Assembly: GCF_054482525.1 (NCBI RefSeq)
Contig: NZ_CM137006.1
Strand: one strand, 5' to 3'
Length of the DNA stretch: 64,000 nt
Shown: piece after piece, positions 1-64,000 of the stretch
Numbering within the stretch: the stretch's first letter is position 1
Layout of the letters: each line of letters opens with the position of its first letter
The notes under the pieces: generated by a model
What the model was told of the DNA's origin: nothing
Databases searched by the model: none
Seen by the model: only the letters and a program-made list of their open reading frames with translations
Made by a program: the position numbers and the translations under genes

Positions 1-1100
1 ACCGTCTCGAAACGTTACCGCTGAAAAAATCCGCAACCATTGCGGTGGTTGGCCCGCTGGCAGACAGCAAGCGTGACGTGATGGGCAGCTGGTCGGCGGC
101 AGGGGTTGCCGATCAATCCGTGACCGTGCTGACCGGGATTAAAAATGCCGTCGGTGAAAACGGTAAAGTGCTGTATGCCAAAGGGGCGAACGTTACCAGT
201 GACAAAGGCATTATCGACTTCCTGAATCAGTATGAAGAAGCGGTAAAAGTCGATCCGCGCTCGCCGCAAGAGATGATTGATGAAGCGGTGCAAACCGCGA
301 AACAATCTGATGTGGTGGTGGCTGTGGTCGGTGAAGCTCAGGGGATGGCGCACGAGGCTTCCAGCCGTACCGATATTACTATTCCGCAAAGCCAACGTGA
401 CTTGATTGCGGCGTTGAAAGCCACTGGTAAACCGCTGGTTCTGGTGCTGATGAACGGGCGTCCGCTGGCGATGGTGAAAGAAGATCAGCAGGCTGATGCG
501 ATTCTGGAAACCTGGTTTGCGGGTACGGAAGGGGGGAATGCAATTGCCGATGTATTGTTTGGCGATTACAACCCGTCCGGCAAGCTGCCGATGTCCTTCC
601 CGCGTTCTGTCGGGCAGATCCCGGTGTACTACAGCCATCTGAACACCGGGCGTCCGTATAACGCCGATAAGCCGAACAAATACACGTCGCGTTATTTTGA
701 TGAAGCTAACGGGGCGCTTTATCCGTTCGGCTATGGTCTGAGCTACACCACTTTCACCGTCTCTGATGTGAAACTTTCCGCGCCGACCATGAAGCGTGAC
801 GGCAAAGTGACCGCCAGTGTGCAGGTGACGAACACCGGTAAGCGCGAAGGGGCGACGGTAGTCCAGATGTACCTGCAGGATGTGACGGCTTCTATGAGTC
901 GCCCGGTGAAACAACTGAAAGGTTTTGAGAAAATCACCCTGAAACCGGGCGAAACTCAGACCGTCAGCTTCCCGATTGATATCGAGGCGCTGAAGTTCTG
1001 GAATCAACAGATGAAATATGACGCCGAGCCTGGCAAGTTCAATGTCTTTATCGGCACTGATTCCGCACGCGTTAAGAAAGGCGAGTTTGAGTTGCTGTAA
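1..1100 (+). CDS. bglX: periplasmic beta-glucosidase (GH3), C-terminal part; 5' end lies outside the window
   Basis: Frame 3 is open from the window edge to the stop at 1100. The translation (..PLKKSATIAVVGPLADSKRDVMGSW.. to ..KGEFELL) matches my recollection of E. coli BglX. Synteny with osmF supports it. Confidence 0.93.
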   Translation, partial: RLETLPLKKSATIAVVGPLADSKRDVMGSWSAAGVADQSVTVLTGIKNAVGENGKVLYAKGANVTSDKGIIDFLNQYEEAVKVDPRSPQEMIDEAVQTAKQSDVVVAVVGEAQGMAHEASSRTDITIPQSQRDLIAALKATGKPLVLVLMNGRPLAMVKEDQQADAILETWFAGTEGGNAIADVLFGDYNPSGKLPMSFPRSVGQIPVYYSHLNTGRPYNADKPNKYTSRYFDEANGALYPFGYGLSYTTFTVSDVKLSAPTMKRDGKVTASVQVTNTGKREGATVVQMYLQDVTASMSRPVKQLKGFEKITLKPGETQTVSFPIDIEALKFWNQQMKYDAEPGKFNVFIGTDSARVKKGEFELL

Positions 1101-1248
1101 TGCTTTAGTAAGGGCGCGACGTCTGCGCCATTTAAGTATTTATCTGATTCTGCAACTGAATCCGCCCAGACAGGCTAACCCTGTCATTATCAACTATGCT
1201 TTTCTCTTAATTCGCTGAAAACAACAGTAAAAGAATGAGGAAAGCATC

Positions 1249-2166
1249 ATGCCACTCTCAAAGCTCTGGGCAGGTTCACTGGTTATGTTGGCAGCCGTGA
1301 GCCTGCCGCTACAGGCGGCTTCCCCCGTTAAGGTCGGTTCAAAAATCGATACCGAAGGCGCGCTGCTCGGCAATATCATTTTGCAGGTGCTGGAAAGCCA
1401 CGGCGTTCCTACGGTAAATAAAGTGCAATTGGGAACGACTCCTGTGGTGCGCGGGGCGATTACTTCCGGTGAACTGGATATCTATCCGGAATATACCGGC
1501 AATGGCGCGTTTTTCTTTAAAGATGAAAACGATGCGGCGTGGAAAAATGCCGGGCAGGGCTACGAGAAAGTCAAAAAGCTCGATGCAGAGCAAAACAAGT
1601 TAATCTGGCTGACGCCCGCACCTGCGAATAACACTTGGACCATCGCCGTGCGTCAGGATGTGGCAGAGAAAAACAAACTCACTTCGCTTGCTGACCTGAG
1701 TCGTTATCTGAAAGACGGTGGCACCTTCAAACTGGCTGCCTCAGCAGAATTTATTGAACGCGCCGATGCGTTACCCGCGTTTGAAAAAGCCTATGGCTTT
1801 AAGCTCGGTCAGGATCAGTTGCTGTCACTGGCGGGCGGCGATACGGCAGTGACGATCAAAGCCGCTGCTCAGCAAACCTCTGGCGTTAATGCCGCAATGG
1901 CTTACGGTACCGACGGTCCGGTCGCGGCGCTGGGGCTGCAAACCTTAAGCGATCCGCAAGGCGTGCAACCTATCTACGCGCCTGCACCAGTGGTGCGTGA
2001 GTCGGTGTTGAAAGAGTATCCGCAAATGGCACAGTGGTTACAGCCAGTCTTCGCCAGCCTCGATGAAAAAACATTGCAGCAACTGAATGCCAGCATTGCT
2101 GTGGAAGGACTGGATGCCAAAAAAGTGGCTGCCGACTACCTGAAACAAAAAGGGTGGACGAAGTAA
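1249..2166 (+). CDS. osmF: periplasmic glycine-betaine/osmoprotectant-binding protein of the YehZYXW ABC transporter
   Basis: 305-aa ORF with a signal peptide (MPLSKLWAGSLVMLAAVSLPLQA). It is the first gene of a 4-gene ABC cluster and its length and sequence match K-12 YehZ/OsmF. Confidence 0.93.
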   Translation: MPLSKLWAGSLVMLAAVSLPLQAASPVKVGSKIDTEGALLGNIILQVLESHGVPTVNKVQLGTTPVVRGAITSGELDIYPEYTGNGAFFFKDENDAAWKNAGQGYEKVKKLDAEQNKLIWLTPAPANNTWTIAVRQDVAEKNKLTSLADLSRYLKDGGTFKLAASAEFIERADALPAFEKAYGFKLGQDQLLSLAGGDTAVTIKAAAQQTSGVNAAMAYGTDGPVAALGLQTLSDPQGVQPIYAPAPVVRESVLKEYPQMAQWLQPVFASLDEKTLQQLNASIAVEGLDAKKVAADYLKQKGWTK

Positions 2167-2172
2167 TTTCCC

Positions 2173-3330
2173 GTGACTTATTTCCGTATTAATCCTGTTC
2201 TGGCGCTGCTGCTGTTGCTGACGGCAATCGCAGCGGCGCTGCCGTTTATCAGTTACGCGCCTAATCGTTTAGTTTCGGGTGAGGGGCGTCATCTCTGGCA
2301 GCTGTGGCCGCAAACGATCTGGATGCTGGTGGGCGTTGGTTGCGCCTGGATGACAGCCTGTTTTATTCCCGCTAAAAAAGGCAGCATTTTTGCACTCATT
2401 CTGGCGCAATTCGTCTTCGTATTGCTGGTGTGGGGAGCAGGAAAGGCGGCGACACAACTGGCACAAAATGGCAGTGCGCTGGCGCGTACCAGCCTCGGCA
2501 GTGGTTTCTGGCTGGCTGCGGCGCTGGCATTGCTGGCCTGTAGCGATGCCATCCGCCGAATATCCACGCATCCGCTGTGGCGCTGGTTGTTGCATATGCA
2601 GATTGCCATTATTCCGCTGTGGTTGCTGTACGCCGGCACGCTTAACGATCTCTCGCTAATGAAAGAATACGCCAACCGTCAGGATGTGTTTGACGACGCG
2701 CTGGCACAACATCTGACGTTGCTGTTTGGTGCGGTGCTGCCTGCGTTAGTGATTGGTGTGCCGTTGGGCATCTGGTGCTACTTTTCCACTGCGCGGCAGG
2801 GGGCGATTTTTTCGCTACTCAATGTCATTCAGACCGTGCCTTCGGTAGCGCTCTTTGGCCTGTTGATTGCGCCGCTTGCCGCGCTGGTTACGGCCTTTCC
2901 GTGGCTGGGTAAGCTCGGCATAGCAGGAACAGGCATGACACCCGCACTGATTGCGCTGGTGCTCTATGCCTTGCTGCCGCTGGTGCGCGGCGTTGTAGTC
3001 GGCTTGAACCAGATCCCGCGCGATGTGCTGGAGAGCGCCAGAGCGATGGGCATGAGCGGGGCGCAGCGATTCCTGCATGTTCAGTTACCGCTGGCGTTAC
3101 CGGTATTTCTGCGTAGCCTGCGGGTGGTGATGGTGCAAACCGTCGGCATGGCGGTGATTGCGGCGTTAATCGGCGCAGGCGGTTTTGGTGCGCTGGTTTT
3201 CCAGGGGCTGCTAAGCAGTGCCATTGATTTAGTGTTGCTGGGGGTGATCCCGGTAATTGTTCTGGCGGTGCTGATCGATGCGCTGTTCGATTTGCTTATC
3301 GCACTGCTGAAGGTGAAACGTAATGATTGA
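2173..3330 (+). CDS. yehY: ABC transporter permease
   Basis: 385-aa polytopic hydrophobic ORF. Its stop overlaps the yehX start (3323-3330). Same length as K-12 YehY. Confidence 0.92.
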
Positions 3331-4249
3331 ATTTAGCCATGTCAGCAAACTGTTCGGCGCACAAAAAGCCGTTAACGATCTCAATCTCAATTTTCAGGAG
3401 GGGAGTTTTTCGGTGCTGATTGGTACATCAGGCTCCGGTAAATCCACCACTCTGAAAATGATTAACCGCCTGGTGGAGCATGACAGTGGCGTGATCCGCT
3501 TTGCCGGAGAAGAAATTCGCTCGCTGCCAGTGCTGGAGTTGCGCCGCCGGATGGGCTATGCCATTCAATCTATTGGCCTGTTTCCCCACTGGAGCGTGGC
3601 GCAAAACATCGCTACCGTGCCGCAATTACAAAAATGGTCACGGGCGCGGATCGACGATCGTATCGACGAATTAATGGCGCTACTGGGGCTGGAGCCAAAT
3701 TTGCGTGAGCGTTATCCGCATCAGCTTTCTGGCGGTCAGCAGCAACGTGTGGGAGTGGCGCGCGCACTGGCTGCCGATCCGCAAGTCTTACTGATGGATG
3801 AACCTTTTGGCGCACTGGACCCGGTAACGCGCGGCGCGTTGCAACAAGAGATGACGCGCATTCACCGTTTGCTGGGGCGCACTATTGTGCTGGTCACTCA
3901 TGATATTGATGAGGCGCTACGGCTGGCAGAACATCTGGTATTGATGGATCACGGTGAAGTGGTGCAGCAGGGCAATCCGCTGACGATGCTGACTCGTCCG
4001 GCGAATGATTTTGTCCGCCAGTTTTTTGGGCATAGTGAACTGGGTGTCCGCCTGCTTTCGTTACGTAGTGTGGCGGATTACGTGCGTCGCGAAGAACGGG
4101 CAGAAGGTGAGGCACTGGCAGAAGAGATGACGCTACGCGATGCGCTCTCCCTGTTTGTCGCGCGGGGATGCGAGGTGCTGCCGGTGGTGAACACGCAGGG
4201 CCAGCCTTGCGGCACGCTGCATTTTCAGGATCTGCTGGTGGAGGCGTAA
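3323..4249 (+). CDS. yehX: ABC transporter ATP-binding protein
   Basis: Walker [13 protein letters not shown] signature LSGGQQQRV and Walker B VLLMDEP. 308 aa, as in K-12 YehX. Confidence 0.94.
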
Positions 4250-4253
4250 GCGT

Positions 4254-4985
4254 ATGAAGATGTTGCGCGATCCGCTGTTCTGGCTCATTGCTTTGTTTGT
4301 GGCACTGCTTTTCTGGCTGCCTTACAGCCAGCCGCTGTTTGCTGCCTTGTTCCCACAACTGCCACGACCCGTTTATCAGCAGGAAAGCTTTGCAGCTCTG
4401 GCACTGGCTCATTTCTGGCTGGTGGGAATTTCGAGTTTGTTTGCGGTGATCATTGGTACTGGTGCCGGAATTATTGTTACTCGCCCGTGGGGCGCGGAAT
4501 TTCGCCCACTGGTGGAAACTATTGCCGCCGTTGGGCAGACTTTTCCGCCCGTTGCGGTGCTGGCGATTGCCGTTCCGGTGATCGGCTTTGGTCTGCAACC
4601 CGCGATTATCGCCTTGATCCTTTACGGCGTGCTGCCCGTCCTGCAGGCGACACTTGCCGGGCTGGGAGCGATTGATGTCAGCGTGACAGAAGTTGCGAAA
4701 GGTATGGGAATGAGCCGTGGTCAGCGACTGCGTAAGGTCGAGCTACCGCTGGCGGCTCCGGTGATTCTGGCGGGCGTGCGAACTTCGGTGATTATCAACA
4801 TTGGTACGGCGACGATCGCCTCAACGGTAGGGGCCAGCACGCTGGGTACGCCCATCATCATCGGGCTTAGCGGATTTAATACCGCGTATGTGATCCAGGG
4901 GGCGTTACTGGTGGCACTGGCGGCGATCATTGCAGACCGCCTGTTTGAAAGGCTGGTGCAGGCGCTTAGCCAGCACGCAAAATAA
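4254..4985 (+). CDS. yehW: ABC transporter permease
   Basis: 243-aa hydrophobic ORF directly after yehX, same length as K-12 YehW. Confidence 0.92.
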
Positions 4986-5073
4986 AGGTATAACCTGCGA
5001 GCATGACGCCACCAATTCCGCCTAACGCCATAAACAGGAACAGGGCGATGACCCCAATTTTAGCTATGCGCAT
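4966..5073 (-). CDS. yohO: 35-aa small membrane protein
   Basis: Hand translation of the minus strand gives [35 protein letters not shown], which I recognise as YohO. It is too short for the ORF track. Its 3' end overlaps the yehW 3' end convergently. Confidence 0.75.
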
Positions 5074-5132
5074 AATGCACTCCTTATGTTAACGAAAGGA
5101 TTGTACAGTAAAGCGCATTTGTTAACGAATGA

Positions 5133-5864
5133 TTAAATGCCGAGTGGGAAAATATCATGGCCTTGTTCCTGCCAACTGGTAAGTTGCTGCTGTTGGGCAG
5201 AGGTTCGATTTTCACCGCACCACACCAGCAATGTACGGCCTTCGAACAGTTCAGGGCGTAGTTGATTGAGCGAGTGGGCGAGGACATCAATGCGCCATCC
5301 TTGTTGACTGGCAATCCAGCCCTCCAGCCACAGACGGGTGGTATCGTGAATATTCCAGCCAACCACCAGCGCATCTTTACCCTGTTTTTTACGTGCCGAA
5401 GCCAGACAAATGGCGATGTAGTTGATCAGTACGCCGTCGAGGATCGCCAGCAGCGCCTGGAGAGTCGGTTGTTGGCACTGAAGTCGTCGGCGCAGAGGAA
5501 TAAACAGATGCGTGGTGAGTGTCTGGGCGGGGTAATCCTGACCGCGCTCTTTGATCCACGTTCGCAGGCTATGCAGATTGCCGCTTTGCAGGTAAGTCAG
5601 TAATGTTTCTTGCTGATCGCGCCAGCCGTTCTGCACATCAACATTTTCATTACTGAGCAGCATTTTAACTTTGCTGACCTGCACGCCGTTGTCGATCCAG
5701 CGTTTGATCTCGCGGATCCGGTCAATATCGGCATCGTTGAACAGCCGATGGCCGCCGTCTGTTCGTTGCGGTTTCAGCAATCCGTAACGCCTCTGCCACG
5801 CGCGTAACGTGACAGGGTTAATATCACAAAGCAACGCCACTTCACCAATTGTGTAAAGCGCCAT
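5133..5864 (-). CDS. mlrA: MerR-family transcriptional regulator (activator of csgD)
   Basis: 243 aa with an N-terminal MerR HTH (YTIGEVALLCDINPVTLRAWQRRYGLL). Sequence and position match K-12 MlrA/YehV. Confidence 0.93.
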   Translation of the reverse strand: MALYTIGEVALLCDINPVTLRAWQRRYGLLKPQRTDGGHRLFNDADIDRIREIKRWIDNGVQVSKVKMLLSNENVDVQNGWRDQQETLLTYLQSGNLHSLRTWIKERGQDYPAQTLTTHLFIPLRRRLQCQQPTLQALLAILDGVLINYIAICLASARKKQGKDALVVGWNIHDTTRLWLEGWIASQQGWRIDVLAHSLNQLRPELFEGRTLLVWCGENRTSAQQQQLTSWQEQGHDIFPLGI

Positions 5865-6085
5865 CGTCTCACCCTTGCTCGCGAGGTCCCGGTTTAACTT
5901 TAGACGCAGTTTTGCGAACCAGGTAGTTTTGCCCGTTTTTTGTGCATCTATAGGGTGATTTTATTTTTGCCAGGCGATTTTGAGTGATCGTACTCACGAA
6001 TTCTCATTTTTCTGCAAGAGTTCAAAGAAAGTTAAACGCAGGCAATGTATGTTACGCGTTTTAAAGGGAAGTGTGGTTTGCGGGT

Positions 6086-7771
6086 ATGTACGATTTTAAT
6101 CTGGTGTTGCTGCTGCTTCAGCAGATGTGCGTTTTTTTAGTCATTGCGTGGTTAATGAGTAAAACGCCATTATTCATACCGTTAATGCAGGTCACGGTTC
6201 GTCTGCCGCATAAATTTCTCTGCTACATCGTCTTTTCCATCTTCTGCATCATGGGCACCTGGTTTGGGTTGCACATTGACGATTCTATTGCCAATACCCG
6301 TGCGATAGGCGCGGTAATGGGCGGCTTGCTCGGCGGTCCGGTCGTCGGTGGGCTGGTTGGTCTGACCGGCGGGTTACATCGATATTCGATGGGGGGCATG
6401 ACCGCGCTAAGTTGCATGATCTCGACCATCGTTGAAGGATTGCTCGGCGGCCTGGTACACAGCATCCTGATCCGTCGCGGGCGCACTGATAAAGTCTTTA
6501 ACCCCATTACCGCCGGTGCCGTCACGTTCGTCGCTGAAATGGTGCAAATGTTGATCATCCTGGCGATCGCCCGACCTTATGAAGATGCGGTGCGTCTGGT
6601 GAGTAATATTGCTGCGCCAATGATGGTTACCAATACCGTCGGCGCGGCGCTGTTTATGCGTATATTGCTCGATAAACGCGCGATGTTTGAAAAATACACT
6701 TCGGCTTTTTCTGCCACTGCGCTAAAAGTGGCTGCCTCGACGGAAGGCATTTTGCGCCAGGGGTTTAACGAAGTTAACAGCATGAAAGTGGCACAGGTGC
6801 TGTATCAGGAGCTGGATATTGGTGCAGTCGCGATTACCGATCGAGAGAAATTGCTGGCCTTTACCGGAATTGGTGACGATCACCATTTACCCGGCAAACC
6901 GATTTCTTCGACTTACACCTTAAAAGCGATTGAAACCGGTGAAGTGGTCTACGCTGATGGCAACGAAGTACCTTATCGTTGCTCTTTGCATCCGCAATGC
7001 AAACTGGGGTCGACGCTGGTAATTCCGTTGCGTGGTGAAAATCAGCGGGTGATGGGCACCATCAAATTGTATGAAGCCAAAAACCGTTTATTCAGTTCAA
7101 TCAACCGCACGCTGGGCGAGGGGATTGCGCAACTGCTTTCGGCGCAGATCCTCGCCGGGCAATATGAGCGGCAAAAAGCGATGCTCACCCAGTCAGAGAT
7201 CAAACTGCTTCACGCCCAGGTGAACCCCCATTTTTTGTTTAATGCGCTTAACACCATTAAAGCGGTGATCCGCCGCGACAGCGAACAGGCCAGCCAGCTG
7301 GTCCAGTATCTTTCCACTTTTTTCCGCAAAAACTTAAAGCGGCCTTCGGAGTTTGTTACTCTCGCAGACGAAATTGAACATGTGAACGCTTATCTGCAAA
7401 TTGAAAAGGCGCGCTTCCAGTCGCGGTTGCAGGTCAACATTGCTATTCCGCAAGAATTATCCCAGCAGCAATTGCCCGCGTTTACCCTGCAACCGATAGT
7501 GGAAAACGCCATTAAACATGGGACATCACAACTGCTCGATACAGGGCGAGTGGCAATCAGCGCCCGACGTGAGGGGCAACATTTGATGCTGGAGATCGAA
7601 GACAATGCCGGTTTGTATCAACCGGTAACCAATGCCAGTGGGCTGGGGATGAATCTGGTGGATAAGCGTTTACGTGAACGGTTTGGCGATGACTATGGGA
7701 TAAGCGTCGCCTGTGAGCCTGATAGTTACACCCGAATAACGTTACGACTACCATGGAGGGACGAGGCATGA
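6086..7771 (+). CDS. btsS: LytS-type sensor histidine kinase (pyruvate sensing)
   Basis: I chose the start at [13 protein letters not shown] (561 aa, as in K-12 YehU) rather than the GTG at 6071. It has N-terminal multi-TM, GAF-like and His-kinase regions (..HFLFNALN..). The stop overlaps the btsR start. Confidence 0.92.
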
Positions 7772-8487
7772 TTAAAGTCTTAATTGTCGATGATGAACCG
7801 TTAGCACGGGAGAACCTGCGCGTATTTTTGCAGGAGCAGAGCGATATTGAAATTGTTGGAGAGTGTTCAAACGCCGTGGAAGGGATCGGCGCGGTGCATA
7901 AACTGCGCCCGGATGTGCTGTTTCTCGATATCCAGATGCCGCGCATCAGTGGTCTGGAAATGGTGGGGATGCTCGACCCGGAACATCGTCCGTATATTGT
8001 TTTTCTCACCGCGTTTGACGAATACGCTATTAAAGCCTTTGAAGAACATGCCTTTGATTATCTGCTGAAGCCAATTGATGAAGCGCGACTGGAGAAAACG
8101 CTGGCGCGATTGCGTCAGGAGCGCAGCAAGCAGGATGTTTCGCTGTTACCGGAAAATCAACAGGCGCTGAAATTTATCCCTTGTACGGGGCATAGTCGGA
8201 TTTATTTGCTGCAAATGAAAGATGTGGCATTTGTCAGCAGTCGGATGAGCGGTGTCTACGTTACGAGTCACGAAGGGAAAGAGGGCTTTACCGAACTGAC
8301 ATTACGTACCCTGGAGAGTCGTACACCACTACTACGCTGCCATCGTCAGTATCTGGTTAACCTCGCGCATTTACAGGAGATTCGTCTGGAAGATAACGGC
8401 CAGGCCGAGTTGATTTTGCGTAATGGCTTAACCGTGCCGGTCAGCCGTCGTTATCTGAAAAGCTTAAAAGAGGCGATTGGCCTGTAA
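7768..8487 (+). CDS. btsR: LytTR-family response regulator
   Basis: [17 protein letters not shown] receiver domain plus a C-terminal LytTR domain. 239 aa, as in K-12 YehT. ATGA overlap with btsS. Confidence 0.93.
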
Positions 8488-8533
8488 AAGACTGCTAAAA
8501 TGGCTTTTTGCCTCATCAACACCTGAAGGCCTC

Positions 8534-9004
8534 ATGCTAAGTAACGATATTCTGCGCAGCGTGCGCTACATTTTGAAAGCCAATAATAATGACCTGGTGC
8601 GTATTCTGGCGCTGGGTAATGTCGAAGCCACCGCGGAACAGATCGCCGTCTGGCTACGTAAAGAAGACGAAGAGGGTTTTCAGCGTTGTCCGGACATTGT
8701 TTTGTCTTCCTTCCTCAATGGCCTGATTTATGAAAAACGCGGCAAGGATGAGTCTGCTCCGGCACTGGAGCCGGAACGTCGCATTAATAACAACATCGTG
8801 CTGAAAAAATTACGCATCGCGTTTTCGCTGAAAACCGATGACATTCTGGCGATCCTCACCGAACAGCAGTTCCGCGTTTCGATGCCGGAAATTACGGCGA
8901 TGATGCGTGCACCGGATCATAAAAACTTCCGCGAATGCGGCGATCAATTTTTACGTTATTTTCTGCGTGGACTGGCAGCGCGCCAGCATGTGAAGAAAAG
9001 CTAA
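8534..9004 (+). CDS. yehS: DUF1456-family protein
   Basis: Start chosen at MLSNDILRSVRYILK (156 aa, as in K-12 YehS). The ORF-track start at 8477 would overlap btsR. Confidence 0.88.
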   Translation: MLSNDILRSVRYILKANNNDLVRILALGNVEATAEQIAVWLRKEDEEGFQRCPDIVLSSFLNGLIYEKRGKDESAPALEPERRINNNIVLKKLRIAFSLKTDDILAILTEQQFRVSMPEITAMMRAPDHKNFRECGDQFLRYFLRGLAARQHVKKS

Positions 9005-9013
9005 GACGGGTAT

Positions 9014-9038
9014 GGCGGCCATGCGAAACATGGCCGCC
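9014..9038. terminator. bidirectional hairpin between the convergent genes yehS and yehR
   Basis: GGCGGCCATG-cgaaa-CATGGCCGCC forms a perfect 10-bp stem between two convergent stop codons. Confidence 0.6.
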
Positions 9039-9044
9039 GACAGA

Positions 9045-9506
9045 TTATTTCACTTCTTTAAAACCAGCGGCTTTCATCACCAGTTCCATTTGCGCCATAG
9101 TGATACCTTTTTTGGCATCTTCAGCAGAAACGTTGATTCCTGAAATACCCTGCAGGGCTTTAAAATCCACTTTTTCCATATCGATAGTCACGTTTTCCTG
9201 CGCGTAGGTATCGGTATAGGTTAATTTTTCTTCAACACCCGCGATATTTTTGTATTTGGCGCTTAACGGCTCAAGTGTCTTGGCAGCGTCTTCTTTGGTG
9301 GTTGCACCAATGGAGGCAAATTGAATTTTGGTTTCAGAAGATTGCTTAAGCACCTTGTCACCTTTGTAGACATAGGTAATGGCAATTTCAGTACCGTTCA
9401 GATTGGCGCTGAATTTTTTCGATTCTTCTTTGTCACCGCAGCCAGCAAGAGAGAAAACCAGAACAGATGCAACAACGAGGGAAAACAGCTTATTGAAAGC
9501 CTTCAT
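9045..9506 (-). CDS. yehR: lipoprotein (DUF1307)
   Basis: MKAFNKLFSLVVASVLVFSLAGC contains a lipobox. 153 aa, as in K-12 YehR. Confidence 0.9.
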   Translation of the reverse strand: MKAFNKLFSLVVASVLVFSLAGCGDKEESKKFSANLNGTEIAITYVYKGDKVLKQSSETKIQFASIGATTKEDAAKTLEPLSAKYKNIAGVEEKLTYTDTYAQENVTIDMEKVDFKALQGISGINVSAEDAKKGITMAQMELVMKAAGFKEVK

Positions 9507-9630
9507 GTAAAACTCCATTTTATTTAATCAAGAAACTGGTGACTCTCACCAGGGGCTATATAGGATATGCCTAATACCGTGGCGTGAGCAGTCCGGAACT
9601 GGAGTAGAACTCTTAGTAAAAAGCACTATT

Positions 9631-11631
9631 TCATCCTTGTTGCTGAAGCATGTGGAATAATTGTTCGCAAAGCAAAACACCGTTATTCATTGCTTCTACC
9701 CGTGCCTCGCTTTCTGTATTACAAAATTGTGCCAACACATGTGCCAGCCGATAAAAACCGACCGCGGTGAGGTCATTCGCCAGCAACTCTGCCTGACCAA
9801 TAGCACTCTGTTCCTGATAGCGCCAGCCGTTATGGAGCAGTTGAATAAGTAACGCCTGGCAGCGCATCAGCAACTGATGAGCGGTAGACGGCACAGGCAG
9901 AACGCTGGCAGAAGGTAGCGGTGCCACAGGCGCAGTTTCTGCGTCCAGCGCCCAGGCGCGGGTTTTGGTCATCATTACCCGTGGTTCCAGTGTCAATTGC
10001 CCCTCAACAAAACTGACAAAGCCAGAAACCAGACTCACGGGGTCGTCTGTGTGTTGCAAAAGTGCCGCCATGCGTTCAACGGCAAAAGGCGCGCTGGCTG
10101 AGGCTGGCAGTGATAAAGTCAGCAGATTATCTTCACCTTCGCCGCTGATTACCTGCGCATCCAGCGTCTGGCGGCTGCTATCCCAACCGAGTGAAATACA
10201 CTCAGCGACTGGCAGAATAAATAAGTTATCCACCTGATTAAGAGGCCGTATGCAGGCGGGGGGACGCTGGCGTAAATATTCCCGCAAAGCCACAATGCCC
10301 GACTGGCGCAATGGCGCGCTCAACATTTGCCAGGCGTCTGGCGACAGCGGCACAACGCTGCTTAAGCGGTTGCGGGTAGCTAACAACAGCTCGCCATCGG
10401 CACTGCGTTTTGCTGCTTGTGAAACAATTTGCCCACCTGCCAGTGCGCCAGCCAGAAAACTAAACAGCCGACGCGTCGCTGCCGGTGAGTTTTCCTGTTC
10501 GCTTCTCGGCCAACTACGCGAAAGATGCAAAATACTGCCAGTGTCGGGATCGGTAAACCAGATGCGTAAACCATAATGCTCAATATCCTGCCAGCAACGC
10601 ATACCTAAAGACACCAGCCGCAGATGATCAAGCTTTGCTTCTCCGGCAATGCCAGAGCCAACGACCGTGCGCCACGGCACAGGAGGAACTTCACCAACAC
10701 TGTCGCGCCGGGCCATCTCTTGTGCGCAATTTAATCGACTGTTTAATGCCGCAAGCTGACGTAAGCATTCTCCGACATGATAGTGGCTGGCGCGGGCGTG
10801 GAAGGCATCAACGCTGGCGCGCAGTTGCCGTAGCGATTCACTCACCCAGCGCCAGTTGCAGCGTTCCGCCGCTTGCTGCGCGCGGCTGAAAGCAGCCTTG
10901 TAATGAATAAGCGGCTGGCTGATGCCGCCAAGCCATAACGCCTGGCTTAATTGCTGAACATATTGACGACACGCGTCGCCCTCATCGTTGGCAAACGGAT
11001 CGTCAGATGATGTGACGTGTTCGCTGCGCATCTGCCAGATTAAATGAGTAAATTCCGCTTGCTGCGCTTTGGCCTGGACAAAGGCCTGTACTGCCAGTAC
11101 GACATGTTCGCAAAGTGTGCCGTCAATACAATCACAGCGTGCGAAACGAATGCTGCTGCGGGAATAAAAACGTACATCGCTCATCGGTAAGCGGGCAGAG
11201 GGAATTTCGCCCGGCGTACAGAACAACTCAATGGTGATGCCTTTAGCGACCAGTGTCTGTGCGCGTTTGCGGGTGGCATCGGGCAGGGTAGCCAGTTCTT
11301 CCAGCCAGATTGCCGGATCCCACTCTTCTTCTTTTTCCGTAGGCTGGGTGGTGGCGCAAAGTCGCTGATAACTTAAAACCAGCATCACGCGATGGCGGCA
11401 CATGCCGCTGGCCCCGCAGCTGCATTGAGCCTCTTTCAGTGCCTGACCGTTCGCCAGCTGGGTGCGGACACCGTCACTGAAGGTGGCGATTAAAGCGCCG
11501 TTCTCATGGCTGATTTCCGGGACGTTGCCATTTTCCAGTTCTTTAAGGCTGCGCTTAACAAAACCGGCATTGCTTAACGCCGTCAAAGCTTGTGGTGTCA
11601 GTTCTAATAATTCCGGCCGTAGTGAATTCAT
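9631..11631 (-). CDS. yehQ: SWIM zinc-finger protein, last gene of yehLMPQ
   Basis: Two CxC..CxH SWIM motifs (CSCGASGMCRH and CDCIDGTLCEH). The ATG overlaps the yehP stop (ATGA at 11628-11631), which suggests translational coupling. K-12 may annotate a shorter start. Confidence 0.85.
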   Translation of the reverse strand: MNSLRPELLELTPQALTALSNAGFVKRSLKELENGNVPEISHENGALIATFSDGVRTQLANGQALKEAQCSCGASGMCRHRVMLVLSYQRLCATTQPTEKEEEWDPAIWLEELATLPDATRKRAQTLVAKGITIELFCTPGEIPSARLPMSDVRFYSRSSIRFARCDCIDGTLCEHVVLAVQAFVQAKAQQAEFTHLIWQMRSEHVTSSDDPFANDEGDACRQYVQQLSQALWLGGISQPLIHYKAAFSRAQQAAERCNWRWVSESLRQLRASVDAFHARASHYHVGECLRQLAALNSRLNCAQEMARRDSVGEVPPVPWRTVVGSGIAGEAKLDHLRLVSLGMRCWQDIEHYGLRIWFTDPDTGSILHLSRSWPRSEQENSPAATRRLFSFLAGALAGGQIVSQAAKRSADGELLLATRNRLSSVVPLSPDAWQMLSAPLRQSGIVALREYLRQRPPACIRPLNQVDNLFILPVAECISLGWDSSRQTLDAQVISGEGEDNLLTLSLPASASAPFAVERMAALLQHTDDPVSLVSGFVSFVEGQLTLEPRVMMTKTRAWALDAETAPVAPLPSASVLPVPSTAHQLLMRCQALLIQLLHNGWRYQEQSAIGQAELLANDLTAVGFYRLAHVLAQFCNTESEARVEAMNNGVLLCEQLFHMLQQQG

Positions 11632-12764
11632 GACTGAAGATTCTCCGCAAGCCAGGTCGCCAGTTCGCCCGGCGTCATGGCGGCTATTTGTGCGCCGACA
11701 TTAACCAGCGCCTGGGCCGTATCGTGGTCATAGCAAGGTGTTGCGGTGCTATCGAGCGCCGCCAGTCCCAGTACTTTGATGCCGCTCTGGACACACTTTT
11801 TCACCTGATGCGTCAGTAATGATGATGAACCCCCTTCGTAAAAATCGCTCACGAGGATAATGACGCTTTTCGCTGGTTGTTCAATAAGTTGCCGACCATA
11901 TTCCATGGCACTGGCGATATTGGTTCCGCCGCCTAATTGCACTTTCATTAATAACTCTACCGGATCGGCAACGTCTGCCGTGAGATCAACCACGCTGGTG
12001 TCAAACGCCACCAGATGGGTACGAATACCGGGTAACTGCCATAAACAGGTCGCCATCACCGCTGAGTGGATCACCGAGTCCACCATTGATCCGCTTTGAT
12101 CAACCAGTAAGACCAGTTGCCATTGTTCACTGTGGCGCTTAATGCGGCTGTTAAAGCGGGGGGATTCGATATACAACTTGCCGTGTTGCGGATGCCAGTG
12201 TTGCAGGTTGGCGCGCAGCGTACTTTTGAAATCAAAGTTTCGCGCCAGTGGAATAAATGAGCGGCGACGGCGATCGCGGACACCAGAAAAAGCCTGACGA
12301 ACTTCCTTTGCCAGTCGCGCCATAATCTCTTCAACAACCTGGTGCACTATCCGGCGGGCGGCAGCCAGCACTTCGGGATTCATCAGATGTTTAGTGTGCA
12401 AAACGGCGCGTAGCAGGCTTTCAGAAGGCTGCATACGTTCCAGCACGTCGAGATTCGTCACCACATCTTCAATGCCGTAGCGCAGTACGGCATCGCTTTC
12501 CAGCCGCTCGATCACCTGTTGCGGAAACAGCGTGTGAATACTGTTGATCCACTTAGGGGTGGTGAGATTTGAGTCACCTAATCCACCGGAGCGTTCACCA
12601 CGCTGGAGCCGTTCAGGATCGCGCCCATACAGCCACTCCAGCGCGTGGTCTATCTGCCGGGCATTGTCATCCAGCCCACAAAGGGTCGTTTCTGCCGCTT
12701 CGCCAAGAATTAATCGCCAGCGATGTAGCTCACGGGTGGTCAGAAGATCGTTCAGTTCAGACAT
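11628..12764 (-). CDS. yehP: von Willebrand factor A (vWA) domain protein
   Basis: Start at MSELNDLLTT (378 aa, as in K-12 YehP). MIDAS-like motif LLVDQSGSM. The start overlaps the yehM stop by 8 nt. The ORF-track N-terminal extension to 12992 is rejected. Confidence 0.9.
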   Translation of the reverse strand: MSELNDLLTTRELHRWRLILGEAAETTLCGLDDNARQIDHALEWLYGRDPERLQRGERSGGLGDSNLTTPKWINSIHTLFPQQVIERLESDAVLRYGIEDVVTNLDVLERMQPSESLLRAVLHTKHLMNPEVLAAARRIVHQVVEEIMARLAKEVRQAFSGVRDRRRRSFIPLARNFDFKSTLRANLQHWHPQHGKLYIESPRFNSRIKRHSEQWQLVLLVDQSGSMVDSVIHSAVMATCLWQLPGIRTHLVAFDTSVVDLTADVADPVELLMKVQLGGGTNIASAMEYGRQLIEQPAKSVIILVSDFYEGGSSSLLTHQVKKCVQSGIKVLGLAALDSTATPCYDHDTAQALVNVGAQIAAMTPGELATWLAENLQS

Positions 12765-15036
12765 GGAAAACTCCCCAGTGTTGCAGCGATGCCAGTGCCT
12801 GCTGTTCGAGTTGTTGATGATGTGCAATGGCTTGCGGTGGACAATGCAACGGCATTTGCAGCGCTGAAACGGGAAGCTGTGCGAGCTGGTAATGCTCAAG
12901 CACCTGATGCGCCAGCGTCCCGCGTTCTCGTGGTGGTAGCCAGGCCATCGCCGCACGCAAATCGGGCAGGGCGTTAATAAAATCGTCGTCACTCAGTTGA
13001 TTTAAATGACTACTGAAACCGGCGATAAATGCCGGCTGACAGGCCAGTTGATGGCGGGCCAGCGCCAGCAAACCGTGCAGTGCCTCGCCGGATTGTGCCG
13101 GGGATAATTGCGCCAGCATCGTCAGCGCCGCTTCGGCACTGGCGTTGGGATGTTCCAGACGCATCAGTGCGCCAAGAGCCGCGCCGCGATCCAGCGCCGA
13201 GGCATGAATCGCCTGACTGCGGCGCTCAAGTAAGGCTACCGCCGCAGAAAGCGAAACGCCGGGTAAATTAACGCCGCTATGTAGATCGCGCAGGATATGG
13301 CAAAGCGCCTGCCAGCTATGCAGGTGAGCGTGAAACTCCTTTTCCTCCGGTCTGCCGTTGGATTCACACAGCCAGAGTGTGCGATCGATAGCCGCGCATA
13401 ACGTCGTCTGTAATATCTGCGCGCCTTGCATACCGCTAATTTCATCCAGCCGCCATAAGGCGTATAGCACTTCCAGCGCCTGGCCCATTTCGGCAAACTG
13501 ATTTTCCTGGGCGATTAATAATGTAAGTTGCTCCAGTAATTGTTGACTGAAGGACGCCAGACCCGCTAACGCCGCCTGGCTAAGACATGTGGTGATACTG
13601 CCGATTCCACCCGCGTCCAGCATATCGGCTTCTAATTTATTGCGTGCGGCTTCCTGGAGTGTGGCACCAAAGCAGGCGGCCTCAATTAATGCCGCATGTT
13701 GGCTAAGCGGGCGGGTTAATTTCCAGCGTTCTTCACCGTTGCCTGCAAGTGTCAGTGTACTTCCCTGCTGGCGCACAACCCCTGGGATCTCCAGTATTGC
13801 CAGCCGATGTAACACCTGACTTTGCGCTAGTCCATTGGGGTTAAAGCGATTTAAGGTAAGCTCCGCCGGAAGAGAGATTGCGGTACGTTCCAGTTCGCAG
13901 GTGACATCTTTTGGCAGAGGCGGTTGTGGCGTAGAAGGGGCAAGTTTACCGAATCCGTCACCCGCTAATGTGTCTATCAACGTTAGCAGAATCGGATCGG
14001 TATCGGGATGAATAACGCCGCGATAGCTCCACGGCAACGGCGCATTCAGGGCTTCTTTAATCAGCGAGCCTGCTATGGCATCCAGCCAGTCAGTGCGTAA
14101 CGGTAGTGTATGACCGCGCAACTGTGCCAGTGCCATCGCATGCAGATGAGCGGCAGCCATATCCGCTGTTGAAGCAGGCAAGTGGTGCTGGCGCAAACGG
14201 GTAAGAACCGTTTTCAGCAGTTGTTCACCTGCCTGCTGCAAGCCCCACCGCCAGCACCAGTTTTGCCAGACCGGGGCAGGCATACCGGAAAGGTATCCTG
14301 CCAGCACATCAAGGCGCTTTTCACTGTAGGGTGTGAGATAACAACCTGTAACGGCATCATCCAGTAAGAGCAATTCTGGCGTGTTAATTACCTGCGGACA
14401 TTCGCGCCACATTTTTGCCAGTGCCGGAGCGTGCCAGCCACCGCAGACAACTAACACGTCGCCATTATTTTGCTGCATCGCCCATCCAATCCAGCGGGCC
14501 ATAAAGGCTTCGCGCTGACGATTGAGAGCATCTCCGGGGGAGTCGCCCCGCAGTTGGGCAAAATAGTGCGCAAGTGCAGAGGGTAATGCAGTTTGCTGCC
14601 TTTCATCTTCGAACAAGTGATCCCACAGGGTGTCGCTGTTATCCATGCGGGTGGCACGCAGCAGCAAGGTCTGGCTTTCCTCTTGCGTATCAGGCGAATC
14701 GTCCTCTTCTTCACTCTGCGCCCAGCAAGGCAAATCGATGAAGTAAGTTTGTGCCTGAATACGACGAGCGGCTTGTAGCGCCTGCCACTCCGGCGAAAAT
14801 TCAGCAAATGGCGTCCAGGCACCACGCCCGGGGGCCGCACCGTCCTGATACTGGCAATAACTGTAAATAGCTACCGGAAGCTGGTGGGCTAACAACAGTT
14901 CGTCTACCCGGTCATTAAAATCAGCCGGGCCTTCAATCAACACATATCGTGGCCGCTGGCTTTCGATTAACGATTTCACCAGCCGGGCGCAGGCCGGACT
15001 ATGATGCCGGATGCCGACAATTAACGGCTCGCTCAT
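12757..15036 (-). CDS. yehM: large uncharacterised protein of the yehLMPQ operon
   Basis: Start at MSEPLIVGIRHHSPACARL (759 aa, as in K-12 YehM), preceded by an AGGAAA Shine-Dalgarno that contains the yehL stop codon. Confidence 0.9.
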   Translation of the reverse strand: MSEPLIVGIRHHSPACARLVKSLIESQRPRYVLIEGPADFNDRVDELLLAHQLPVAIYSYCQYQDGAAPGRGAWTPFAEFSPEWQALQAARRIQAQTYFIDLPCWAQSEEEDDSPDTQEESQTLLLRATRMDNSDTLWDHLFEDERQQTALPSALAHYFAQLRGDSPGDALNRQREAFMARWIGWAMQQNNGDVLVVCGGWHAPALAKMWRECPQVINTPELLLLDDAVTGCYLTPYSEKRLDVLAGYLSGMPAPVWQNWCWRWGLQQAGEQLLKTVLTRLRQHHLPASTADMAAAHLHAMALAQLRGHTLPLRTDWLDAIAGSLIKEALNAPLPWSYRGVIHPDTDPILLTLIDTLAGDGFGKLAPSTPQPPLPKDVTCELERTAISLPAELTLNRFNPNGLAQSQVLHRLAILEIPGVVRQQGSTLTLAGNGEERWKLTRPLSQHAALIEAACFGATLQEAARNKLEADMLDAGGIGSITTCLSQAALAGLASFSQQLLEQLTLLIAQENQFAEMGQALEVLYALWRLDEISGMQGAQILQTTLCAAIDRTLWLCESNGRPEEKEFHAHLHSWQALCHILRDLHSGVNLPGVSLSAAVALLERRSQAIHASALDRGAALGALMRLEHPNASAEAALTMLAQLSPAQSGEALHGLLALARHQLACQPAFIAGFSSHLNQLSDDDFINALPDLRAAMAWLPPRERGTLAHQVLEHYQLAQLPVSALQMPLHCPPQAIAHHQQLEQQALASLQHWGVFHV

Positions 15037-15046
15037 GCATCTTTCC

Positions 15047-16135
15047 TCACGGCAGGCGGTGGCGAGCTTGATAATAAGCCTGCCAGTGAGCTTCTTTATG
15101 TGTGGCGACGCGCTGTTCGAAGTAACGGCGCAGACGCGCGCGATCTTCTTCGTTATCTTTGACGATGGTTCCGGCAATACAGTCCACCAGGTCGGCAGGC
15201 TCCCCCGCGCGATTCGCTAAAAACCAGGCGCGGACACCCACAGCATGGGCCACGTTAACGGCTTCAGCGGTGGACATAATCGCTGTCAGTGTATCCATTG
15301 ACGTTTTCTTTTCGCCGTTGGCACGCAGATCGCGGAACGTGCGCACCAGTAATTCCAGTACCGTGTCAGGCACTTTATGCGGAATACCGCTATGGGCCAG
15401 CAAACGCGCCGAAGCACTGGCGACCAGTTCCAGCTCCTGGGCGAAATCCATAATCGGAAAGACAGTTTCAAAATCGAAGCGACGCTTTAGCGCAGCACTC
15501 ATTTCATTGACGCCGCGATCGCGGGTATTGGCAGTGGCAATAATATTAAAGCCTTCTCGCGCATAGAGCTGACTGGCTTCACCAGTGAGTTCCGGCACCG
15601 TCATTACCCTGTCAGAAAGCATACCTAACAGACAGTCTTGTACTTCCAGCGGTGTACGCGTTATCTCTTCAAAACGGACAATTTTGCCGTCGCGCATTCC
15701 CTGGTAAAGCGGGGCTGGGACCAGCGCTTCCGTTGACGGACCATGGTTGATAAGCAGGGCGTAGTTCCAGCCGTACTTGATTTGATCTTCAGTGGTAGAT
15801 GCGCCGCCCTGGATGGTTAACCCGGCATCGCCGCTAATAGCGGTTGCCAGTAATTCAGACAGGAGAGATTTTGCGGTGCCAGGTTCCCCCACCAACATCA
15901 AACCGCGCCCGGTTGCGAGAGTGACTAACATGCGTTCGACAGCGGAGGGGCTAATCACGACTTTACGGCTAATATTTTGTGCTTCGTCGCCAAGGATAAA
16001 AGCGCGGGCCGCAGGCAAACTTAACTGCCAACCTGGCGGGCAAGGTGCGTTATCATTTTGTTTTAATTTTGCCAGTTCATCGGCGTATAACACAGCGGCA
16101 GGCGGACGCTGCAGATGATTATTCTGCGGTGACAT
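15047..16135 (-). CDS. yehL: MoxR-like AAA+ ATPase
   Basis: Start at MSPQNNHLQ (362 aa, as in K-12 YehL). Walker A GEPGTAKS and Walker B/sensor region IVRFEEITRTPLEVQDCLLGML, typical of MoxR. Confidence 0.9.
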   Translation of the reverse strand: MSPQNNHLQRPPAAVLYADELAKLKQNDNAPCPPGWQLSLPAARAFILGDEAQNISRKVVISPSAVERMLVTLATGRGLMLVGEPGTAKSLLSELLATAISGDAGLTIQGGASTTEDQIKYGWNYALLINHGPSTEALVPAPLYQGMRDGKIVRFEEITRTPLEVQDCLLGMLSDRVMTVPELTGEASQLYAREGFNIIATANTRDRGVNEMSAALKRRFDFETVFPIMDFAQELELVASASARLLAHSGIPHKVPDTVLELLVRTFRDLRANGEKKTSMDTLTAIMSTAEAVNVAHAVGVRAWFLANRAGEPADLVDCIAGTIVKDNEEDRARLRRYFEQRVATHKEAHWQAYYQARHRLP

Positions 16136-16244
16136 ATATTCATCCCTGAAATGTATTAATGAAATAAACGATATTTTACGCGCAATAAATGTTTGGCGCA
16201 TTAGTTGTTTGAGCGAAAAATATCTGGAAAGCAGATCACAGTAA

Positions 16245-16329
16245 ATAAAAAAACCTGCTGGTGAGGCAGGTTCTTTGATTTACTACTTTCAGGCCTAACA
16301 CCACGGCCTGTGCAACATCGTGTTCCAAC
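16245..16329 (-). ncRNA. orzO: Orz-type antitoxin sRNA (predicted), copy 1
   Basis: Minus-strand promoter TTGCAA-17-TATAAT (-10 at 16336-16341). Minus-strand intrinsic terminator: stem 16252-16258/16266-16272 followed by a U-run. The 5' 20 nt (16310-16329) are complementary to the zor 5' UTR (16476-16495) with 1 mismatch. Ends are predicted, and the O/P naming is arbitrary. Confidence 0.65.
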
Positions 16330-16335
16330 GAACGA

Positions 16336-16386
16336 ATTATAACCATCGGTGGACCCCGTTGCAATTAAGATAATGAGATTTATAAT
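16336..16386. promoter_or_regulatory. divergent back-to-back sigma70 promoters for orz (minus) and zor (plus) sharing one palindromic -35 hexamer
   Basis: TTGCAA at 16359-16364 is its own reverse complement. TATAAT sits 16 bp downstream on the plus strand (16381-16386) and 17 bp downstream on the minus strand (16336-16341). The same layout occurs in copy 2 (16945-16995). Confidence 0.6.
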
Positions 16387-16566
16387 CCTGACTGTTGGGA
16401 CGTTGCGCCGGATCGAACCCATTTCAAGTCCTGGCTACCGGACGGGTGGTGCCGCAGGTAGTGCCCTGATCCGGAGTGCAACATCGTGGTCCAACATACG
16501 TAAACCAGTATCGACAGGCAGTGTAAGGGTAAGGTGCTGGTGTTGCGCTCCTTAATAAGGAGAGCG

Positions 16567-16656
16567 AATGGACACGCTGACACAAAAGTTAACCGTGCTC
16601 ATTGCTGTACTGGAGCTATTAGTGGCTCTGTTACGGTTGATTGATTTGTTGAAGTA
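16567..16656 (+). CDS. zorO: 29-aa hydrophobic type I toxin peptide (Zor family), copy 1
   Basis: Hand translation gives MDTLTQKLTVLIAVLELLVALLRLIDLLK*, which I recognise as the ZorO toxin described in E. coli O157:H7. Shine-Dalgarno AAGGAG lies upstream, and a long structured 5' UTR is predicted from about 16393. Confidence 0.8.
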
Positions 16657-16680
16657 ATGGGCAAATTGAAACGCAACTAA

Positions 16681-16703
16681 GGGGGAAAACCGCTTCCCCC
16701 TTT
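16681..16703 (+). terminator. intrinsic terminator of zor copy 1
   Basis: GGGGGAA-aaccgc-TTCCCCC stem-loop followed by TTT. Confidence 0.7.
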
Positions 16704-16852
16704 AATAAAATGATTACATCTTCCATTAATTCACCCGATAACTTTTTTCATATTTATAAATTCATCGATTTTATAATCAACGTACTATTTGGCCGGGATG
16801 TGAATAATCATGGTGGGCTATTGGCGAAAAATATCTGGAAAGTAGATCGTAG

Positions 16853-16938
16853 AAAATAAAAGAACCTGCTGGTGAGGCAGGTTCTTTTATTTACTACTTT
16901 GATGTTAAGTTACTGATAGTGCAACATGGCATCTCAAC
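16853..16938 (-). ncRNA. orzP: Orz-type antitoxin sRNA (predicted), copy 2
   Basis: Same architecture as copy 1: minus-strand -10 at 16945-16950 and terminator stem 16861-16869/16877-16885. The 5' 20 nt (16919-16938) match the cognate UTR at 17085-17104 with 2 mismatches. Confidence 0.6.
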
Positions 16939-17176
16939 GAACGAATTATAACCACCGCTGGACCGTGTTGCAATTAAGATAATGAGATTTATAATCCTGA
17001 CTGTTGGGAAGTTGCGCCGGATCGAACCCATTTCAAGTCCTGGCTACCGGACGGGTGGTGCCGCAGGTAGTGCTCTGATCCGGAGTGCAACATGGCGACT
17101 CAACATACGTAAACCAGTATCGACAGGCAGTGTAAGGGTAAGGTGCTGGTGTTGCGCTCCTTAATAAGGAGAGCGG

Positions 17177-17266
17177 ATGGACACGCTGACACAAAAGTTA
17201 ACCGTGCTCATTGCCGTACTGGAGCTATTAGTGGCTCTGTTACGGTTGATTGATTTGTTGAAGTAA
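17177..17266 (+). CDS. zorP: 29-aa type I toxin peptide (Zor family), copy 2; peptide identical to copy 1 (one synonymous change)
   Basis: Hand translation is identical to copy 1 (GCT to GCC, both Ala). Assigning O or P to a given copy is arbitrary. Confidence 0.78.
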   Translation: MDTLTQKLTVLIAVLELLVALLRLIDLLK

Positions 17267-17289
17267 TGGGCAAATTGAAACGCAACTAA

Positions 17290-17312
17290 GGGGGAAAACC
17301 GCTTCCCCCTTT
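17290..17312 (+). terminator. intrinsic terminator of zor copy 2
   Basis: Same GGGGGAA-aaccgc-TTCCCCC-TTT hairpin as copy 1. Confidence 0.7.
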
Positions 17313-17387
17313 AATAAAGTAATATTCTATTAGTTGGTTGAATATATTCTGTAGTTTACGATTAAAAATTGCTATTACAGTTTCAGG

Positions 17388-17639
17388 TTATTCACCTCGT
17401 AATTTCCGCTCATCAATACACTCATCTCTTATATAAATCAACGCATCATTTATTAGCGGGTCAACATCCTCTCGATCACGTTGATGAAATGTTGGACGTA
17501 GCCGGAACCGTTCCAGTCGGTAAACGGAACCTGTAAATAATTCAGAGCATTTATGGATCTCAAGTCTGAAGGAAAACGGATCTTCAGGTACAGGGACCTC
17601 ATAATTGTAAATAGCGACCAGCTCTTTTTGCACGCTCAT
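17388..17639 (-). CDS. yehK: small uncharacterised protein between yehI and the zor/orz module
   Basis: 83-aa ORF co-oriented with yehI, at the position of yehK in K-12. K-12 YehK is longer as I recall, so the symbol rests on position only. Confidence 0.5.
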   Translation of the reverse strand: MSVQKELVAIYNYEVPVPEDPFSFRLEIHKCSELFTGSVYRLERFRLRPTFHQRDREDVDPLINDALIYIRDECIDERKLRGE

Positions 17640-17699
17640 CGCTTTTCCCGATGGTAAGTCGTGTTGATAACGGGCAGTCGCATCACTGCCCGTTGTGTT

Positions 17700-20600
17700 T
17701 TAATGGAAAATGACGTCGGGTGCGCTTAACGCCTCACTCAAATCAAACACATCAAGTTCGGCAAAAGTGACAGATTTATTGTCACGGTATACATGAAGAG
17801 AACGGAAGCTCATTAGCGCTTTGCTATCAACATTGTAGTGGTTAAAACCGGATGAAAACTTAAGGACCAGCCGGTACTCGCCCAGGTCATAGACAAATGC
17901 GTTCTCATAGCCTGACTCCCAGCCTTTGTATCGCATTCCCATAAGTTGCCCAACGGTAGCAGATTTACCTTCCCAGCGATTCAAACTATTACTGGCTGAC
18001 TCGTCAGGCGTGAGCAGTACTGTGCGCCGTGCCAATTGGCGAAAAGGCGGCATAATTTCGTAATCGGCAAAAAGCTGTGCAAACTCACTGCGCATTTCTG
18101 CTGCCATTTCTAACGGGTGGGCAATGCCAATCAGAGCATCGGCAGGCAGGTCAATTGGCTCATCTTGCTCATTGCAGAACTCCCCCTCAGCGGCCACACG
18201 AAAGGCGTTGAGTAAACGACGCGGTTCATTTGCCGGATAAACACCCCATATTAATCGCTGAGTAACCAGACGGGTAAAGGGATGATTAACAAACAGAGAA
18301 TGAAAATCTGCCAGCGACCAGCGTCGGGTGGTGCGCAGGGCAGTTTCAAGACGCGGGAGCAGGTTTTTGCTCACCTGAGTGGCATCTTTTTTTAGCCCTT
18401 TTAGTCGGGCCAGTGCCTCGGGTGCTTTCAGTTGATCGTCATCGGCGCGCAACCGGGGAACGCTTTTCTGGCGAACGTTTTGCTGATCAAAGATAACCGG
18501 GTTAAGGTTTTCATCGAAGCGAACGGTAAATTGCCGTGGACCAAAATCAAAAATCAACGCCTGCGGATCATCAAGACCCAGTGTTGGGACTAATCTGTCC
18601 GCTAACTGTTCCTGGCTTAGCCCTCGATTTTCTGCGACCACCTGAAGAAATTCCGCCGCGTTATCACGTAAGGGGCGGGATTTCGCCCGTTGCGATATAT
18701 GATGCAGCTGTATCAGTGCCATATCATTATTCATCTGAGTAAGGATGTTCAGGCCGCTGACGGCACGGGCAGATTTGCCTTCCTGTGGCCAGGCAAGGAT
18801 CTGTGTTGTTAGATCCCGTGCCGTGCTTTCGTCGCCAAAGAGACTTAACGCCAGAAATGCCCAGTTGTCTTTTGCGGGAGCACCAGCTTGTTGCCACGCG
18901 GTGAAAAGATCCCAGGCAAAGGCTGCCAGCGTTTGCGGCTGGCAAAACGTTTTCAGCTGTTCCAGTCCGCTATAAAAACGTCCGCCCTGGGTAAAGCGCA
19001 GCATTTCGCCGATAATTTCCAGAGCGTCATCAGTAACAGGTTGATTATTCGTGATAAGGCGCGGCCTGGACCACATTGCCGGCTGCCAGAAATCAGGGGC
19101 TTTTGGAATGCGTGTCGGGTAAATCTCTATTGGACTCTGTTTAAGTAATTGCTCCAGGGCAGGCCATACATCTTTACGCTGCCAGCGGTTTGCCACGGTT
19201 TGCAGTAACTCGCCATGTCCCTGTTCGTAAAGTAAACGCAGGGCAAGTAATGCAGCTTCGCTATTATCGCTGGATTTGGTGAAGACAAGAGGGATAAGTG
19301 CAGTAGCTGTATGTTCCGGCCATTGTAAAATCCACTGGCGGGCCAGATCTCGCTGCGCCGCGAAACGTCGCCAGACGCGGGCAACGGGCAGGGCCAGTTC
19401 GGTTGCGCCGAAATTTAAAATTAACGGAAATGTTTCTTTTGGACGATGTGAAAAAGCCAACAGCAGACCTGGTAGAGCATCCAATCCGAAGATACTGAGA
19501 AAATAGTCCTCACCCGCAGACAGATGCTTTTTCTCATTGATACGTAGCCAGAAAGTCAAAGCCATCTCACGCGGCAACTGCGCCAATAAATACAGGTTCC
19601 AGATACTCTTTTCCCGACGATAGCGTGAGTAGCTGTCATTTTCCCATATGTTAATTAACACTTCTACGTGACCGCTGTGAAGCGCCTGTTCTGCTAATTG
19701 AGCTTCCGGGGAGCTCCAGCCATTCATGATCTCTTCAACCCGCCCTGGGTAGTAATGCCACTGAACAATGAGTGAATTGCGTGCAGCATCCAGTTTTCCG
19801 GGGAGTATATAATTCAAAAACAGCCATACATCATCTCCAAAACCCAGCTCCTGTAGTACAACTCGTCCACTTTTTTGTTCCATGCGTTCCGCAAGAGATT
19901 CCGTGCTGAAATAACGGGCAGACGCAGTGGCGGCAAGCCTCTCTCGTTCGCCTGGTTGCCAGTAAACTTGCGGCGTTAATTCGAACGGTGCCAAATCAAG
20001 ACGTGGAACTGTCATTTTTTTCTTACTACGCCACGGTGGTGAAACGAGGATTTCAGGCATTTGGCTGTTATCGGTGCTATCAATAACCGTTTTGGACGGT
20101 GCCGATAAATAACTATTCAGCATTGCCCGGGCTTGAGTACTTAACCACGGCATCACCTCTTCTGCCAGTTGTGGCTGCGATGCCATCAGCGTTTGTAACA
20201 GCGTACGCCAGTATTCATCGCGTGCTTTTTGCTGTGCAGGCAGCTTTTTGTCTTCAATGATTGGATAACCAGGGCGCGCAGGTGGTTCTTTTAACGCCAG
20301 CAGTTCTGCTAATGCGGCGAGCGTCGCATGGGGGAAGTTTTTACTGTATTTAGCCACACGTTGCAGGCTGGGTTTGTTTTTATCAGCAACTAACAGCAAG
20401 GTGCGGATGACTTGCGGATGGTTAATTTGTACCAGCAGACTGCCGCAATCTTCTTTATGGGCATACATCGCGAGGCGCGGAACGGCTGCCAGTCCTTGTT
20501 CGCGCAAAAGGGCGGCGCAGGCCGCGTAGCCGAAGCGGTTTTCTTGTGACATGTAGCTGGCTTCGCGATCGCTAAATACGTCCAGGCCCCAGTATCGTTC

Positions 20601-21332
20601 GAGTTTTTTTACCGCCGTATTATCAGTAGCAACGACCTTTAACCACTCCTTTGAATGGAGACTTGACCGGGAGCTTTCAAAACTGGCGAGTTCATTGGCT
20701 ATTTCAGGTTTTTCCGGGAGGATCAGCGCAATAAAAGGACGGCGAATTTTGGGTATTCCTGGCAGTGCGGCAATGAGTTTATCGGCACAACGCTGCCAGC
20801 AACTTTCCTCTGCCAGCGACAGATGCTTACGCAAACGGAGATCGAAATCGTTATAGGTCGCGGAGCCATAACCGTAGCTATAGTCCTCGTCCTGATACTG
20901 CAAAGTGACGACCAGTGAGTCACTCTCATAACGCCGCGCAATGCACTGACGCGATATCACTACATCCGTCGCATATTCCAGCCCCTCTTGTTGCACGATT
21001 TCATCAAGTAACTGCTGGCTGTCATTTTGCGCGATACAGATCAGAGCCGCCATGGTAAGGGCTGGGATTGACGGTTTATGCTCGCCAGTCAAATTGATTG
21101 CCTGCTGGATGGCGGACTGCCACTCCAGTGAGCATTTATCATAATTCCAGGTGATATTTTCCTTCTGGCCTGCTTGTTGTAGTAATTCATCTCCCAATGT
21201 CTGGATGAGACTTCCAGTGATAACGGACACTGGTTCGCCCGGCCAGCGACGATGACTGAGCGGCGTTTTGCCTTTTTTATATTTCAGTTCCAGTTGGGCG
21301 TTATCCGCCAGCCACGGTAATTCCTTGTCCAT
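17700..21332 (-). CDS. yehI: 1210-aa DUF4132-type protein, paralog of MolR
   Basis: Same length as K-12 YehI. It shares long conserved blocks with the upstream 1249-aa ORF, for example FGPRQFTVRFDE and LFADYEIMPPFRQL. Confidence 0.9.
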   Translation of the reverse strand: MDKELPWLADNAQLELKYKKGKTPLSHRRWPGEPVSVITGSLIQTLGDELLQQAGQKENITWNYDKCSLEWQSAIQQAINLTGEHKPSIPALTMAALICIAQNDSQQLLDEIVQQEGLEYATDVVISRQCIARRYESDSLVVTLQYQDEDYSYGYGSATYNDFDLRLRKHLSLAEESCWQRCADKLIAALPGIPKIRRPFIALILPEKPEIANELASFESSRSSLHSKEWLKVVATDNTAVKKLERYWGLDVFSDREASYMSQENRFGYAACAALLREQGLAAVPRLAMYAHKEDCGSLLVQINHPQVIRTLLLVADKNKPSLQRVAKYSKNFPHATLAALAELLALKEPPARPGYPIIEDKKLPAQQKARDEYWRTLLQTLMASQPQLAEEVMPWLSTQARAMLNSYLSAPSKTVIDSTDNSQMPEILVSPPWRSKKKMTVPRLDLAPFELTPQVYWQPGERERLAATASARYFSTESLAERMEQKSGRVVLQELGFGDDVWLFLNYILPGKLDAARNSLIVQWHYYPGRVEEIMNGWSSPEAQLAEQALHSGHVEVLINIWENDSYSRYRREKSIWNLYLLAQLPREMALTFWLRINEKKHLSAGEDYFLSIFGLDALPGLLLAFSHRPKETFPLILNFGATELALPVARVWRRFAAQRDLARQWILQWPEHTATALIPLVFTKSSDNSEAALLALRLLYEQGHGELLQTVANRWQRKDVWPALEQLLKQSPIEIYPTRIPKAPDFWQPAMWSRPRLITNNQPVTDDALEIIGEMLRFTQGGRFYSGLEQLKTFCQPQTLAAFAWDLFTAWQQAGAPAKDNWAFLALSLFGDESTARDLTTQILAWPQEGKSARAVSGLNILTQMNNDMALIQLHHISQRAKSRPLRDNAAEFLQVVAENRGLSQEQLADRLVPTLGLDDPQALIFDFGPRQFTVRFDENLNPVIFDQQNVRQKSVPRLRADDDQLKAPEALARLKGLKKDATQVSKNLLPRLETALRTTRRWSLADFHSLFVNHPFTRLVTQRLIWGVYPANEPRRLLNAFRVAAEGEFCNEQDEPIDLPADALIGIAHPLEMAAEMRSEFAQLFADYEIMPPFRQLARRTVLLTPDESASNSLNRWEGKSATVGQLMGMRYKGWESGYENAFVYDLGEYRLVLKFSSGFNHYNVDSKALMSFRSLHVYRDNKSVTFAELDVFDLSEALSAPDVIFH

Positions 21333-21341
21333 GCTCTTTCC

Positions 21342-24300
21342 TTATTCAAACAGGGCTTCAATATCGTTAATTAGCTCGCTGGCGGTGATGGCATCGAGTA
21401 CGGAGAGCTGCGCTTCCTGTGTTGAATTACTCCTCCAGCCATAGCTTTCTGCTTTGCCTTCCCATAGCCACAGCTTGCTTAAGATTTGCTCGGCACTCAG
21501 TTCGGCTGGTGACATACCCACCGCAAAACCTTCATCGATTTCCATGATTAACGACCAGCGGCCCAGAGGTTTGATCATCCAGCCGATCCAGCCTGCATCC
21601 AGCGGGGTGCCCTTTATCCAACCTTTATTCGCCAGTCCCATGACCCGACCGCTCGGGCATTTTCTGCCTGCCCAGCGGATCAATTCGCTGGCATTGCGCT
21701 CGGTTTCTGTCAGGGCGTAACTGTTACGGTCGAGCTGGCGAAACGGCGGTAGCAGTTCGTAGTCGGCAAAAAGCTGACCAAAGGCGGCAGCATCCGTGGG
21801 TGATATTTCCAGAACGTGAGGAATACCAACAGAGATATCGCCTTCCGGCGGGGTGAAAAGATCATCGTCAGCGGTGCTGTAGCTGTTATCTTCCGCCACG
21901 CGAAAGCAAGCCAGTAGCTCGTTTTCGGCGCTATAAACGCCCCAAATCAGACGGCGGGTTAAGTGACGAACCAGCGGATGCTCAACCAGGAAGAGCTGAA
22001 AGTTTTCCGGCGACCAGCGGCGGCGCAGGCACATGGCGGATTCCAGCCTTGCTACCTGCTGGGCGGCGACGGTACGCGCATCTTTTTTCAGCAATTTGTA
22101 GCGGTTAACAGCATCGTTCGCCTGTGATTCATCATCGCTTTTATTGGGTTTAGGTAAGTCTTTCAGGCGGCTGCCGGAAACATCGCGCACAAACGGTTTT
22201 AAGGTTTCATCAAAGCTGACGGTGAACTGCCGTGGGCCAAAATCCAGCAGCAGCGAACCGTTATCATCCAGACCGAGATCCGGTGCTAACCGGTCTTCAA
22301 GTTCCGCCACCGTGAGTTCGCGGCTCTCGGCAATGTCGGCAATTTTTTCTTTCGCCCGCTCCTGTAAGGCTTTGAATTTCAGTTTCTGGGCGATGCCGTT
22401 AAGCTGCATCAGGGCGATATCGCTGCCGATAGCAGCGAGAATATCCAACCCAACGGTGGCACGTTTATGCTGAGATTCGCCAGGCCAGGCGCGGATTAAT
22501 GGCGTCAGTTTGCGGGCGGCGTCATCGTTACCGAGAACGCCTAACGCAGTGAACGCCCAACTCTCTTTCGACGGCGCGCCAGCGGTCTGCCAGGCGGTAA
22601 ACAGATCCCAGGCAAATTCAGCCAGTGAGTCGGCGGTACAGGCATCTTTCACCTGCAATAATCCCGGATACAGCGCCTCCTCCTGATGGAAGCGGAGCAT
22701 TTCACCGAGGTGCTGGAGTGCGCTATCGGGCAGTGATTGGGCGCTTGCTTTTAATACCGGGCGGTTCCAGAGCGATGGCTGATAAAAGGCCGGAAGAGTG
22801 GGGATTTTTGTCGGGTGATTATCTAAGGGATCGAGCGCAAGCAGAGCGTTCACCGCGTCTGTTACTTCCGGCTGGTTATAACGCCGGGCGATTTCTTGCA
22901 GTAATGGCTGATGACCGTTTTCGGTAAGCATACGCAAGGCAGCGCGGGCGTTATCCTGTGCTTCACCGGATTTGCCGAGCGCCGAAGGTAGCAGGCCGGT
23001 AATGGCGTGTTCCGGGTATTTCAGCAGCCAGGTGCGGGCGTCTTGTCGTAGGGTTTTGAGTTTGTTGAAGGCGCGGGCGATCAGTGGCGCTAATTCGATA
23101 GCCGCAAAATATTGTGCTACAGGCAGAGCTTCTTGTGGATAGCGTGAAAAGGAGTGAATAAAACCCTGTAACCCAGTGAGTTGCAGGTGCGTCATGACAA
23201 ACTCGACACCGACGTGTGGCTCTTTACTGAGGACATTCCACGCCTGCGCTGTCTTTTCGATAGGCAGGGTGGCTAACATGTAAAGCTGCCATTCCCGTTG
23301 ATAGGAGTGCCAGAAGGTTTTAAATTCGCTGATCAGCGCGGAATAATGTCCCCTTTGCCAGAGATCTATAGCAGCATCAGGCGCTTTCATATACTGGCCA
23401 TTATTCCAGCGATTGAAACCCAGACGTGCCAGGTAGTTCTGAATATCCTCTTTTTGGCCGATGTCTATTTGATGTGCGTGCCAGCGATGCCTTGCATGAA
23501 TCTCTTTTTCTGCCGTCTCGGTCAATGTGCAGCATGACTCCAACGATAATGGCGTTAAATCCAATACCGGTATAACAGATTTTTTCTTTTTCGAAAGCCA
23601 GGGCGGTGAGACTAATACGGCAGGCAGTAGATCGGCGCAGGCATGGTTTGAGGGCTGTGTCAGTTGTTGCAGGCATGCTTTCAGCACTGCAACTGCGGGT
23701 GTTGAGAGCCAGGGAGTGACCTGTTCTGCTAGTGCCGGTTGCGAGATAAGCATCGTCATTAGCATAATGCGCCAACTATTCTCTTCTTTTTGCGCAAGAA
23801 GTTCCGCCAGTGCCGCCAGTGCCGTGTGTGGGAACGCAGCGCAAGCCTTAGTCATTCGTTCATGGCAGCGTTTAGTTTTGCCAGACACACGTATAAGTAG
23901 CATTAATGCTTGTGGGTGATTGATCTCTGCGAGAATACTTCCGCAAAGATCAGCATAAGCATAGGGGGCGAAGCGAGCGATTCCGGCAATCCCTTGCTCC
24001 TGCAAAACGGTGACATTCCAGATGCAACCATGGTAATAGTCATTAAAAAGGTCGTACGCGCAATAAGATTCCAGTGCTTTGAGCAAGGAAGATTCTTGTA
24101 CAACAAGTTTCAGCCATTCAACAGTTTGGATATTTTTCTGCTCCAGTAACCGTCGTGCGATTTCTTCTGCAATCTCCGGGCGTTCCGGTAGCATTAGCGC
24201 TACCATCGGTTGTTGAACGGGAGGAATATCAGGCAAAGCTGTAATGAATTTATCTACACAGCGTTGCCACAAAGTTTCTTCTGCTAGAGCCAAATGTTTA

Positions 24301-25091
24301 CGCAGTCGAACGTCAAAGGGGGTAACACAATGTGCATGGTTTAATAATGGCTGAAAAGTAATGTGTATGCTTATTCTGTGATAAGTGCAATCGAACGAGA
24401 TATATTGCATGGCAATAAACATATCCACGGCAAATTCTAGTCCGTAGACATAGACAATTTCATCCATGAGTTCAGGGCATTCGTCCCAGAATTTACGTGA
24501 AACCAGAACAACCTGTACAGCCAACGCAGCAGGAGAAAGTGGACCATTAGCGAGAGCTTCATTGATATTCTGCTGCCAGTTAGCAGAACATGCACTGAAA
24601 TCGTATGTTGTTATTTTTCCTGATAGATTATGAATATCCTGACCTAAATTCATAAGGAGGCTGTCTTGTGGTTCGCTTACAGCATCCCCAGGAAAACGTC
24701 GGGAAGGTAAGGCCTCCTGAGACTTTTTCTCCGATAGATGGATAGTGGAATCATCTGTCAGCCACGGGCATGGTGTCTCAGCAGGTTCAGCAACCATACT
24801 TTGGTCAAATACGACTGTGGTTTCTGCCACGCCAGTTGTATCTACTTCGATCGTTTCTATTTTGATTGCGGGTTGGGATGGCGAAGATAATTCTTCCACA
24901 TACCCCTTCTTCACCTTCTCCGCAATCAGCTTCAGTCCCGCTTTTTCCGCCGCTGCTGCATCCGCAAAGCTTTTTACCTGGTTTTGCCCTTTGGTGCCAA
25001 CTTTTCCCCAACAGATATGCAACTCGTTTCCCTGTTGCTCCACCGCCCAGAATTTATGTGATTTTTCGTCCTGAAAGATAAAGTGCCTCAT
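21342..25091 (-). CDS. molR: 1249-aa WGR-domain plus DUF4132-type protein (intact here; split pseudogene in K-12 as I recall)
   Basis: N-terminal WGR-like motif (KFWAVEQQGNELHICWGKVGTKGQ). It is an uninterrupted ORF at the position of molR/yehH. Confidence 0.85.
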   Translation of the reverse strand: MRHFIFQDEKSHKFWAVEQQGNELHICWGKVGTKGQNQVKSFADAAAAEKAGLKLIAEKVKKGYVEELSSPSQPAIKIETIEVDTTGVAETTVVFDQSMVAEPAETPCPWLTDDSTIHLSEKKSQEALPSRRFPGDAVSEPQDSLLMNLGQDIHNLSGKITTYDFSACSANWQQNINEALANGPLSPAALAVQVVLVSRKFWDECPELMDEIVYVYGLEFAVDMFIAMQYISFDCTYHRISIHITFQPLLNHAHCVTPFDVRLRKHLALAEETLWQRCVDKFITALPDIPPVQQPMVALMLPERPEIAEEIARRLLEQKNIQTVEWLKLVVQESSLLKALESYCAYDLFNDYYHGCIWNVTVLQEQGIAGIARFAPYAYADLCGSILAEINHPQALMLLIRVSGKTKRCHERMTKACAAFPHTALAALAELLAQKEENSWRIMLMTMLISQPALAEQVTPWLSTPAVAVLKACLQQLTQPSNHACADLLPAVLVSPPWLSKKKKSVIPVLDLTPLSLESCCTLTETAEKEIHARHRWHAHQIDIGQKEDIQNYLARLGFNRWNNGQYMKAPDAAIDLWQRGHYSALISEFKTFWHSYQREWQLYMLATLPIEKTAQAWNVLSKEPHVGVEFVMTHLQLTGLQGFIHSFSRYPQEALPVAQYFAAIELAPLIARAFNKLKTLRQDARTWLLKYPEHAITGLLPSALGKSGEAQDNARAALRMLTENGHQPLLQEIARRYNQPEVTDAVNALLALDPLDNHPTKIPTLPAFYQPSLWNRPVLKASAQSLPDSALQHLGEMLRFHQEEALYPGLLQVKDACTADSLAEFAWDLFTAWQTAGAPSKESWAFTALGVLGNDDAARKLTPLIRAWPGESQHKRATVGLDILAAIGSDIALMQLNGIAQKLKFKALQERAKEKIADIAESRELTVAELEDRLAPDLGLDDNGSLLLDFGPRQFTVSFDETLKPFVRDVSGSRLKDLPKPNKSDDESQANDAVNRYKLLKKDARTVAAQQVARLESAMCLRRRWSPENFQLFLVEHPLVRHLTRRLIWGVYSAENELLACFRVAEDNSYSTADDDLFTPPEGDISVGIPHVLEISPTDAAAFGQLFADYELLPPFRQLDRNSYALTETERNASELIRWAGRKCPSGRVMGLANKGWIKGTPLDAGWIGWMIKPLGRWSLIMEIDEGFAVGMSPAELSAEQILSKLWLWEGKAESYGWRSNSTQEAQLSVLDAITASELINDIEALFE

Positions 25092-25196
25092 TCTGCATCC
25101 CTGTAATTTTATCCAGTTGAATGCTGATGCTACCAGTATTTATGCGGGTTAGAGAGAGACAAAATCGCAAGAAAACAACTTTAGGAATTTATAAAG

Positions 25197-25220
25197 AAAA
25201 GGCGCTGTCGATACAGCGCC
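25197..25220 (-). terminator. intrinsic terminator of metG
   Basis: GGCGCTGT-cgat-ACAGCGCC stem with a T-run on the minus strand (the A-run at 25197-25200 on plus). Confidence 0.7.
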
Positions 25221-25231
25221 TTGAAAGGAGA

Positions 25232-27265
25232 TTATTTCACCTGATGACCCGGTTTAGCACCGGCATCCGGGCTTAGCAGGAAAATATCTTTCCCGCCAGG
25301 ACCGGCAGCCATCACCATGCCTTCGGAGATACCGAAGCGCATTTTACGTGGTGCCAGGTTAGCCACCATAATGGTGTGACGACCAATCAGTGCCTGCGGA
25401 TCCGGGTAAGCAGAACGAATGCCGGAGAAGACATTGCGTTTTTCACCGCCGAGATCCAGCGTCAGGCGCAGCAGTTTGTCAGAACCTTCAACAAACTCTG
25501 CGTTTTCAATCAGTGCCACGCGCAGGTCAACTTTGGCGAAGTCATCAAAGGTGATAGTTTCCTGGATTGGATCGTCAGCCAGCGGGCCAGTTACCGGCGC
25601 GGCAGCGGCTTTTACTTCTTCTTTAGATGCTTCCACCAGTGCTTCAACCTGCTTCATATCGATGCGGTTATACAGCGCCTTGAACGGATTCACTTTATGG
25701 CCCAACAGCGGTTGCTGGATACCATGCCAGGTCAGTTCTGTATTGAGGAATGCTTCTGCACGCTCGGTCAGTTTCGGCAGTACCGGCTTCAGGTAAGTCA
25801 TCAGCACGCGGAACAGGTTGATGCCCATCGAGCAAATTGCCTGCAGGTCGGCATCGCGGTCTTCCTGTTTCGCCACCACCCACGGAGCCTGTTCATCGAC
25901 ATAGCGGTTAGCCAGATCAGCCAGCGCCATAATTTCGCGTACTGCTTTACCAAATTCGCGGCTTTCCCACGCTTCACCAATCACTTCAGCGGCATCAGTG
26001 AAGGTTTTGTACAGTTGCGGGTCAGCCAGTTCGCTTGCCAGCACACCGTCAAAACGCTTGTTGATAAAGCCAGCGTTACGGGAGGCCAGGTTAACCACTT
26101 TATTCACGATATCGGCATTCACGCGCTGAACGAAATCTTCCAGGTTGAGATCGATATCATCAATGCGCGAAGAGAGTTTCGCAGTGTAGTAGTAACGCAG
26201 GCTGTCAGCGTCAAAATGATTCAGCCAGGTGCTGGCTTTAATAAAGGTGCCGCGAGACTTGGACATCTTCGCGCCGTTCACCGTCACATAGCCATGAACA
26301 AACAGGTTAGTCGGCTTGCGGAAGTTGCTGCCTTCCAGCATGGCAGGCCAGAACAGGCTGTGGAAGTAAACGATATCTTTACCGATGAAGTGGTACAGCT
26401 CGGCGGTGGAATCTTTCTTCCAGTATTCATCGAAGCTGGTGGTGTCGCCGCGTTTGTCGCACAGATTCTTGAAGGAACCCATGTAGCCAATCGGCGCGTC
26501 CAGCCAGACGTAGAAATATTTGCCCGGTGCGTTCGGAATTTCAAAACCGAAGTACGGCGCATCGCGGGAGATATCCCACTGTTGCAGGCCAGATTCAAAC
26601 CACTCCTGCATTTTGTTTGCCACCTGCTCCTGCAACGCACCGCTGCGGGTCCATGCCTGCAACATTTCGCTGAAAGAGGGCAGATCAAAGAAGAAGTGTT
26701 CAGAATCACGCATTACCGGCGTAGCACCAGAAACCACCGATTTCGGCTCGATCAATTCAGTCGGGCTGTAGGTCGCGCCGCAGACTTCGCAGTTATCGCC
26801 GTATTGATCCGGGGATTTACATTTCGGGCAGGTGCCTTTCACAAAACGGTCCGGTAGGAACATGCCTTTTTCCGGATCGTACAGCTGAGAAATAGTGCGG
26901 TTTTTAATAAAACCGTTTTCTTTCAGGCGAGAGTAGATAAGTTCTGACAACTGGCGGTTCTCTTCGCTGTGCGTCGAGTGATAGTTGTCATAGCTGATGT
27001 TAAAGCCTGCGAAATCAGTCTGATGCTCCTGACTCATTTCGCCAATCATCTGCTCCGGGGTGATACCGAGCTGCTGAGCTTTCAGCATGATCGGTGTACC
27101 GTGGGCATCGTCGGCGCAGATGAAGTTGACCTCGTGGCCGCGCATTCGCTGGTAACGGACCCAGACATCAGCCTGGATGTGCTCCAGCATATGGCCGAGG
27201 TGGATTGAGCCGTTAGCGTACGGCAGTGCGCACGTCACCAGAATTTTCTTCGCGACTTGAGTCAT
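25232..27265 (-). CDS. metG: methionyl-tRNA synthetase
   Basis: Start at [25 protein letters not shown] (HIGH motif). KMSKS is present. 677 aa, as in K-12. Confidence 0.97.
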
Positions 27266-27396
27266 AGTAGGCATTACTTCTTAATAGTGAAAAGGGGTTA
27301 GATAGTACCAAATGGGAAAATGTTAAGTAAGTACTTCTCTATATTCTTCAGGTAAACTATCAGCTGATGGTTTATCTATACAAAAAAGGAGTCGGG

Positions 27397-28506
27397 ATGA
27401 ACGAACAATCCCAGGCCAAATCACCAGAAGCCTTGCGCGCAATGGTCGCCGGGACACTGGCCAATTTTCAGCACCCAACCCTGAAGCATAACCTCACCAC
27501 GCTGAAAGCGTTGCACCATGTCGCCTGGATGGACGACACGTTGCATGTGGAACTGGTTATGCCATTCGTCTGGCATAGCGCGTTCGAAGAGTTAAAAGAG
27601 CAATGTAGCGCCGAACTGCTGCGCATCACCGGGGCGAAAGCTATCGACTGGAAACTGTCGCACAATATCGCCACCTTAAAACGCGTGAAGAATCAGCCGG
27701 GAATTAACGGCGTGAAGAACATCATTGCGGTCAGCTCCGGTAAAGGCGGCGTGGGTAAATCCTCCACGGCGGTAAACCTGGCGCTGGCACTGGCGGCGGA
27801 AGGGGCGAAAGTCGGCATTCTGGACGCCGATATCTACGGCCCATCAATCCCCACCATGCTGGGCGCAGAAAATCAGCGTCCAACTTCGCCGGACGGTACC
27901 CATATGGCACCGATTATGTCTCATGGACTGGCAACCAATTCAATTGGTTATCTGGTCACTGACGACAATGCGATGGTGTGGCGTGGTCCGATGGCGAGCA
28001 AGGCGTTAATGCAGATGTTGCAGGAAACCTTGTGGCCGGATCTCGACTATCTGGTGCTTGATATGCCGCCAGGCACCGGTGACATTCAATTGACACTGGC
28101 ACAAAACATTCCAGTAACTGGCGCGGTAGTGGTCACCACCCCGCAGGACATTGCGTTGATCGATGCGAAAAAAGGCATTGTGATGTTCGAGAAAGTCGAG
28201 GTTCCGGTGCTCGGTATTGTCGAGAACATGAGTGTGCATATTTGCAGTAACTGTGGTCACCATGAACCGATTTTCGGTACCGGTGGTGCAGAGAAACTGG
28301 CCGAGAAATACCACACGCAGTTGCTGGGGCAGATGCCGTTACACATCTCCTTACGTGAAGATCTCGATAAAGGCACGCCAACGGTTATCAGCCGTCCGGA
28401 GAGCGAATTTACCGCTATCTACCGCCAGCTGGCTGACCGCGTTGCAGCCCAGCTTTATTGGCAGGGAGAAGTCATTCCTGGCGAGATTTCCTTCCGCGCG
28501 GTCTGA
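27397..28506 (+). CDS. mrp: Mrp/ApbC Fe-S cluster carrier ATPase
   Basis: Start at MNEQSQAKSPE (369 aa, as in K-12) after an AGGAG Shine-Dalgarno. Deviant Walker A SGKGGVGKSS. Confidence 0.94.
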   Translation: MNEQSQAKSPEALRAMVAGTLANFQHPTLKHNLTTLKALHHVAWMDDTLHVELVMPFVWHSAFEELKEQCSAELLRITGAKAIDWKLSHNIATLKRVKNQPGINGVKNIIAVSSGKGGVGKSSTAVNLALALAAEGAKVGILDADIYGPSIPTMLGAENQRPTSPDGTHMAPIMSHGLATNSIGYLVTDDNAMVWRGPMASKALMQMLQETLWPDLDYLVLDMPPGTGDIQLTLAQNIPVTGAVVVTTPQDIALIDAKKGIVMFEKVEVPVLGIVENMSVHICSNCGHHEPIFGTGGAEKLAEKYHTQLLGQMPLHISLREDLDKGTPTVISRPESEFTAIYRQLADRVAAQLYWQGEVIPGEISFRAV

Positions 28507-28768
28507 CGCGCATTAACCTTTTTGGTTGTTTTTCATACACCGCAGAGATGTTACATTGATGCGGTGTATTTGTTTTTGCCGCATTAATGAACACTTATTT
28601 AATGCTGTGAATATTCTGCGGACCTTCGTCCGAAACTCTATAAAGTCGATTGATCGTACAGGCAATGCTTCATTATCATCCTTCGTGGCTGTGTAGTGGA
28701 TGTACAGCTATAGTTTGTTATGCACTCATTCTATCCAGGCATAACCTTTACTACAGGGATAACGTTCA

Positions 28769-29050
28769 ATGAATAAGTACTGGCTGTCAGGAATTATTTT
28801 TCTTGCCTATGGAATGGCTTCTCCCGCGTTCTCTTCACAGACTGCCACATTAACGATTAATGGCAGGATCAGTCCCCCAACATGCAGTATGGTTATGGTT
28901 AATGGTCAACCTCAACAGCATTGTGGTCAGTTAACGTATGATGTTGATACCCGTCATCAGGTTTCTTCGCCAGTCAAAGGTGTAACGACAGAAGTGGTTG
29001 TTGCAGGTAGCGATAGCAAACGTCGAATCGTGTTAAATCGCTACGATTAA
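28769..29050 (+). CDS. yehE: small secreted protein (DUF2574) upstream of the yeh fimbrial genes
   Basis: 93 aa with a signal peptide. Length and position match K-12 YehE. Confidence 0.85.
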   Translation: MNKYWLSGIIFLAYGMASPAFSSQTATLTINGRISPPTCSMVMVNGQPQQHCGQLTYDVDTRHQVSSPVKGVTTEVVVAGSDSKRRIVLNRYD

Positions 29051-29345
29051 TTTGCCACCCTGGTTTTTTAATCGGATTTAGAAAGCTGAAATCATTCGTG
29101 TGAATGATTTCAGCTTTTTTATTGATATCAATAATACCATTTACAAAAATCTGCATTAATTAATAGATGTGATAAATATTTAATATGCTTAAGTATTTGT
29201 TGTATTTATATTGCAATAGTTAATTTGTTTTAAATCAATAAAACAATATGTTTACATTGCGGCAACTTTTTTGATGTGAGAAATTTGTTTCCAAGAGATA
29301 CAGACTCTTAACAACCAAAAAATAAATTTTATTAAGGAACATATT

Positions 29346-29888
29346 ATGAAACGTTCAATTATTGCTGCCGCTGTCTTTTCTTCTTTTTTTATGAGCGCTG
29401 GGGTATTTGCCGCAGACGTTGATACCGGAACATTAACCATTAAAGGGAATATTGCAGAATCTCCGTGTAAATTCGAAGCGGGTGGCGACTCAGTAAGTAT
29501 TAATATGCCAACTGTACCAACCACTGTCTTTGAAGGTAAAGCTAAATACTCGACCTATGATGATGCAGTCGGTGTAACCAGCAGCATGTTAAAAATTAGC
29601 TGTCCGAAAGAAGTTGCTGGTGTAAAACTCTCGTTGATTACCAACGATAAAATAACCGGAAACGATAAGGCGATAGCCAGTAGCAACGATACCGTGGGGT
29701 ACTATCTCTATTTAGGTGATAACAGCGATGTCCTGGATGTTTCTGCACCTTTTAACATTGAGAGTTATAAAACAGCGGAAGGTCAATATGCTATTCCGTT
29801 TAAAGCAAAATACCTGAAGCTGACAGATAATTCAGTGCAATCAGGTGATGTGTTATCTTCTCTGGTTATGCGTGTGGCGCAGGATTAA
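29346..29888 (+). CDS. yehD: fimbrial major subunit-like protein
   Basis: 180 aa with a signal peptide and a fimbrillin-like sequence. It is the first gene of a chaperone-usher cluster. Confidence 0.9.
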   Translation: MKRSIIAAAVFSSFFMSAGVFAADVDTGTLTIKGNIAESPCKFEAGGDSVSINMPTVPTTVFEGKAKYSTYDDAVGVTSSMLKISCPKEVAGVKLSLITNDKITGNDKAIASSNDTVGYYLYLGDNSDVLDVSAPFNIESYKTAEGQYAIPFKAKYLKLTDNSVQSGDVLSSLVMRVAQD

Positions 29889-29924
29889 TAAATAAAATTT
29901 CAAGTTTCTCCAGGTAATAAACAT

Positions 29925-29950
29925 GGCCGCTATCCCCATGGCGGCCTTTT
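29925..29950 (+). terminator. hairpin plus T-run after yehD (possible attenuating terminator within the operon)
   Basis: GGCCGC...GCGGCC stem followed by TTTT. Confidence 0.5.
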
Positions 29951-29968
29951 AATTTAAGAGGCATTAAG

Positions 29969-30643
29969 ATGAAAGGATTATTAGCTTTACTCATTTCTTC
30001 TATGGTCCTTCCTGCACATGCCGGTATTGTTATCTACGGGACGCGTATTATTTACCCGGCAGAAAATAAAGAAGTGATGGTGCAGTTGATGAATCAGGGA
30101 AACCGTTCTTCGCTGCTGCAGGCGTGGATTGATGATGGTGATACGTCGTTACCACCAGAAAAAATTCAGGTTCCTTTCATGTTAACGCCACCAGTGGCAA
30201 AAATAGGGGCAAATTCCGGGCAGCAAGTAAAAATCAAAATTATGCCGAATAAACTGCCCACTAATAAAGAGAGCATTTTTTATCTGAATGTTCTGGATAT
30301 TCCACCAAATAGTCCAGAGCAAGAGGGCAAGAATGCACTGAAATTTGCAATGCAAAACAGAATAAAATTGTTTTACCGGCCTGCGGGTATTGCACCGGTA
30401 AATAAAGCGACATTTAAAAAGTTACTGGTAAATCGCAGTGGCAATGGATTGGTGATAAAAAATGACGCAGCAAATTGGGTGACGATTTCGGATGTCAAAG
30501 CTAATAATGTCAAAGTCAATTATGAAACTATTATGATTGCCCCCTTAGAAAGTCAGAGTATTAATGTCAAAAGTAATAATGCGAATAACTGGTATCTGAC
30601 CATTATCGATGACCATGGCAACTATATTAGTGACAAAATTTAA
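29969..30643 (+). CDS. yehC: periplasmic fimbrial chaperone (PapD-like)
   Basis: Signal peptide followed by a GIVIYGTRIIYP motif typical of PapD-family chaperones. Confidence 0.9.
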   Translation: MKGLLALLISSMVLPAHAGIVIYGTRIIYPAENKEVMVQLMNQGNRSSLLQAWIDDGDTSLPPEKIQVPFMLTPPVAKIGANSGQQVKIKIMPNKLPTNKESIFYLNVLDIPPNSPEQEGKNALKFAMQNRIKLFYRPAGIAPVNKATFKKLLVNRSGNGLVIKNDAANWVTISDVKANNVKVNYETIMIAPLESQSINVKSNNANNWYLTIIDDHGNYISDKI

Positions 30644-30658
30644 TTGCAGGAGCTGCCT

Positions 30659-33139
30659 ATGTTGAGAATGACCCCACTTGCATCAGCAATCGTAGCGTTA
30701 TTGCTCGGCATTGAAGCTTATGCAGCTGAAGAAACCTTTGATACCCATTTTATGATAGGTGCAGTGAAAGATCAGCAGGTTGCAAATATTCGTCTTGATG
30801 ATAATCAACCCTTGCCGGGGCAGTATGACATCGATATTTATGTCAATAAGCAATGGCGCGGGAAATATGAGATTATTGTTAAAGACAACCCGCAAGAAAC
30901 ATGTTTATCAAGGGAAATTATCAAGCGGTTAGGCATTAATACCGATAACTTTGCCAGCGGTAAGCAATGTTTAACATTTGAGCAACTTGTTCAGGGTGGG
31001 AGCTATACCTGGGATATCGGAGTTTTTCGTCTCGATTTCAGTGTCCCGCAGGCGTGGGTGGAAGAACTGGAAAGTGGCTATGTTCCACCGGAAAACTGGG
31101 AGCGGGGTATTAATGCGTTTTATACCTCTTATTATGTGAGTCAGTATTACAGCGACTATAAAGCGTCGGGTAATAGTAAGAGTACATATGTACGTTTTAA
31201 CAGCGGGTTAAACTTACTGGGGTGGCAACTGCATTCTGATGCCAGTTTCAGTAAAACAAATAGCAATCCAGGGGTGTGGAAAAGCAATACCCTGTATCTG
31301 GAACGTGGATTTGCCCAACTTCTCGGCACGCTTCGCGTGGGTGATATGTACACATCAAGCGATATTTTTGATTCTGTTCGCTTCAGCGGTGTGCGGTTGT
31401 TTCGTGATATGCAGATGTTGCCTAACTCGAAACAAAATTTTACTCCACGGGTGCAGGGGATTGCTCAGAGTAACGCGCTGGTAACTATTGAACAGAATGG
31501 TTTTGTGGTTTATCAGAAAGAGGTTCCTCCTGGCCCGTTTGCGATTACAGATTTGCAGTTGGCCGGGGGTGGAGCGGATCTTGATGTCAGCGTGAAAGAG
31601 GCGGACGGTTCGGTAACCACCTATCTGGTGCCTTATGCAGCGGTGCCGAATATGCTGCAACCTGGCGTGTCGAAATATGATTTTGCGGCGGGTCGTAGCC
31701 ATATTGAAGGGGCGAGCAAACAAAGTGATTTTGTCCAGGCGGGTTATCAGTATGGTTTTAATAACTTATTGACGCTGTATGGTGGATCGATGGTCGCGAA
31801 TAATTATTACGCGTTCACTTTGGGGACTGGCTGGAATACACGCATTGGTGCCATTTCCGTCGATGCCACGAAGTCGCATAGTAAACAAGACAACGGCGAT
31901 GTGTTTGACGGGCAAAGTTATCAAATTGCCTACAACAAATTTGTGAGCCAAACGTCGACGCGTTTTGGTCTGGCGGCCTGGCGTTATTCGTCGCGTGATT
32001 ACCGGACATTTAACGATCACGTTTGGGCAAACAATAAAGATAATTATCGCCGTGATGAAAACGATATCTATGACATTGCCGATTATTACCAGAACGATTT
32101 TGGCCGTAAAAATAGCTTTTCTGCCAATATGAGCCAGTCATTGCCAGAAGGCTGGGGTTCTGTGTCCTTAAGTACGTTATGGCGAGATTACTGGGGGCGT
32201 AGCGGCAGCAGTAAGGATTATCAGTTGAGTTATTCCTACAACCTGCGACAGATAAGCTATACCCTCGCGGCAAGCCAGGCTTATGACGAGAATCATCATG
32301 AAGAGAAACGTTTTAATATTTTTATATCGATTCCCTTTGATTGGGGTGATGACGTTACGACGCCTCGTCGGCAAATATATATGTCTAACTCAACGACGTT
32401 TGATGATCAGGGTTTTGCCTCAAATAATACGGGATTATCAGGAACCGTTGGAAGCCGGTATCAATTTAACTATGGGGTCAACCTGAGTCATCAGCATCAG
32501 GGAAATGAAACGACAGCTGGAGCGAATTTAACCTGGAACGCGCCGGTGGCAACGGTGAATGGCAGTTATAGTCAGTCGAGTACTTATCGACAGGCTGGAG
32601 CCAGTGTTTCAGGGGGCATTGTCGCCTGGTCGGGTGGCGTTAATCTGGCGAACCGTCTTTCCGAAACGTTTGCTGTGATGAATGCGCCAGGAATTAAAGA
32701 TGCTTATGTCAATGGGCAAAAATATCGCACAACAAACCGTAATGGAGTGGTGGTATACGACGGAATGACACCTTATCGGGAAAATCACCTGATGCTGGAT
32801 GTGTCGCAAAGCGATAGCGAAGCAGAATTACGTGGCAACCGGAAAATTGCCGCCCCTTTTCGCGGCGCGGTTGTACTGGTTAATTTTGATACCGATCAGC
32901 GCAAGCCCTGGTTTATAAAAGCGTTAAGAACGGATGGGCAACCATTAACGTTTGGTTATGAAGTCAATGATATCCATGGTCATAATATTGGCGTTGTCGG
33001 CCAGGGAAGCCAGTTATTTATTCGCACCAATGAAGTACCGCCATCGGTTAATGTAGCAATTGATAAGCAACAAGGACTTTCATGCACAATCACCTTCGGT
33101 AAAGAGATTGATGAAAGTAGAAATTATATTTGCCAGTAA
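30659..33139 (+). CDS. yehB: outer-membrane fimbrial usher
   Basis: Start at MLRMTPLASAIVALLLG (826 aa, as in K-12 YehB). Usher-family sequence throughout. Confidence 0.92.
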   Translation: MLRMTPLASAIVALLLGIEAYAAEETFDTHFMIGAVKDQQVANIRLDDNQPLPGQYDIDIYVNKQWRGKYEIIVKDNPQETCLSREIIKRLGINTDNFASGKQCLTFEQLVQGGSYTWDIGVFRLDFSVPQAWVEELESGYVPPENWERGINAFYTSYYVSQYYSDYKASGNSKSTYVRFNSGLNLLGWQLHSDASFSKTNSNPGVWKSNTLYLERGFAQLLGTLRVGDMYTSSDIFDSVRFSGVRLFRDMQMLPNSKQNFTPRVQGIAQSNALVTIEQNGFVVYQKEVPPGPFAITDLQLAGGGADLDVSVKEADGSVTTYLVPYAAVPNMLQPGVSKYDFAAGRSHIEGASKQSDFVQAGYQYGFNNLLTLYGGSMVANNYYAFTLGTGWNTRIGAISVDATKSHSKQDNGDVFDGQSYQIAYNKFVSQTSTRFGLAAWRYSSRDYRTFNDHVWANNKDNYRRDENDIYDIADYYQNDFGRKNSFSANMSQSLPEGWGSVSLSTLWRDYWGRSGSSKDYQLSYSYNLRQISYTLAASQAYDENHHEEKRFNIFISIPFDWGDDVTTPRRQIYMSNSTTFDDQGFASNNTGLSGTVGSRYQFNYGVNLSHQHQGNETTAGANLTWNAPVATVNGSYSQSSTYRQAGASVSGGIVAWSGGVNLANRLSETFAVMNAPGIKDAYVNGQKYRTTNRNGVVVYDGMTPYRENHLMLDVSQSDSEAELRGNRKIAAPFRGAVVLVNFDTDQRKPWFIKALRTDGQPLTFGYEVNDIHGHNIGVVGQGSQLFIRTNEVPPSVNVAIDKQQGLSCTITFGKEIDESRNYICQ

Positions 33140-33154
33140 TAGTCAGGTGGTTCT

Positions 33155-34189
33155 ATGAAAATTCGCATAATGCTATTTATATTAATGATGATAGTTATGC
33201 CTGTGAGCTATGCGGCATGTTATAGTGAGTTATCTGTTCAGCACAATTTGGTTGTTCAGGGGGATTTTGCACTTAGTCAAACACAAATAGCGACATATGA
33301 GCATAATTTTAATGATTCGTCATGCGTGAGTACAAATACTATCACCCCTATGAGCCCATCGGATATTATTGTTGGACTTTATAACGATACCATTAAATTA
33401 AATTTACATTTTGAATGGACCAATAAAAACAACATCACGTTGTCAAATAATCAGACCAGTTTCACCAGTGGTTATTCGGTAACGGTGACACCTGCGGCCA
33501 GTAATGCAAAAGTGAATGTTTCTGCGGGGGGCGGCGGTTCAGTGATGATTAATGGTGTTGCGACATTATCCAGTGCTTCATCATCGACACGCGGGAGTGC
33601 TGCAGTACAATTTTTACTGTGTTTATTAGGTGGCAAGTCATGGGATGCATGTGTAAATAGCTACAGAAATGCATTGGCACAAAATGCAGGTGTCTATTCC
33701 TTTAATCTGGCATTGTCATATAACCCGATAACCACAACCTGCAAACCGGACGATTTATTAATTACTTTAGAGAGTATTCCCGTTTCACAATTACCAGTCA
33801 CAGGTAACAAAGCAACAATAAATAGTAACAAAGGGGATATTGTTCTGCGTTGTAAAAACTTATTAGGTCAACAAAATCAAACATCACGGAAAATGCAGGT
33901 GTATTTATCAAGTTCTGACTTGTTAAACAACAGCAACACGATACTTAAAGGTGCAAAAGATAATGGCGTAGAATTTGTTCTTGAAAGTAATGGTTCGCCA
34001 GTCACACTTTTAAATATCACTGACAGCAGTAAAGGATACACAAATTTAAAAGAAATTGCGGCGAAGTCAAAACTTACAGATACAACGGTTTCAATTCCGA
34101 TAACAGCCAGTTACTACGTCTACGATACAAACAAAGTTAAATCCGGCGCACTGGAGACAACCGCATTAATCAACGTGAAATACGACTAA
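33155..34189 (+). CDS. yehA: fimbrial adhesin-like minor subunit
   Basis: 344 aa with a signal peptide. It is the last gene of the cluster and has the same length as K-12 YehA. Confidence 0.88.
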   Translation: MKIRIMLFILMMIVMPVSYAACYSELSVQHNLVVQGDFALSQTQIATYEHNFNDSSCVSTNTITPMSPSDIIVGLYNDTIKLNLHFEWTNKNNITLSNNQTSFTSGYSVTVTPAASNAKVNVSAGGGGSVMINGVATLSSASSSTRGSAAVQFLLCLLGGKSWDACVNSYRNALAQNAGVYSFNLALSYNPITTTCKPDDLLITLESIPVSQLPVTGNKATINSNKGDIVLRCKNLLGQQNQTSRKMQVYLSSSDLLNNSNTILKGAKDNGVEFVLESNGSPVTLLNITDSSKGYTNLKEIAAKSKLTDTTVSIPITASYYVYDTNKVKSGALETTALINVKYD

Positions 34190-34245
34190 TAACAAGCAAG
34201 ACGAGCAAGTGGTTAATAATAAAAAATAATAAGGTGTCTGCATTT

Positions 34246-34272
34246 CCCCCTCATGATGAGGGGGCTTTTTTT
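34246..34272. terminator. bidirectional terminator between yehA and rcnB
   Basis: CCCCCTCAT/ATGAGGGGG palindrome followed by TTTTTTT. Confidence 0.7.
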
Positions 34273-34609
34273 AGCGATGATAAAAAATCTCACCGTCGTA
34301 GGCTTTAACGATTTTACCGTCGGTGTCGCTGATCAACACATATGCGCCACCCATATAGGTCCAGTGCGTCCCGGCATCAGGCGCGGGCAGGTTACGTAAC
34401 TGCCACTGCTTAATGTTGTACTCATCGGTGCGGTACATCTCTGGGACGGTATCGCCTGGTTTGAAATGCTTAAAGTCAGCAATGAAACTACTTAACTCAT
34501 ACTTAGAAATTCCCGAGGTATTGGTCGAACCCGCGGTGGCTGGTGCGGCCCAGGCGGCACTGGTAACCAGCAAAAGCGCACCCAGCAACATCTTATTTTT
34601 AATGGTCAT
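34271..34609 (-). CDS. rcnB: periplasmic Ni/Co homeostasis protein
   Basis: Start at MTIKNKMLLGALLLVTSAAWA (112 aa, as in K-12 RcnB/YohN). The ORF-track extension to 34789 is rejected. Confidence 0.9.
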   Translation of the reverse strand: MTIKNKMLLGALLLVTSAAWAAPATAGSTNTSGISKYELSSFIADFKHFKPGDTVPEMYRTDEYNIKQWQLRNLPAPDAGTHWTYMGGAYVLISDTDGKIVKAYDGEIFYHR

Positions 34610-34827
34610 AAACTCTCCACTTTGGGGATCTGTAATATCAGTCGCATATCTTTCCTGCCATACAATATAACTGACAAGCGATATTTTGTTAGTGATCCCA
34701 TGATTTCGTAAAAAGTGTAAATGAAAGGATGCCCTAAAAGCATCCTTAGCGAGCAGAGAGTCAGCGGAAATAGCTGATTTAAGAATCATCCTGGGCTGAA
34801 GATAACATGCAAGCCTAAAGGATAGAG

Positions 34828-35661
34828 TTATCGCATTATGCCCATAAAGCCATGCACACCCATATACACACCAACTAAGCCAATCAACAGACTGGAAAAA
34901 TAGGGGGCGCGTTTAGCGAGAGTGTTAAATCCGCTCCAGCGTTTTGCGACCTGCTGAACGCTGATTGCTGCGCCAACGCCTACGGTGACCAGCGTTAACG
35001 CCAGGCCGATGCTGAAACTGACGACCAGTGTTGCGCCCAGTGTCAGGGCTTTCAACTGAATGCAAATCAACAGCACGGTAATTGCTGCCGGGCAGGGGAT
35101 AAGGCCACCGGTTAAGCCAAATAACAAAATTTGCCAGTTGGTGACCTCTCTACCATCAAAGCGTCGTTTAATGTCATTGGCATGGGCTCGTGCATGAGCA
35201 TCCTGATACTCCCCATGTTCGTGATGGTGATGATGTCCATGGTCGTGGTGATCTTCGTGATCGTGATGATGATGGTGATGATGCTCATGATCATGCCCGT
35301 GCATATTCTCCAGCCAGTTGCGTTCGCCGCGCCAGGTACGCCAGAACATCCAGAACGCGGTGCCAATAATGATCACCGCGGAAATCAACTGGAGCCACGG
35401 TTCTGCTGATTGAGCAGTAAAGCGCTTACTGATCACCATCCCGCCAAAGGCAATCAACCAGACCACCGCGGTATGCGAAATGGTTGCTGCCAGTCCGAGC
35501 ATCACCGCCTGTTTAATGGTGCCTTTGATGGCGATGATAAACGCCGCCATCATCGTTTTTGAGTGCCCTGGTTCCAGGCCATGAAGCGCACCAAGTAAGA
35601 TGGCGCTGGGGATGAAGAACCAGGCGTTTCCTTGCTGAAGAAGAGTGGTAAATTCGGTCAT
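34828..35661 (-). CDS. rcnA: Ni/Co efflux membrane protein with a histidine-rich loop
   Basis: Polytopic membrane ORF with a central HGHDHEHHHHHHHDHEDHHDHGHHHHHEHG tract. It is divergent from rcnR. Confidence 0.93.
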   Translation of the reverse strand: MTEFTTLLQQGNAWFFIPSAILLGALHGLEPGHSKTMMAAFIIAIKGTIKQAVMLGLAATISHTAVVWLIAFGGMVISKRFTAQSAEPWLQLISAVIIIGTAFWMFWRTWRGERNWLENMHGHDHEHHHHHHHDHEDHHDHGHHHHHEHGEYQDAHARAHANDIKRRFDGREVTNWQILLFGLTGGLIPCPAAITVLLICIQLKALTLGATLVVSFSIGLALTLVTVGVGAAISVQQVAKRWSGFNTLAKRAPYFSSLLIGLVGVYMGVHGFMGIMR

Positions 35662-35698
35662 GATAATAATTCTTAGTATTAATTCGGCAATCCGATTC

Positions 35699-35733
35699 TA
35701 CTCCCCCCCAGTACCTGATACTACCCCCCAGTA
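35699..35733. promoter_or_regulatory. two RcnR operator sites of the TACT-G6-N-AGTA type in the rcnA-rcnR intergenic region
   Basis: TACTCCCCCCCAGTA (35699-35713) and TACTACCCCCCAGTA (35719-35733). They match the published RcnR operator consensus read on the complementary strand. Confidence 0.8.
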
Positions 35734-35781
35734 GATTAATAGTGCTATGATTTTTCATGTTCTTGTTAACCAGGTGTTGCC

Positions 35782-36054
35782 ATGTCTCATACCATCCGTG
35801 ATAAACAGAAACTGAAAGCGCGTGCCAGTAAGATTCAGGGCCAGGTCGTGGCGCTCAAGAAAATGCTCGACGAGCCGCACGAATGCGCTGCAGTTTTACA
35901 ACAGATTGCTGCTATCCGTGGCGCGGTAAACGGTCTGATGCGGGAAGTGATTAAAGGTCATCTGACGGAACACATCGTTCACCAGGGGGATGAGCTAAAA
36001 CGTGAAGAAGATCTGGATGTCGTTCTGAAGGTGCTGGATTCTTATATCAAATAA
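35782..36054 (+). CDS. rcnR: CsoR/RcnR-family Ni/Co-responsive repressor
   Basis: 90 aa ([22 protein letters not shown]..), matching K-12 RcnR. Confidence 0.94.
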
Positions 36055-36091
36055 TTTATTAACGCTATTGTAAAACTGCCGTTTTTCCTCG

Positions 36092-36120
36092 TTTACAACG
36101 GGTGCGCTGGACATTACCAT
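36092..36120 (+). promoter_or_regulatory. putative native thiM promoter, now separated from thiMD and pointing into the island integrase
   Basis: TTTACA-17 bp-TACCAT lies immediately upstream of the left copy of the riboswitch sequence. This is a prediction by eye. Confidence 0.45.
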
Positions 36121-36142
36121 CCTCCTCTGCGATTTATCATCG

Positions 36143-36224
36143 CAACCAAACGACTCGGGGTGCCCTTCTGCGTGAAGGCTGAGAAATACCCGTATCACCT
36201 GATCTGGATAATGCCAGCGTAGGG
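36143..36224 (+). repeat. attL: 82-bp direct repeat, a 5' portion of the TPP (thi-box) aptamer that lacks the 3' strand of the closing helix and the expression platform
   Basis: Identical base for base to 44033-44114. It contains CTGAGA and the other thi-box core sequences. It diverges from the thiM leader after ..GCGTAGGG. Confidence 0.9.
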
Positions 36225-36307
36225 GGCCAAAATAGTCTTGAAAATTATGTGGTTGTATCTCTTTTTGACCATAAATCATGCTGTTAAGGTACAAAAAGGG
36301 GTCGTTT

Positions 36308-37615
36308 ATGAGGTCAAGAACTCTCCCATACACATTTCAGCGAAACGGTAATTACTATCTACAAATCCGGCTTTCGGATGGTCGGATATACAAAAAATCA
36401 CTTTTTACTGACAGTTATCGCGAAGCATCGGCGTTGATGATTGGCCTTACTCCGCACATTCCTTTCGTTAAATCACTCGCTACTCCGTTGCCGCAATTTA
36501 ATAAGTTTGTTTCAAACTTGATCGCTTCGTCACGTAACGTAATGATTCCGTTGCCACTCCCTCAGCAATTGAACAATATTTCTAAAGAAGTTTTGCAGCT
36601 TCAACCACCAGCCAAACCGGAAAAGGTACTAACACTTGCTGATGCGTGGGCTATGTACAAGGAGGAAAGAGGTCGAAATTGGACAAAATCGATCTCAATA
36701 GCAAATGAGCGTTATATGGAGGTATTGCTTGTTGTCTTGGGAAAAGAAACAGACGTAACGGCAATCACCAAACAAGATATTAAGCGAGTAATGGAAACTG
36801 TCGAAAACTTACCAAAGCGTGTAGTGCAACCGTATAGGTCAATGACTATTCAGCAACTAATCGAATGTGATGATGTGCTGCCAGAGGATTTAGTTGGTGC
36901 TGAGGCTGTACATAAGCACCTTAAAATCTACAAATCGTTATTCAAAACATTTCTGACTGAAAACAAAGATATTCTATCTAAGTCTCCGACTGATGGAATA
37001 GTAGCGGCACCATCCAAAGCTAGGTTTGGTGCATACAGTGCAGCAGAAATGAAAAAATTTGTAGGATGGGCACTAAAGCAGCCTGATGGATGGCAGAAGT
37101 GGATCACTTTGTTGTTGGCGTACACAGGAGCCAGAAGAGGTGAGATTGCTAAACTGGAGAAGTCGCAGATCAAATTTGATGAAGATAGCCAGCGGCACTA
37201 TCTTCTGATCGCGGAAAGAAGGCTGGGTAAAACTGAGAATGCTACAAGACAGGTAGTGATTCATCCCAAACTGATTGAGTGGGGGTTTCTGGATTTTGTT
37301 AACCGCCAATGGAAAGAGAAAATCTTTTCGGAAGTCTCAGGTCGAAATATGTCAAAGATAGGTAAAGTTCTTTCAGATGTTCGTGATCAGCTTGATATTC
37401 CTTATCTTGATGATTATGGGCAGCGGCGCTTGGTGCATAGTTTCCGGCATACTATGATTTCTACTTGTTTAGCTGGTTGGGTGAGTAATTTGGCGCATCT
37501 GCAACAGGTGGTAGGTCATGAAAAGAGTGGAGTAGGGATTACCCAGCGTTATCTGCACACATTCCCACTTTCCACCGTTTGTTATGTGATCGATGGTCTT
37601 TGTTGGGAGACTTAG
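36308..37615 (+). CDS. tyrosine recombinase / integrase
   Basis: The ORF in the track starts at 36278. I prefer the ATG at 36308, after an AAAGGGG Shine-Dalgarno. N-terminal arm-binding-like RNGNYYLQIRL, then catalytic-domain motifs ARRGEI, HSFRHT and GHEKSGVGITQRYLH (Tyr). Confidence 0.88.
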   Translation: MRSRTLPYTFQRNGNYYLQIRLSDGRIYKKSLFTDSYREASALMIGLTPHIPFVKSLATPLPQFNKFVSNLIASSRNVMIPLPLPQQLNNISKEVLQLQPPAKPEKVLTLADAWAMYKEERGRNWTKSISIANERYMEVLLVVLGKETDVTAITKQDIKRVMETVENLPKRVVQPYRSMTIQQLIECDDVLPEDLVGAEAVHKHLKIYKSLFKTFLTENKDILSKSPTDGIVAAPSKARFGAYSAAEMKKFVGWALKQPDGWQKWITLLLAYTGARRGEIAKLEKSQIKFDEDSQRHYLLIAERRLGKTENATRQVVIHPKLIEWGFLDFVNRQWKEKIFSEVSGRNMSKIGKVLSDVRDQLDIPYLDDYGQRRLVHSFRHTMISTCLAGWVSNLAHLQQVVGHEKSGVGITQRYLHTFPLSTVCYVIDGLCWET

Positions 37616-37743
37616 TTATTCGTGTATCCTTCTTAGTGTATAACCAGCTAATAATTTGTAGATTTTTATTGTCTGAGATCAAAAATTTTCACAACTAATT
37701 TACAATAATAACTTAAGATGAATTTAGGCTTAGTGAGTCTTCT

Positions 37744-38469
37744 ATGGTTAAAAATTTAGGCAAAAAATACAAGTATGGCGATCAACCGATAAGAGCTATT
37801 ACCATACAGATAATTGCTAATCAGTTTGGTGGGGCTGCAACGGCTAAGCAGGTAGATGATTATCTTAGAAAGCTATTTCCATCTTATAAAGATAATACTT
37901 GGCTCAATTTAATTGCTAATACAGTTAATTGTAAGCGGAGCTACTGGAGTTTCAACAAAACTGCCCGACGAACTGATGATGTAACTCATCGGCATCATAA
38001 GTATGACCGATTGTTCAAGCGTGGAAATATTTTTGAAATCTATCAACCATCTGTGCACGGTATTTGGGAATTATACCAGGATTTAGAAGGGATGTGGCGT
38101 TATCGTCAAGTAAAATCGGTTTTCGAAGAAGCTGTTGAGACGGCTGCAAAATTATCTTCAGTGGAACGAAAGCAAATTTTAGCGACAGAAAGTAAAATCC
38201 CGGAACTAATCGAAGTAACAACACGAGTTTATAAACGAAGCCCATATGTAGTTGCTGAAGTTCTTTTGAGAGCAAATGGAAAATGTCAATATTGTAAGCG
38301 AGATGCTCCTTTTCTAAAGGAAGATGGTACTCCATTTCTAGAAGTTCATCATATTGAGTGGCTTTCAAAGGGGGGGGAGGACTCTGTGGAAAATGCTATT
38401 GCATTATGTCCTAATTGCCATAGACAAGCCCATTATGGCGATCTGACATTACTACCTGTTAATAAATAG
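37744..38469 (+). CDS. HNH nuclease-domain protein with an uncharacterised 170-aa N-terminal domain (McrA-like architecture)
   Basis: C-terminal CQYCKRDAPF..EVHHIEWLSKGGEDSVENAIALCPNCHRQAH is a canonical HNH/zinc-ribbon motif. No adjacent methyltransferase gene. Confidence 0.8.
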   Translation: MVKNLGKKYKYGDQPIRAITIQIIANQFGGAATAKQVDDYLRKLFPSYKDNTWLNLIANTVNCKRSYWSFNKTARRTDDVTHRHHKYDRLFKRGNIFEIYQPSVHGIWELYQDLEGMWRYRQVKSVFEEAVETAAKLSSVERKQILATESKIPELIEVTTRVYKRSPYVVAEVLLRANGKCQYCKRDAPFLKEDGTPFLEVHHIEWLSKGGEDSVENAIALCPNCHRQAHYGDLTLLPVNK

Positions 38470-38546
38470 GCTTGATGAAAGTTCTATTTCTATATTTTTC
38501 AATATACAAATTTCCCCAAAAACGGCGTGAATATCACGCCGATCAA

Positions 38547-38894
38547 TCATACTTCAGAACACATACTCAATGTGTAAACAGCCATCTCCCCATCGGGATT
38601 AGAAGGGCGTAATACAAATATCGGTATACTGCCATTGTCAATGTATGTGGCTGCAACCCCTCCGTCAGGTGTAGCATACATCTTTGCGATGCTTTTTTGA
38701 CCTACAAAATCAAGTCTCCAAGTTTTACCGCCAAGATTTATGGTCATTTTTTTATCTTGTATATCAAAAGTTGAATCTACAGAAACTTTCTGACTTCCCG
38801 AGTCAATATGACCTTCCTGTATTGCTTTACAGGAAAAGGTTGTGGCGTGGCCCATCACTGGAATTAACAAAGCGGCAAATACTAGTTTTTTCAT
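38547..38894 (-). CDS. small secreted protein of unknown function
   Basis: I prefer the start at MKKLVFAALLIPVMGHA (signal peptide), after an AAGGGAGA Shine-Dalgarno. 115 aa with two Cys. The ORF-track start at 38951 is rejected. Confidence 0.7.
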   Translation of the reverse strand: MKKLVFAALLIPVMGHATTFSCKAIQEGHIDSGSQKVSVDSTFDIQDKKMTINLGGKTWRLDFVGQKSIAKMYATPDGGVAATYIDNGSIPIFVLRPSNPDGEMAVYTLSMCSEV

Positions 38895-39004
38895 TTGTCT
38901 CCCTTGGTGTGTCAAATGGATGGTGATGCTAATAATACATGATTGATTCAAAATGTCACGATTAGTGCGTGGTTAATTGGTGCGTCAAATTGCATCTTTG
39001 TGCC

Positions 39005-39469
39005 ATGCGAAAGAATCTGAGATACCTTTTTGGACAACGAGTAAAAGAGTTCCGTATAGCTATTGGCTTAAGCCAAGAGGCCTTTGCAGATCGGTGTGGT
39101 TTTGCACGTAGTTATATGAGTCGAATTGAGCGTGGTTGCTCTAATGCATCTCTTGATGCAATTGAGGTTCTGGCTGACGCTTTGCGTATTGAGCCTTGGC
39201 AGTTACTGGCTTCTGATTCAAGGAAACCTGATGATCAGGAGGTACTTGTTCCTTATGCTGCAGATGGGTCGTGTTTTCATCCAGGATTGGCAAGTACTCG
39301 CGATGGTTCGTTTAGAGTAGGGGAAAAATCAGCCCAGAAACGTTTCAGTTCGTTCAATGAAGCTCTCGAATACCTTCGTGGAATGGAAACCGCGAAGTGG
39401 CGTAGGCCTAATGCTAGTGGTAATTGGGGAATTGTATCTGCGGTTAAATGGGATCGACTGAATCAATAA
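39005..39469 (+). CDS. XRE-family HTH protein fused to an uncharacterised C-terminal domain
   Basis: HTH region LSQEAFADRCGFARSYMSRIERGCSNASLDAIEVLADAL. The 90-aa C-terminal part (..ETAKWRRPNASGNWGIVSAVKWD..) is not recognisable to me. Start chosen at MRKNLRYLFG. Confidence 0.75.
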   Translation: MRKNLRYLFGQRVKEFRIAIGLSQEAFADRCGFARSYMSRIERGCSNASLDAIEVLADALRIEPWQLLASDSRKPDDQEVLVPYAADGSCFHPGLASTRDGSFRVGEKSAQKRFSSFNEALEYLRGMETAKWRRPNASGNWGIVSAVKWDRLNQ

Positions 39470-39635
39470 GATATCAGTAATTTTCGGGCCACTCCACAAG
39501 GCAATAAGTGGCTTAGTGGTGATTATCGAAGGGGAATACAAGCGAGCACCTAGGCACCATTGCAAGAACCGCTCAACGCTGAGATCAGCAAGCCCCGATT
39601 TTTGCCGACCGTCCCTGTCAAATATCAAGGAGGCA

Positions 39636-40187
39636 TTACGCCACCTGCTCTTTCTTGATACGTTGCACCGTCTGCGTGCTGACACTGAAATCTTTTGCTA
39701 CGCTCCGAATTGAGCCACCATTCGCGAGAGCGGCAGCAATTCCCGCTCGATCAATTGCTTTTCCATTACCACGTTTTGCTATACGTCCAGCGGCCTTGGC
39801 TGCGGCGATCCCTTCACGTTGACGCTCAAGCATCATTTCACGTTCCATTTGTGCCACTGCTGCAAGAACTGTGAGCATCATATTCCCTGCGGGAGAGTTC
39901 TTTCCTGTCTTAAAGTCTTCTTTATGGAAATGCACAGACACGCCGCGCTTTGTTAATTGCTCTACAGTTGCCAGAAGGTCGGCTGTATTACGACAAAGGC
40001 GATCAATACTATGGACGTGTAACACGTCACCCTCCCGCACATAGTTCATCATTGCCTCAAACTGTGGGCGCTGAGTGTTCTTGCCTGACGCTTTATCTTC
40101 AAAGACTTTATCAAGAGTTACTCCTGCTAATTGACGGTCTGTGTTTTGTTGCACAGTCGATACCCTAATGTATCCAATATTAGCCAT
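39636..40187 (-). CDS. serine recombinase (resolvase/invertase family)
   Basis: MANIGYIRVSTVQQNTDRQ contains the catalytic Ser. Also VHSIDRLCRN and a C-terminal HTH (SIRSVAKDFSVSTQTVQRI). 183 aa. Confidence 0.9.
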   Translation of the reverse strand: MANIGYIRVSTVQQNTDRQLAGVTLDKVFEDKASGKNTQRPQFEAMMNYVREGDVLHVHSIDRLCRNTADLLATVEQLTKRGVSVHFHKEDFKTGKNSPAGNMMLTVLAAVAQMEREMMLERQREGIAAAKAAGRIAKRGNGKAIDRAGIAAALANGGSIRSVAKDFSVSTQTVQRIKKEQVA

Positions 40188-40214
40188 CTTCTTTTTTCTT
40201 CTGTATTGATTTGT

Positions 40215-40318
40215 GTGTAGTGATTATTGAACGTGTTGATTAGGTGTGTAAAGTACTTTTTTCACTACGAAATTCGAAGTTTTTTAGTGTGGTGATTTAG
40301 CCTGCCTTATCACTACAC
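40215..40318. promoter_or_regulatory. res-like site upstream of the serine recombinase gene
   Basis: Perfect 10-bp inverted repeat GTGTAGTGAT (40215-40224) / ATCACTACAC (40309-40318), with inner related half-sites TCACTAC (40262-40268) and TAGTGTGGTGA (40285-40295). Confidence 0.5.
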
Positions 40319-40572
40319 TTCTTGCATGAGAATCATGTAGTTACATTTTGGTAAAATTAGCAAGCTATTAAATTGTGTGTTTATTTTGAAAAAATAATTT
40401 TTGTTGCATTAAAGAAAACTTGTTCGACAAATAATAGGTTGATTTTTGATCAATAATTTCTGATAGTGCTCTGTAAGCCGCATTACACAAGGCGCAGCGA
40501 AAGTGATGTAAAAGTGAAGAAAGCTAACATTGCACTTTTAAACTACTTTTCATTGAATTTTTTAGTATGGAA

Positions 40573-40643
40573 TTACACAGGAATAAGTTAGGGATATTCT
40601 ATGATTTACACAGGGAATATAGGGGGATTATGGTATTACACAG
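40573..40643 (+). repeat. three direct repeats of about 20 bp with core TTACACAG, spaced 33 and 30 bp
   Basis: TATGGAATTACACAGGAATA, TATGATTTACACAGGGAATA and TATGGTATTACACAGAGTGA. Cores are at 40573, 40606 and 40636. Confidence 0.7.
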
Positions 40644-40673
40644 AGTGAGTGCTATGTGATGATTGGTAGTAAC

Positions 40674-40782
40674 GGTAGGTCACTGTGAACTAGGGGGGTA
40701 GGTCACTGTGAACTAGGGGGGTAGGTCACTGTGAGCTAGGGGGTAGGTCACTGTGAACTAGGGGGTAGGTCACTGTGAACTA
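40674..40782 (+). repeat. five contiguous iterons (GGTAGGTCACTGTGAACTAGGGG, period 23/23/22/22 bp): putative vegetative origin
   Basis: Read directly from the sequence. Copy 3 carries one A-to-G change. The array is immediately followed by an AT-rich tract. Confidence 0.85.
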
Positions 40783-40877
40783 CAATAAGACTATAATAAG
40801 ACTATTAATAAAACTATATTAGATTATTAATTAGATCATAATAATAATATTCTTTATATCTATATATATATGATCTT
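40783..40877. other. AT-rich tract next to the iterons (candidate DNA-unwinding element)
   Basis: Almost pure A/T, with internal AATAAGACTAT x2 and a TATATATATAT run. Confidence 0.5.
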
Positions 40878-41883
40878 TTGCCTTCCGGCGTTAGCTTCAC
40901 TCTCTGGCAAGCAGCCTTACTCCGCTACCTTTCGGGCTACGTTGGCTGGCCCGTTCCGCTCACACCGAAAGCAAAGCGTTACTTTCTTCGTGTAACTTCG
41001 TTGGCGGTAACGCCCACGAAGGAATACTATTGCGCTGTGCGCAGTAAGAGTAATCACCTAACCAATCATCTGATTGCTTACGTGTTAACTCTCTCTAACT
41101 CTTAATTACCCTCCTACATTTAATAACTCTCGTTATTCTCTGTAGTTGTGTAATTACTCGAAGAGAGAGCGGCTAAAGCTCAATTACACTCTGCTTTCCT
41201 CGTGTAATTTCACTAAGCCTCAATACAATTTCACTTCCTACATTCTGTAGTCGTGTAATTGTTTTCGGTGGAAAAGCCAGAGGCGACACCGAAAGAGAAT
41301 TCTGATCTTATTAATCTTATCTATCTTAGTTATCTTACTTACTTTATCTACTTTATTATTAATAATAGCTTTATAAGCTCTCTGTGTAGCTCTCTGACGC
41401 AAGAAACAGAGTTCAGGAAGGGAATCACCTTAGAAAAGTGTTCTTTGCGTCATAATGTGTTTTATGAAGGATTCAGAGGTGTTTCATAACAGAGATGTAT
41501 AGAGGATACTTTAGGTAATTAAAAATAAGGGGTCTAAATGCTTCTCTAACAGCATTAAGCAGGGTAGAGAATGGAAACCGCTTTGCCTACATATATAAAC
41601 TCACTACAGGGCTTTACAGAGCGTTTTATAAAGTGACTCTCTGTTTTATATCTACCATCACCTTTTCATATACCTAACAAATACAAAATAAGCCCCTTAA
41701 ATAAGCCTCTGGCGAGCTAAACAGCCATTACATAAGAGAATGTATTGCTTTTATCAAAACCTCGTTAGAACGCGTTTTAGAGCGTTTTAGCGGATAATGA
41801 AGAATAGCACTACACAGGAGAGCACGAATTGCTAAGAAAAAATGTAACTACATGAAAAAGATCAGATTTTTTGTGAAAAGGTA

Positions 41884-41912
41884 TTGACAAACGTCTCTTT
41901 CTGTGCAATAAT
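41884..41912 (+). promoter_or_regulatory. predicted sigma70 promoter upstream of the rep-like operon
   Basis: TTGACA (41884-41889), 17 bp, then AATAAT (41907-41912). Confidence 0.5.
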
Positions 41913-41965
41913 AGGTATTAGAGGGACAGGAATAGATTCTTATCCTCTAAATAATTAAACCAATG

Positions 41966-42010
41966 CACCGCACTTTGAAGCCCAAGGCTTGTAAGGTGTG
42001 TTTTTTCTTT
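41966..42010 (+). terminator. intrinsic-terminator-like hairpin between the promoter and the first ORF (attenuator, or the 3' end of a roughly 90-nt sRNA)
   Basis: Long imperfect stem 41966-41982/41986-42000 around a CAA loop, followed by TTTTTTCTTTT. It lies 29 bp upstream of the ATG at 42039. Confidence 0.55.
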
Positions 42011-42038
42011 TAACCAAATAGAATAAGGAGGCTAATTA

Positions 42039-42227
42039 ATGAAATATTTTACTCCACAGGATGTAGTAGAAGCCTGGAAACGTGGTGAGATCAACCGCTT
42101 TAAAGTAAGGATGTATAGAAACACCGCTCGCCGTTGTGGTTATCCAGAGCGTGAAAAATGTTTTGACGATGCACTAAAAATTATTGATGAACTGCGTAAA
42201 GCTGAGAAAGAAGCAGAGAAAAAATAA
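42039..42227 (+). CDS. 62-aa basic/acidic small protein, unknown function
   Basis: Strong AAGGAGG Shine-Dalgarno 8 nt upstream. It is the first ORF of a tightly packed 4-gene cluster. Confidence 0.65.
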   Translation: MKYFTPQDVVEAWKRGEINRFKVRMYRNTARRCGYPEREKCFDDALKIIDELRKAEKEAEKK

Positions 42228-42249
42228 TAGACAAGAGAAGGAGAAAACT

Positions 42250-42417
42250 ATGAGCGAAACTAAGAAACCAATTCCGCGCACTTACCTACACGTTGACCCT
42301 GAAATCTTCAAGGTTTTATTTGCTGAAGCCAAGAAAAGGCAAATTATGGTCAGTGATTTGATGTTAGAAATCATTACTGAAGCAGCAGAGAACATCAAAC
42401 AAAAAAAGGGTAAGTGA
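42250..42417 (+). CDS. 55-aa ribbon-helix-helix (CopG/Arc-like) protein candidate
   Basis: Start at MSETKKPIPRTYLHV after AAGGAGAA. The beta-strand, helix, helix pattern (RTYLHVDPEIFKVLFAEAKKRQIMVSDLMLEII) fits an RHH fold. The ORF-track start at 42184 is rejected. Confidence 0.6.
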   Translation: MSETKKPIPRTYLHVDPEIFKVLFAEAKKRQIMVSDLMLEIITEAAENIKQKKGK

Positions 42418-42468
42418 TCCTCATTCACTTTAGTAGCGCATTAAGCGTGATTTATAAGGAGATTTTTA

Positions 42469-43158
42469 ATGATTAATCAACTAACTTTTACAAAACACTA
42501 TGACACGTTTGATAATGTATCAAAGATTTATTCTGATAAATTCCCTCAAGGAAAAGATTTAGATCTATTACATATTGTGCTTTATTTTCGATTCCTTAGT
42601 TATCAGGAAAACAACCTTAATTGTTATGAAAGTCACGAAACATTAGCTAAGATTTTTAAGTCTTCAGCGTCAACAATTAAACGTAAGATAAACGATCTTA
42701 AAGAGATGGGATTATTAGAAACATCCCCACATCCTGATCCGTATATTTCATCTTTGATTTACAATGCTCTCCCTCTCACAGATGCACATATTACTCCCCC
42801 AGGAGAATCATCACTCTCTGATCTTTCTGAGGCAGAAGAAGCACAGGAACAACCTAAAGGCCATAAACAGCCTTCTTTTGATGTTCTTGATGATTGGGAT
42901 ACGCCTTTACCCTGGGAGACGGAAGAAACACCTGTTTCATCAAGTGAAAAAGTAGCTAATGATAATGAGGAGGATGTGTTAGAGAATTTTGCCTCTCTTA
43001 TCATCCAGGAGAAACACACAAGAACAGGAGGAGCATCATTTATTGAGTTTGCAAATTCACTAGCTTGTAGATACGGGCTAAAACGACCAAATGGTATTGA
43101 GGCATATTTTTCTAAGAATTACCCAAATATATACGATGACTTTGATATTCCATTTTAA
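42469..43158 (+). CDS. putative replication initiator (winged-helix N-terminal domain, acidic C-terminal half)
   Basis: HETLAKIFKSSASTIKRKINDLKEMGLLE is an HTH/wHTH like those in DnaD/Rep-type initiators. AAGGAG Shine-Dalgarno. It is encoded near the iteron array. The function is inferred. Confidence 0.55.
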   Translation: MINQLTFTKHYDTFDNVSKIYSDKFPQGKDLDLLHIVLYFRFLSYQENNLNCYESHETLAKIFKSSASTIKRKINDLKEMGLLETSPHPDPYISSLIYNALPLTDAHITPPGESSLSDLSEAEEAQEQPKGHKQPSFDVLDDWDTPLPWETEETPVSSSEKVANDNEEDVLENFASLIIQEKHTRTGGASFIEFANSLACRYGLKRPNGIEAYFSKNYPNIYDDFDIPF

Positions 43159-43169
43159 TAAGGAGGGTT

Positions 43170-43415
43170 ATGATTCAATATTTAGTAAAAAATCAAGTAG
43201 ACAGAATTCAGTGTAATGACACAGGAAAACGCATCTACGAGACACTTGTTTACCTCTATAAAGGAAAGCCAACACCGCTAAAATATAGCGATGTGTTACA
43301 TCGAGCAGGTTGCTCTGAGTCAGGTTTAAAATTCTGGCTGAAACAGCTATCAAATTTCGGTGTTATTGAAATGAAAGAGCTGTCTTTTTCTACATTCAAC
43401 CTCAAGAAGTTATAG
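43170..43415 (+). CDS. 81-aa winged-helix-like small DNA-binding protein candidate
   Basis: AAGGAGGG Shine-Dalgarno. The YSDVLHRAGCSESGLKFWLKQLSNFGVIE segment looks like a wHTH. Confidence 0.55.
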   Translation: MIQYLVKNQVDRIQCNDTGKRIYETLVYLYKGKPTPLKYSDVLHRAGCSESGLKFWLKQLSNFGVIEMKELSFSTFNLKKL

Positions 43416-43483
43416 AAAATAGAATTCATCTATTCCACGCTCTAATTCTATTTCTCTGTTTAATATAAAAGGAAAACATTATT

Positions 43484-43561
43484 ATGGTAATAGCTATGTG
43501 GTGGTTGTTGTTTTTTATGCTCGTAGAAACATATGCAAGTAAGTCTGGAAAACAAAAATAA
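43484..43561 (+). CDS. candidate 25-aa hydrophobic peptide (MVIAMWWLLFFMLVETYASKSGKQK)
   Basis: Hand-translated. AAGGA lies 10 nt upstream. It has a hydrophobic N-terminal part and a basic tail, like type I toxins or small membrane peptides. There is no other support. Confidence 0.25.
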   Translation: MVIAMWWLLFFMLVETYASKSGKQK

Positions 43562-43580
43562 TATATTGATGATTTGTTTT

Positions 43581-43820
43581 TTATAACTTCGTGGTGTCAA
43601 GTCCAGCAGCTTTGAGTCGCTCGGTAAGATTTCTCATTTTGCTGAACTCTGTACCAAAGCTGGCTTTAAGTCCTACACCTTCACAAAACTCTTTTGCCGT
43701 AACCTTTTTCAGATGGTCAGCATATTTGATCATCTGGAGGTGCATTTCCATCGTTTGGCTATTTCGTGGTGCGCTGCTAATGGCTTGCTTAATGTTCTCG
43801 TAGATCTGGGTTTCTGTCAT
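43581..43820 (-). CDS. 79-aa protein of unknown function at the right end of the island
   Basis: Clean ORF, MTETQIYENIKQAISSAPRNSQ... It is the last gene before attR. Confidence 0.6.
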   Translation of the reverse strand: MTETQIYENIKQAISSAPRNSQTMEMHLQMIKYADHLKKVTAKEFCEGVGLKASFGTEFSKMRNLTERLKAAGLDTTKL

Positions 43821-44032
43821 TTTTTATCTCACCTATCAAATTTAGATAAATAATATAAATTAGCAAATTAAGATAATCAATAGTTTTTATCATCTGAATG
43901 ATAGATGTTAAATGTTTCTTTTTCATTTCTGATATGGGGTACAAAATGGGGTACACAGAGAAGAAGCAATTAATGGAGGCGAGCTTGCATCTGCAAGCCA
44001 CTTCCCCTAAGCTGGCACAAAATATAGAGATT

Positions 44033-44166
44033 CAACCAAACGACTCGGGGTGCCCTTCTGCGTGAAGGCTGAGAAATACCCGTATCACCTGATCTGGATA
44101 ATGCCAGCGTAGGGAAGTCACGGACCACCAGGTCATTGCTTCTTCACGTTATGGCAGGAGCAAACT
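44033..44166 (+). promoter_or_regulatory. complete TPP (thi-box) riboswitch of thiM; its first 82 nt form the attR repeat
   Basis: CGACTCGGGGTGCCCTTCTGCGTGAAGGCTGAGAAATACCCGTATCACCTGATCTGGATAATGCCAGCGTAGGGAAGTC matches the well-studied E. coli thiM aptamer. It is followed by the native expression platform and a GGAG Shine-Dalgarno. Confidence 0.92.
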
Positions 44167-44955
44167 ATGCAAGTCGACCTGCTGAGTTCCGCGCAATCTG
44201 CGCACGCGTTACACCTTTTTCACCAACATTCCCCTCTTGTGCACTGCATGACCAACGATGTGGTGCAAACCTTTACTGCCAATACCTTGCTGGCGCTCGG
44301 TGCATCGCCAGCGATGGTTATCGAAACCGAAGAGGCCAGTCAGTTTGCGGCTATCGCCAGTGCGTTGCTGATTAACGTTGGCACGCTGACGCAGCCACGC
44401 GCACAGGCGATGCGTGCCGCCGTTGAACAGGCAAAACGCTCTCAAACACCCTGGATGCTTGATCCAGTAGCGGTGGGTGCACTCGATTATCGCCGCCGTT
44501 TTTGTCTGGAACTTCTGTCTCATAAGCCAACCGCCATACGTGGTAATGCTTCGGAAATCATGGCATTAGCTGGCGTTGCTAATGGTGGACGGGGAGTGGA
44601 TACCACTGACGCCGCAGCTAACGCGATACCCGCTGCACAAACACTGGCACGGGAAACTGGCGCAATCGTCGTGGTCACTGGCGAGATGGATTATGTTACC
44701 GATGGACATCGTATCATTGGTATTCACGGTGGCGATCCGTTAATGACCAAAGTGGTAGGAACTGGCTGTGCATTATCGGCGGTTGTCGCTGCCTGTTGTG
44801 CGTTACCAGGCGATATGCTGGAAAATGTCGCATCTGCCTGTCACTGGATGAAACAAGCCGGAGAACGCGCAGTCGCCAGAAGCGAGGGGCCAGGCAGTTT
44901 TGTTCCACATTTCCTTGATGCGCTCTGGCAATTGACGCAGGAGGTGCAGGCATGA
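44167..44955 (+). CDS. thiM: hydroxyethylthiazole kinase
   Basis: 262 aa ([32 protein letters not shown]..), matching K-12 ThiM. The stop overlaps the thiD start. Confidence 0.95.
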
Positions 44956-45752
44956 AACGAATTAACGCTCTGACGATTGCCGGTACTGATCCGAGTGGTG
45001 GTGCGGGGATTCAGGCCGATCTTAAAACCTTCTCGGCACTTGGCGCTTATGGTTGCTCAGTGATTACTGCACTGGTGGCGCAAAATACCCGTGGCGTACA
45101 GTCGGTGTATCGCATTGAGCCTGATTTTGTCGCCGCCCAGCTCGATTCGGTGTTCAGCGATGTGCGAATCGACACCACTAAAATCGGTATGTTGGCGGAA
45201 ACCGATATTGTTGAAGCGGTGGCAGAACGGTTGCAACGTTATCAGATCCAAAACGTGGTACTCGACACCGTTATGCTGGCAAAAAGCGGCGACCCGCTGC
45301 TTTCACCTTCGGCGGTTGCTACGCTGCGCAGTCGATTATTGCCACAGGTTTCATTAATAACGCCAAACTTGCCCGAAGCTGCTGCCTTGCTCGACGCGCC
45401 ACACGCGCGCACCGAACAGGAAATGCTGGAACAAGGGCGATCGCTGTTGGCGATGGGCTGTGGCGCAGTGCTAATGAAAGGTGGTCATCTGGATGATGAA
45501 CAAAGCCCGGACTGGCTGTTTACCCGCGAGGGTGAACAACGGTTTACGGCACCGCGCATTATGACCAAAAACACCCACGGCACTGGTTGTACACTCTCTG
45601 CGGCGTTGGCTGCACTACGCCCGCGCCATACAAACTGGGCAGACACCGTCCAGGAGGCAAAAAGCTGGCTTTCATCGGCGTTAGCCCAGGCCGACACGCT
45701 GGAAGTTGGTCACGGTATTGGTCCGGTTCACCACTTCCACGCCTGGTGGTGA
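44952..45752 (+). CDS. thiD: hydroxymethylpyrimidine / phosphomethylpyrimidine kinase
   Basis: 266 aa ([27 protein letters not shown]..), matching K-12 ThiD. Confidence 0.95.
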
Positions 45753-45816
45753 GCACCTTACTATAGCTGCTTTGGTTATTGTCAGCCTTTGGCGCTGACA
45801 TTCAGGGATGAAACCA

Positions 45817-46635
45817 ATGCAGCTGAAAATCACCAGTCGAAAAAAATTCACCGCTTTATTATGCTCTCTTGGGCTAATTTCCATCGTTGCAATTTATCCG
45901 CGTCAGACGGTGAATTTTTTCTATTCGACAGCAGTTCAGATTAAAGACTACATCCACTTCTACGGTTATCGCCCGGTTAAATCTTTCGCTATTCGCATTC
46001 CTGCCAGTTACACCATTCATGGTATTGATGTTTCACGCTGGCAGGAGCGAATCGACTGGCAGCGGGTGGCAAAAATGCGCGATAACGGTATTCGCTTGCA
46101 GTTTGCCTTTATCAAGGCGACGGAAGGCGAAAAGCTGGTGGACCCCTATTTTTCGCGTAACTGGCAACTAAGCCGCGAAAATGGCCTGCTGCGCGGGGCG
46201 TATCATTATTTTTCCCCGTCGGTATCCGCTTCAGTTCAGGCGAGATTATTTCTGCAAACGGTGGATTTCTCACAAGGCGATTTCCCTGCCGTGCTGGACG
46301 TAGAAGAACGGGGAAAATTATCGGCAAAAGAATTACGCAAGCGGGTAAGTCAGTGGCTAAAAATGGTCGAAAAAAGTACGGGGAAAAAGCCGATTATTTA
46401 CTCAGGAGCCGTTTTTTATCACACGAATCTGGCGGGCTATTTCAATGAATATCCGTGGTGGGTGGCTCACTACTATCAACGTCGTCCGGACAATGACGGA
46501 ATGGCCTGGCGCTTCTGGCAGCATTCCGACCGTGGACAGGTAGATGGCATCAATGGTCCGGTGGATTTTAATGTATTTAATGGCACGGTGGAGGAGTTGC
46601 AGGCATTCGTTGATGGGATTAAAGAAACGCCTTAA
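45817..46635 (+). CDS. yegX: GH25 lysozyme-family protein
   Basis: Start at MQLKITSRKK (272 aa, as in K-12). GH25-like motifs (GIDVSRWQ, FAFIKATEG). Confidence 0.88.
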   Translation: MQLKITSRKKFTALLCSLGLISIVAIYPRQTVNFFYSTAVQIKDYIHFYGYRPVKSFAIRIPASYTIHGIDVSRWQERIDWQRVAKMRDNGIRLQFAFIKATEGEKLVDPYFSRNWQLSRENGLLRGAYHYFSPSVSASVQARLFLQTVDFSQGDFPAVLDVEERGKLSAKELRKRVSQWLKMVEKSTGKKPIIYSGAVFYHTNLAGYFNEYPWWVAHYYQRRPDNDGMAWRFWQHSDRGQVDGINGPVDFNVFNGTVEELQAFVDGIKETP

Positions 46636-46686
46636 ATAAGAAGCAGTGATATACTCCCACCAGACTCCCTGGCAGGAAAAAGACAA

Positions 46687-47433
46687 ATGGAACAAGCGCA
46701 TACCCAGCTGATTGCCCAACTGAACGAACGTATTTTAGCGGCGGATAACACGCCGCTTTATATTAAGTTTGCCGAAACGGTAAAAAATGCCGTGCGCAGC
46801 GGGGTGCTGGAGCATGGCAATATTTTGCCCGGTGAGCGTGATTTAAGTCAGTTAACCGGCGTTTCGCGCATTACGGTGCGCAAGGCGATGCAGGCGCTGG
46901 AAGAAGAGGGCGTGGTGACGCGTTCGCGTGGTTACGGTACGCAGATCAACAACATCTTCGAATACTCGTTGAAAGAAGCGCGAGGTTTTTCTCAGCAGGT
47001 GGTATTGCGCGGGAAAAAGCCCGATACACTATGGGTTAACAAGCGTGTCGTGAAATGTCCCGAAGAAGTCGCGCAGCAGCTAGCGGTCGAAGCAGGAAGT
47101 AATGTCTTTTTGCTTAAGCGTATTCGCTATGTCGATGAAGAAGCGGTATCAATTGAGGAATCGTGGGTTCCTGCGCATTTAATTCATGATGTTGATGCCA
47201 TCGGAATTTCTCTTTATGACTACTTCCGCAGCCAGCACATTTACCCACAACGTACGCGTTCCCGCGTTAGCGCCCGGATGCCGGATGCCGAGTTTCAGTC
47301 ACATATTCAGTTAGATAGCAAAATACCGGTGCTGGTGATCAAGCAAGTGGCGCTTGACCAACAGCAACGGCCTATTGAGTACAGCATCAGCCACTGTCGC
47401 AGCGATCTATACGTTTTTGTGTGCGAGGAGTAG
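46687..47433 (+). CDS. yegW: GntR/HutC-family transcriptional regulator
   Basis: 248 aa with an N-terminal GntR wHTH (LPGERDLSQLTGVSRITVRKAMQALEEEG) and a UTRA-like C-terminal domain. Confidence 0.92.
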   Translation: MEQAHTQLIAQLNERILAADNTPLYIKFAETVKNAVRSGVLEHGNILPGERDLSQLTGVSRITVRKAMQALEEEGVVTRSRGYGTQINNIFEYSLKEARGFSQQVVLRGKKPDTLWVNKRVVKCPEEVAQQLAVEAGSNVFLLKRIRYVDEEAVSIEESWVPAHLIHDVDAIGISLYDYFRSQHIYPQRTRSRVSARMPDAEFQSHIQLDSKIPVLVIKQVALDQQQRPIEYSISHCRSDLYVFVCEE

Positions 47434-48372
47434 TTCCTCGCGCGTTGGCGCACAATCACCGCCCCGATGCCCGACAACCCACGACGCCACTGCATTGCCC
47501 AGTAATACGGCATCCGCCAGTGGCAGACCAGAGGCTAGCCCGGCAAGTACGCCACCTGCATGACTGTCGCCCGCCCCAATGGTGTCTACAACTTGCGTTG
47601 GAAATGCCGGAATGCAGCCAGAAGCGTCGTTGCTGAAATACCATGCGCCCTCTTTATCGAGACGAATGATCAACGGCGCGGCAAATTTCTCCTGCCATTG
47701 CTTGCCAAGTGTTGTTATCTCTGCGGATAAAGCAAAACGTTCGGCGGCAATCTCAGCCTCCTGACGATTGAGTGACACTAAAGGTCGACAGGTCATGATC
47801 CGCGCCAGCAATGCATCCGGGATATCGCCAATACGTGGGCCAAAATCGATAAACGGCGTCACGTCTTGCAGCTTTTCCAGCCATTCCACTAATAATTCGC
47901 CGCAGGGCGAGGCCAGTTGATAACCGGAAAAATAGAGCAGGCTGCCAGGCGCAACGGTTAATCGCGCCAGCCACTGGCGATTCCACTGATTTTCCACACC
48001 GCTGAATGACATAAAAGTGCGTTCGCCATCCGGCTCAACCAGCGCCAGACACCAGCCGTTATCACCTTCGGCGTTATCGATCAGGCTGATTAAGTCCTCT
48101 TTTGCCATCCGGTTGCGAATAATCTCCGCCCACACCCCCTGACCGAGCGGCAAGGCATTACCCGCTTCGATGCCGAGGCGCTTTAATGCCACGGCAATAT
48201 TCAGTGCACAGCCGCCAACGTTAACGCTCTGCTGTTTCAGTTCGATATCGCACCCACGCCAGGGGAGGGCATAAGCGTCGGCGATCACATCAATGACCGC
48301 CGCGCCGACGACCATCACCGGCTGACGCGTGGCTAATTCAGGCAGCAGCGTGTGTAATCGAGCGCCGCTCAT
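47407..48372 (-). CDS. yegV: PfkB-family sugar/nucleoside kinase
   Basis: 321 aa with the C-terminal PfkB signature DTIGAGDSHAGG. Convergent overlap with yegW. Confidence 0.9.
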   Translation of the reverse strand: MSGARLHTLLPELATRQPVMVVGAAVIDVIADAYALPWRGCDIELKQQSVNVGGCALNIAVALKRLGIEAGNALPLGQGVWAEIIRNRMAKEDLISLIDNAEGDNGWCLALVEPDGERTFMSFSGVENQWNRQWLARLTVAPGSLLYFSGYQLASPCGELLVEWLEKLQDVTPFIDFGPRIGDIPDALLARIMTCRPLVSLNRQEAEIAAERFALSAEITTLGKQWQEKFAAPLIIRLDKEGAWYFSNDASGCIPAFPTQVVDTIGAGDSHAGGVLAGLASGLPLADAVLLGNAVASWVVGHRGGDCAPTREELLLAHKNV

Positions 48373-49373
48373 ATCGCCTCCCGTTGTTGGCGATACTTCG
48401 CCAGCGCCGTGGCATAGCGGTTGAAATCAAGCTGATTTACTGCATCCAGTTCCGCCTTTAACGCAGGATCGATAGCGTTAACGCCATGCAACGCGCCACA
48501 AATTGCCGTCGCCATAGCACCGATGGTGTCTGTGTCGCCGCCAAGGTTAGCGCACAGGACGGCGCAACGGTTCGGGTCGGTTTGTGCCAGTTCAACCAGC
48601 GCAATGGCGCACGGAACGGACTCAATAGTGCTGGTACCTGCGCCAACGACCTGGTAAAGCTGTTCGCTGGCGGATTCGGTGCCGTCGGCATTGCGCACAA
48701 TTTTCAGCGCAATCTCCAGACGTGCTGCCAGTGAGGCGCTGAAGGTAGTGATGCGTTTTTGTTGAGCATGTCGCGCAATTGAAGGCAGTGAATCAACAAT
48801 TGCTGACCAGCTTTCTCCGTCAATGGCACGAGAAATCGCCCATGCGATGACTACCGCCCCCGCAACCGCCAGATCGGATTTATGTGTCGGGCTGGAGGCC
48901 AGCGCCACATCATCAATAAAGGAATCAACATCACGCGCCGGAAGCAAACAACCTAATGGCGAGACGCGCATCGCTGCGCCGTTGGTCACGCCGTTATTTT
49001 CCAGTTCAGCAACGGGTTTACCGTCGCGAATGGCGTTAAGCGCAATCTTCGAGGTCGGACCTAGTACGTTTTTGTTAAAGGCGTCGAAACGCAGCGCCCA
49101 GTCGAGAATATTACGCCCAATCAGATCCGGATCGATCTTGCCTTCACGTTCCAGTAACGCATCCGCCAGACACAGCGCCATCGAGGTATCGTCGGTGAAT
49201 TCGGCGCGGTTAAAATAACAGGCTGCGTTATTCTCCTTTGGCCCAGGCAGAAAACGGTCAATCCAGCCAAAGTGCGCTTTGACGCGACTGCGCGGCCAAA
49301 GCTCGGAGGGCATCCCCATCGCATCCCCTAACGCCTGCCCATAAAGAGCACCGAGAATACGTTCTGTTTTCAT
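48369..49373 (-). CDS. yegU: ADP-ribosylglycohydrolase-family protein
   Basis: 334 aa (GALYGQALGDAMGMPSE...). Overlaps yegV and yegT by 4 nt each. Confidence 0.9.
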   Translation of the reverse strand: MKTERILGALYGQALGDAMGMPSELWPRSRVKAHFGWIDRFLPGPKENNAACYFNRAEFTDDTSMALCLADALLEREGKIDPDLIGRNILDWALRFDAFNKNVLGPTSKIALNAIRDGKPVAELENNGVTNGAAMRVSPLGCLLPARDVDSFIDDVALASSPTHKSDLAVAGAVVIAWAISRAIDGESWSAIVDSLPSIARHAQQKRITTFSASLAARLEIALKIVRNADGTESASEQLYQVVGAGTSTIESVPCAIALVELAQTDPNRCAVLCANLGGDTDTIGAMATAICGALHGVNAIDPALKAELDAVNQLDFNRYATALAKYRQQREAI

Positions 49374-50647
49374 TTAACTTCCCCTTGTGTCAACGCAATA
49401 TCGCGATCATCGACCTTGATAGCCGTAATTTCGTTGTCGGATTCGCGGAAAAAAATCATGAACAGCACGGCGATAATGGCAATCATCACCGCGCCAAAAG
49501 TCCACATCCCGGACCAGTTGAAAGTCAGTCCGTTTACCGGTTCCTGATAAGCGAACATCTTTTCCATCATCACACCGCCAAGACGATAGCCGAGCAAACT
49601 GCCGAAGCCCTGGCAGCAGAGCGTGATCAGCCCCTGCGCGGCGGTACGCATATGCACGGGGGCTTTTTTATCGACATAGATGTAAGCGGTAACGTAGTAA
49701 AAATCGTAACTTACGCCGTGAAGCAAAATGCCGAGGAACAGTAACGCGTAGGTGAAATATTCATCCGCACTACCGTAAATAAAGAAGCCATAGCGGATCG
49801 CAGCGGTGACCAGACCAAGTAATAATACCTTTTTGATACCAAAGCGTTTGGTAAAAAACGGCAATGCCAGCATAAAGAAGATTTCAGAGAACTGGCCGAG
49901 CGTCATCCAGCCAGTGGCGTTTTTCATGCCAACTTCGGTCAGATAACCGTTGGCAAAGATGTAATAGAACGCCAGTGGCATTGCAAACAGAAATGAACAG
50001 AAGAAAAAGACGAGGAAGTTTTTATCGCGCAGCAGGATCAGCGCATCCAGGCCGAGCATGACTTTAATGTCCATTTTGCCGGTGCTTTTTGGCGGCGTGT
50101 CGGGCAGGAAAAACGCAAACACACCGAGCAGAGCAGAACTTCCGGCGGTAATCAGCAGCGGGATGTTAGTCGGAGAGATATCGGCATAACCCAGCATTTG
50201 CGGCAAAAATCCACATGCCAGACCAGAGGCAATCCAGCCGATAGTGCCCATCACACGAATGCGTGGGAAATCACGCTCCACATCCGGCACGTTGGCAAAA
50301 GCGATACTGTTAGTCAGCGCAATGGTCGGCATATAGGTTAGCGAGTAGGCCAGCAGTAACGGGAAGAACCCGGCAAAAGTGGTCTGTTGCGCAGCGAAAT
50401 ACATCAGTACCGCGCCAGCGAACATCAATACCGCCAGCACTTTCTGCGCCGAGAAAAAGCGGTCAGTGATGGAGCCAACCAGAATTGGCGACAGGATCGC
50501 CGCAATGGCGGTACAGGCATACGACCAGCCAATTTCTCCGGCACTAAAACCACTTTTACTTAACCACAGCCACAATGGCACAAACCACGCGCCCCAGATA
50601 AACCATTCAACAAACATCATGAACGACAGCTTTGCTGTTGTTTTCAT
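49370..50647 (-). CDS. yegT: MFS nucleoside:H+ symporter-family transporter
   Basis: 425-aa polytopic membrane protein, NupG/XapB-like. Same length as K-12 YegT. Confidence 0.9.
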   Translation of the reverse strand: MKTTAKLSFMMFVEWFIWGAWFVPLWLWLSKSGFSAGEIGWSYACTAIAAILSPILVGSITDRFFSAQKVLAVLMFAGAVLMYFAAQQTTFAGFFPLLLAYSLTYMPTIALTNSIAFANVPDVERDFPRIRVMGTIGWIASGLACGFLPQMLGYADISPTNIPLLITAGSSALLGVFAFFLPDTPPKSTGKMDIKVMLGLDALILLRDKNFLVFFFCSFLFAMPLAFYYIFANGYLTEVGMKNATGWMTLGQFSEIFFMLALPFFTKRFGIKKVLLLGLVTAAIRYGFFIYGSADEYFTYALLFLGILLHGVSYDFYYVTAYIYVDKKAPVHMRTAAQGLITLCCQGFGSLLGYRLGGVMMEKMFAYQEPVNGLTFNWSGMWTFGAVMIAIIAVLFMIFFRESDNEITAIKVDDRDIALTQGEVK

Positions 50648-50903
50648 CTTTTAATTCCTTCATGACAGGTAATGTAAGGTACGCGATGACAATACCATTT
50701 AATAATACCTTTTAAATACCTTTGCGGTGAAAACTTGACCGCGCTAACATTTTTTCTGATGAATCGAGCCAACAGAAAACGCTGAAAAAACATCCAAAAG
50801 ATGGAAAAACTCGCCTGTAACGACCAGGATTATGATTGCCCGCAAAAGGTGGGCCAGGACAATCCATAGCCGATATCCAATCGGAATTTACGGGAGCATA
50901 GTA

Positions 50904-51956
50904 ATGACAGATATTGCGCAGTTGCTTGGCAAAGACGCCGACAACCTTTTACAGCACCGTTGTATGACTATTCCTTCTGACCAGCTTTATCTCCCCGGAC
51001 ATGACTACGTAGACCGCGTGATGATTGACAATAATCGCCCGCCAGCGGTGTTACGTAATATGCAGACGTTGTACAACACCGGGCGTCTGGCTGGCACAGG
51101 ATATCTTTCTATTCTGCCGGTTGACCAGGGCGTTGAGCACTCTGCCGGAGCTTCATTTGCCGCTAACCCGCTCTACTTTGACCCGAAAAACATTGTTGAA
51201 CTGGCGATCGAAGCGGGCTGTAACTGTGTGGCGTCAACTTACGGCGTGCTGGCATCGGTATCGCGGCGTTACGCGCATCGCATTCCATTCCTCGTCAAAC
51301 TTAATCACAACGAGACGCTAAGTTACCCGAATACCTACGATCAAACGCTGTATGCCAGCGTGGAGCAGGCGTTCAACATGGGCGCGGTGGCGGTTGGTGC
51401 GACTATCTATTTTGGCTCGGAAGAGTCACGTCGCCAGATTGAAGAAATTTCTGCGGCTTTTGAACGTGCGCACGAGCTGGGCATGGTGACAGTGCTGTGG
51501 GCCTATTTGCGTAACTCCGCCTTTAAGAAAGATGGCGTTGATTACCATGTTTCCGCCGACCTGACTGGTCAGGCGAACCATCTGGCGGCAACCATAGGTG
51601 CAGATATCGTCAAACAAAAAATGGCGGAAAATAACGGCGGCTATAAAGCGATTAATTACGGTTATACCGACGATCGCGTGTACAGCAAGTTGACCAGCGA
51701 AAACCCGATTGATCTGGTGCGTTATCAGTTAGCTAACTGCTATATGGGCCGCGCAGGGTTGATAAACTCCGGCGGTGCTGCAGGCGGTGAAACTGACCTC
51801 AGCGATGCAGTGCGTACTGCGGTTATCAACAAACGCGCTGGCGGAATGGGGCTGATTCTTGGACGTAAGGCGTTCAAGAAATCGATGGCTGACGGCGTGA
51901 AACTGATTAACGCCGTGCAGGACGTTTATCTCGATAGCAAAATTACTATCGCCTGA
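50904..51956 (+). CDS. fbaB: class I fructose-bisphosphate aldolase
   Basis: Start at [19 protein letters not shown] (350 aa, as in K-12 FbaB). The ORF-track extension to 50832 is rejected. Confidence 0.94.
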
Positions 51957-52041
51957 TACGCCTTATACGAACAGCACTACCCCGTATGACGGAAAAGGCG
52001 TTTACGTCGCATCCGGCATAAAAACACGCGCACTTTGCTAC

Positions 52042-52069
52042 GGCTTCCCTATCGGGAGGCCGTTTTTTT
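52042..52069 (+). terminator. intrinsic terminator downstream of fbaB
   Basis: GGCTTCCC-tatc-GGGAGGCC stem followed by TTTTTTT. A REP-like GCATCCGGCA sequence lies just upstream. Confidence 0.7.
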
Positions 52070-52129
52070 GCCTGTCATTCTGATTAATTTTCGAATTGTC
52101 GTTTTTGTGATCGTTATCTCGACATTTAA

Positions 52130-53065
<936 letters not shown>

Positions 53066-53066
53066 T

Positions 53067-54329
<1,263 letters not shown>

Positions 54330-54338
54330 GGACGGTAT

Positions 54339-54791
54339 ATGACTAACCTGTTTGTTCGTAGCGGAATTTCTTTTGTCGATCGTAGCGAAGTTTTAACCCA
54401 TATCGGTAATGAGATGCTCGCGAAAGGTGTGGTTCATGATACCTGGCCACAGGCATTAATTGCCAGAGAAGCAGAATTCCCTACCGGGATAATGCTTGAG
54501 CAGCACGCCATTGCAATACCGCATTGTGAGGCGATTCATGCTAAGTCGTCAGCCATTTATCTGTTAAGGCCAACAAATAAAGTTCATTTTCAGCAAGCGG
54601 ATGATGATAACGACGTGGCGGTATCGTTGGTTATTGCGTTAATTGTGGAAAATCCGCAGCAGCAATTGAAACTTTTACGCTGTTTATTTGGCAAGTTACA
54701 ACAGCCCGATATCGTCGAGACACTAATCACTCTTCCTGAAACCCAGTTAAAGGAATACTTCACAAAGTATGTTTTAGATTCAGACGAATAA
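54339..54791 (+). CDS. gatA: galactitol PTS EIIA
   Basis: 150 aa. Position and sequence match K-12. Confidence 0.94.
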   Translation: MTNLFVRSGISFVDRSEVLTHIGNEMLAKGVVHDTWPQALIAREAEFPTGIMLEQHAIAIPHCEAIHAKSSAIYLLRPTNKVHFQQADDDNDVAVSLVIALIVENPQQQLKLLRCLFGKLQQPDIVETLITLPETQLKEYFTKYVLDSDE

Positions 54792-54821
54792 ATCCCTCTG
54801 TAACAATAAAAAGGACTATTT

Positions 54822-55106
54822 ATGAAACGCAAGATTATTGTCGCTTGCGGAGGCGCGGTTGCGACCTCCACGATGGCGGCGGAAGAAATTAAAGAGTTGT
54901 GTCAGAGTCATAATATTCCTGTTGAATTAATCCAGTGTCGGGTTAATGAAATAGAGACCTATATGGATGGCGTGCATTTGATATGTACTACCGCCAAAGT
55001 TGACCGTAGTTTTGGCGATATTCCGTTAGTTCACGGCATGCCTTTTGTTTCTGGTGTCGGTATCGAAGCATTACAAAATAAAATTCTGACTATCTTACAG
55101 GGGTGA
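54822..55106 (+). CDS. gatB: galactitol PTS EIIB
   Basis: 94 aa ([16 protein letters not shown], with the active-site Cys). Confidence 0.94.
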
Positions 55107-55109
55107 CCT

Positions 55110-56465
55110 ATGTTTTCAGAAGTCATGCGTTATATTCTCGACCTCGGCCCTACGGTGATGCTGCCGATTGTCATCATTATTTTTTCTAAAATATTAGGCA
55201 TGAAGGCAGGCGATTGCTTTAAAGCGGGTCTGCATATCGGGATTGGCTTTGTTGGCATTGGCCTTGTGATTGGCTTAATGCTGGATTCCATTGGTCCGGC
55301 GGCGAAAGCGATGGCGGAAAATTTCGACCTGAATCTGCATGTGGTCGATGTCGGTTGGCCGGGCTCTTCACCAATGACCTGGGCGTCGCAAATTGCGCTG
55401 GTGGCGATTCCGATTGCGATTCTGGTTAACGTGGCGATGCTACTGACCCGTATGACGCGGGTGGTAAATGTTGATATCTGGAATATCTGGCATATGACCT
55501 TCACCGGCGCATTGCTGCATCTGGCAACCGGTTCATGGATGATAGGGATGGCGGGTGTGGTAATTCACGCGGCGTTTGTTTATAAGCTCGGCGACTGGTT
55601 TGCCCGCGATACCCGAAATTTCTTTGAGCTGGAAGGCATTGCTATCCCGCACGGTACGTCGGCGTATCTGGGGCCGATTGCGGTGCTGGTGGATGCTATC
55701 ATCGAAAAAATCCCAGGCGTTAACCGTATTAAATTTAGCGCCGACGATATTCAGCGCAAATTTGGCCCATTTGGCGAACCTGTCACCGTGGGCTTTGTGA
55801 TGGGGCTGATTATCGGCATCCTCGCGGGTTACGATGTCAAAGGTGTATTGCAGCTGGCGGTAAAAACGGCGGCAGTTATGCTGCTGATGCCACGGGTGAT
55901 TAAACCCATCATGGATGGTTTAACGCCTATCGCTAAGCAGGCCCGTAGTCGTTTACAGGCGAAGTTCGGCGGTCAGGAGTTCCTGATTGGCCTTGATCCG
56001 GCGTTGCTGCTGGGGCATACGGCGGTGGTATCGGCAAGCCTGATTTTTATCCCGCTCACCATTTTTATTGCTGTTTGTGTGCCGGGTAATCAGGTGCTGC
56101 CGTTTGGCGATCTTGCCACCATCGGCTTCTTTGTGGCGATGGCAGTTGCCGTGCATCGAGGAAATCTGTTCCGCACCTTAATCTCGGGTGTCATCATTAT
56201 GAGCATCACCCTGTGGATCGCGACGCAAACTATTGGTTTGCACACCCAACTGGCGGCTAATGCTGGGGCGTTAAAAGCCGGAGGTATGGTGGCTTCAATG
56301 GATCAGGGCGGTTCTCCCATTACCTGGTTACTGATTCAGCTTTTCTCCCCGCAAAATATTCCCGGTTTCATTATTATCGGCGCAATTTATCTTACCGGTA
56401 TTTTCATGACCTGGCGTAGAGCGCGTGGTTTTATTAAACAAGAGAAAGCCGTTCTCGCAGAATAA
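55110..56465 (+). CDS. gatC: galactitol PTS EIIC
   Basis: 451-aa polytopic membrane protein. Confidence 0.94.
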   Translation: MFSEVMRYILDLGPTVMLPIVIIIFSKILGMKAGDCFKAGLHIGIGFVGIGLVIGLMLDSIGPAAKAMAENFDLNLHVVDVGWPGSSPMTWASQIALVAIPIAILVNVAMLLTRMTRVVNVDIWNIWHMTFTGALLHLATGSWMIGMAGVVIHAAFVYKLGDWFARDTRNFFELEGIAIPHGTSAYLGPIAVLVDAIIEKIPGVNRIKFSADDIQRKFGPFGEPVTVGFVMGLIIGILAGYDVKGVLQLAVKTAAVMLLMPRVIKPIMDGLTPIAKQARSRLQAKFGGQEFLIGLDPALLLGHTAVVSASLIFIPLTIFIAVCVPGNQVLPFGDLATIGFFVAMAVAVHRGNLFRTLISGVIIMSITLWIATQTIGLHTQLAANAGALKAGGMVASMDQGGSPITWLLIQLFSPQNIPGFIIIGAIYLTGIFMTWRRARGFIKQEKAVLAE

Positions 56466-56512
56466 TTTTTACCTGAGGGGGAGTTTATCCCCCTTAACAA
56501 TCAGGAGTTTTT

Positions 56513-57553
56513 ATGAAATCAGTGGTGAATGATACTGATGGTATCGTGCGCATTGCAGAAAGCGTCATTCCTGAAATTAAACATCAGGATGAGGTACGGG
56601 TAAAAATTGCCAGCTCGGGCTTATGTGGTTCCGATTTACCCAGGATATTTAAAAATGGTGCACATTATTATCCAATAACGTTAGGCCATGAATTTAGCGG
56701 CTATATTGATGCGGTGGGATCCGGTGTTGATGATTTACACCCTGGCGATGCGGTTGCCTGTGTGCCGTTATTACCCTGTTTTACTTGTCCAGAGTGTTTG
56801 AAAGGGTTTTATTCCCAGTGCGCAAAATATGATTTTATTGGCTCGCGGCGTGATGGTGGATTTGCTGAATATATTGTCGTTAAGCGAAAAAATGTCTTTG
56901 CTCTACCCACGGATATGTCTATTGAGGATGGGGCTTTTATTGAGCCGATTACCGTTGGCCTGCATGCTTTTCATTTAGCGCAAGGTTGTGAGAATAAAAA
57001 CGTTATTATTATTGGTGCCGGAACCATTGGCCTGCTGGCTATTCAGTGCGCTGTCGCGCTGGGAGCAAAGAGTGTGACGGCTATCGACATTAGCTCAGAA
57101 AAACTGGCACTGGCAAAATCTTTCGGTGCGATGCAAACATTTAACAGCCTTGAAATGAGCGCGCCGCAAATGCAGGGCGTTTTACGCGAGCTGCGCTTTA
57201 ATCAGCTTATCCTCGAGACGGCTGGCGTCCCGCAAACCGTCGAACTGGCGGTAGAGATTGCCGGGCCTCATGCCCAGCTGGCGCTGGTGGGCACGTTGCA
57301 TCAGGATTTGCATTTAACATCGGCAACGTTTGGCAAAATATTACGTAAAGAGCTGACGGTTATCGGCAGTTGGATGAACTACTCCAGCCCTTGGCCGGGG
57401 CAGGAGTGGGAAACGGCGAGCCGGTTGCTGACAGAACGTAAGTTAAGCCTGGAGCCATTAATCGCTCACCGTGGAAGCTTTGAAAGCTTCGCCCAGGCGG
57501 TGCGTGACATCGCTCGTAATGCTATGCCGGGCAAAGTGTTGCTCATTCCCTGA
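56513..57553 (+). CDS. gatD: galactitol-1-phosphate 5-dehydrogenase (Zn-dependent MDR)
   Basis: 346 aa with zinc-ADH motifs (GHEFSG, CxxCxxC) and a Rossmann GAGTIGL. Confidence 0.94.
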   Translation: MKSVVNDTDGIVRIAESVIPEIKHQDEVRVKIASSGLCGSDLPRIFKNGAHYYPITLGHEFSGYIDAVGSGVDDLHPGDAVACVPLLPCFTCPECLKGFYSQCAKYDFIGSRRDGGFAEYIVVKRKNVFALPTDMSIEDGAFIEPITVGLHAFHLAQGCENKNVIIIGAGTIGLLAIQCAVALGAKSVTAIDISSEKLALAKSFGAMQTFNSLEMSAPQMQGVLRELRFNQLILETAGVPQTVELAVEIAGPHAQLALVGTLHQDLHLTSATFGKILRKELTVIGSWMNYSSPWPGQEWETASRLLTERKLSLEPLIAHRGSFESFAQAVRDIARNAMPGKVLLIP

Positions 57554-57652
57554 AACTGCGGGCCAGCGTGATGCTGGCCCGGTATTGTGCAAAACAGATC
57601 ATTCACCAATGGTCCCCCTTCGTTTACACTAGCCACAATTGAATATGGGTAA

Positions 57653-58432
57653 ATGACGATGAATTCATTCGAGCGAAGGAATAAGATCATCCAATTAGTG
57701 AATGAACAGGGAACCGTGCTTGTTCAGGATCTGGCGGGAGTATTTGCTGCCTCGGAAGCGACAATCCGTGCCGATTTGCGCTTTCTCGAACAAAAAGGCG
57801 TAGTTACGCGCTTTCATGGCGGTGCGGCGAAAATAATGTCCGGTAATAGTGAAACCGAGACCCAGGAAGTTGGGTTTAAAGAGCGATTTCAGCTCGCCAG
57901 TGCGCCAAAAAACAGAATAGCGCAGGCGGCAGTCAAAATGATCCACGAAGGGATGACCGTTATTCTCGACAGCGGAAGTACCACAATGCTTATCGCCGAA
58001 GGTTTAATGACCGCCAAAAATATCACGGTGATTACCAACAGTCTCCCGGCGGCGTTTGCCCTTTCCGAAAATAAAGACATTACTCTGGTCGTCTGTGGTG
58101 GCACCGTCCGCCATAAAACGCGCTCGATGCATGGTTCCATTGCCGAGCGTTCATTGCAGGATATTAATGCCGATTTAATGTTTGTCGGTGCTGATGGTAT
58201 TGATGCGGTTAATGGTATTACGACCTTTAATGAAGGTTATTCGATTAGCGGGGCGATGGTCACAGCCGCAAATAAAGTGATTGCCGTTCTCGATTCATCG
58301 AAATTTAATCGTCGCGGTTTTAATCAGGTACTGCCAATCGAAAAAATCGACATTATTATTACCGACGATGCTGTGTCAGAGGTGGATAAACTGGCATTGC
58401 AGAAGACACGGGTGAAATTAATTACGGTGTAG
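57653..58432 (+). CDS. gatR: DeoR-family repressor of the gat operon; uninterrupted here
   Basis: N-terminal DeoR HTH (RRNKIIQLVNEQGTVLVQDLAGVFAASEATIRADLRFLEQKG) and a sugar-binding C-terminal domain. The start could be 57653 or 57659. Confidence 0.88.
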   Translation: MTMNSFERRNKIIQLVNEQGTVLVQDLAGVFAASEATIRADLRFLEQKGVVTRFHGGAAKIMSGNSETETQEVGFKERFQLASAPKNRIAQAAVKMIHEGMTVILDSGSTTMLIAEGLMTAKNITVITNSLPAAFALSENKDITLVVCGGTVRHKTRSMHGSIAERSLQDINADLMFVGADGIDAVNGITTFNEGYSISGAMVTAANKVIAVLDSSKFNRRGFNQVLPIEKIDIIITDDAVSEVDKLALQKTRVKLITV

Positions 58433-58443
58433 TATTGCTCTGT

Positions 58444-58477
58444 ATGCCGGATAAAGTTTTTACACCGCATCCGGCAT
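58444..58477. repeat. REP-type palindromic element
   Basis: ATGCCGGAT (58444-58452) and ATCCGGCAT (58469-58477) form an inverted repeat with the GCCGGATG-type core typical of E. coli REP sequences. Confidence 0.65.
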
Positions 58478-58513
58478 TACGGATTCTCCCTGGTTCAAGA
58501 GAGAATAGTGTGA

Positions 58514-59413
58514 TTAACGCAACAATGGGCAATCTGGTGGTAATCGACAACGCAACGCCGCCGGAAGTATTTCAATATGAAAGTTTTGCCCACTCAACGG
58601 TTCGCCATCAAGATTAAAAGTGATTTCGTGTGGGGCTTGTATATCAAACCACGACGAAGCACCTTCGATAATATTCGGGTTATCTTCGTCAGATTTTAAG
58701 GTTGATACGAGAGCTGGAAGAATTTCATCGCCGGTAAAAATGCGCAGTTGCAGCAGGCCATCGTTAATTAACGCGTTCGGGCACAATTGCTGACCGCCAC
58801 CGGCCTGACGCCCGTTACCAATACCAATGACCAGGGCGTCACCTTGCCAGTGAAAGTTTTCACCGCGGATCTCACAACGGTCCGGTTGCAGAGTATCCAT
58901 GCGCATTAAGCCATGAATGATGTAAGAGACGCCACCCAGCGCGGCTTTTAATTTTTCCGGCGTTTCTGTGGTAATACGCGTCCCAAATCCGCCTGTCGCC
59001 ATATTAATAAAACAGGTTTGTTTATTGACCTGCGCCATATCTATCGCAATGGCGTTACCGGCAATTGCCAGTTTCAGCGCCTTATCCAGTGCCTCAGGAA
59101 TCCCTACACTGGTGGCAAAATCATTGGCGGTTCCTAATGGTAAAATTCCCAGCGCGGGTATGTCATCCCCCTCACACTGAATCAACGCCGTAGAAACTTC
59201 ATTAATGGTGCCATCGCCACCACCGGCAATCACCGTTGCGACGCCCAACTTCCGTGCCTCCTCTACATATCGTGCGGCATCGCCTTTCTCCCAGGTGACC
59301 CGCACATGGATCGTCATTCCTTCCTCACGCAACAGCATAATTGCTTCGCGCAAGGGTAGATTGTCAGTACTTTTGCCATTAAGAATCAGTAAGCTGGCGG
59401 GAAATTCTGCCAT
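58514..59413 (-). CDS. yegS: lipid kinase (diacylglycerol-kinase catalytic-domain family)
   Basis: 299 aa with a GGDGT motif ([13 protein letters not shown]), matching K-12 YegS. Confidence 0.93.
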
Positions 59414-59828
59414 GATCGTATGTGCCTTTATGATTGGTCTGTAGACAGTGTAGAGCAGAAAACAAAAGGTGGAGTCAGAACAGGATGAAAATCGGAGGAT
59501 AAAAAGTCAGTTCAAGTATGGAGGATTCAGTGGTTACCACCAGGAGCTTGCAATGGGAACATCGAATATTAACGGTAGCCACCAGTAAATTTCAAAAAAG
59601 AGCAAATACCTAATATTCAACTAAACAGTGGCATCTTCAATATCTTATTCTAAATATATTAAAGCCCTCATGGGGATACCTGGGCAGGGCTTCATGTTTG
59701 TAATTCCTACTTATGTAGGAAATGTTGTACAGAACATTTATTATAATCCTATTCAATTATAATAATCATGCCATTATTATATTTTAACACCAGAGCGTGT
59801 CGTTGGTATTTAATGGGGGAAGGTGAGA

Positions 59829-60145
59829 TGAAAAAGATAGCTGCTATATCATTAATTAGTGTTTTTCTTATGTCTGGGTGTGCTGTACATAATGATGAGA
59901 CAAGTATCGGTAAATTTGGTCTTGCATATAAAAGTAATATTCAGCGTAAACTCGATAACCAATACTACACCGAAGCCGAAGCTTCTTTAGCCAGGGGCAG
60001 AATTTCTGGTGCAGAAAATATAGTAAAAAATGATGCAGCTCATTTCTGTGTTACTCAGGGCAAAAAAATGCAGATAGTTGACCTGAAGACAGAAGGTGCA
60101 GGATTACATGGCGTCGCTCGTCTGACATTCAAATGTGGAGAGTGA
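59829..60145 (+). CDS. yegR: small lipoprotein-like protein
   Basis: Start at MKKIAAISLISVFLMSGC (lipobox). 105 aa, as in K-12 YegR. The ORF-track start at 59768 is rejected. Confidence 0.85.
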
Positions 60146-60315
60146 GAATATTTTTTGGTAAGCGTCAAACATCCGCGTTCTGGTTGTGCTTAGCCGGAAC
60201 CTGTGCGAGCACGATGCCGTTACGTGAAAGGCATCGTGCTATGAAGGGAGATTCTATCGATGTGGTCAATGGAAGACGGTCACCTGGGATCAATCCGTCT
60301 CTATGGTTTATGCAC

Positions 60316-60342
60316 AAAAAATAAGCCCGTGTAAGGGAGATT
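60316..60342. other. P2 attachment-site 27-bp core at the host/prophage junction (attL, int-proximal)
   Basis: AAAAAATAAGCCCGTGTAAGGGAGATT equals the P2 att core sequence as I remember it. It sits 80 bp beyond the 3' end of the P2-type int gene. Confidence 0.75.
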
Positions 60343-60421
60343 TAGGGTGTCACCAGTAGGGGCTTTCAACGGTACAATGCGGGTTTGAGCGGCATAAATT
60401 ACCACTGAAAGCCCTTAAACG

Positions 60422-61435
60422 TTACTCTACTGTGGACACTGTGTGGACACTCTCGGCCTCAGTACCACCTCTTAGCGGATTAAGAGAAATGGCGTCCTGA
60501 AGGTACTCTGGCGCAAAATGAGCGTAAACCATAGTTTGTTCAATCCGCGTGTGACCTAGTATCCGTTGTAGCGTGATAATACTTCCTCCATTAATCATGA
60601 AATGAGTGGCAAAGCTGTGCCTTAGTGCATGTGTGGCTTGCCCCATTGGCAAATCCGGTTTTATTGCTTTCATTGTTCGTCTGAAGCGAGGGTAATCAGC
60701 ATCAGGGAATAAAAAACCTCGTTTGTTATCCGCGATCATTTTGGCAACAGCCTCTGAGATCGGGACGGTGCGTGGTTTGTTTGTTTTCGTTTTAACAAAC
60801 GTGACGCGGTTATGGATGATATTTTCTGCTTTCAAACGAGCTGCTTCTCCCCAACGTGCGCCTGTACTCAGGCAAAGAATCGCAATCTTTTTGTTGTCGC
60901 CGTCAAGTGCTGCAAGCAGTAAGGCAATTTCTTCCTGTGTGAGATAGCCTGTTTCTGGTTTTTCCTCCTTAAGCCTCTTTGTCCCTCTGATAGGGTGCTC
61001 ACCAAAGAATAACTCCGCTTCAATCAGGGCTGTAAACATGCCGCTAATACATGTTAAATCACGATTGATACTCGAAGGTTTAATACCCTGACTTCTTCGG
61101 GTGGCGCAGTACTGGCTGATAAGGGATTTCGTGATTTGAAATGCGCATGGGTCATTCGTTATTTTTGTGAAGATTTCAATTTTTCCAAGATTAGATTTCC
61201 CATGCTCTTCGTGTTTACCCTTTAAATCCCACCAGATCTGTGTCAGTTCCGACAGACGTCGTTTGTCTGTTGGTTTTGATAGCCATTCTTTATTGTGGTG
61301 GTTGTACAACGTGTATTTTTCGAAAGCGACAGCTTCGCTTTTCTTATCAAACTTCCTACGGATGCGTTTTCCGTTACGTCCAGTAGGGCGGATGTCCACT
61401 TCATATCGACCATCATCGAGTTTTTTGATTGCCAT
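60422..61435 (-). CDS. int: P2-type tyrosine integrase
   Basis: 337 aa (MAIKKLDDGRYEVDIRPTGRNGKRIRRKF..). Catalytic motifs ARWGEA, HALRHSFAT and GHTRIEQTMVYAH. Confidence 0.93.
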   Translation of the reverse strand: MAIKKLDDGRYEVDIRPTGRNGKRIRRKFDKKSEAVAFEKYTLYNHHNKEWLSKPTDKRRLSELTQIWWDLKGKHEEHGKSNLGKIEIFTKITNDPCAFQITKSLISQYCATRRSQGIKPSSINRDLTCISGMFTALIEAELFFGEHPIRGTKRLKEEKPETGYLTQEEIALLLAALDGDNKKIAILCLSTGARWGEAARLKAENIIHNRVTFVKTKTNKPRTVPISEAVAKMIADNKRGFLFPDADYPRFRRTMKAIKPDLPMGQATHALRHSFATHFMINGGSIITLQRILGHTRIEQTMVYAHFAPEYLQDAISLNPLRGGTEAESVHTVSTVE

Positions 61436-61550
61436 CAGAAAACCCTCCGAGTGGTACTTTTTTTTGCTACTACTAATCGCTTTTTTCGTGGTGGCTGAAA
61501 TTTAGCCACCAATAGTAGGCACTTGTGATGAATATATTCACGATAAATTG

Positions 61551-61850
61551 TTAACCAGTCTTTTGACCGGAGTGGGGCGACGTTGTTTCGTTTTGCCCAA
61601 AGTGTGCGAGAGCGGGCGCAATTTGCCCGGCTTCTGGAGCTACCTGATCAGTCATGAACCACAAAGTATATTTAGTAAATCTGGGATGTTGTAAGACCTT
61701 CATTATGGCTTCAACTCCAGCGTTTTTTGACCGGCTCTCATAGCTCGAAAGTGAGCTGTAGGCTACACCAGTTAATTCACTGAATTCTTTACGGTTTAAC
61801 CTTTCAGATTCACGGATTAGCTTCAACTTCTCCGAAACGTCTATTGACAT
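61551..61850 (-). CDS. C: P2 C-type immunity repressor
   Basis: Start at MSIDVSEKLKLIRE (99 aa, the same length as P2 C). It has an HTH and the conserved C-terminal QIAPALAHFGQNETTSPHSGQKTG. The ORF-track extension is rejected. Confidence 0.85.
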   Translation of the reverse strand: MSIDVSEKLKLIRESERLNRKEFSELTGVAYSSLSSYESRSKNAGVEAIMKVLQHPRFTKYTLWFMTDQVAPEAGQIAPALAHFGQNETTSPHSGQKTG

Positions 61851-61971
61851 AATTACTCCGATTGCGTAATTTCTTGCTGATAGTGTGAAATATTGTGCTT
61901 CTGGAGTTATCCTTTTAGGCAATAATTAGCCATTAGGAGCCATTAGAAGCACTAAGGGAGAATCGTAGCAG

Positions 61972-62247
61972 ATGAATAGACAGCTTGTAAGCGTGACTGA
62001 TGCCGTGCCTTATCAGGAGTTTGCAAAACTCATTGGTAAAACTCCAAGAGCTGTAAGAGGCATGATTGAGAAAGGGAAATTACCAGTTATTGAGATTACT
62101 GACCCTCAGTCAGTATCGGGGCGTGCTGGTGAATATTGGGTATACCTTCCGGCATGGAATAACGGACTAAAACTGGCTTATGAAAGCCGTCCTAAAGAAA
62201 TTCGTGACGGCTGGTTGATGTGGTTAGGTCTCGGTGAACCACGTTAA
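61972..62247 (+). CDS. cox: Cox (excisionase / Pc repressor)
   Basis: 91 aa with AGEYWVYLPAWNNGLKLAYESRPKEIRDGWLMWLGLGEPR, as in P2 Cox. Divergent from C. Confidence 0.88.
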   Translation: MNRQLVSVTDAVPYQEFAKLIGKTPRAVRGMIEKGKLPVIEITDPQSVSGRAGEYWVYLPAWNNGLKLAYESRPKEIRDGWLMWLGLGEPR

Positions 62248-62257
62248 GGAGAACCGT

Positions 62258-62428
62258 ATGAATGAGCCTCGTTGTATTGCTCAGTTATTGCGTAACGAAA
62301 GCCCTAGGGCGATTGACTTCACCATCACCCACGGTAAGGGGCGTAAGGGAATCATTATCCGCACCAAAAAACAGAGTCCGTTAAAAAAGGCTCTGACCTT
62401 TCTGAAAAGCCGGAGGGTCTGGAAATGA
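62258..62428 (+). CDS. P2 orf78-like small protein
   Basis: 56 aa, starting after an AAGGAGAA Shine-Dalgarno. Positional equivalent of P2 orf78. Confidence 0.6.
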   Translation: MNEPRCIAQLLRNESPRAIDFTITHGKGRKGIIIRTKKQSPLKKALTFLKSRRVWK

Positions 62429-62925
62429 CAGTGATGACGCTCAATCTCGTTGAAAAACAGCCAGCAGCTATGCGCCGGATAATTGGTAAGCATCTGGCCG
62501 TCCCTCGCTGGCAGGAGACATGCGATTATTATAATCAGATGATGGAACGCGAACGGCTAACGGTTTGCTTCCATGCGCAGTTAAAACAGCGTCACGCAAC
62601 GATGCGTTTTGAAGAAATGAACGACGTCGAACGTGAACGGCTGGTTTGTGCAATTGATGAACTGCGTGGGGCATTCTCAAAACGCCGTCAGGTCGGTGCA
62701 AGTGAGTATGCATATATTAGCTTTTTAACTGTCAGTCAGCGCCGTACTTTATTTATGCATGCCGGATTGACTGAAAAAGAATTCAACCAGCCATACTGGC
62801 GAATTAATGAAGAATCATGTTACTGGCGTGATGCCTTATTCCGTGCATTACGTGAATTATTCAGCCTGTTTGAGTATGCACCGACAATTCTGACGTCGGT
62901 AAAACCAGAGCAATATCTGCATTAA
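62425..62925 (+). CDS. B: P2 gpB-like replication protein (helicase-loader-like)
   Basis: 166 aa, the same length and position as P2 B. ATGA overlap with the previous ORF. Confidence 0.8.
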   Translation: MTVMTLNLVEKQPAAMRRIIGKHLAVPRWQETCDYYNQMMERERLTVCFHAQLKQRHATMRFEEMNDVERERLVCAIDELRGAFSKRRQVGASEYAYISFLTVSQRRTLFMHAGLTEKEFNQPYWRINEESCYWRDALFRALRELFSLFEYAPTILTSVKPEQYLH

Positions 62926-62988
62926 GTAATTAACCAGAGTTTTTAACGCACTTAATTGTGCGGGGCTTCTTTTTGCCTGGAGAAAGTC

Positions 62989-63213
62989 ATGCATACAGTT
63001 TCTGAAAATCAGTGCGGTAAATACGCATTACTGCTGCAACAGGCCAGAACCGAAGCACAGGCCGACGCAGCGACGCGCTTTTCTTCTCATCTTGACGCCA
63101 TGATTCGCCACATCACAAAGGCGGAGTTATCCCGCGTAGAGATAGTCGAGCTGCTCAGTCAGGAGTCGGAAAAATTTCACAATATCGGATTGTCTCGCGG
63201 GGAGGTGCTTTGA
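62989..63213 (+). CDS. P2 orf80-like protein
   Basis: Start at MHTVSENQ after a GGAGAAAG Shine-Dalgarno. The assignment is positional. Confidence 0.6.
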
Positions 63214-63512
63214 TGTCCTGTTCTCATTCAGTTGTATTACTGAATAACGCCTTAAAAATCGCCGTTATGAAAAATGGCGATTTGTCTCTTATTCAACTTT
63301 GTCTTGATAAAGAAAAACGCGACATCACTGAATCTGTTATCGCGATTTATCAGAATGAATTAAACCTCCTGTCTGATGTGGTCAATTTACTTGTTAAACG
63401 CGCTGTATTCCACAAGCAAATTTCCTCAGTGGATGAACTGACAAAATTAACGACAGAACTTGCCAGTTATTGCGCTGATGTATCCAGGAAACTTAACGAT
63501 AAAAGGAGCTGA
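63210..63512 (+). CDS. P2 orf81-like protein
   Basis: 100-aa ORF overlapping the previous stop (ATGA). The assignment is positional. Confidence 0.6.
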
Positions 63513-63514
63513 TA

Positions 63515-63739
63515 ATGCCGGATAACGTAGATTTTATTCAGGAACAACAGGCTGAATTACTGGAGCGCCAGATTAACGCGGCAAGGGTAAAACATTGCGG
63601 TGCTTCTGCGCTGGTTTGCGAAGAGTGTGACGCGCCAATACCTGCTGCCCGTCGTGCGGCTTATCCGTCAGCCACGCGTTGTGTTTCCTGTCAGTCAGTC
63701 TTTGAAGCAAAAAACAAACATTACCGGAGAACGGCATGA
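63515..63739 (+). CDS. TraR/DksA-type C4 zinc-finger protein (P2 orf82-like)
   Basis: CEECDAPIP...CVSCQ forms a four-Cys zinc finger. 74 aa. Confidence 0.75.
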   Translation: MPDNVDFIQEQQAELLERQINAARVKHCGASALVCEECDAPIPAARRAAYPSATRCVSCQSVFEAKNKHYRRTA

Positions 63740-64000
63740 GTATTCGTATTGAAATTGGCGAACGTTATGTCGTTACCAGTGACAGCTTTCAGTTTATTCT
63801 CCACGAGAAAAAGAGAGCGGAAAGCGGTAAAAACGCCGGTCAGGAATGGCTGTCGGTGGTTGGTTATTACCCGAAATTAAGCCAGCTCGTTTCCGGCCTG
63901 ATGCATCACGATATTCTGACCGGAAGCGCAAAGTCTTTTGCTGATTTAAACGTGCAGGTTGAGCAACTCAGCAAGCGTTGTTCAGAGGCTTTTGGCTCAT
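63736..64000 (+). CDS. P2 orf83-like protein, 3' end outside the window
   Basis: The ATG at 63736 overlaps the preceding stop. The frame stays open to the window edge (MSIRIEIGERYVVTSDSFQFILHEKK..). Confidence 0.55.
   Translation, partial: MSIRIEIGERYVVTSDSFQFILHEKKRAESGKNAGQEWLSVVGYYPKLSQLVSGLMHHDILTGSAKSFADLNVQVEQLSKRCSEAFGS

Follow-up and report, generated by a model that had tools for sequence, protein, structure and literature searches.

The window, that is, the whole 64-kb stretch of DNA analyzed here, comes from an Escherichia coli chromosome and is 100% identical to strains SCU-102 and CE0007a. Between rcnR and thiM, it carries a 7,890-bp island, the ends of which are perfect 82-bp direct repeats, attL (36143–36224) and attR (44033–44114), 100% identical to each other and spaced by 7,890 bp from start to start. 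The left repeat is part of a TPP riboswitch aptamer (Rfam match at 36146–36241, 61.3 bits), and the right one, delineated by repeat search and Rfam, lies within the riboswitch that precedes thiM (Rfam match at 44036–44132, 71.2 bits); the thiM TPP riboswitch is thus present twice because the att repeats are part of it. The island encodes, in this order, a tyrosine integrase (36278–37615, plus strand; Pfam Phage_integrase, 8e-7; phrog_1 integrase, 7e-27; so annotated in the identical RefSeq locus), an HNH endonuclease, a small, putatively secreted protein (judging by its N-terminus), an XRE-type HTH protein, and a small serine recombinase of the resolvase/invertase type (39636–40187, minus strand; Pfam Resolvase, 1.1e-38; phrog_125 DNA invertase, 2e-61). 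These genes are followed by a gene-free stretch of 1.85 kb, the rep operon and, on the strand opposite to this operon, an HTH_73 gene, the last in the island. The serine recombinase gene adjoins the putative origin region in several relatives, and its product is possibly a multimer resolvase.

The 7.9-kb island lacks capsid, decoration, tape-measure, and baseplate genes. Its 12-kb relatives at thrW (tRNA-Thr) carry genes for the capsid, the tape-measure protein and a Dit-like protein, and relatives inserted at the same thiM site hold different cargo, namely, GmrSD. Judging from this gene content, the element in the window appears to be a reduced derivative of larger satellites. Relatives of the 3.2-kb origin-and-rep region are present in 746 of the 5,426 complete E. 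coli genomes.

The gene-free stretch houses an array of short direct repeats. Tandem Repeats Finder delineates 40674–40782 as a tandem repeat of period 22, with 4.8 copies, 96% matches and the consensus GGTAGGTCACTGTGAACTAGGGG; in a repeat search, the in-register copies start at 40671, 40694, 40717, 40739, and 40761, at steps of 23, 23, 22, and 22 bp. These five type A iterons (40671–40787, plus strand), the predicted binding sites of the RepA-like protein described below, consist of the core TAGGTCACTGTGAACTA and a G-run, except that the fifth copy has the 17-bp core but misses the G-run. The 21-mer of the iteron occurs four times at 3 or fewer mismatches, compared with 0 occurrences in 100 dinucleotide-preserving shuffles, and the core is semi-palindromic, with 14 of the 17 positions self-complementary. 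Invariant positions defined by 28 sites, from six loci with an identical initiator N-domain and 3 to 6 copies per locus, yield the type A consensus TAGgTCA-N3-TGAnCTA followed by G5. The iterons of RepA_N initiators are semi-palindromic direct repeats that typically converge on a poly-A tract (PMC7145576); the type A consensus, written as TAGnTCA-N3-TGAnCTA, is semi-palindromic as well, its centre is CTG or TAG, and a central poly-A is absent.

The array is directly followed by an AT-rich tract (40783–40872), the predicted DNA unwinding element, which contains a (TA)n run, two copies of AATAAGACTAT and two GATC sites, at 40834 and 40872. Its A+T content is 86.7%, and among all 63,913 88-bp segments of the 64 kb, the one with the highest A+T content (88.6%) starts at 40784. 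The original prediction had described this arrangement, and its anatomy holds exactly: the five head-to-tail repeats, with the T of TAGG at 40676, 40699, 40722, 40744, and 40766, the single point variant (an A-to-G substitution in copy 3) and the adjoining AT-rich tract with its repeated motif and (TA)n run.

Several other features surround this core. Four WTTACACR boxes, two of which match the DnaA box at 8/9 positions, lie to the left of the iterons on the plus strand (40482–40642), and three more lie in the opposite orientation, on the minus strand, to the right of the origin core (41147–41259); altogether, the 64-kb window has 13 matches, 8 of them within 40245–41259, with opposed orientations on the two sides of the core. 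A DnaA-box scan detected no perfect box near the iterons, the best candidates being the 8/9 matches at 40604 and 40634. There is one IHF consensus site, at 40432. Immediately to the right of the AT tract, comparison of the relatives delineates a conserved GC-rich block (40878–41075), which recurs after the AT tract in several loci from other genera and contains a core of about 60 nt that is nearly invariant in the Escherichia, Serratia, and Enterobacter loci. As single-stranded DNA, the minus strand of this block folds with z = -2.84; a coding function is ruled out because relatives differ by 1-nt indels. The Rfam search of both strands of 35500–44800 at E <= 1 returned nothing beyond the two TPP riboswitches and a tmRNA below the threshold, with no match in the origin region.

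A perfect 17-bp inverted repeat (40333–40349 and 41839–41855) brackets the origin region, close to the invertase-like gene. The possibility that it delimits an invertible segment was rejected, given that the left arm is present in some islands only, the arms are imperfect in relatives and the opposite orientation occurs in 0 of 35 loci; the repeat is more likely a shared operator. A packaging signal borrowed from a phage was rejected as well: blastn of 40188–42040 against 50,697 phage records yielded only 36–57 bp matches near 41747–41819, from unrelated phages. The matching phages have genomes mostly of about 105–144 kb, and one of the matches is annotated as a left terminal repeat.

The rep operon is preceded by a predicted strong sigma-70-like promoter (41884–41912, plus strand; TTGACA-17-AATAAT with TG), recognized by a consensus scan with 11/12 matches. 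The operon includes four ORFs, all on the plus strand. The first of these (42039–42227, 62 aa) is an annotated CDS in the identical RefSeq locus and shows no significant family match in Pfam or PHROG. The second one (42250–42417, 55 aa) has near-identical homologs that precede the nuclease genes of phages inny and muut, and its product might adopt a ribbon-helix-helix fold. The third ORF (42469–43158, 229 aa) encodes the RepA-like initiator (hereafter, RepA), and the last one (43170–43415, 81 aa), also an annotated CDS, is kept downstream of repA in relatives. The predicted origin lies 1.7 kb upstream of repA, an unusual distance.

RepA consists of an N-terminal winged helix (of type A, in the classification introduced below), a linker, and a C-terminal domain that ends in DDFDIPF. 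Its matches among the PHROGs include a replication initiation protein (1.9e-9), O-like proteins (1.6e-4 to 2.6e-4) and a DnaD-like helicase loader. The score against Pfam HTH_36, 24.4 bits, falls just below the cutoff of 25; there is no match to Pfam RepA_N (PF06970) at E <= 0.1, no helicase or primase domain in Pfam or PHROG, and, with E values of up to 10 allowed, no match in a sequence search of PDB. This is a small family, with 39 representatives at E <= 1e-3 among 1.84 billion proteins. An AlphaFold (AF2) model was built from a 41-sequence alignment, a single-sequence model having been discarded at a pLDDT of 49. It comprises a winged helix at residues 10–110, approximately (pLDDT 85–94), a disordered acidic linker (115–165) and a small helical C-terminal domain. 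On the evidence of the model, the N-domain appears to carry the RepA_N/DnaD winged-helix fold. Its best structural match is 4RO3, the N-terminal domain of PLE RepA (PMC7145576), although none of the Foldseek matches is better than a weak E-value of 0.014, and MarR-type regulators appear between them in the ranking. PLE RepA itself was placed in RepA_N by structure, not by sequence.

Nearly all members of the RepA family end in ..(D/E)x(I/L)PF, and the ..IPF end is retained across divergent C-terminal domains. The C-terminal hexapeptide of SSB, DDDIPF, docks DnaG and other partners (PMC6163395). The resemblance of the DDFDIPF end to this tail suggests a possible route for the recruitment of host replication proteins: at the melted origin, the tail would gather SSB clients (DnaG, PriA, and the Pol III chi subunit).

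The comparison covered 35 loci, taken from E. coli chromosomes and from IMG/VR proviruses. Between the conserved left flank and the right end of the AT tract, these loci are mosaics of cassettes that each combine an iteron array with an AT tract. Beyond the tract, on its right, the main backbone family has one conserved block and the second family has another. Five iteron types can be distinguished: type A, TAGGTCAC-N-GTGAACTA plus G5; type B, GGAAATGATTTCC dyads; type C, GATACCCCTATCAA; type D, GTAACGATACGTTAC dyads; and type E, CCCCCACAGAATTCTGTTA. The RepA N-domains likewise fall into five types unrelated to each other, with 93–100% identity within a type and 4–30% between types, which share one near-identical linker and C-terminal domain; the same N-domain types recur on a second C-terminal domain family. 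In each of the 35 loci, the AT-proximal array and the N-domain are of the same type (A, 15; B, 9; C, 2; D, 6; E, 3), across several integration sites and both backbone/C-terminal-domain families, although many of the loci are clonally related, so that the number of independent events is well below 35. The thiM island itself occurs with A, B, or C pairs. When the window is compared with three relatives (L005, L007, and L008), both the iteron and the N-domain patches are replaced, and the intervening 1.4–1.7 kb are 88–90% identical; with both patches swapped and the DNA between them conserved, simple linkage explains the association poorly. The AT tract lies behind the initiator-matched array in every relative. 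Many relatives retain, in addition, non-cognate 'fossil' arrays, in ordered cassettes (D-A-E-C-B-A); the window has only the cognate array and no fossils. Indirectly, this co-variation supports the view that the RepA N-domain type determines specificity for the matching iterons. The 42469–43158 product, which the original prediction proposed to assay for binding to the iterons, is well placed as the initiator by its PHROG matches to initiators, the winged-helix model and the co-variation of iterons and N-domains in 35 of 35 loci.

The same layout is found in Enterobacter, Buttiauxella, Serratia, and Erwinia. In these genera, 3.5–5 iterons, mostly with a 22-bp period and with sequences of their own, lie about 1.4–1.5 kb upstream of the gene for a RepA homolog and are followed by a ACAATAAGA-type AT tract with GATC sites. 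Related N-domains pair with related iterons: an N-domain 45% identical to type A goes with iterons GGTCGGTCAGAGTGACGTAGG (locus L015), one 59% identical to type B with GGCAATGATTGCC dyads (L018), and one 57% identical to type D with GTAACG..GGTAC repeats (L019).

The RepA N-domains are shared with phages. The virulent phages inny and muut (Justusliebigvirus) show 97–99.6% nucleotide identity to the window from 42238, and their proteins inny_184 and muut_154 consist of two tandem RepA N-domains fused to a T5orf172/MUG113 domain (MUG113, 2e-4; T5orf172, 0.025–0.03); this C-terminal domain is homologous to T5 endonucleases. The N-domain pairs in virulent coliphages of the Stephanstirmvirinae are D+B in inny, C+B in muut and E+B in Mt1B1_P17, the last likewise fused to a T5orf172/MUG113 domain, and the inny and muut N-domains are 96–100% identical to the satellite alleles at the amino acid level. 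The RepA_N-T5orf172 proteins of Inny, Muut, and Mt1B1_P17 have been described by Barth, Dunham and Seed in 2023, who traced the first N-domains to putative E. coli satellites with MCP, decoration, tape-measure, and baseplate genes, remarked on the modularity of the RepA N-domain and considered the second N-domain to have no satellite counterpart (PMC10448857). We find that type B satellites are 95–97% identical to the second N-domain of the phage nucleases. The initial observation that type A lacks a phage nuclease is true in the isolate-phage database and was overturned by an A+B gene in L038, a 97-kb metagenomic phage contig (IMG/VR) that shares 99% identity with inny and muut in the part upstream of the gene. 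The type A part is identical to the window at 42469–42846 in 378 of 378 nucleotides and is followed by a type B domain; the gene then runs off the end of the contig, so that the nuclease domain would lie outside the available sequence.

In the ICP1 system, the nuclease Odn cuts the PLE origin at its iterons (PMC8263062). The phage chimeras share the architecture of Odn, and one would therefore predict that a natural phage nuclease targets the five repeats in the window. By this analogy, phage nucleases aimed at the repeats would fit an origin far better than an ordinary operator.

Altogether, the origin of replication of the 7.9-kb island very probably lies here, with the five repeats as the sites bound by the initiator, and the island itself appears, from its gene complement, to be a reduced representative of a previously predicted family of phage satellites in E. 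coli. This reading builds on the observed repeat anatomy, protein fold, co-variation, conservation across genera, and phage chimeras. The central claim of the original prediction, that iterons next to an unwinding element mark a Rep-dependent origin, gains support from the co-variation in 35 of 35 loci, from the recurrence of the layout in other genera and from the phage chimeras. Its description of the origin as plasmid-type applies to the iteron-based anatomy but not to the context, which points to a phage-satellite family nearest to PLE rather than a plasmid relic. A search among 72,556 plasmids returned only 2 partial matches, neither of them over the iterons; this is not a known plasmid replicon.

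Under the origin scenario, RepA would dock on the semi-palindromic iterons as a dimer, by means of its N-terminal winged helix of the RepA_N/DnaD type, and the 22–23 bp spacing would set all the RepA sites on one face of the helix. The resulting nucleoprotein complex is predicted to melt the adjacent 88% A+T tract, whereupon the C-terminal domain, with its SSB-like DDFDIPF tail, would recruit helicase or primase functions of the host or a helper phage. Replication presumably follows integrase-driven excision and probably occurs during infection by a Stephanstirmvirinae phage. The phages seem to counter with T5orf172 nucleases bearing copies of the RepA N-domain, which are predicted to cut at the iterons; such an attack would account for the joint replacement of iterons and N-domains as cassettes. 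Autonomous replication of the excised element, which the original prediction had considered, is uncertain: by analogy with PLE, where RepA is not sufficient for replication without the helper phage ICP1 (PMC7145576), replication of the island might depend on a helper.

Three other interpretations of the array were weighed against the origin. The winged-helix protein could be solely a transcriptional regulator of island genes, with no role in replication, and the array its operator, as the RefSeq name of the close RepA homologs, 'transcriptional regulator', would have it. This is very unlikely: from the array, it is 1.1 kb downstream to the rep promoter (41884–41912) and about 430 bp to the recombinase promoter; it always adjoins the most AT-rich tract; the top structural and PHROG matches of RepA are initiators; an SSB-like tail has no obvious role in a repressor; and the reuse of the N-domain by phage nucleases parallels the origin-directed nuclease Odn. 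Alternatively, the array might be a centromere-like partition site or a packaging site, with the winged-helix protein as an adaptor. Plasmid centromeres and cos/pac sites are likewise arrays of short repeats, in the former case and the latter bound by HTH proteins; a satellite requires a packaging signal, and none has been identified in the island; furthermore, the conserved GC-rich block beside the array has no assigned function. However, Pfam and PHROG searches detected no ParA/ParM-type or terminase-type gene in the island, and the noncoding region is not similar to the phages in which the cognate nucleases are encoded. Moreover, a packaging site should match the helper phage and stay constant, whereas the iterons come in five types that change in step with the protein encoded by the island itself, which makes this reading highly improbable.

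The remaining alternative accepts the origin but takes it for a relic: the repeats would persist by descent, or only titrate RepA or serve as decoys for the nucleases, in what has become a fixed HNH defence island. Indeed, the genes for capsid, tape-measure, and Dit-like proteins that the 12-kb relatives carry are missing from the island, which thus could be a decayed or domesticated derivative in which the origin is no longer used. The different cargo of the same-site relatives, GmrSD, fits such a history as well, and the fossil arrays of many relatives show that arrays can outlast their initiator. Nevertheless, the integrase, both att repeats, the four rep-operon ORFs, the promoter, and the five near-perfect iterons are all intact, the occurrence of types A, B, and C at the same site implies recent exchange and selection on matched pairs, and the window holds the cognate array alone, free of fossils. 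We therefore consider a relic unlikely and favor a functional origin.

A further, tentative proposal, which we regard as possible but rather less probable than not, joins two elements: that the RepA tail mimics the DDDIPF end of SSB, and that the fossil cassettes are traces of successive changes in origin specificity, made under pressure from origin-directed phage nucleases. The origin in the window would then be a streamlined escape form that kept the type A sites and shed the type B array, the target of every known phage nuclease.

The kind of system described here is already known; what is added are the origin, the recognition code, the ordered cassettes, the reduced thiM island, and the type A nuclease. 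The closest parallel is PLE of Vibrio cholerae (PMC7145576, PMC8263062), where, likewise, the initiator has an N-domain of the RepA_N fold without a helicase or primase domain, the N-domain and the origin are exchanged jointly as a module, and a virulent phage encodes a chimera of the N-domain with a T5orf172 nuclease. The two systems differ in that RepA of the window shows no detectable sequence similarity to PLE RepA and ends in an SSB-like tail, PLE1 has three iterons of about 30 bp as opposed to five of 22 bp, and the PLE integrase is a large serine recombinase rather than a tyrosine recombinase. Unlike the PLE/ICP1 pair, the phage nucleases directed against the E. coli satellites carry two tandem N-domains, and these satellites have five specificity types in ordered cassettes. 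The satellites of PMC10448857 share with the island the RepA family, the phage nucleases, and the organization as an att-flanked element with an integrase. They correspond to the 12-kb relatives at tRNA-Thr and a lysR-type gene, with MCP, tape-measure, and baseplate genes, whereas the 7.9-kb island in the window has no structural genes. A text search of PMC10448857 finds no mention of iterons, a satellite origin, thiM, or a riboswitch site, and, within the library of papers searched, none joins Justusliebigvirus or Stephanstirmvirinae to the word 'satellite'.

The present finding places a candidate origin and recognition code in a satellite family that so far is only a bioinformatic prediction, and would provide, in E. 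coli, a tractable counterpart of the PLE-ICP1 arms race between origin and nuclease. It offers five natural pairs of iteron and RepA specificity, each with a cognate N-domain in a known phage nuclease gene. If the role proposed for the SSB-like tail is correct, it answers the open question of how RepA_N initiators load the replisome. In addition, Stephanstirmvirinae phages are components of therapy cocktails, and whether an E. coli strain resists them may hinge on the origin type of its satellites.

Among other replicons with iterons, the phage-inducible islands (PICI/SaPI) also combine iterons with an AT-rich melting region and Rep-ori specificity; in PICI origins, two sets of iterons flank the AT region, immediately 3' of pri-rep, and the initiator is a primase-helicase (PMC6092414). 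In contrast, the window has a single set of iterons, on one side of the tract and upstream of a small RepA_N-like protein. Iteron plasmids (pSC101, P1, F, R6K, and RK2, and the RepA_N plasmids pSK41 and pTZ2162) differ from the element in the window, which has no perfect DnaA box, has its origin 1.7 kb from rep, lacks inverted control iterons at the rep promoter and is integrated in the chromosome. In phage lambda, the variable, type-specific N-domain of the O protein binds dyad-symmetric iterons beside an AT-rich region, and the conserved C-domain recruits the next factor; ori-lambda lies inside the O gene, and the P-like helicase loader is encoded next to O. Although the origin in the window is not inside the initiator gene and no P-like loader is encoded next to it, the system resembles lambda O in the type-specific N-domain, the dyad-symmetric iterons by an AT tract, and the conserved C-terminal domain.

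The second RepA N-domain is type B in all three phage nucleases (inny, L020:3233-4336; muut, L021:3232-4230; Mt1B1_P17, L028:514-1500), in which two such domains in tandem are fused to a T5orf172/MUG113 domain. These second domains share 95-97% identity with the N-domain of RepA in the type B satellites (L005, L009, L011, L027, L036, and L043-L046); a satellite homolog of the second domain was not reported in the 2023 study that described the nucleases (Barth et al., PMC10448857). A nuclease gene with a type A domain is present in a 97-kb, Justusliebigvirus-like metagenomic contig (IMGVR_UViG_3300045988_074297; L038:8001-8511). The first domain of this gene is identical to the window repA at 378 of 378 nt, and the gene is incomplete, continuing past the contig end. 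No type A domain was found in isolate phages in the phage database searched.

The similarity extends beyond the N-domains. A 55-aa ORF is located directly upstream of both repA (window 42250-42417) and the phage nuclease genes (inny, L020:3013-3195; muut, L021:3013-3180), with 97-99.6% nucleotide identity between the window and phage copies. The exchanged unit therefore includes the 55-aa ORF as well. Judging by its sequence, the ORF product looks like a ribbon-helix-helix protein; no family match backing this assignment was detected. At the other end of the gene, RepA terminates with DDFDIPF (window 43135-43158), similar to the SSB C-terminal tail DDDIPF. In alignments A1 and A2, which cover the homologs, nearly every protein finishes in ..IPF or ..LPF, including those with an unrelated C-terminal domain.

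The 12-kb relatives of the island encode a capsid protein (in the APEC O1 satellite, L002:17017-18045; Pfam Phage_cap_E, 2.8e-16) that shows distant similarity (22-24% identity) with major head proteins from phages of 142-154 kb. This is also the genome-size class of the nuclease-carrying phages.

In the origin regions of L002-L004, L006, L009, L011, L024, L026, L033, L034, and L036, non-cognate 'fossil' iteron arrays are retained upstream of the active array, and their sequence along the DNA, D, A, E, C, B, (A), is always the same. From this layout, it looks as if specificity is switched by deletions that place another cassette beside the AT tract. The window origin contains no fossil arrays.

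Several other motifs surround the origin. Immediately to the right of the AT tract lies a GC-rich block (window 40878-41075) with a core of ~60 nt that is almost unchanged across Escherichia, Serratia, and Enterobacter. A coding role is ruled out by 1-nt indels, and no Rfam match was found. The minus strand folded as ssDNA yields z = -2.84, and the block is possibly a priming or primosome site. Eight of the 13 occurrences of WTTACACR in the 64-kb window fall within 40245-41259. The plus strand carries four of them, to the left of the iterons; the minus strand carries three on the right side and a further one at 40245. In the interval from the invertase-like gene to the rep promoter, the entire origin region is flanked by a perfect 17-bp inverted repeat, TCATGTAGTTACATTTT (window 40333-40349 and 41839-41855). 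Most relatives have a conserved right arm, and only a few a conserved left one; the inverted arrangement was seen in none of the 35 loci. A short stretch (window 41747-41819) that overlaps the GCGTTTTAGA tandem repeat matches noncoding phage DNA (36-57 bp, 83-92% identity, E 3e-5 to 1e-3). The matches are to unrelated phages, mostly of about 105-144 kb, that infect Klebsiella, Salmonella, Pectobacterium, and Pseudomonas; one falls inside a stretch annotated as a left terminal repeat.

The thiM TPP riboswitch (window regions 36143-36308 and 44033-44167) is where the island has inserted, duplicating 82 bp of the aptamer. Both copies exceed the Rfam gathering score, with 61.3 bits on the left and 71.2 bits on the right. 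The integrase start lies 37-67 nt beyond the end of the left copy, so that expression of the island integrase might respond to thiamine pyrophosphate. The cargo position (window 37744-38469; L008:34-1605; L023:1-1105) differs by strain: it holds an HNH endonuclease in the window, and other strains have the restriction endonuclease GmrSD there. This variation suggests that the thiM island carries anti-phage defence genes as cargo.

Follow-up and report, generated by a model that had tools for sequence, protein, structure and literature searches.

The GC-rich block that directly follows an AT-rich tract in the analysed stretch of DNA (64,000 nucleotides, hereafter the window; part of an Escherichia coli chromosome that matches strain SCU-102 at 100% identity) is the 5' part of a non-coding, covarying array of hairpins of about 430 nt, which is situated beside an iteron-type origin. 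This array, hereafter the module, found no match in Rfam, in the plasmid and phage collections or in the literature searched. Compensatory changes on both sides of its base pairs indicate, as far as the comparison of homologous sequences can tell, that the element works as a folded single strand. Among the explanations considered, a role as SSB-resistant signal on single-stranded DNA (ssDNA), used for priming or helicase loading at the iteron origin, appears to fit best, and from the modelled folds and the setting we give it a rough probability of 0.45. The feature is more interesting than could be seen in the initial annotation, which was made from this one sequence.

Conserved hairpins and covariation

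The GC content is 0.22-0.25 at positions 40750-40899 and 0.46-0.55 at 40850-41049, which bears out the switch to a GC-rich composition after the AT tract (from about 0.22 to 0.55) described in the initial annotation. The stretch 40870-41110 (241 nt) was compared with 200 dinucleotide shuffles and gave clearly negative z values for both strands, folded as RNA (-4.6 for the + strand, -4.0 for the - strand) as well as DNA (-3.6 and -4.4, respectively). The block had been estimated at about 180 bp, however, the structured region extends well beyond this size, to approximately position 41300. Three stems had been named in it, and the comparison with divergent homologues revealed that two of these are not the conserved ones. 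The pairing of CTTTCGG (40929-40935) with CCGAAAG (40965-40971) is present where it was placed but is restricted to the window type, the second arm being replaced elsewhere by CGACGCAGC and other sequences. The hairpin CTTCGTTGGCG-GTAA-CGCCCACGAAG is likewise correctly located at 40996-41021, but it is another register of P4/P4b within the conserved three-way junction; in the window sequence itself this GTAA-hairpin register is preferred, while the commoner variant of the window type with one extra A folds into the junction. The third stem, ATTGCGC-TGT-GCGCAGT, was found one base off the earlier figure and corresponds to the conserved hairpin P6 (Table 1).

Divergent variants were collected from three sources, namely partial E. 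coli hits (loci L019, L020, L072, which is BL21(DE3), L073 and L077), a scan of metagenomes with a 20-mer from the core (gut metagenomes) and IMG/VR loci. Fifteen variants were parsed into arms, and 14 of them were retained as a gapless, hand-curated alignment (N-padded for MAFFT). The curation by hand was chosen because MAFFT misaligned the window type at the junction: MAFFT combined with RNAalifold missed the junction when applied to the whole first half of the module, and it predicted no pairs when applied to the junction alone. In the 14 curated variants, 94.2% of 519 cells are standard pairs compared to 75.6 +/- 1.3% after shuffling, a value that none of 500 shuffles reached, and only 33-43% of the cells pair when the partners are slid against each other. 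Changes on both sides were observed at 22 of the 42 pairs (92 cells), whereas slid partners gave 3-7 such pairs. Lack of conservation or covariation had been named beforehand as the observation that would speak against a structured block, and the opposite was found. Moreover, when the junction was folded singly as DNA, independently of the curated alignment, 9 of 10 distinct variants adopted the same three-way topology with ensemble frequencies of 0.30-0.83 and z values between -2.4 and -5.4. The hairpins P7 and P9 were obtained with RNAalifold from an uncurated MAFFT alignment of 13 variants and display some covariation.

The order of elements is common to all versions of the module: iterons, AT tract, an optional P0, P1 with its mini-hairpin, the core of about 65 nt, the P4/P4a/P4b junction, an optional P5, P6, P7, a C-rich linker and further hairpins up to the motif GCCAGRGG, which is present in all types. 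Only one of the five pairs of P1 varies, being either C-G or U-G. L077 lacks the linker within P1, so that its P1 and P1a are fused into one bulged hairpin. An alternative core exists in 86 genomes, among them BL21, REL606, E. coli C, L073 and L077; in this core, P2 reads TGACC/GGTCA with three positions altered on both sides. The six inner pairs of P4 show 2-4 Watson-Crick types each and not a single unpaired cell, and P4a and P4b are 100% paired (compensatory positions 3 and 4). Twelve of the 14 aligned variants have the same P6 sequence; its loop is TAT in L034 and CGTGT in L077, the hairpin is duplicated in the L014 type and missing in L049. The end of the core (CCGCTCAC...) is an alternative partner of P6, and a long-range helix between this core end and GCGCTGTGCGCGG was predicted in several types. 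This helix shows no variation on its 3' side, and in three types (window, L019 and L020) the outer pairs cannot form. Further downstream, the inner stem of P7 varies between CATC/GATG, CAAC/GTTG and CAATC/GATTG, and P9 combines four invariant outer pairs with 2-3 pair types at the inner ones.

Table 1. Positions of the module, its parts and the neighbouring features in the window
Feature	Position	Strand	Description	Basis
Island			7.9 kb, integrated within the thiM TPP riboswitch
Gene-free stretch	40188-42038		1.85 kb, contains the GC-rich block
Iterons	40671-40787		five direct repeats of 22-23 bp, GGTAGGTCACTGTGAACTAGGGG	repeat family D1
AT-rich tract	40788-40877		GC ~0.22, GATC sites	composition
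P1	40878-40910	+	stem TTGCC (40878-40882) / GGCAA (40906-40910)	comparison of variants
P1a	40887-40896	+	mini-hairpin GGC-GTTA-GCT inside P1, contains GCGTTAGC at 40888-40895
Core	40898-40962	+	~65 nt, nearly invariant across types, closed by P2	comparison
P2	40912-40916 / 40944-40948	+	CAGCC / GGCTG
Three-way junction	40985-41022	+	P4/P4a/P4b
P4	40985-40992 / 41015-41022	+	outer stem TCTTCGTG / CACGAAGG
P4a	40994-41002	+	AAC-TTC-GTT
P4b	41003-41014	+	GGCG-GTAA-CGCC
P6	41032-41042	+	hairpin GCGC-TGT-GCGC, extended in the window type to ATTGCGC / GCGCAGT (41029-41045)
P7	41055-41084	+	imperfect hairpin with CAATC-ATCT-GATTG as inner stem; a C-rich, G-poor linker comes next	RNAalifold
P9	41171-41219	+	domain GGCT...AGCC around AATTACAC / GTGTAATT	RNAalifold
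Last conserved hairpin region	41259-41300	+	TTTCGGTG ... GCCAGAGG ... CACCGAAA, approximate 3' end of the module
Promoter-like site	41884-41912	+	TTGACA-17-AATAAT, 11/12 matches, operon orf62-orf55-rep
Rep	42469-43158	+	229-aa winged-helix initiator-like protein	PHROG and Pfam

The module is the most conserved part of the islands. The non-coding stretch 40817-42020 retains 92-94% identity in loci whose Rep proteins share only 41-53%; among copies of the window type, 40878-41300 hardly varies save for single-base indels, and the core remained nearly invariant while the surrounding modules diverged. Conservation of the module above the level of Rep is as expected for a site that is read by a shared host or helper factor.

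The island and its iteron-type origin

The TPP riboswitch upstream of thiM, into which the island is inserted, is duplicated, and both copies (36146-36241 and 44036-44132) were detected in an Rfam scan. The first part of the island encodes a tyrosine integrase, an HNH protein, a small lipoprotein-like ORF, an XRE regulator and a serine recombinase, and the genes past the gene-free stretch comprise two tiny ORFs, the winged-helix protein Rep, an 81-aa ORF and an HTH_73 protein. TTACAC boxes open the gene-free stretch and are followed by the iterons, the AT-rich tract and the GC-rich block. Related islands are inserted at thiM, tRNA-Thr (thrW) or tRNA-Gly and carry varying cargo including TIR and AIPR proteins; some of them encode capsid-like (a major capsid-like protein), tape-measure-like and tail-fibre-like proteins, and neither the island itself nor its relatives possess own transfer genes. 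Because of this cargo and the capsid-like and tail-like genes, the islands appear to form an as yet uncharacterised family of small integrated elements that resemble satellites. The block and its flanks are present in 440 of 5,426 complete E. coli genomes, where they are almost never annotated, and all 483 copies of the block are chromosomal. Among 72,556 plasmids searched by distant blastn no counterpart exists, the sole match (43 nt, outside the block) being a mislabelled chromosome, and 50,697 phage records revealed no similarity to the block by blastn. A scan of genome contigs for Rep gave one locus only, and viral contigs scanned with a 24-mer from the core added none to those already known. 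No description of the element was found in the literature searched.

The initial annotation had placed the block inside an AT-rich origin region, and this is supported by the five iterons and the AT tract adjoining it. Features of an iteron-type theta origin were found together, i.e. tandem iterons, an AT tract and a Rep-like winged-helix protein, with repeats that diverge together with Rep. The iterons are presumed to be the binding sites of the Rep protein of the island, and the AT-rich tract is presumed to be the DNA-unwinding element; the same position is AT-rich in all types compared. Rep matched replication-initiation and O-like families of PHROG (best E 1.9e-9), and it scored 24.4 bits with the Pfam family HTH_36, just below the cut-off of 25. 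The iterons differ between module types, and at a Rep identity of 41-53% the iterons can no longer be aligned, although their flanks still can. The position of the module is constant, since in every type no more than about 70 nt separate its start from the AT-rich tract behind the type-specific iterons, and its orientation relative to the rep operon is the same in every type. The module lies outside the leader of this operon, because the promoter-like site of the operon is located downstream of it; L020 has an equivalent promoter-like site, TTGACA-18-TATTAT.

Single-stranded DNA, RNA and other readings

The initial annotation had offered single-strand initiation or primosome sites, an oriT and a regulatory RNA as options. 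Initiation on ssDNA fits best, an RNA remains a serious rival and the oriT found no support. The ssDNA reading is preferred because the block abuts the AT tract, conserved promoters or terminators were not found, wobble pairs are rare and the conserved helices are better recovered with DNA parameters. According to this proposal, Rep would bind the five iterons and melt the adjoining AT-rich tract. Upon rightward unwinding, the exposed strand between 40878 and about 41300 would fold into short, mostly Watson-Crick hairpins (P1, P2, the junction, P6 and P7-P11), which would withstand coating by SSB and offer a fixed site to a priming or helicase-loading factor. The nearly invariant core of 65 nt is the candidate site for this factor, which might be host DnaG, the PriA primosome or a helper-encoded primase. 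The + strand would be the lagging-strand template of the rightward fork, and a primer laid down there might be extended leftwards across the origin as leading strand; we infer the identity of the factor as well as this direction of synthesis. No primase domain was detected in the nine island proteins scanned against Pfam and PHROG (all but the integrase). Several observations stand against a signal on ssDNA. The module comprises about 430 nt with at least 10 hairpins, while characterised ssi signals have 40-140 nt. Its absence from the plasmid and phage collections is odd for a generic host priming signal. The lack of a primase gene, of a DnaA box and of significant similarity to the G4 or alpha3 origins (see below) likewise counts against it.

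The comparison of DNA and RNA parameters bears directly on the nature of the folded molecule. With DNA parameters, the helices supported by the comparison of variants reached mean pair probabilities of 0.61 (MFE recovery 0.70) on the + strand and 0.59 on the - strand, whereas RNA parameters gave 0.38 (recovery 0.40) and 0.46, respectively, and the junction was the MFE fold in only 5 of 10 variants. The predicted loops are GTAA, GAGA, GTGA and TGAAA, and the junction folds are stable under DNA parameters. GNNA and GAA loops closed by C-G form extraordinarily stable DNA mini-hairpins at the priming sites of G4, St-1, alpha3 and ssiA (PMC13037366). From these modelled folds we infer that the folded molecule is probably DNA rather than RNA. 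DNA folding gives no preference for either strand (0.61 versus 0.59). Regarding wobble pairs, G-U exceeds A-C by 11:3 in the curated helices and by 42:10 downstream, where 24 of the 42 stem from two invariant columns, an asymmetry in the aligned sequences that weakly favours the + strand.

The main alternative, though less probable, is that the module represents a large structured non-coding RNA (about 0.4-0.5 kb or longer) or the structured 5' portion of one. Transcription of this RNA from the + strand would begin within the iterons and the AT tract or further upstream, and the RNA could take part in controlling or priming replication, in regulating the rep operon or in interactions with a helper phage. 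The extensive covariation, the three-way junction and the GNRA-type loops (GTAA, GAGA, GTGA) are classic features of RNA, the wobble asymmetry points to the + strand, and size and number of helices would suit a large RNA better than known ssi signals. In addition, the C-rich, G-poor linkers contain CCTCC motifs resembling an anti-Shine-Dalgarno sequence, a weak promoter-like site on the + strand (TTTACA-18-TATGGT, 40605-40634) lies just 5' of the iterons, and the leader of the rep operon contains a terminator-like hairpin as possible target of an RNA regulator. However, neither in the window nor in L020 is the module flanked by a sigma-70-like promoter or an intrinsic terminator, and promoter-like matches there do not exceed the expectation from shuffles. 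In the Rfam 15 covariance scan of 36000-45000 on both strands (E up to 1), the only matches were the two TPP riboswitches and, outside the module, a tmRNA hit due to chance, and ARAGORN found nothing. G-U pairs make up merely 11 of 519 cells (2%), and the + strand is rich in C but poor in G (GC skew -0.08 to -0.49), a composition that is unusual for structured RNA. The poor recovery of the conserved helices under RNA parameters also speaks against this alternative, as does the hairpin potential of L019 and L077, which reaches into the AT tract and would shift the start site into or before the iterons. An equally probable form of this alternative is a so far undescribed large structured RNA with the three-way junction and the 65-nt invariant core, which would be specific to a new E. 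coli family of satellite-like or defence islands, would occur in the laboratory strains BL21, REL606 and E. coli C, and would control replication or the interaction with a helper phage.

It is improbable that the module is an array of double-stranded, protein-binding palindromes or a pac/cos signal, in which the covariation would reflect paired half-sites. A major capsid-like protein is encoded by related islands, TTACAC boxes are more numerous in the window type than expected (11 versus 0.8 in 1.6 kb), some of them being arms of P4 and P9, and GCGCTGTGCGC is a near-invariant palindrome. But the repetition of the box is confined to the window type, and the P4 arms are unique in seven other types; the idea that the covariation of P4 reflects repeated protein boxes only was rejected on this ground. 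Half-sites also do not predict seven nested or adjacent helices with loops of 3-6 nt, their independent variation, or the coaxial nesting seen in the junction and in the P1/P1a merger of L077, and mimicry of a helper cos or pac site is contradicted by the lack of similarity among the phage records.

An oriT, or a leading-region ssDNA signal that would permit mobilisation by a helper conjugative plasmid, with hairpins for nicking or for complementary-strand priming in the recipient, appears very unlikely. The strand-specific conserved structure and a nearly invariant core that could be a nic region would suit it, as would islands that lack transfer genes of their own, but the block is without similarity among the plasmids, a relaxase or mobilisation gene is absent from the island, every copy is chromosomal, and the capsid-like and tail-like genes of related islands point to phage-mediated rather than conjugative transfer.

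Finally, a small protein encoded by the open frames is refuted by the aligned homologues, in which the reading frame is not conserved. The TTG ORF at 40878-41105 (75 aa) had been taken as the only ORF of the block; it exists, and it was correctly noted to lack a Shine-Dalgarno sequence, but it is the sole one only above a size of at least 60 aa, since an ATG ORF at 40870-40995 (41 aa) and a minus-strand ORF (46 aa) also overlap the block. The block is not coding, because single-base indels at about 40941, 40951, 40998, 41026, 41046 and 41070 shift the frame of both + strand ORFs between copies sharing 96-99% identity; across the core, the open stretch ranges in length from 14 to 100 codons with differing sequences past the core, and neither ORF has a Pfam or PHROG match.

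Likeness to known systems and implications

The setting resembles the origin of the IncQ plasmid RSF1010, in which hairpin ssi signals occur within an iteron-type origin beside iterons and an AT-rich tract, the latter two making up the known layout of its oriV. At the R1 G-site, downstream of oriR, and at RSF1010 ssiA/ssiB, the primers are understood to be extended across the origin as leading strand. The RSF1010 oriV contains two ssi repeats of 40 nt as sites of initiation by the plasmid's own primase (PMC8567376), and ssiA forms a stable mini-hairpin with a GAA loop (PMC13037366). In contrast to the IncQ arrangement, with its two inverted 40-nt repeats on opposite strands and its own primase RepB', the module is a single array of about 430 nt in fixed orientation on an island without primase gene, and it shares no sequence similarity with RSF1010. 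The origins of the phages G4, alpha3 and St-1 and the R1 G-site, which make up the primase-only (G4-type) ssi signals, are similar in being SSB-resistant hairpin clusters with GNNA or GAA loops, and GCGTTAGC of the window equals the mini-hairpin octamer of St-1 and alpha3, though it is specific to the window type. Proximity to an origin opened by Rep, at a few hundred bases at most, is another likeness to G4-type ssi signals and is known for the R1 G-site. The known signals of this type are, however, exceeded 3-4 times in length by the module. Local alignment with the complementary-strand origins of G4 and alpha3 gave scores of 16-23, at the level of shuffled sequence (mean about 17.7 +/- 2.3), and a BLAST search with the G4 oric against plasmids recovered no G-site, such that sequence cannot settle membership in this group. 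A G4-like motif of a hairpin (here P1a) followed by CTG was considered and dropped, as ATG takes the place of CTG in L045 and L063 and CTG is deleted in L077. Regarding ABC-type ssi, no DnaA box (TTATNCACA, up to one mismatch) was found between 38466 and 42139.

Primosome assembly sites of the phiX174 type, which are PriA-dependent and include the pas of ColE1 and pBR322, are hairpin clusters on ssDNA with little sequence consensus. The module is compatible with such a site, since its hairpins are likewise clustered in a strand-specific manner close to an origin, on what would be the lagging-strand template. However, the known sites have about 70-100 nt, and the invariant core of 65 nt would imply sequence-specific recognition. 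Among RNAs, ColE1 RNA II is comparable in size (about 550 nt), has many stem-loops and adjoins the origin, and the satellite P4 controls its replication operon through RNA-mediated premature termination by the CI RNA, to be compared with the terminator-like hairpin in the leader described here. Unlike these RNAs, the module yielded neither a promoter nor an Rfam match in the searches and is located upstream of the operon promoter, not in the leader; moreover, replication is of the iteron/Rep type here. The sso of rolling-circle plasmids and the minus-strand origin of Ff phages are also orientation-specific, structured non-coding regions (150-300 nt), which function as ssDNA in the initiation of the complementary strand, but they belong to systems with HUH nicking initiators and primers made by RNA polymerase, whereas the element described here has a winged-helix, iteron-binding initiator and no nick-site features.

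The module family occurs, without annotation, in about 10% of the complete E. coli genomes, including those of BL21(DE3), REL606 and E. coli C. Its host islands carry defence-like cargo (HNH, TIR and AIPR proteins) and, in some cases, capsid-like and tail-like genes. If it acts as ssDNA priming or loading signal, the module would be an unusually large and elaborate one and would provide a handle on how satellites start replication without own primase or helicase loader. If it acts as RNA, it would represent a new class of large structured RNAs.

Integration site and possible cargo exchange

The island, a 7.9-kb satellite-like element upstream of thiM, has a duplicate copy of the TPP riboswitch at either end; integration of the element thus takes place within the thiM leader and restores the riboswitch. 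This site is occupied by an IS1-truncated relative (L072) in BL21, REL606 and E. coli C. Homology between islands frequently starts at ~40391 or 40442. The hix/gix-like sequences, together with the neighbouring recombinase, may be a mark of site-specific cargo exchange.

Features of the island and of related loci (window coordinates unless a locus is named)
Feature	Position	Remark
TPP riboswitch copies	36146-36241; 44036-44132	one at each island end
Serine invertase-like recombinase	39636-40187	adjoins hix/gix-like sequences
hix/gix half-site-like sequences TTGATCAAAAATCAACC and TTATCAAAACCTCG	40437-40462; about 41748-41770	
TTACAC boxes	40480-40644; 40990; 41148; 41183; 41202; 41253	
Phased 9-bp repeats ATCTTAnnn, at least 6 copies	41305-41360	second AT-rich tract, module 3' end
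AGAGCGnTTTWA motifs, repeated	41617-41640; 41775-41800	between module and operon promoter
Strong promoter-like site TTGACA-17-AATAAT, then hairpin and T-run, then first small ORF	41884-42038	rep operon leader
Hairpin and T-run	about 41965-42010	between promoter-like site and first small ORF
Short ORFs directly upstream of iterons	L072 8400-8740; L019 4560-4770; L020 4440-4760	other types; + strand
Capsid-like, tape-measure-like, tail-fibre or baseplate-like genes	L002 12538-16446	STEC relative, integrated at thrW

Repeats and rep operon leader

TTACAC boxes occur 11 times in 1.6 kb (0.8 expected). Four of them lie to the left of the iterons in direct orientation, and most boxes on the right-hand side are inverted; this array belongs only to the module version found in the window. 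At the 3' end of the non-coding hairpin array beside the iterons (the module), the number of ATCTTAnnn repeats differs among island copies. The AGAGCGnTTTWA motifs keep their position across types and may represent operator sites. Because the leader of the rep operon (orf62-orf55-rep) contains a hairpin with a T-run, and a clear intrinsic terminator is located at the equivalent position in the L020 and BL21 types, the sequence suggests that this operon is under attenuation or antitermination control.

Other types and a thrW-integrated relative

In the related loci L014 (4690-5240) and L015, the region corresponding to 40832-41692 is replaced by a different block of ~560 bp, which lacks the nearly invariant core of the module, yet is rich in hairpins. 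In this block, GCGCTGTGCGC occurs twice, along with TTGCAC boxes and a 17-nt long-range inverted repeat; the block may be an analogue of the module. The mostly unannotated short ORFs before the iterons of the L072, L019 and L020 types include one for a hydrophobic peptide and one HTH remnant ending in ...AVSRATVYRWVKG. Finally, the thrW-integrated locus L002 with its capsid-like and tail-related genes differs from P4, PICI and cfPICI in its integrase-to-Rep layout, and elements of this type may constitute a new satellite family.

Follow-up and report, generated by a model that had tools for sequence, protein, structure and literature searches.

The window analysed here is a stretch of 64,000 nucleotides of an E. 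coli chromosome, and its positions 41500-43500 are 100% identical to the chromosome of E. coli PCN033. It contains an island of about 8 kb (36143-44114) that is inserted in the TPP riboswitch of thiM and is bounded by perfect 82-nt direct repeats (36143-36224 and 44033-44114), which cover the riboswitch aptamer upstream of thiM. From the left, the island carries genes for a tyrosine integrase, an HNH protein, an uncharacterised protein and an XRE-type HTH protein, followed by a serine recombinase gene on the minus strand (39636-40187) and a gene-free stretch of 1.85 kb (40188-42038). The right part is composed of four plus-strand genes starting at 42039 and then a minus-strand HTH_73 gene. Beside the serine recombinase gene there is a perfect 17-bp inverted repeat (40333-40349 and 41839-41855), which is present in thiM-type elements only. 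We considered it as the boundary of an invertible segment and rejected this, as none of 5,426 E. coli genomes contained the inverted junction.

The first of the four plus-strand genes, ORF1 (42039-42227, 62 aa), was defined from the open reading frames and the family alignments together with its Shine-Dalgarno sequence AAGGAGG at 42025-42031, where a sequence-only reading of this DNA had noted a strong ribosome binding site before the ATG at 42039. ORF1 encodes a basic protein with the conserved motif RN..R..GY.ER, and in the relatives no other gene ever comes between it and the hairpin described below. Its AlphaFold2 model is a three-helix protein (pLDDT 86.8) that found no structural match in the PDB. 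The second gene (42250-42417, plus strand, 55 aa) is absent in several relatives, and its product was modelled by AlphaFold2 as a monomer with an extended N-terminus and one long helix. No Pfam, NCBIfam or PDB sequence match was found for it, and the earlier label of RHH protein gained no profile or structural support from Pfam, NCBIfam, the PDB or the AlphaFold2 monomer. The third gene (42469-43158, plus strand) encodes a Rep-like protein of 229 aa with an N-terminal winged-HTH, assigned through PHROG replication-initiation families; the best match was phrog_270 (E 1.9e-9), and Pfam HTH_36 reached 24.4 bits, just below the 25-bit cut-off. The fourth gene (43170-43415, plus strand) encodes 81 aa. 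Five iterons of 22-23 bp (GGTAGGTCACTGTGARCTAGGGG) followed by an AT-rich tract lie at 40671-40787 (no strand assigned), 1.1 kb upstream of the leader; they are conserved in relatives and number six in the RefSeq record of strain PCN033. This region is presumed to be a replication origin served by the Rep-like protein. With the phrog_270 match and the iterons, it was reasonable of the sequence-only reading to call the genes a rep-like operon.

Homologues of the island were found in 704 of 5,426 complete E. coli genomes (about 13%, or about one in eight), and 805 of the 806 places where they occur in E. coli genomes are chromosomal. Full-length relatives are about 12 kb long, for example at thrW of O26:H11 11368, and have three more genes in the same direction of transcription before an integrase. 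These encode a lambda-E-like major capsid protein, a 609-aa protein matching a tape-measure PHROG and a Dit-like tail protein, and a further intrinsic-terminator-like site follows the capsid gene. By its gene content, the island family resembles a phage satellite or a prophage that has been greatly reduced. Our literature searches found no description of this element family. A scan of the genome contigs returned a single locus. The second gene and the N-terminal region of Rep also have near-identical copies in virulent Justusliebigvirus phages, and because of these copies a link between the island family and those phages is possible.

Homology across all element types starts near 41690, and further upstream there are two unrelated forms. 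The block common to all relatives (41690-41883, plus strand) contains AGAGCACGAATTGCTAAG and TGAAAAAGATC (GATC 41860-41863, about -59), and both motifs are retained even in distant relatives. A CRP/FNR-like site TGA-N6-TCA at about -60 was rejected, since its right half is not conserved. Directly downstream lies a sigma-70-type promoter-like site (41884-41912, plus strand), with the -35 hexamer TTGACA at 41884-41889, a 17-bp spacer and the -10 hexamer AATAAT at 41907-41912. The TG at 41904-41905 (-15/-14) makes this an extended -10, TGcAATAAT (41904-41912). The site, which the sequence-only reading had described as a near-consensus promoter, scores 11/12 and is the sole match of at least 11/12 on both strands of the 64-kb window. 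Composition-matched first-order Markov simulation gave 0.9 matches of at least 11/12 expected per window and 0.36 per island, so by itself the match is within chance expectation for an AT-rich island and proves little. Across relatives, TTGACA is invariant and the promoter spacing is kept in all leader types, while the -10 hexamer reads AATAAT, TAAAGT, TATTGT, TAGAAT or TATAGT at unchanged spacing. The promoter could be repressed in vivo. A further promoter-like site (10/12) was seen at 42487, inside the operon, and no other regulated promoter was identified for the four genes.

We infer a transcription start at 41919 ± 2. RNA folding placed a stem-loop at 41919-41949 (plus strand), which starts within 1-2 nt of this position. 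It is kept in four Escherichia leader types despite differing sequence (GGGA/UCC, GGGG/CCCC, GGAGAGA/UCUCUCC), and this persistence of the fold indirectly supports the proposed start. One-sided changes in it create or remove G-U pairs, the sequences are not reliably alignable, and the stem-loop is absent from distant relatives. Its position fits a role in protecting the 5' end of the predicted RNA. The stem-loop is followed by an A/U-rich single-stranded linker (AAUAAUUAAACCAAUGCAC, 41950-41968, plus strand), which is unpaired in all folds and whose motif UCUAAAUAAUYAAA is invariant in all Escherichia types and not so in distant relatives. The predicted transcript thus has a two-hairpin shape, the 5' stem-loop having gone unmentioned in the earlier reading.

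The second hairpin lies at 41969-42000 on the plus strand. Its minimum free energy stem has 14 bp, a bulged G at 41991 and the loop CAA, and the U-tract TTTTTTCTTTT (42001-42011, plus strand) follows directly 3' of the stem and ends 27 nt upstream of the ORF1 ATG. The sequence-only reading had drawn the hairpin at 41966-42000; it is real, conserved and followed by a U-tract, and its start was set 3 nt too far left. The predicted energy is -15.6 kcal/mol (z -2.6), and only one of 200 shuffled sequences was equally stable. As in an intrinsic terminator, a stable stem-loop is followed by a U-rich tract, UUUUUUCUUUU, on the transcribed strand; owing to its bulge, the hairpin escaped a simple terminator scan. 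With the relatives included, the element folds at -15 to -17.5 kcal/mol (z -2.6 to -4.4). The plus-strand RNA reaches -15.6 kcal/mol in the window and -17.5 kcal/mol in the commonest type (z -2.6 and -3.2), whereas the minus-strand versions reach only -11.1 and -11.3 kcal/mol (z -0.8 and -1.6). The hairpin is strand-specific because of two invariant G-U pairs, which points to a plus-strand RNA element and not to a DNA palindrome or a minus-strand terminator. In a scan of 40000-44000, no other plus-strand terminator-like element was found between the recombinase gene and ORF1. No further copies of the hairpin were found elsewhere in the window or in phage genomes, and IMG/VR matches outside the element family were dismissed as chance matches within genes.

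Relatives were gathered by BLAST against E. coli genomes, by protein-based scans of IMG/VR, GTDB genomes and metagenomes, and by a DNA pattern scan of IMG/VR. A total of 82 loci were retrieved without using the hairpin, 77 of which had an identifiable ORF1 and enough upstream sequence. The results showed that a hairpin (mean -16.9 kcal/mol) with a U-rich 9-mer that ends 25-40 nt before ORF1 is present in 75 of these 77 independently retrieved loci; of the other two, one has an IS1 insertion between the Shine-Dalgarno sequence and the ATG and one is a rearranged contig. Among relatives with 70-95% identity, little or nothing changes in the -35 hexamer, the hairpin or the U-tract. The Escherichia leaders fall into at least four types, which differ in spacer, -10, 5' stem-loop and Shine-Dalgarno sequence and share an almost invariant terminator: GCACUUUG(A)AGCC, loop, GGC(U)UGCAAGGUG, U-tract. 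Distant relatives (L058, L063, L068, L138 and others) keep the gene order, with an ORF1 that is about 40% identical and an unrelated leader, and they carry the same hairpin sequence and then a U-tract, beyond which the sequence differs. Since the U-tract persists where the flanks are unrelated, terminator function rather than a mere hairpin appears to be conserved. Some natural variants have a weakened U-tract (CUAUUUCUUUU, UUUUAUUUCUUUU) with no obvious loss of the element. As judged from these comparisons, conservation lifts the promoter and hairpin well above chance.

The metagenomic locus L120 has two double substitutions that preserve pairing (U-A to C-G and G-C to A-U) together with a different loop, and in five sequences both partners of one A-U pair are missing. 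The loop itself is variable (CAA, CAAGA, CAACAA, GUCA, AUAA). In a pair-counting test, in which N placeholders stood for the paired deletion to keep the alignment correct, 99.5% of cells were paired and two pairs were changed on both sides. These values were reached in 2 of 500 shuffles, and slid registers all collapsed to 24-50% paired. Covariation is thin because the stems are mostly identical; taken together, the alignments indicate that the pairing is maintained by selection. The stem is near-invariant even where ORF1 is only about 40% identical, which is more than a generic terminator needs. This is the main hint of sequence-specific recognition, and the stem could equally serve as a homologous recombination linker between mosaic modules. 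One locus, L080, is such a mosaic, with the promoter of one type, the hairpin loop of another and the Shine-Dalgarno sequence of a third.

The sequence-only reading had proposed that transcription mostly stops at the hairpin, yielding an RNA of roughly 90 nt, or that read-through is regulated. A conserved plus-strand hairpin that is shaped like a terminator and has a U-tract makes this a fair reading of the sequence, but the fold of an attenuator was not found. In 16 leader variants truncated before the 3' arm, we found no antiterminator or preemptor fold, and the best alternative pairings of the 5' arm reached about 0.8-3.6 kcal/mol (at most about -4), compared with -15 to -17.5 kcal/mol for the terminator. 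A leader peptide from the ATG at 41963 was rejected, as it has no Shine-Dalgarno sequence, its frame differs between types and the start codon itself is missing from types D, L120 and L058. Rfam gave no match to the leader even at E up to 10, C4/CI-type families included. No minus-strand promoter-like site lies in 41919-42038; the nearest one is weak (9/12, 42208-42180) and is located within ORF1, where conservation of the protein motif ALKIIDELRK can account for its being kept in relatives. A P4-like self-complementarity was discarded because pairing of the leader RNA with the downstream operon mRNA was no better than shuffled (p 0.6 and 0.075). Likewise, the segment 41102-41115 (TTAATTACCCTCCT) is 93% complementary to the Shine-Dalgarno region of ORF1 and was rejected as an anti-Shine-Dalgarno element, since it does not covary with the Shine-Dalgarno sequence in relatives. 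No Q-, N-, BglG- or ANTAR-like antiterminator gene was recognised among the proteins of the island and of the full-length relatives, and the leader has no sequence similarity to any of 50,697 phage genomes; no Q-binding element or recognisable pause signal was found. These results speak against classical plasmid copy-number control, with which the promoter and terminator had been equated: the element is chromosomal at 805 of 806 places, its relatives carry capsid- and tail-like genes, and an antiterminator fold, an antisense promoter, a conserved leader peptide and an Rfam match were all looked for and not found.

It is very likely, on the sequence evidence, that the promoter and the leader terminator limit or gate the Rep-like operon and yield an RNA of about 90 nt. 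The promoter-like site, the hairpin with its conservation, compensatory changes and strand specificity, and the lack of any alternative fold were all computed. On this basis we propose that regulated or default premature termination is the main function, with a default-on intrinsic terminator gating the operon, and we put the probability of this reading at roughly 55%. In this model, the promoter with its extended -10 would start rightward transcription of the early (replication) operon at about 41919. The RNA would run from a protective 5' stem-loop through the A/U-rich linker into a strong intrinsic terminator 27 nt before ORF1, and termination would be the default because the leader has no competing structure. 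An integrated element would then make mainly a leader RNA of about 85-95 nt, with ORF1, the small second protein and the Rep-like initiator off. Read-through would be needed for expression of the operon, and hence for firing of the iteron origin, and might be brought about in trans by an antiterminator that modifies RNA polymerase or binds the hairpin and that comes from the element, a helper phage or the host. Most simply, the short RNA would be a by-product, as at lambda/Stx PR'-tR'. The start site, termination itself, read-through, the existence of an antiterminating factor and its role in induction are the steps that we infer. A bolder and rather doubtful extension is that the near-invariant hairpin, with its bulged G and G-U pairs, is the recognition element of a dedicated antiterminator, either the ORF1 protein or a helper-phage protein, and that the promoter-terminator pair is the induction switch of an undescribed family of Escherichia satellites, 8-12 kb long, which replicate from iterons and encode capsid- and tail-like proteins.

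Other readings of the same leader were weighed against premature termination as a gate. The hairpin might be an unregulated, partially efficient terminator that fixes a low Rep level and insulates against rightward transcription across the 1.85-kb origin region. The scan showed no second plus-strand terminator-like element from the recombinase gene to ORF1, variants with a weakened U-tract exist, and we found no sensor, alternative fold or antiterminator gene, all of which would suit such a dampener. Nevertheless, a near-consensus extended -10 promoter coupled to a strong terminator is a costly route to low constitutive expression, the stem is conserved so strongly in sequence as to suggest specific recognition, and a switch from a silent to a replicating island needs a regulated step, for which no other regulated operon promoter was identified; we regard this reading as rather unlikely. 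That the hairpin is mainly a recognition or processing site seems very unlikely to us, whether as an RNase III or RNA-binding-protein site in the 5' untranslated region acting on ORF1 translation or mRNA stability, or as a protein-bound DNA site. The stem is almost invariant beyond structural need, including the bulged G and the G-U pairs, and distant relatives carry the same hairpin sequence between unrelated flanks, as recognition would predict. Against this, conservation extends to the U-tract, even in front of differing downstream sequence, the compensatory changes in L120 keep pairing and not sequence, and the G-U pairs and the weak minus-strand fold argue against a DNA palindrome.

The short terminated RNA could also be the functional product, namely a trans-acting sRNA of Hfq or ProQ type or a copy-control RNA, with the operon expressed by incidental read-through. 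The predicted RNA is built like a stable enterobacterial sRNA, with a 5' stem-loop, an A/U-rich stretch and a terminator with a tail of at least 6 U, and the long U tail with an adjacent A/U-rich site is the build of Hfq-type sRNAs. The linker motif is invariant in all Escherichia types, and StxS is a by-product RNA that gained a regulatory role (PMC7547250). But no conserved single-stranded seed was found family-wide: the linker and the 5' hairpin are replaced in distant relatives, which keep only the terminator. Complementarity of the leader to the operon mRNA is at shuffled level, the anti-Shine-Dalgarno candidate lacks covariation and Rfam returned no match. On balance, a functional RNA as the main product is unlikely.

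Constitutive transcription with premature termination is a known kind of control, of which the island would be a further instance. In satellite P4, immunity relies on the constitutive promoter P_LE and premature termination, in which the CI RNA pairs with its complementary sites seqA and seqC. The island resembles P4 as an integrated satellite whose replication operon would be transcribed from a constitutive promoter and stopped early in the leader, leaving a small leader-derived RNA; it differs from P4 in that its leader has no above-chance downstream complementarity and no Rfam C4/CI-type match, and its replication protein is unrelated. Attenuation in pT181, pIP501 and pAMbeta1 depends on an antisense promoter within the leader and on alternative preemptor and terminator folds. 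These plasmids share with the island an intrinsic terminator in the leader of the rep operon near an iteron-type or plasmid-like origin, whereas the island lacks the antisense promoter and the preemptor fold and is chromosomal, with an integrase and 82-nt direct repeats. In pMV158, copG-repB is accompanied by the antisense RNAII, CopG is a ribbon-helix-helix repressor and Rep is of the rolling-circle type. In both pMV158 and the island, the rep-like gene shares an operon with the gene directly before it, which encodes a small putative DNA-binding protein, but several relatives of the island lack the second gene, no antisense RNA was found and the Rep-like protein is of the winged-HTH/iteron type.

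The lambdoid PR'-tR' region (lambda 6S RNA, StxS) is similar to the island in having a strong activator-free promoter that is followed within roughly 100-200 nt by an intrinsic terminator. The PR' promoter of Stx phages fires constantly, and in lysogeny its transcripts stop a short way downstream, giving a short RNA that is now the sRNA StxS (PMC7547250). As far as the island sequence can be read in this way, both would make a short stable RNA when integrated, and both would have a long downstream operon reached by read-through only, which in the full-length relatives of the island includes structural genes. Unlike PR'-tR', the island has no recognised Q gene, Q-binding element or pause signal, it would gate early/replication genes and not late lysis or structural genes, and it is a satellite-like element of about 8-12 kb and not a complete phage.

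If the terminator is the gate, one RNA element of about 45 nt would decide between a silent and a replicating island in about one-eighth of complete E. coli genomes. The leader terminator would also offer a simple experimental handle on the inducer of the element and on any phage that it parasitises. If the proposal is true, the island would add a satellite-like case to the few mobile elements whose control combines constitutive transcription with premature termination, together with lambda PR'-tR' and P4. The island RNA of about 90 nt, which is probably abundant, could moreover have acquired host-directed functions, as StxS has.

The gene-free stretch ahead of the early operon was unusually long, spanning 1.85 kb in the window (40188-42038) and 3 kb in its relative from E. 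coli O26:H11 (L024, 6215-9220). No coding signal in this region was conserved, and upstream of about 41690 the relatives carried two sequence forms that are unrelated to each other. Within it, we found five tandem iterons of 22-23 bp (GGTAGGTCACTGTGARCTAGGGG, 40671-40787) followed by an AT-rich tract, an arrangement resembling an iteron-type origin. The RefSeq record of E. coli strain PCN033 differs from the window at the iteron region, containing six copies versus five, indicating that the iteron copy number is polymorphic. The same gene-free region contained a GC-rich block with many hairpins (approximately 40870-41300) and ATCTTAYYT repeats with a 9-bp periodicity (41299-41358). Signals for single-strand initiation, or an RNA not described so far, could lie in it.

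A large part of this region (1,489 bp) was enclosed by a perfect 17-bp inverted repeat (40333-40349 and 41839-41855), which was retained in thiM-type elements only, and the enclosed segment was adjoined by a gene for a Hin/resolvase-type serine recombinase on the minus strand (39636-40187). We found no inverted junction of this segment in 5,426 E. coli genomes. The right arm of the repeat stopped 29 bp upstream of the -35 element of the promoter-like site that precedes ORF1, the first gene of the operon. Two conserved motifs were located between 41820 and 41883, namely AGAGCACGAATTGCTAAG at about -95 to -78 and TGAAAAAGATC, carrying a Dam GATC site, at about -60. Both of them persisted in the distant relatives, where TGAAAAAGATC lay about 12 bp further upstream. 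Reading the sequence at about -60 as a CRP/FNR-like TGA-N6-TCA site was rejected, because its conservation was inconsistent among the relatives.

In the distant relatives L058, L063, and L068 from IMG/VR, the ORF1 homologue apparently starts with CTG, 5 nt past AGGAGG, and no in-frame ATG or GTG was present near this start, just downstream of the hairpin. The control region and the operon were also repeated targets of IS elements: an IS1 was inserted exactly between the Shine-Dalgarno sequence and the ATG of ORF1 in L032 (about 2710-3500), and an IS2 separated the second gene from the Rep-like gene in L031 (3187-4415) and was located just past the Rep-like gene in L025 (3704-4932).

The island was bounded by perfect 82-nt direct repeats (36143-36224 and 44033-44114) that span the TPP riboswitch aptamer of thiM. 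Of the two copies, the left one lies behind the native thiM promoter region, and the integrase ORF of the island (36278-37615) follows it at a distance of about 55-85 nt, so the integrase could be under the control of the thiamine riboswitch. The right copy precedes thiM, and from this arrangement the expression of thiM would depend on upstream sequence coming from the island.

The virulent phages inny and muut, of about 147 kb, carried DNA 97-99% identical to the 55-aa second gene of the element. In inny, classified as a Justusliebigvirus, the match (window region 42238-42807; L139, 1501-2125) continued past this gene and covered the 5' portion of the Rep-like gene as well, and the Rep N-terminal region was part of a 367-aa fusion protein. 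This points to a recent exchange between the element and these phages, or to interference between them.

Full-length relatives were found as elements of about 12 kb at tRNA-Thr (thrW), namely L024 (E. coli O26:H11 11368, record 321.4-333.7 kb) and L068, in which the leader and early genes are the same as those of the island. They additionally encode a major capsid protein resembling lambda E, a protein of 609-621 aa that matches a tape-measure PHROG, a Dit-like protein, and an integrase, and no terminase, portal, or tail tube gene was recognised. In L024, a promoter-like site with an extended -10 and a score of 10/12 (11545-11573) was located ahead of the structural module, and another hairpin resembling an intrinsic terminator, the second in this element, lay with its T-run (13500-13524) directly 3' of the major capsid gene. 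The full-length elements may represent an undescribed satellite family.

Follow-up and report, generated by a model that had tools for sequence, protein, structure and literature searches.

What do four small genes, closely spaced behind a strong promoter and each annotated as hypothetical, do for the mobile element that carries them? In the window (the whole stretch of 64,000 nucleotides analysed here) these genes belong to a 7.9-kb integrative element, chromosomal in E. coli and inserted in the thiM riboswitch leader, which encodes a tyrosine integrase and whose cargo includes a Type IV restriction-like HNH protein. The element has no helicase, primase or loader gene. Of 5426 complete E. coli genomes, 1044 have at least part of the module. 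An earlier note, made from the sequence alone, had described a compact four-gene operon that might be a replication module with a new kind of initiator. As set out below, the operon is probably the replication-control and initiator module of an element resembling a phage satellite, and its third gene product, here called Rep, is likely an iteron-binding initiator judging by its profile matches and by natural domain swaps.

The coordinates of the operon, of the parts of Rep and of the upstream region are collected in Table 1. All four ORFs have an AGGAG-type Shine-Dalgarno site 6–9 nt on their 5' side, and the intergenic gaps are 22 nt (ORF1-ORF2), 51 nt (ORF2-Rep) and 11 nt (Rep-ORF4). RefSeq annotates the same four coding sequences, each under the name 'hypothetical protein', at the identical locus of SCU-102. 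Comparison with diverged copies gave pN/pS values of 0.09–0.11 for ORF1, 0.08 for ORF2, 0.17 for the N-terminal domain of Rep and 0.09–0.13 for ORF4; purifying selection acts on all four. Coordinates, annotation and selection therefore all agree with the four genes as the earlier note had drawn them. The order ORF1, ribbon-helix-helix (RHH) protein, Rep recurs in elements of Enterobacter, Serratia, Erwinia, Buttiauxella and Citrobacter, and the operon promoter is kept in all related loci. In the minimum free energy (MFE) structure of the leader, a second hairpin (about 41969–42000) is followed by the U-run UUUUUUCUUUU and resembles an intrinsic terminator or attenuator. The same layout of promoter, hairpin, and hairpin with U-run recurs in a second leader type (L005, L007, L008, L011 and L012), the sequence of which cannot be aligned with that of the window leader.

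Table 1. Positions in the window of the operon, the parts of Rep and the upstream origin region
Feature	Position	Strand	Description or basis
Iterons, five direct, 22-23 bp, GGGGGTAGGTCACTGTGAACTA	40671..40787		family D1, 81-100% identical
AT-rich stretch, about 80 bp, with GATC sites	40788..40870		directly after iterons; sequence
GC-rich block, near-invariant core of about 60 nt (CTGGCAAGCAGCCTTACTYCGCTACCTTTCGGGCT...GGCTGGCC.CGTTCCGCTC)	40871..40975		cross-element conservation
Motif AAAACCTCGTTAGAACGCGTTTTAGAGCGTTTTAGCGG	41756..41793	+	~100 nt upstream of operon promoter
Operon promoter, TTGACA-17-AATAAT, extended -10 TG	41884..41912	+	near-consensus sigma-70, 11/12 matches
Leader with two hairpins	41919..42011	+	MFE structure
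ORF1	42039..42227	+	62 aa, basic, predicted three-helix bundle, Enterobacterales-only orphan family
ORF2	42250..42417	+	55 aa, ribbon-helix-helix-like, proposed operon autorepressor
Rep	42469..43158	+	229 aa, candidate initiator
Rep N-terminal winged-helix domain (aa 1-112)	42469-42804	+	AF2 model, profiles
Rep disordered acidic linker (aa 113-165)	42805-42963	+	AF2 model
Rep helical C-terminal domain (aa 166-222)	42964-43134	+	AF2 model
Rep SSB-like tip DDFDIPF (aa 223-229)	43135-43155	+	sequence
ORF4	43170..43415	+	81 aa, weakly wHTH-like (ArsR/SmtB, PefI)

In the AF2 model of Rep both the N-terminal domain (pLDDT about 90) and the C-terminal domain are confidently predicted, and residues 113–165 between them are disordered. 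This bears out the N-terminal winged helix and acidic part described before and divides the latter into a disordered acidic stretch and, after it, a small C-terminal domain. Matches of Rep to PHROG profiles are dominated by replication-initiator families (phrog_270 at 1.9e-9, also 428, 8102, 391 and 678), with the DnaD-like PHROG 186 also among them and 'replication initiation O-like' families matching weakly (1.6e-4 and 2.6e-4). The Pfam family HTH_36 (PF13730) scores 24.4 bits (E 2.6e-5), just under its 25-bit gathering cut-off; since a precomputed PF13730 label is present on some variants of Rep that are 96–100% identical, we treat this assignment as borderline. By model comparison the N-terminal fold is a DnaD-N-like winged helix of the RepA_N/DnaD-like kind, and in structure it comes closest to RepA from the PLE satellite of Vibrio cholerae. 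No match was found to Pfam RepA_N (PF06970) at E≤1, to Rep_3 (RepA/RepE/pi) or to Phage_rep_O; the model has one winged helix and a helical C-terminal domain, as opposed to the two tandem winged helices of Rep_3. A search of the PDB with the C-terminal domain alone found nothing.

By sequence Rep forms a small family of its own: a search of 1.84 billion representatives gave 39 clusters at E≤1e-3. An ordinary homologue search returned near-identical E. coli copies only, tblastn against phage and plasmid collections gave almost no matches, and diverse relatives were reached through the search of representative sequences. NCBI names the protein 'transcriptional regulator'. The N-terminal domain falls among the initiator winged helices of the HTH_36 / DnaD-N / RepA_N-like group, which makes Rep a diverged form of a known initiator type and not a new fold; the suggestion that no known family can be recognised is not supported. 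The candidacy of the 229-amino-acid protein as initiator is strengthened by the PHROG matches, the fold and the iteron co-variation described below. We also looked for homology to a differently functioning family, for example phage repressors, which the earlier note had named as a finding that would speak against it; none was found, so that objection falls away.

The proposed binding sites of the Rep N-terminal domain are the five iterons, which lie 1.7 kb upstream of the rep gene and 1.1 kb upstream of the operon promoter. In the E. coli loci the 90 nt that follow the iteron array have an AT content of 0.70–0.84 and the AT-rich stretch opens with a conserved CAATAAGA; on composition and position it is a candidate DNA-unwinding element. 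The GC-rich block recurs in elements of E. coli, Serratia and Enterobacter with flanking sequences that cannot be aligned. Covariation analysis of this block gave no detectable signal because the core is too invariant, and the block folded as DNA has a z-score of only −1.9. We considered whether the block holds sites like the R sites of lambda cosB; this found no support, as phage blastn gave no lambdoid match. No DnaA box (≤1 mismatch) is present in 40188–42038. The 1.85-kb non-coding stretch holds no known RNA by Rfam at E≤1, and over 35500–44300 the same search returned only two TPP riboswitches and a sub-threshold tmRNA match. The motif AAAACCTCGTTAGAACGCGTTTTAGAGCGTTTTAGCGG is also found in non-coding terminal-repeat DNA of T5-like phages. 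A 17-nt perfect inverted repeat (40333–40349 / 41839–41855) was considered as a pair of sites at which the neighbouring serine recombinase might invert DNA and set aside, since the pair is not conserved in the related loci L015 and L009.

The link between iterons and N-terminal domain rests on co-variation over 24 related loci and on four natural swap configurations. At all 24 loci the iteron array adjoining the AT-rich region matches the class of the N-terminal domain, and across them iteron class tracks this domain and not ORF1, ORF2, ORF4 or the C-terminal domain. Some origins have stacked arrays of several iteron classes, so that the mapping of classes is not strictly one to one. Locus L015 shares the thiM backbone at 99.65% identity and has replaced only the iteron cassette (40616–40837) and ORF2 plus Rep (42249–43134), with homology restarting exactly at the last eight codons of Rep. 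In L004 the N-terminal domain and iterons are swapped while the C-terminal domain, ORF4 and flanking non-coding DNA are kept; conversely, L014 is like the window in N-terminal domain and iterons and differs in C-terminal domain and ORF4. Finally, in L009 and L003 ORF1 and ORF2 are 95–100% identical to those of the window and the N-terminal domain and iterons differ. These patterns indirectly support action of the Rep N-terminal domain on cognate iterons.

A DNA-binding protein that co-varies with a set of repeats could also be a transcription factor acting on repeated operators, in a purely regulatory or immunity module whose four small DNA-binding regulators set the element on or off. We consider this unlikely. 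The repeats are 1.1 kb away from the promoter instead of at it, and together with the AT-rich and GC-rich segments they form a classical origin layout; moreover, the profile matches of Rep are to replication initiators, and the structure closest to it belongs to a satellite protein with proven initiator function. An origin and its initiator account for the locus better, and the two ends of Rep discussed next bear on the same choice.

Rep ends in ...IYDDFDIPF, and its tip DDFDIPF is nearly that of E. coli SSB, the C-terminal DDDIPF of which is bound by DnaG, chi and PriA (PMC5872125, PMC3632105, PMC3045619, PMC5531588). The features that define such an SSB-Ct, an acidic run and I-P-F at a free C-terminus, are both present. 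The window and the related loci contain 613 ORFs of 60 aa or longer, of which Rep-family proteins alone have an [ILV]PF ending, and the tip is kept as [DE]x[ILV]PF across swapped C-terminal domains of at least five unrelated types; distant family members without a PF ending (P0143 and P0150) are few. In the model the tip follows directly on a folded helical domain, whereas in SSB it follows a long free linker. Our literature search turned up no earlier description of an initiator that ends in an SSB-like tip. That the tip works as a mimic of the SSB tail is possible, if somewhat short of probable; a simple repressor, in any case, would have no use for a disordered linker and an SSB-like tip.

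The N-terminal domain of Rep has counterparts in phages. Virulent Justusliebigvirus phages encode Rep-type N-terminal domains fused to a GIY-YIG-like nuclease: gp184 of phage inny consists of a K-class domain (88% identical), a Q-class domain (82%) and a MUG113/T5orf172 nuclease domain. This protein came to light through the single weak phage match of the Rep tblastn search. An inny-like metagenomic contig (L046) carries window positions 42238–42853 at 99.84% nucleotide identity, that is, the ORF2 of the window and the Rep N-terminal domain, fused in frame to a Q-class domain. By sequence, then, virulent phages appear to have copied the DNA-binding domain of Rep into nuclease genes. The ICP1 nuclease Odn binds and cuts PLE origins (PMC8263062), and the phage chimeras share its design, a satellite-initiator DNA-binding domain joined to a nuclease; fusion of a Rep-type domain to a nuclease, as in this origin-directed enzyme, is again not what a regulatory module would lead one to expect. 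Because iterons and N-terminal domains are swapped and phages carry nuclease chimeras, the data suggest that the ICP1-PLE arms race has an E. coli counterpart, and we lean towards the element being a satellite of phi92-like virulent phages. Our literature search found no precedent for satellites of rV5- or phi92-like phages. Published jumbo-phage satellites were considered as one and rejected, since the commentary concerns an unrelated Pseudomonas family.

Apparent selection on phages to attack the module would also be expected if Rep were mainly an interference factor, which binds DNA and whose tip titrates or misdirects host or phage SSB partners and so blocks phage replication instead of replicating the element. 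The SSB-like tip and the other defence cargo of the element, the HNH protein, fit this, and replication of PLE itself lowers that of ICP1 (PMC7145576). The strict co-variation of the domain with an iteron array adjoining an AT-rich region points instead to an origin function in cis, however, and interference could arise as a side effect of replication, as it does in PLE. We therefore hold a mainly interfering role to be quite improbable and retain Rep as an initiator.

The remaining three proteins, ORF1, ORF2 and ORF4, have no match in Pfam, NCBIfam, PHROGs or PADLOC, beyond scattered sub-threshold Pfam matches of ORF4. The family alignment of ORF2 follows a strand-helix-helix pattern and its PDB profile matches are to RHH proteins (AvtR 2e-3, MazE7 4e-3, HP0222 0.9, Arc 1.5), both in keeping with the RHH-like protein previously noticed; by analogy with CopG, ORF2 probably represses the operon promoter. 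The structure model of ORF1 is a plain three-helix bundle, and we propose that this protein is accessory. Reading ORF1 and ORF2 as a toxin-antitoxin or addiction pair (small basic toxin, RHH antitoxin) that merely lies upstream of rep is hardly credible: RHH proteins are common antitoxins, MazE7 is among the two best ORF2 profile matches and a small basic protein precedes ORF2 as in toxin-first pairs, but ORF1 matches no toxin family in the four collections, a plain three-helix bundle is its model, L015 seems to keep ORF1 without ORF2 (by annotation, and with no ORF2 match in the pN/pS comparison), which would be intolerable for a toxin, and an RHH gene before rep is a known copy-control design (pMV158 CopG-RepB). 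The winged-helix likeness of ORF4 holds weakly, by profile matches to ArsR (7e-3), SmtB (0.011) and PefI (0.013). Its usual length is 92–94 aa, and the copy in the window falls 11 residues short of this. ORF4 is absent from the Enterobacter, Serratia and Erwinia relatives and is for this reason probably accessory. The earlier note had counted ORF4 in its replication module; the module itself is supported by the initiator profiles, the fold and the iteron co-variation of Rep.

Taken together, these features suggest how the module might work. Transcription from the strong promoter would run into the terminator-like hairpin at the end of the leader, so that ORF1–ORF4 would be expressed only on read-through, with ORF2 probably acting back on the promoter as CopG does in copG-repB of pMV158. 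The winged helix of Rep would bind the five iterons that adjoin the AT-rich unwinding region. Since the element lacks helicase, primase and loader and the origin lacks a DnaA box, Rep would have to recruit outside machinery, presumably through its C-terminal half. The tip could dock on proteins that bind the SSB tail (PriA, DnaG, the chi subunit of Pol III or helper-phage equivalents) and might in this way deliver parts of the primosome or replisome to the origin once it is open. The full picture, of an SSB-tip initiator that loads a replisome without DnaA via PriA, DnaG, chi or phage equivalents, in undescribed E. coli satellites opposed by origin-directed chimeric nucleases of phi92-like phages (Justusliebigvirus), is tentative and we regard it as rather doubtful. 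RepA_N-type initiators were thought to be nearly absent from Gram-negatives, and how they recruit the replisome 'remains unknown' (PMC7145576). A structurally RepA_N-related initiator family is now found in E. coli with a concrete candidate for a recruiting device, the SSB-tail look-alike; if the picture is true, it answers how such initiators recruit machinery and adds a second, independent case of the ICP1-PLE-Odn type in the best-studied bacterium. The mature genetics and biochemistry of E. coli (PriA, DnaG, chi and SSB-Ct assays) make the mechanism testable at once. The analysis also gives new labels to four widespread genes known as 'hypothetical' or 'transcriptional regulator'.

Several known systems resemble parts of this one. 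In pMV158, CopG represses the copG-repB operon and RepB is a rolling-circle HUH nuclease. The likeness is a small RHH gene directly upstream of rep in one operon with one promoter; RepB as a nuclease is unlike Rep, and ORF2 is weakly RHH-like by profile. In lambda the origin lies inside the O gene, in the order iterons, AT-rich region, GC-rich element, and O binds the iterons with its N-terminal half and recruits a helicase-loading partner, the phage protein P, with its C-terminal half. The window origin has the same order and Rep, as the candidate initiator, likewise has two domains, with weak matches to O-like PHROGs. The window origin, however, is upstream of rep, the element has no P-like gene, and the Pfam O family is not matched.

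The RepA_N plasmid initiators of Firmicutes (pSK41, pTZ2162; 4PTA, 4PT7, 4PQL, 5KBJ) and the DnaD N-terminal domain are among the closest known systems. Rep shares their DnaD-N-like winged-helix N-terminal fold, though not a Pfam RepA_N match, and differs by its disordered acidic linker and SSB-like tip. Most RepA_N plasmids have iterons inside or next to the rep gene, in contrast to the distant iterons of Rep, which serves a chromosomal integrative element in a Gram-negative host. With E. coli SSB (PMC5872125, PMC10018359) Rep has in common the ending of acidic residues-I-P-F-COOH and the plan of a DNA-binding protein with a disordered linker. SSB has an OB fold, whereas Rep is predicted to have a double-strand, sequence-specific winged helix, and Rep has a small helical domain between linker and tip.

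PLE RepA, the N-terminal domain structure of which is 4RO3 (PMC7145576), has no detectable sequence similarity to Rep, and an SSB-like tip is not reported in its literature description. PLE has a Vibrio cholerae host, a large serine integrase, PLE-specific genes and ICP1 as helper; the window element belongs to Enterobacterales, with a tyrosine integrase and different gene content, and its operon additionally has ORF1, an RHH protein, ORF4 and a leader terminator. What the two share is the initiator fold and the evolutionary pattern only.

Four ORFs had been described in the earlier note as a compact operon (ORF1, ORF2, Rep and ORF4), and this description is borne out: coordinates, start codons, Shine-Dalgarno sites and short gaps all agree, and RefSeq holds the same four CDS. 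They lie in a low-GC island of ~7.9 kb in an E. coli chromosomal region carrying yeh fimbriae, rcnRAB, thiMD, yegX and gat. Since a TPP riboswitch copy flanks the island at both ends, the element is integrated in the thiM leader; the riboswitch is the integration target and is rebuilt by the inserted element. The genes run in the order tyrosine integrase, HNH protein, small hypothetical protein, XRE-type HTH protein and small serine recombinase, followed by 1.85 kb without genes, ORF1–ORF4 and a divergent HTH_73 gene. At least 80% of 40200-44100 occurs in one place in six of 5426 complete E. coli genomes, and in full in three; parts of the four-gene module were found in 1044.

Coordinates of the element's features and of related loci (window positions unless a locus handle precedes them)
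Feature	Position	Strand	Remarks
TPP riboswitch copies	36146-36241; 44036-44132		flank the island
HNH protein; XRE protein	37744-38469; 38969-39469
Small serine recombinase	39636-40187	-	adjoins origin
Conserved non-coding block	40188-40650		460 bp; after serine recombinase
GTGTAA/TTACAC sites	40246-41253		10 occurrences vs 1.3 expected
Inverted repeat, core ATGTAnnTACAT	40333-40349; 41839-41855		perfect, 17 nt
TTACAC, four sites	40483-40636		left of iterons
Iterons, GGGGGTAGGTCACTGTGAACTA	40671-40787		five direct repeats, 22-23 bp; 1.7 kb upstream of rep
GC-rich core	40871-40975		~60 nt, almost invariant; directly after AT-rich region
GTGTAA, four sites	40990-41253		right of AT-rich region
Motif, core TTAGAAYGCGTTTTAGAGCGTTTTAG	41756-41793		35-38 nt
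Operon promoter	41884-41912		near-consensus
ORF1	42039-42227	+	62 aa
ORF2	42250-42417	+	55 aa
Rep	42469-43158	+	229 aa
ORF4	43170-43415	+	81 aa
HTH_73 gene	43581-43820	-	79 aa; element right end
Composite origins	L013:10200-10680; L031:1300-1530	L031 reverse	3-4 iteron classes upstream of cognate array
12-kb elements at tRNA-Thr (thrW)	L002:13205-25345 (APEC O1)		same operon and origin; also L004, L013, L014
Phage inny gene 184 product	L036:2914-4017		367 aa
L046 chimera	L046:2771-3511		IMG/VR contig UViG_3300045988_074297, 97-kb metagenomic viral contig

In PADLOC the HNH protein hits Type IV methyl-directed restriction enzymes (1.3e-23), and the XRE protein beside it hits restriction 'control proteins'; the two are probably anti-phage cargo. 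The HTH_73 protein, a candidate master regulator, is 94% identical across the elements of E. coli, Serratia, Enterobacter and Erwinia; the integrase (77-79% in the Enterobacter, Serratia and Erwinia relatives) and Rep (25-43%) are conserved far less. The serine recombinase and the non-coding block next to it may serve to resolve multimers of the replicating form.

The operon is a replication module. Measured against diverged copies, ORF1 has a pN/pS of 0.09-0.11, ORF2 one of 0.08, ORF4 one of 0.09-0.13 and the Rep N-terminal domain one of 0.17, and the order ORF1-RHH protein-Rep is conserved in Enterobacter, Serratia, Erwinia, Buttiauxella and Citrobacter elements. The leader after the promoter folds into two hairpins, the second with a U-run, and a second leader type, not alignable in sequence, has the identical layout, which argues that the terminator-like structure is functional. 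The TTAGAAYGCGTTTTAGAGCGTTTTAG-core motif, ~100 nt upstream of the promoter, is present in all E. coli-type elements and also in the non-coding terminal-repeat region of the T5-like phages KPN4, My1 and PK7/PK8. The ATGTAnnTACAT inverted repeat occurs at two sites only in the 64-kb window: one adjoins the serine recombinase gene, the other lies a short way upstream of the −35 element of the operon promoter. Neither L015 nor L009, two related loci, keeps this pair.

Downstream of the iterons come an AT-rich region of ~80 bp containing GATC sites and, behind it, a GC-rich block; every related locus keeps this layout, but its repeats differ in sequence. No DnaA box within one mismatch was found across the 1.85-kb gene-free stretch, and Pfam and PHROGs reveal no helicase, primase or loader gene in the element. 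The GC-rich core is common to E. coli, Serratia and Enterobacter elements with unalignable flanks; it has no Rfam match, shows no covariation, being near-invariant, and its role could lie in packaging, priming or protein binding. GTGTAA/TTACAC flanks the origin on both sides in opposite orientations.

Against Pfam, Rep reaches 24.4 bits for HTH_36, just below the 25-bit cut-off; nine of its twelve PHROGs matches (E ≤ 0.01) are replication-initiator families (best phrog_270, 1.9e-9), and a DnaD-like loader family was also matched. Its AlphaFold2 model has two confident parts, a winged-helix domain (~residues 10-112) and a four-helix C-terminal domain (167-224), separated by an acidic, disordered stretch (113-165, pLDDT about 40). 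Foldseek ranks N-terminal domains of RepA_N proteins and a Rep-iteron complex highest (4PQL, 4PT7, 5KBJ, 4PTA). The sequence family is very small: of 1.84 billion representatives, 39 clusters match at E ≤ 1e-3. The eight related genome loci recovered all come from Enterobacterales. The suggestion that the initiator is a new family therefore stands for its sequence but not for its kind: Rep's sequence family is new, yet the protein is a variant of the known PLE RepA / RepA_N-like kind of initiator.

Natural swaps among related loci separate the parts of this module. L015 shares the thiM backbone with the window at 99.65% identity, the sole differences being the iteron cassette (40616-40837) and ORF2/Rep (42249-43134); homology restarts at 43135, the last eight codons of Rep. 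L004 has the window's flanking non-coding DNA, Rep C-terminal domain and ORF4, together with an N-terminal domain and iterons (TACCCCTATCAA...) unlike the window's, and L014 has the window's N-terminal domain and iterons with a different C-terminal domain and ORF4. L009 and L003 combine an ORF1 and ORF2 at 95-100% identity to those of the window with a different N-terminal domain and palindromic iterons (TGTAACGAnnnGTTACA). The array abutting the AT-rich region matched the N-terminal domain class in all 24 loci. The swaps and this match indicate that repeat specificity is set by the Rep N-terminal domain, not by ORF1, ORF2, ORF4 or the C-terminal domain. Extra non-cognate arrays are stacked upstream in some origins, including the composite ones in L013 and L031, and may be traces of earlier cassette replacements, or decoys.

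A strand-helix-helix alignment and profile matches to the RHH proteins AvtR and MazE7 (E 2-4e-3) fit the RHH-like description of ORF2; on the model of copG-repB, ORF2 is likely an autorepressor. ORF1 belongs to an orphan family (100 clusters, all Enterobacterales, all unnamed) and is modeled as a three-helix bundle (pLDDT 89) with generic structural neighbours only. An ORF4 behind Rep is confined to E. coli-type elements; four related loci lack it (L005, L007, L011, L012). Its orphan family (179 clusters) is usually 92-94 aa long, the window copy being 11 residues shorter because its stop comes earlier; its profile matches, of the ArsR/SmtB/PefI-like type, are weak.

Rep ends in ...IYDDFDIPF. 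The C-terminal motif of E. coli SSB, DDDIPF, is the peptide onto which DnaG, chi, PriA and over a dozen further proteins dock (PMC5872125, PMC10018359, PMC3632105, PMC3045619, PMC5531588). A [DE]x[ILV]PF ending is retained in Rep-family members with unrelated C-terminal domains, family endings including YDSIPF, FDPIPF, FEDLPF, EEFELPF, DFDSIPF and QSTIPF. When the 613 ORFs of 60 aa or more in the window and loci were compared, an [ILV]PF end was confined to Rep-family proteins. In the AlphaFold2 model the tip sits directly behind the folded domain, not on a free linker. From these sequences we infer that the tip of origin-bound Rep would recruit SSB-partner proteins; we found no published precedent for an initiator with an SSB-like tip.

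The sole phage match of Rep led to gene 184 of Escherichia phage inny, a virulent Justusliebigvirus of 147 kb. The product of gene 184 matches the L009-class N-terminal domain at 88% identity over residues 1-129 and the L015-class domain at 82% over residues 160-247, with part of the linker in common; a MUG113/T5orf172 (GIY-YIG-like) domain resembling annotated endonucleases of other phages makes up its C-terminal part, and the PF tip is absent. Phages muut, BI-EHEC and Mt1B1_P17 have relatives. The chimeras of virulent Justusliebigvirus phages join one or two satellite-Rep N-terminal domains to the nuclease domain. Across the 2.9 kb upstream of its chimera gene, the viral contig L046 shares 98.8% identity with inny, and where inny has gene 184 it contains a 616-bp segment that matches window 42238-42853 at 99.84% identity. 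This segment spans ORF2 and codons 1-128 of Rep and is joined in frame to the L015-class domain.

Besides a Phage_cap_E-type capsid gene, the thrW elements encode a tape-measure-like protein of 609 aa and a Dit-like tail protein 58-61% identical to phi92 gp135; portal and terminase are missing. They are possibly an undescribed satellite family of phi92/rV5-like phages. Phage chimeras, module swapping and the thrW capsid and tail genes together lead us to read the element family as putative satellites of phi92-like phages.

Both the SSB-like tip and the phage-encoded chimeras, which appear to target the origin, deserve experiments. In the Vibrio cholerae satellite PLE and its phage ICP1, the phage nuclease Odn binds and cuts PLE origins through a captured PLE RepA DNA-binding domain and is thought to drive PLE replicon-module swapping (PMC8263062). 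Odn has the same architecture as inny gp184 and the L046 chimera, and both signatures of ICP1-PLE, module swapping and phage chimeras, also appear in the E. coli data; the chimeras look like an E. coli counterpart of ICP1 Odn.
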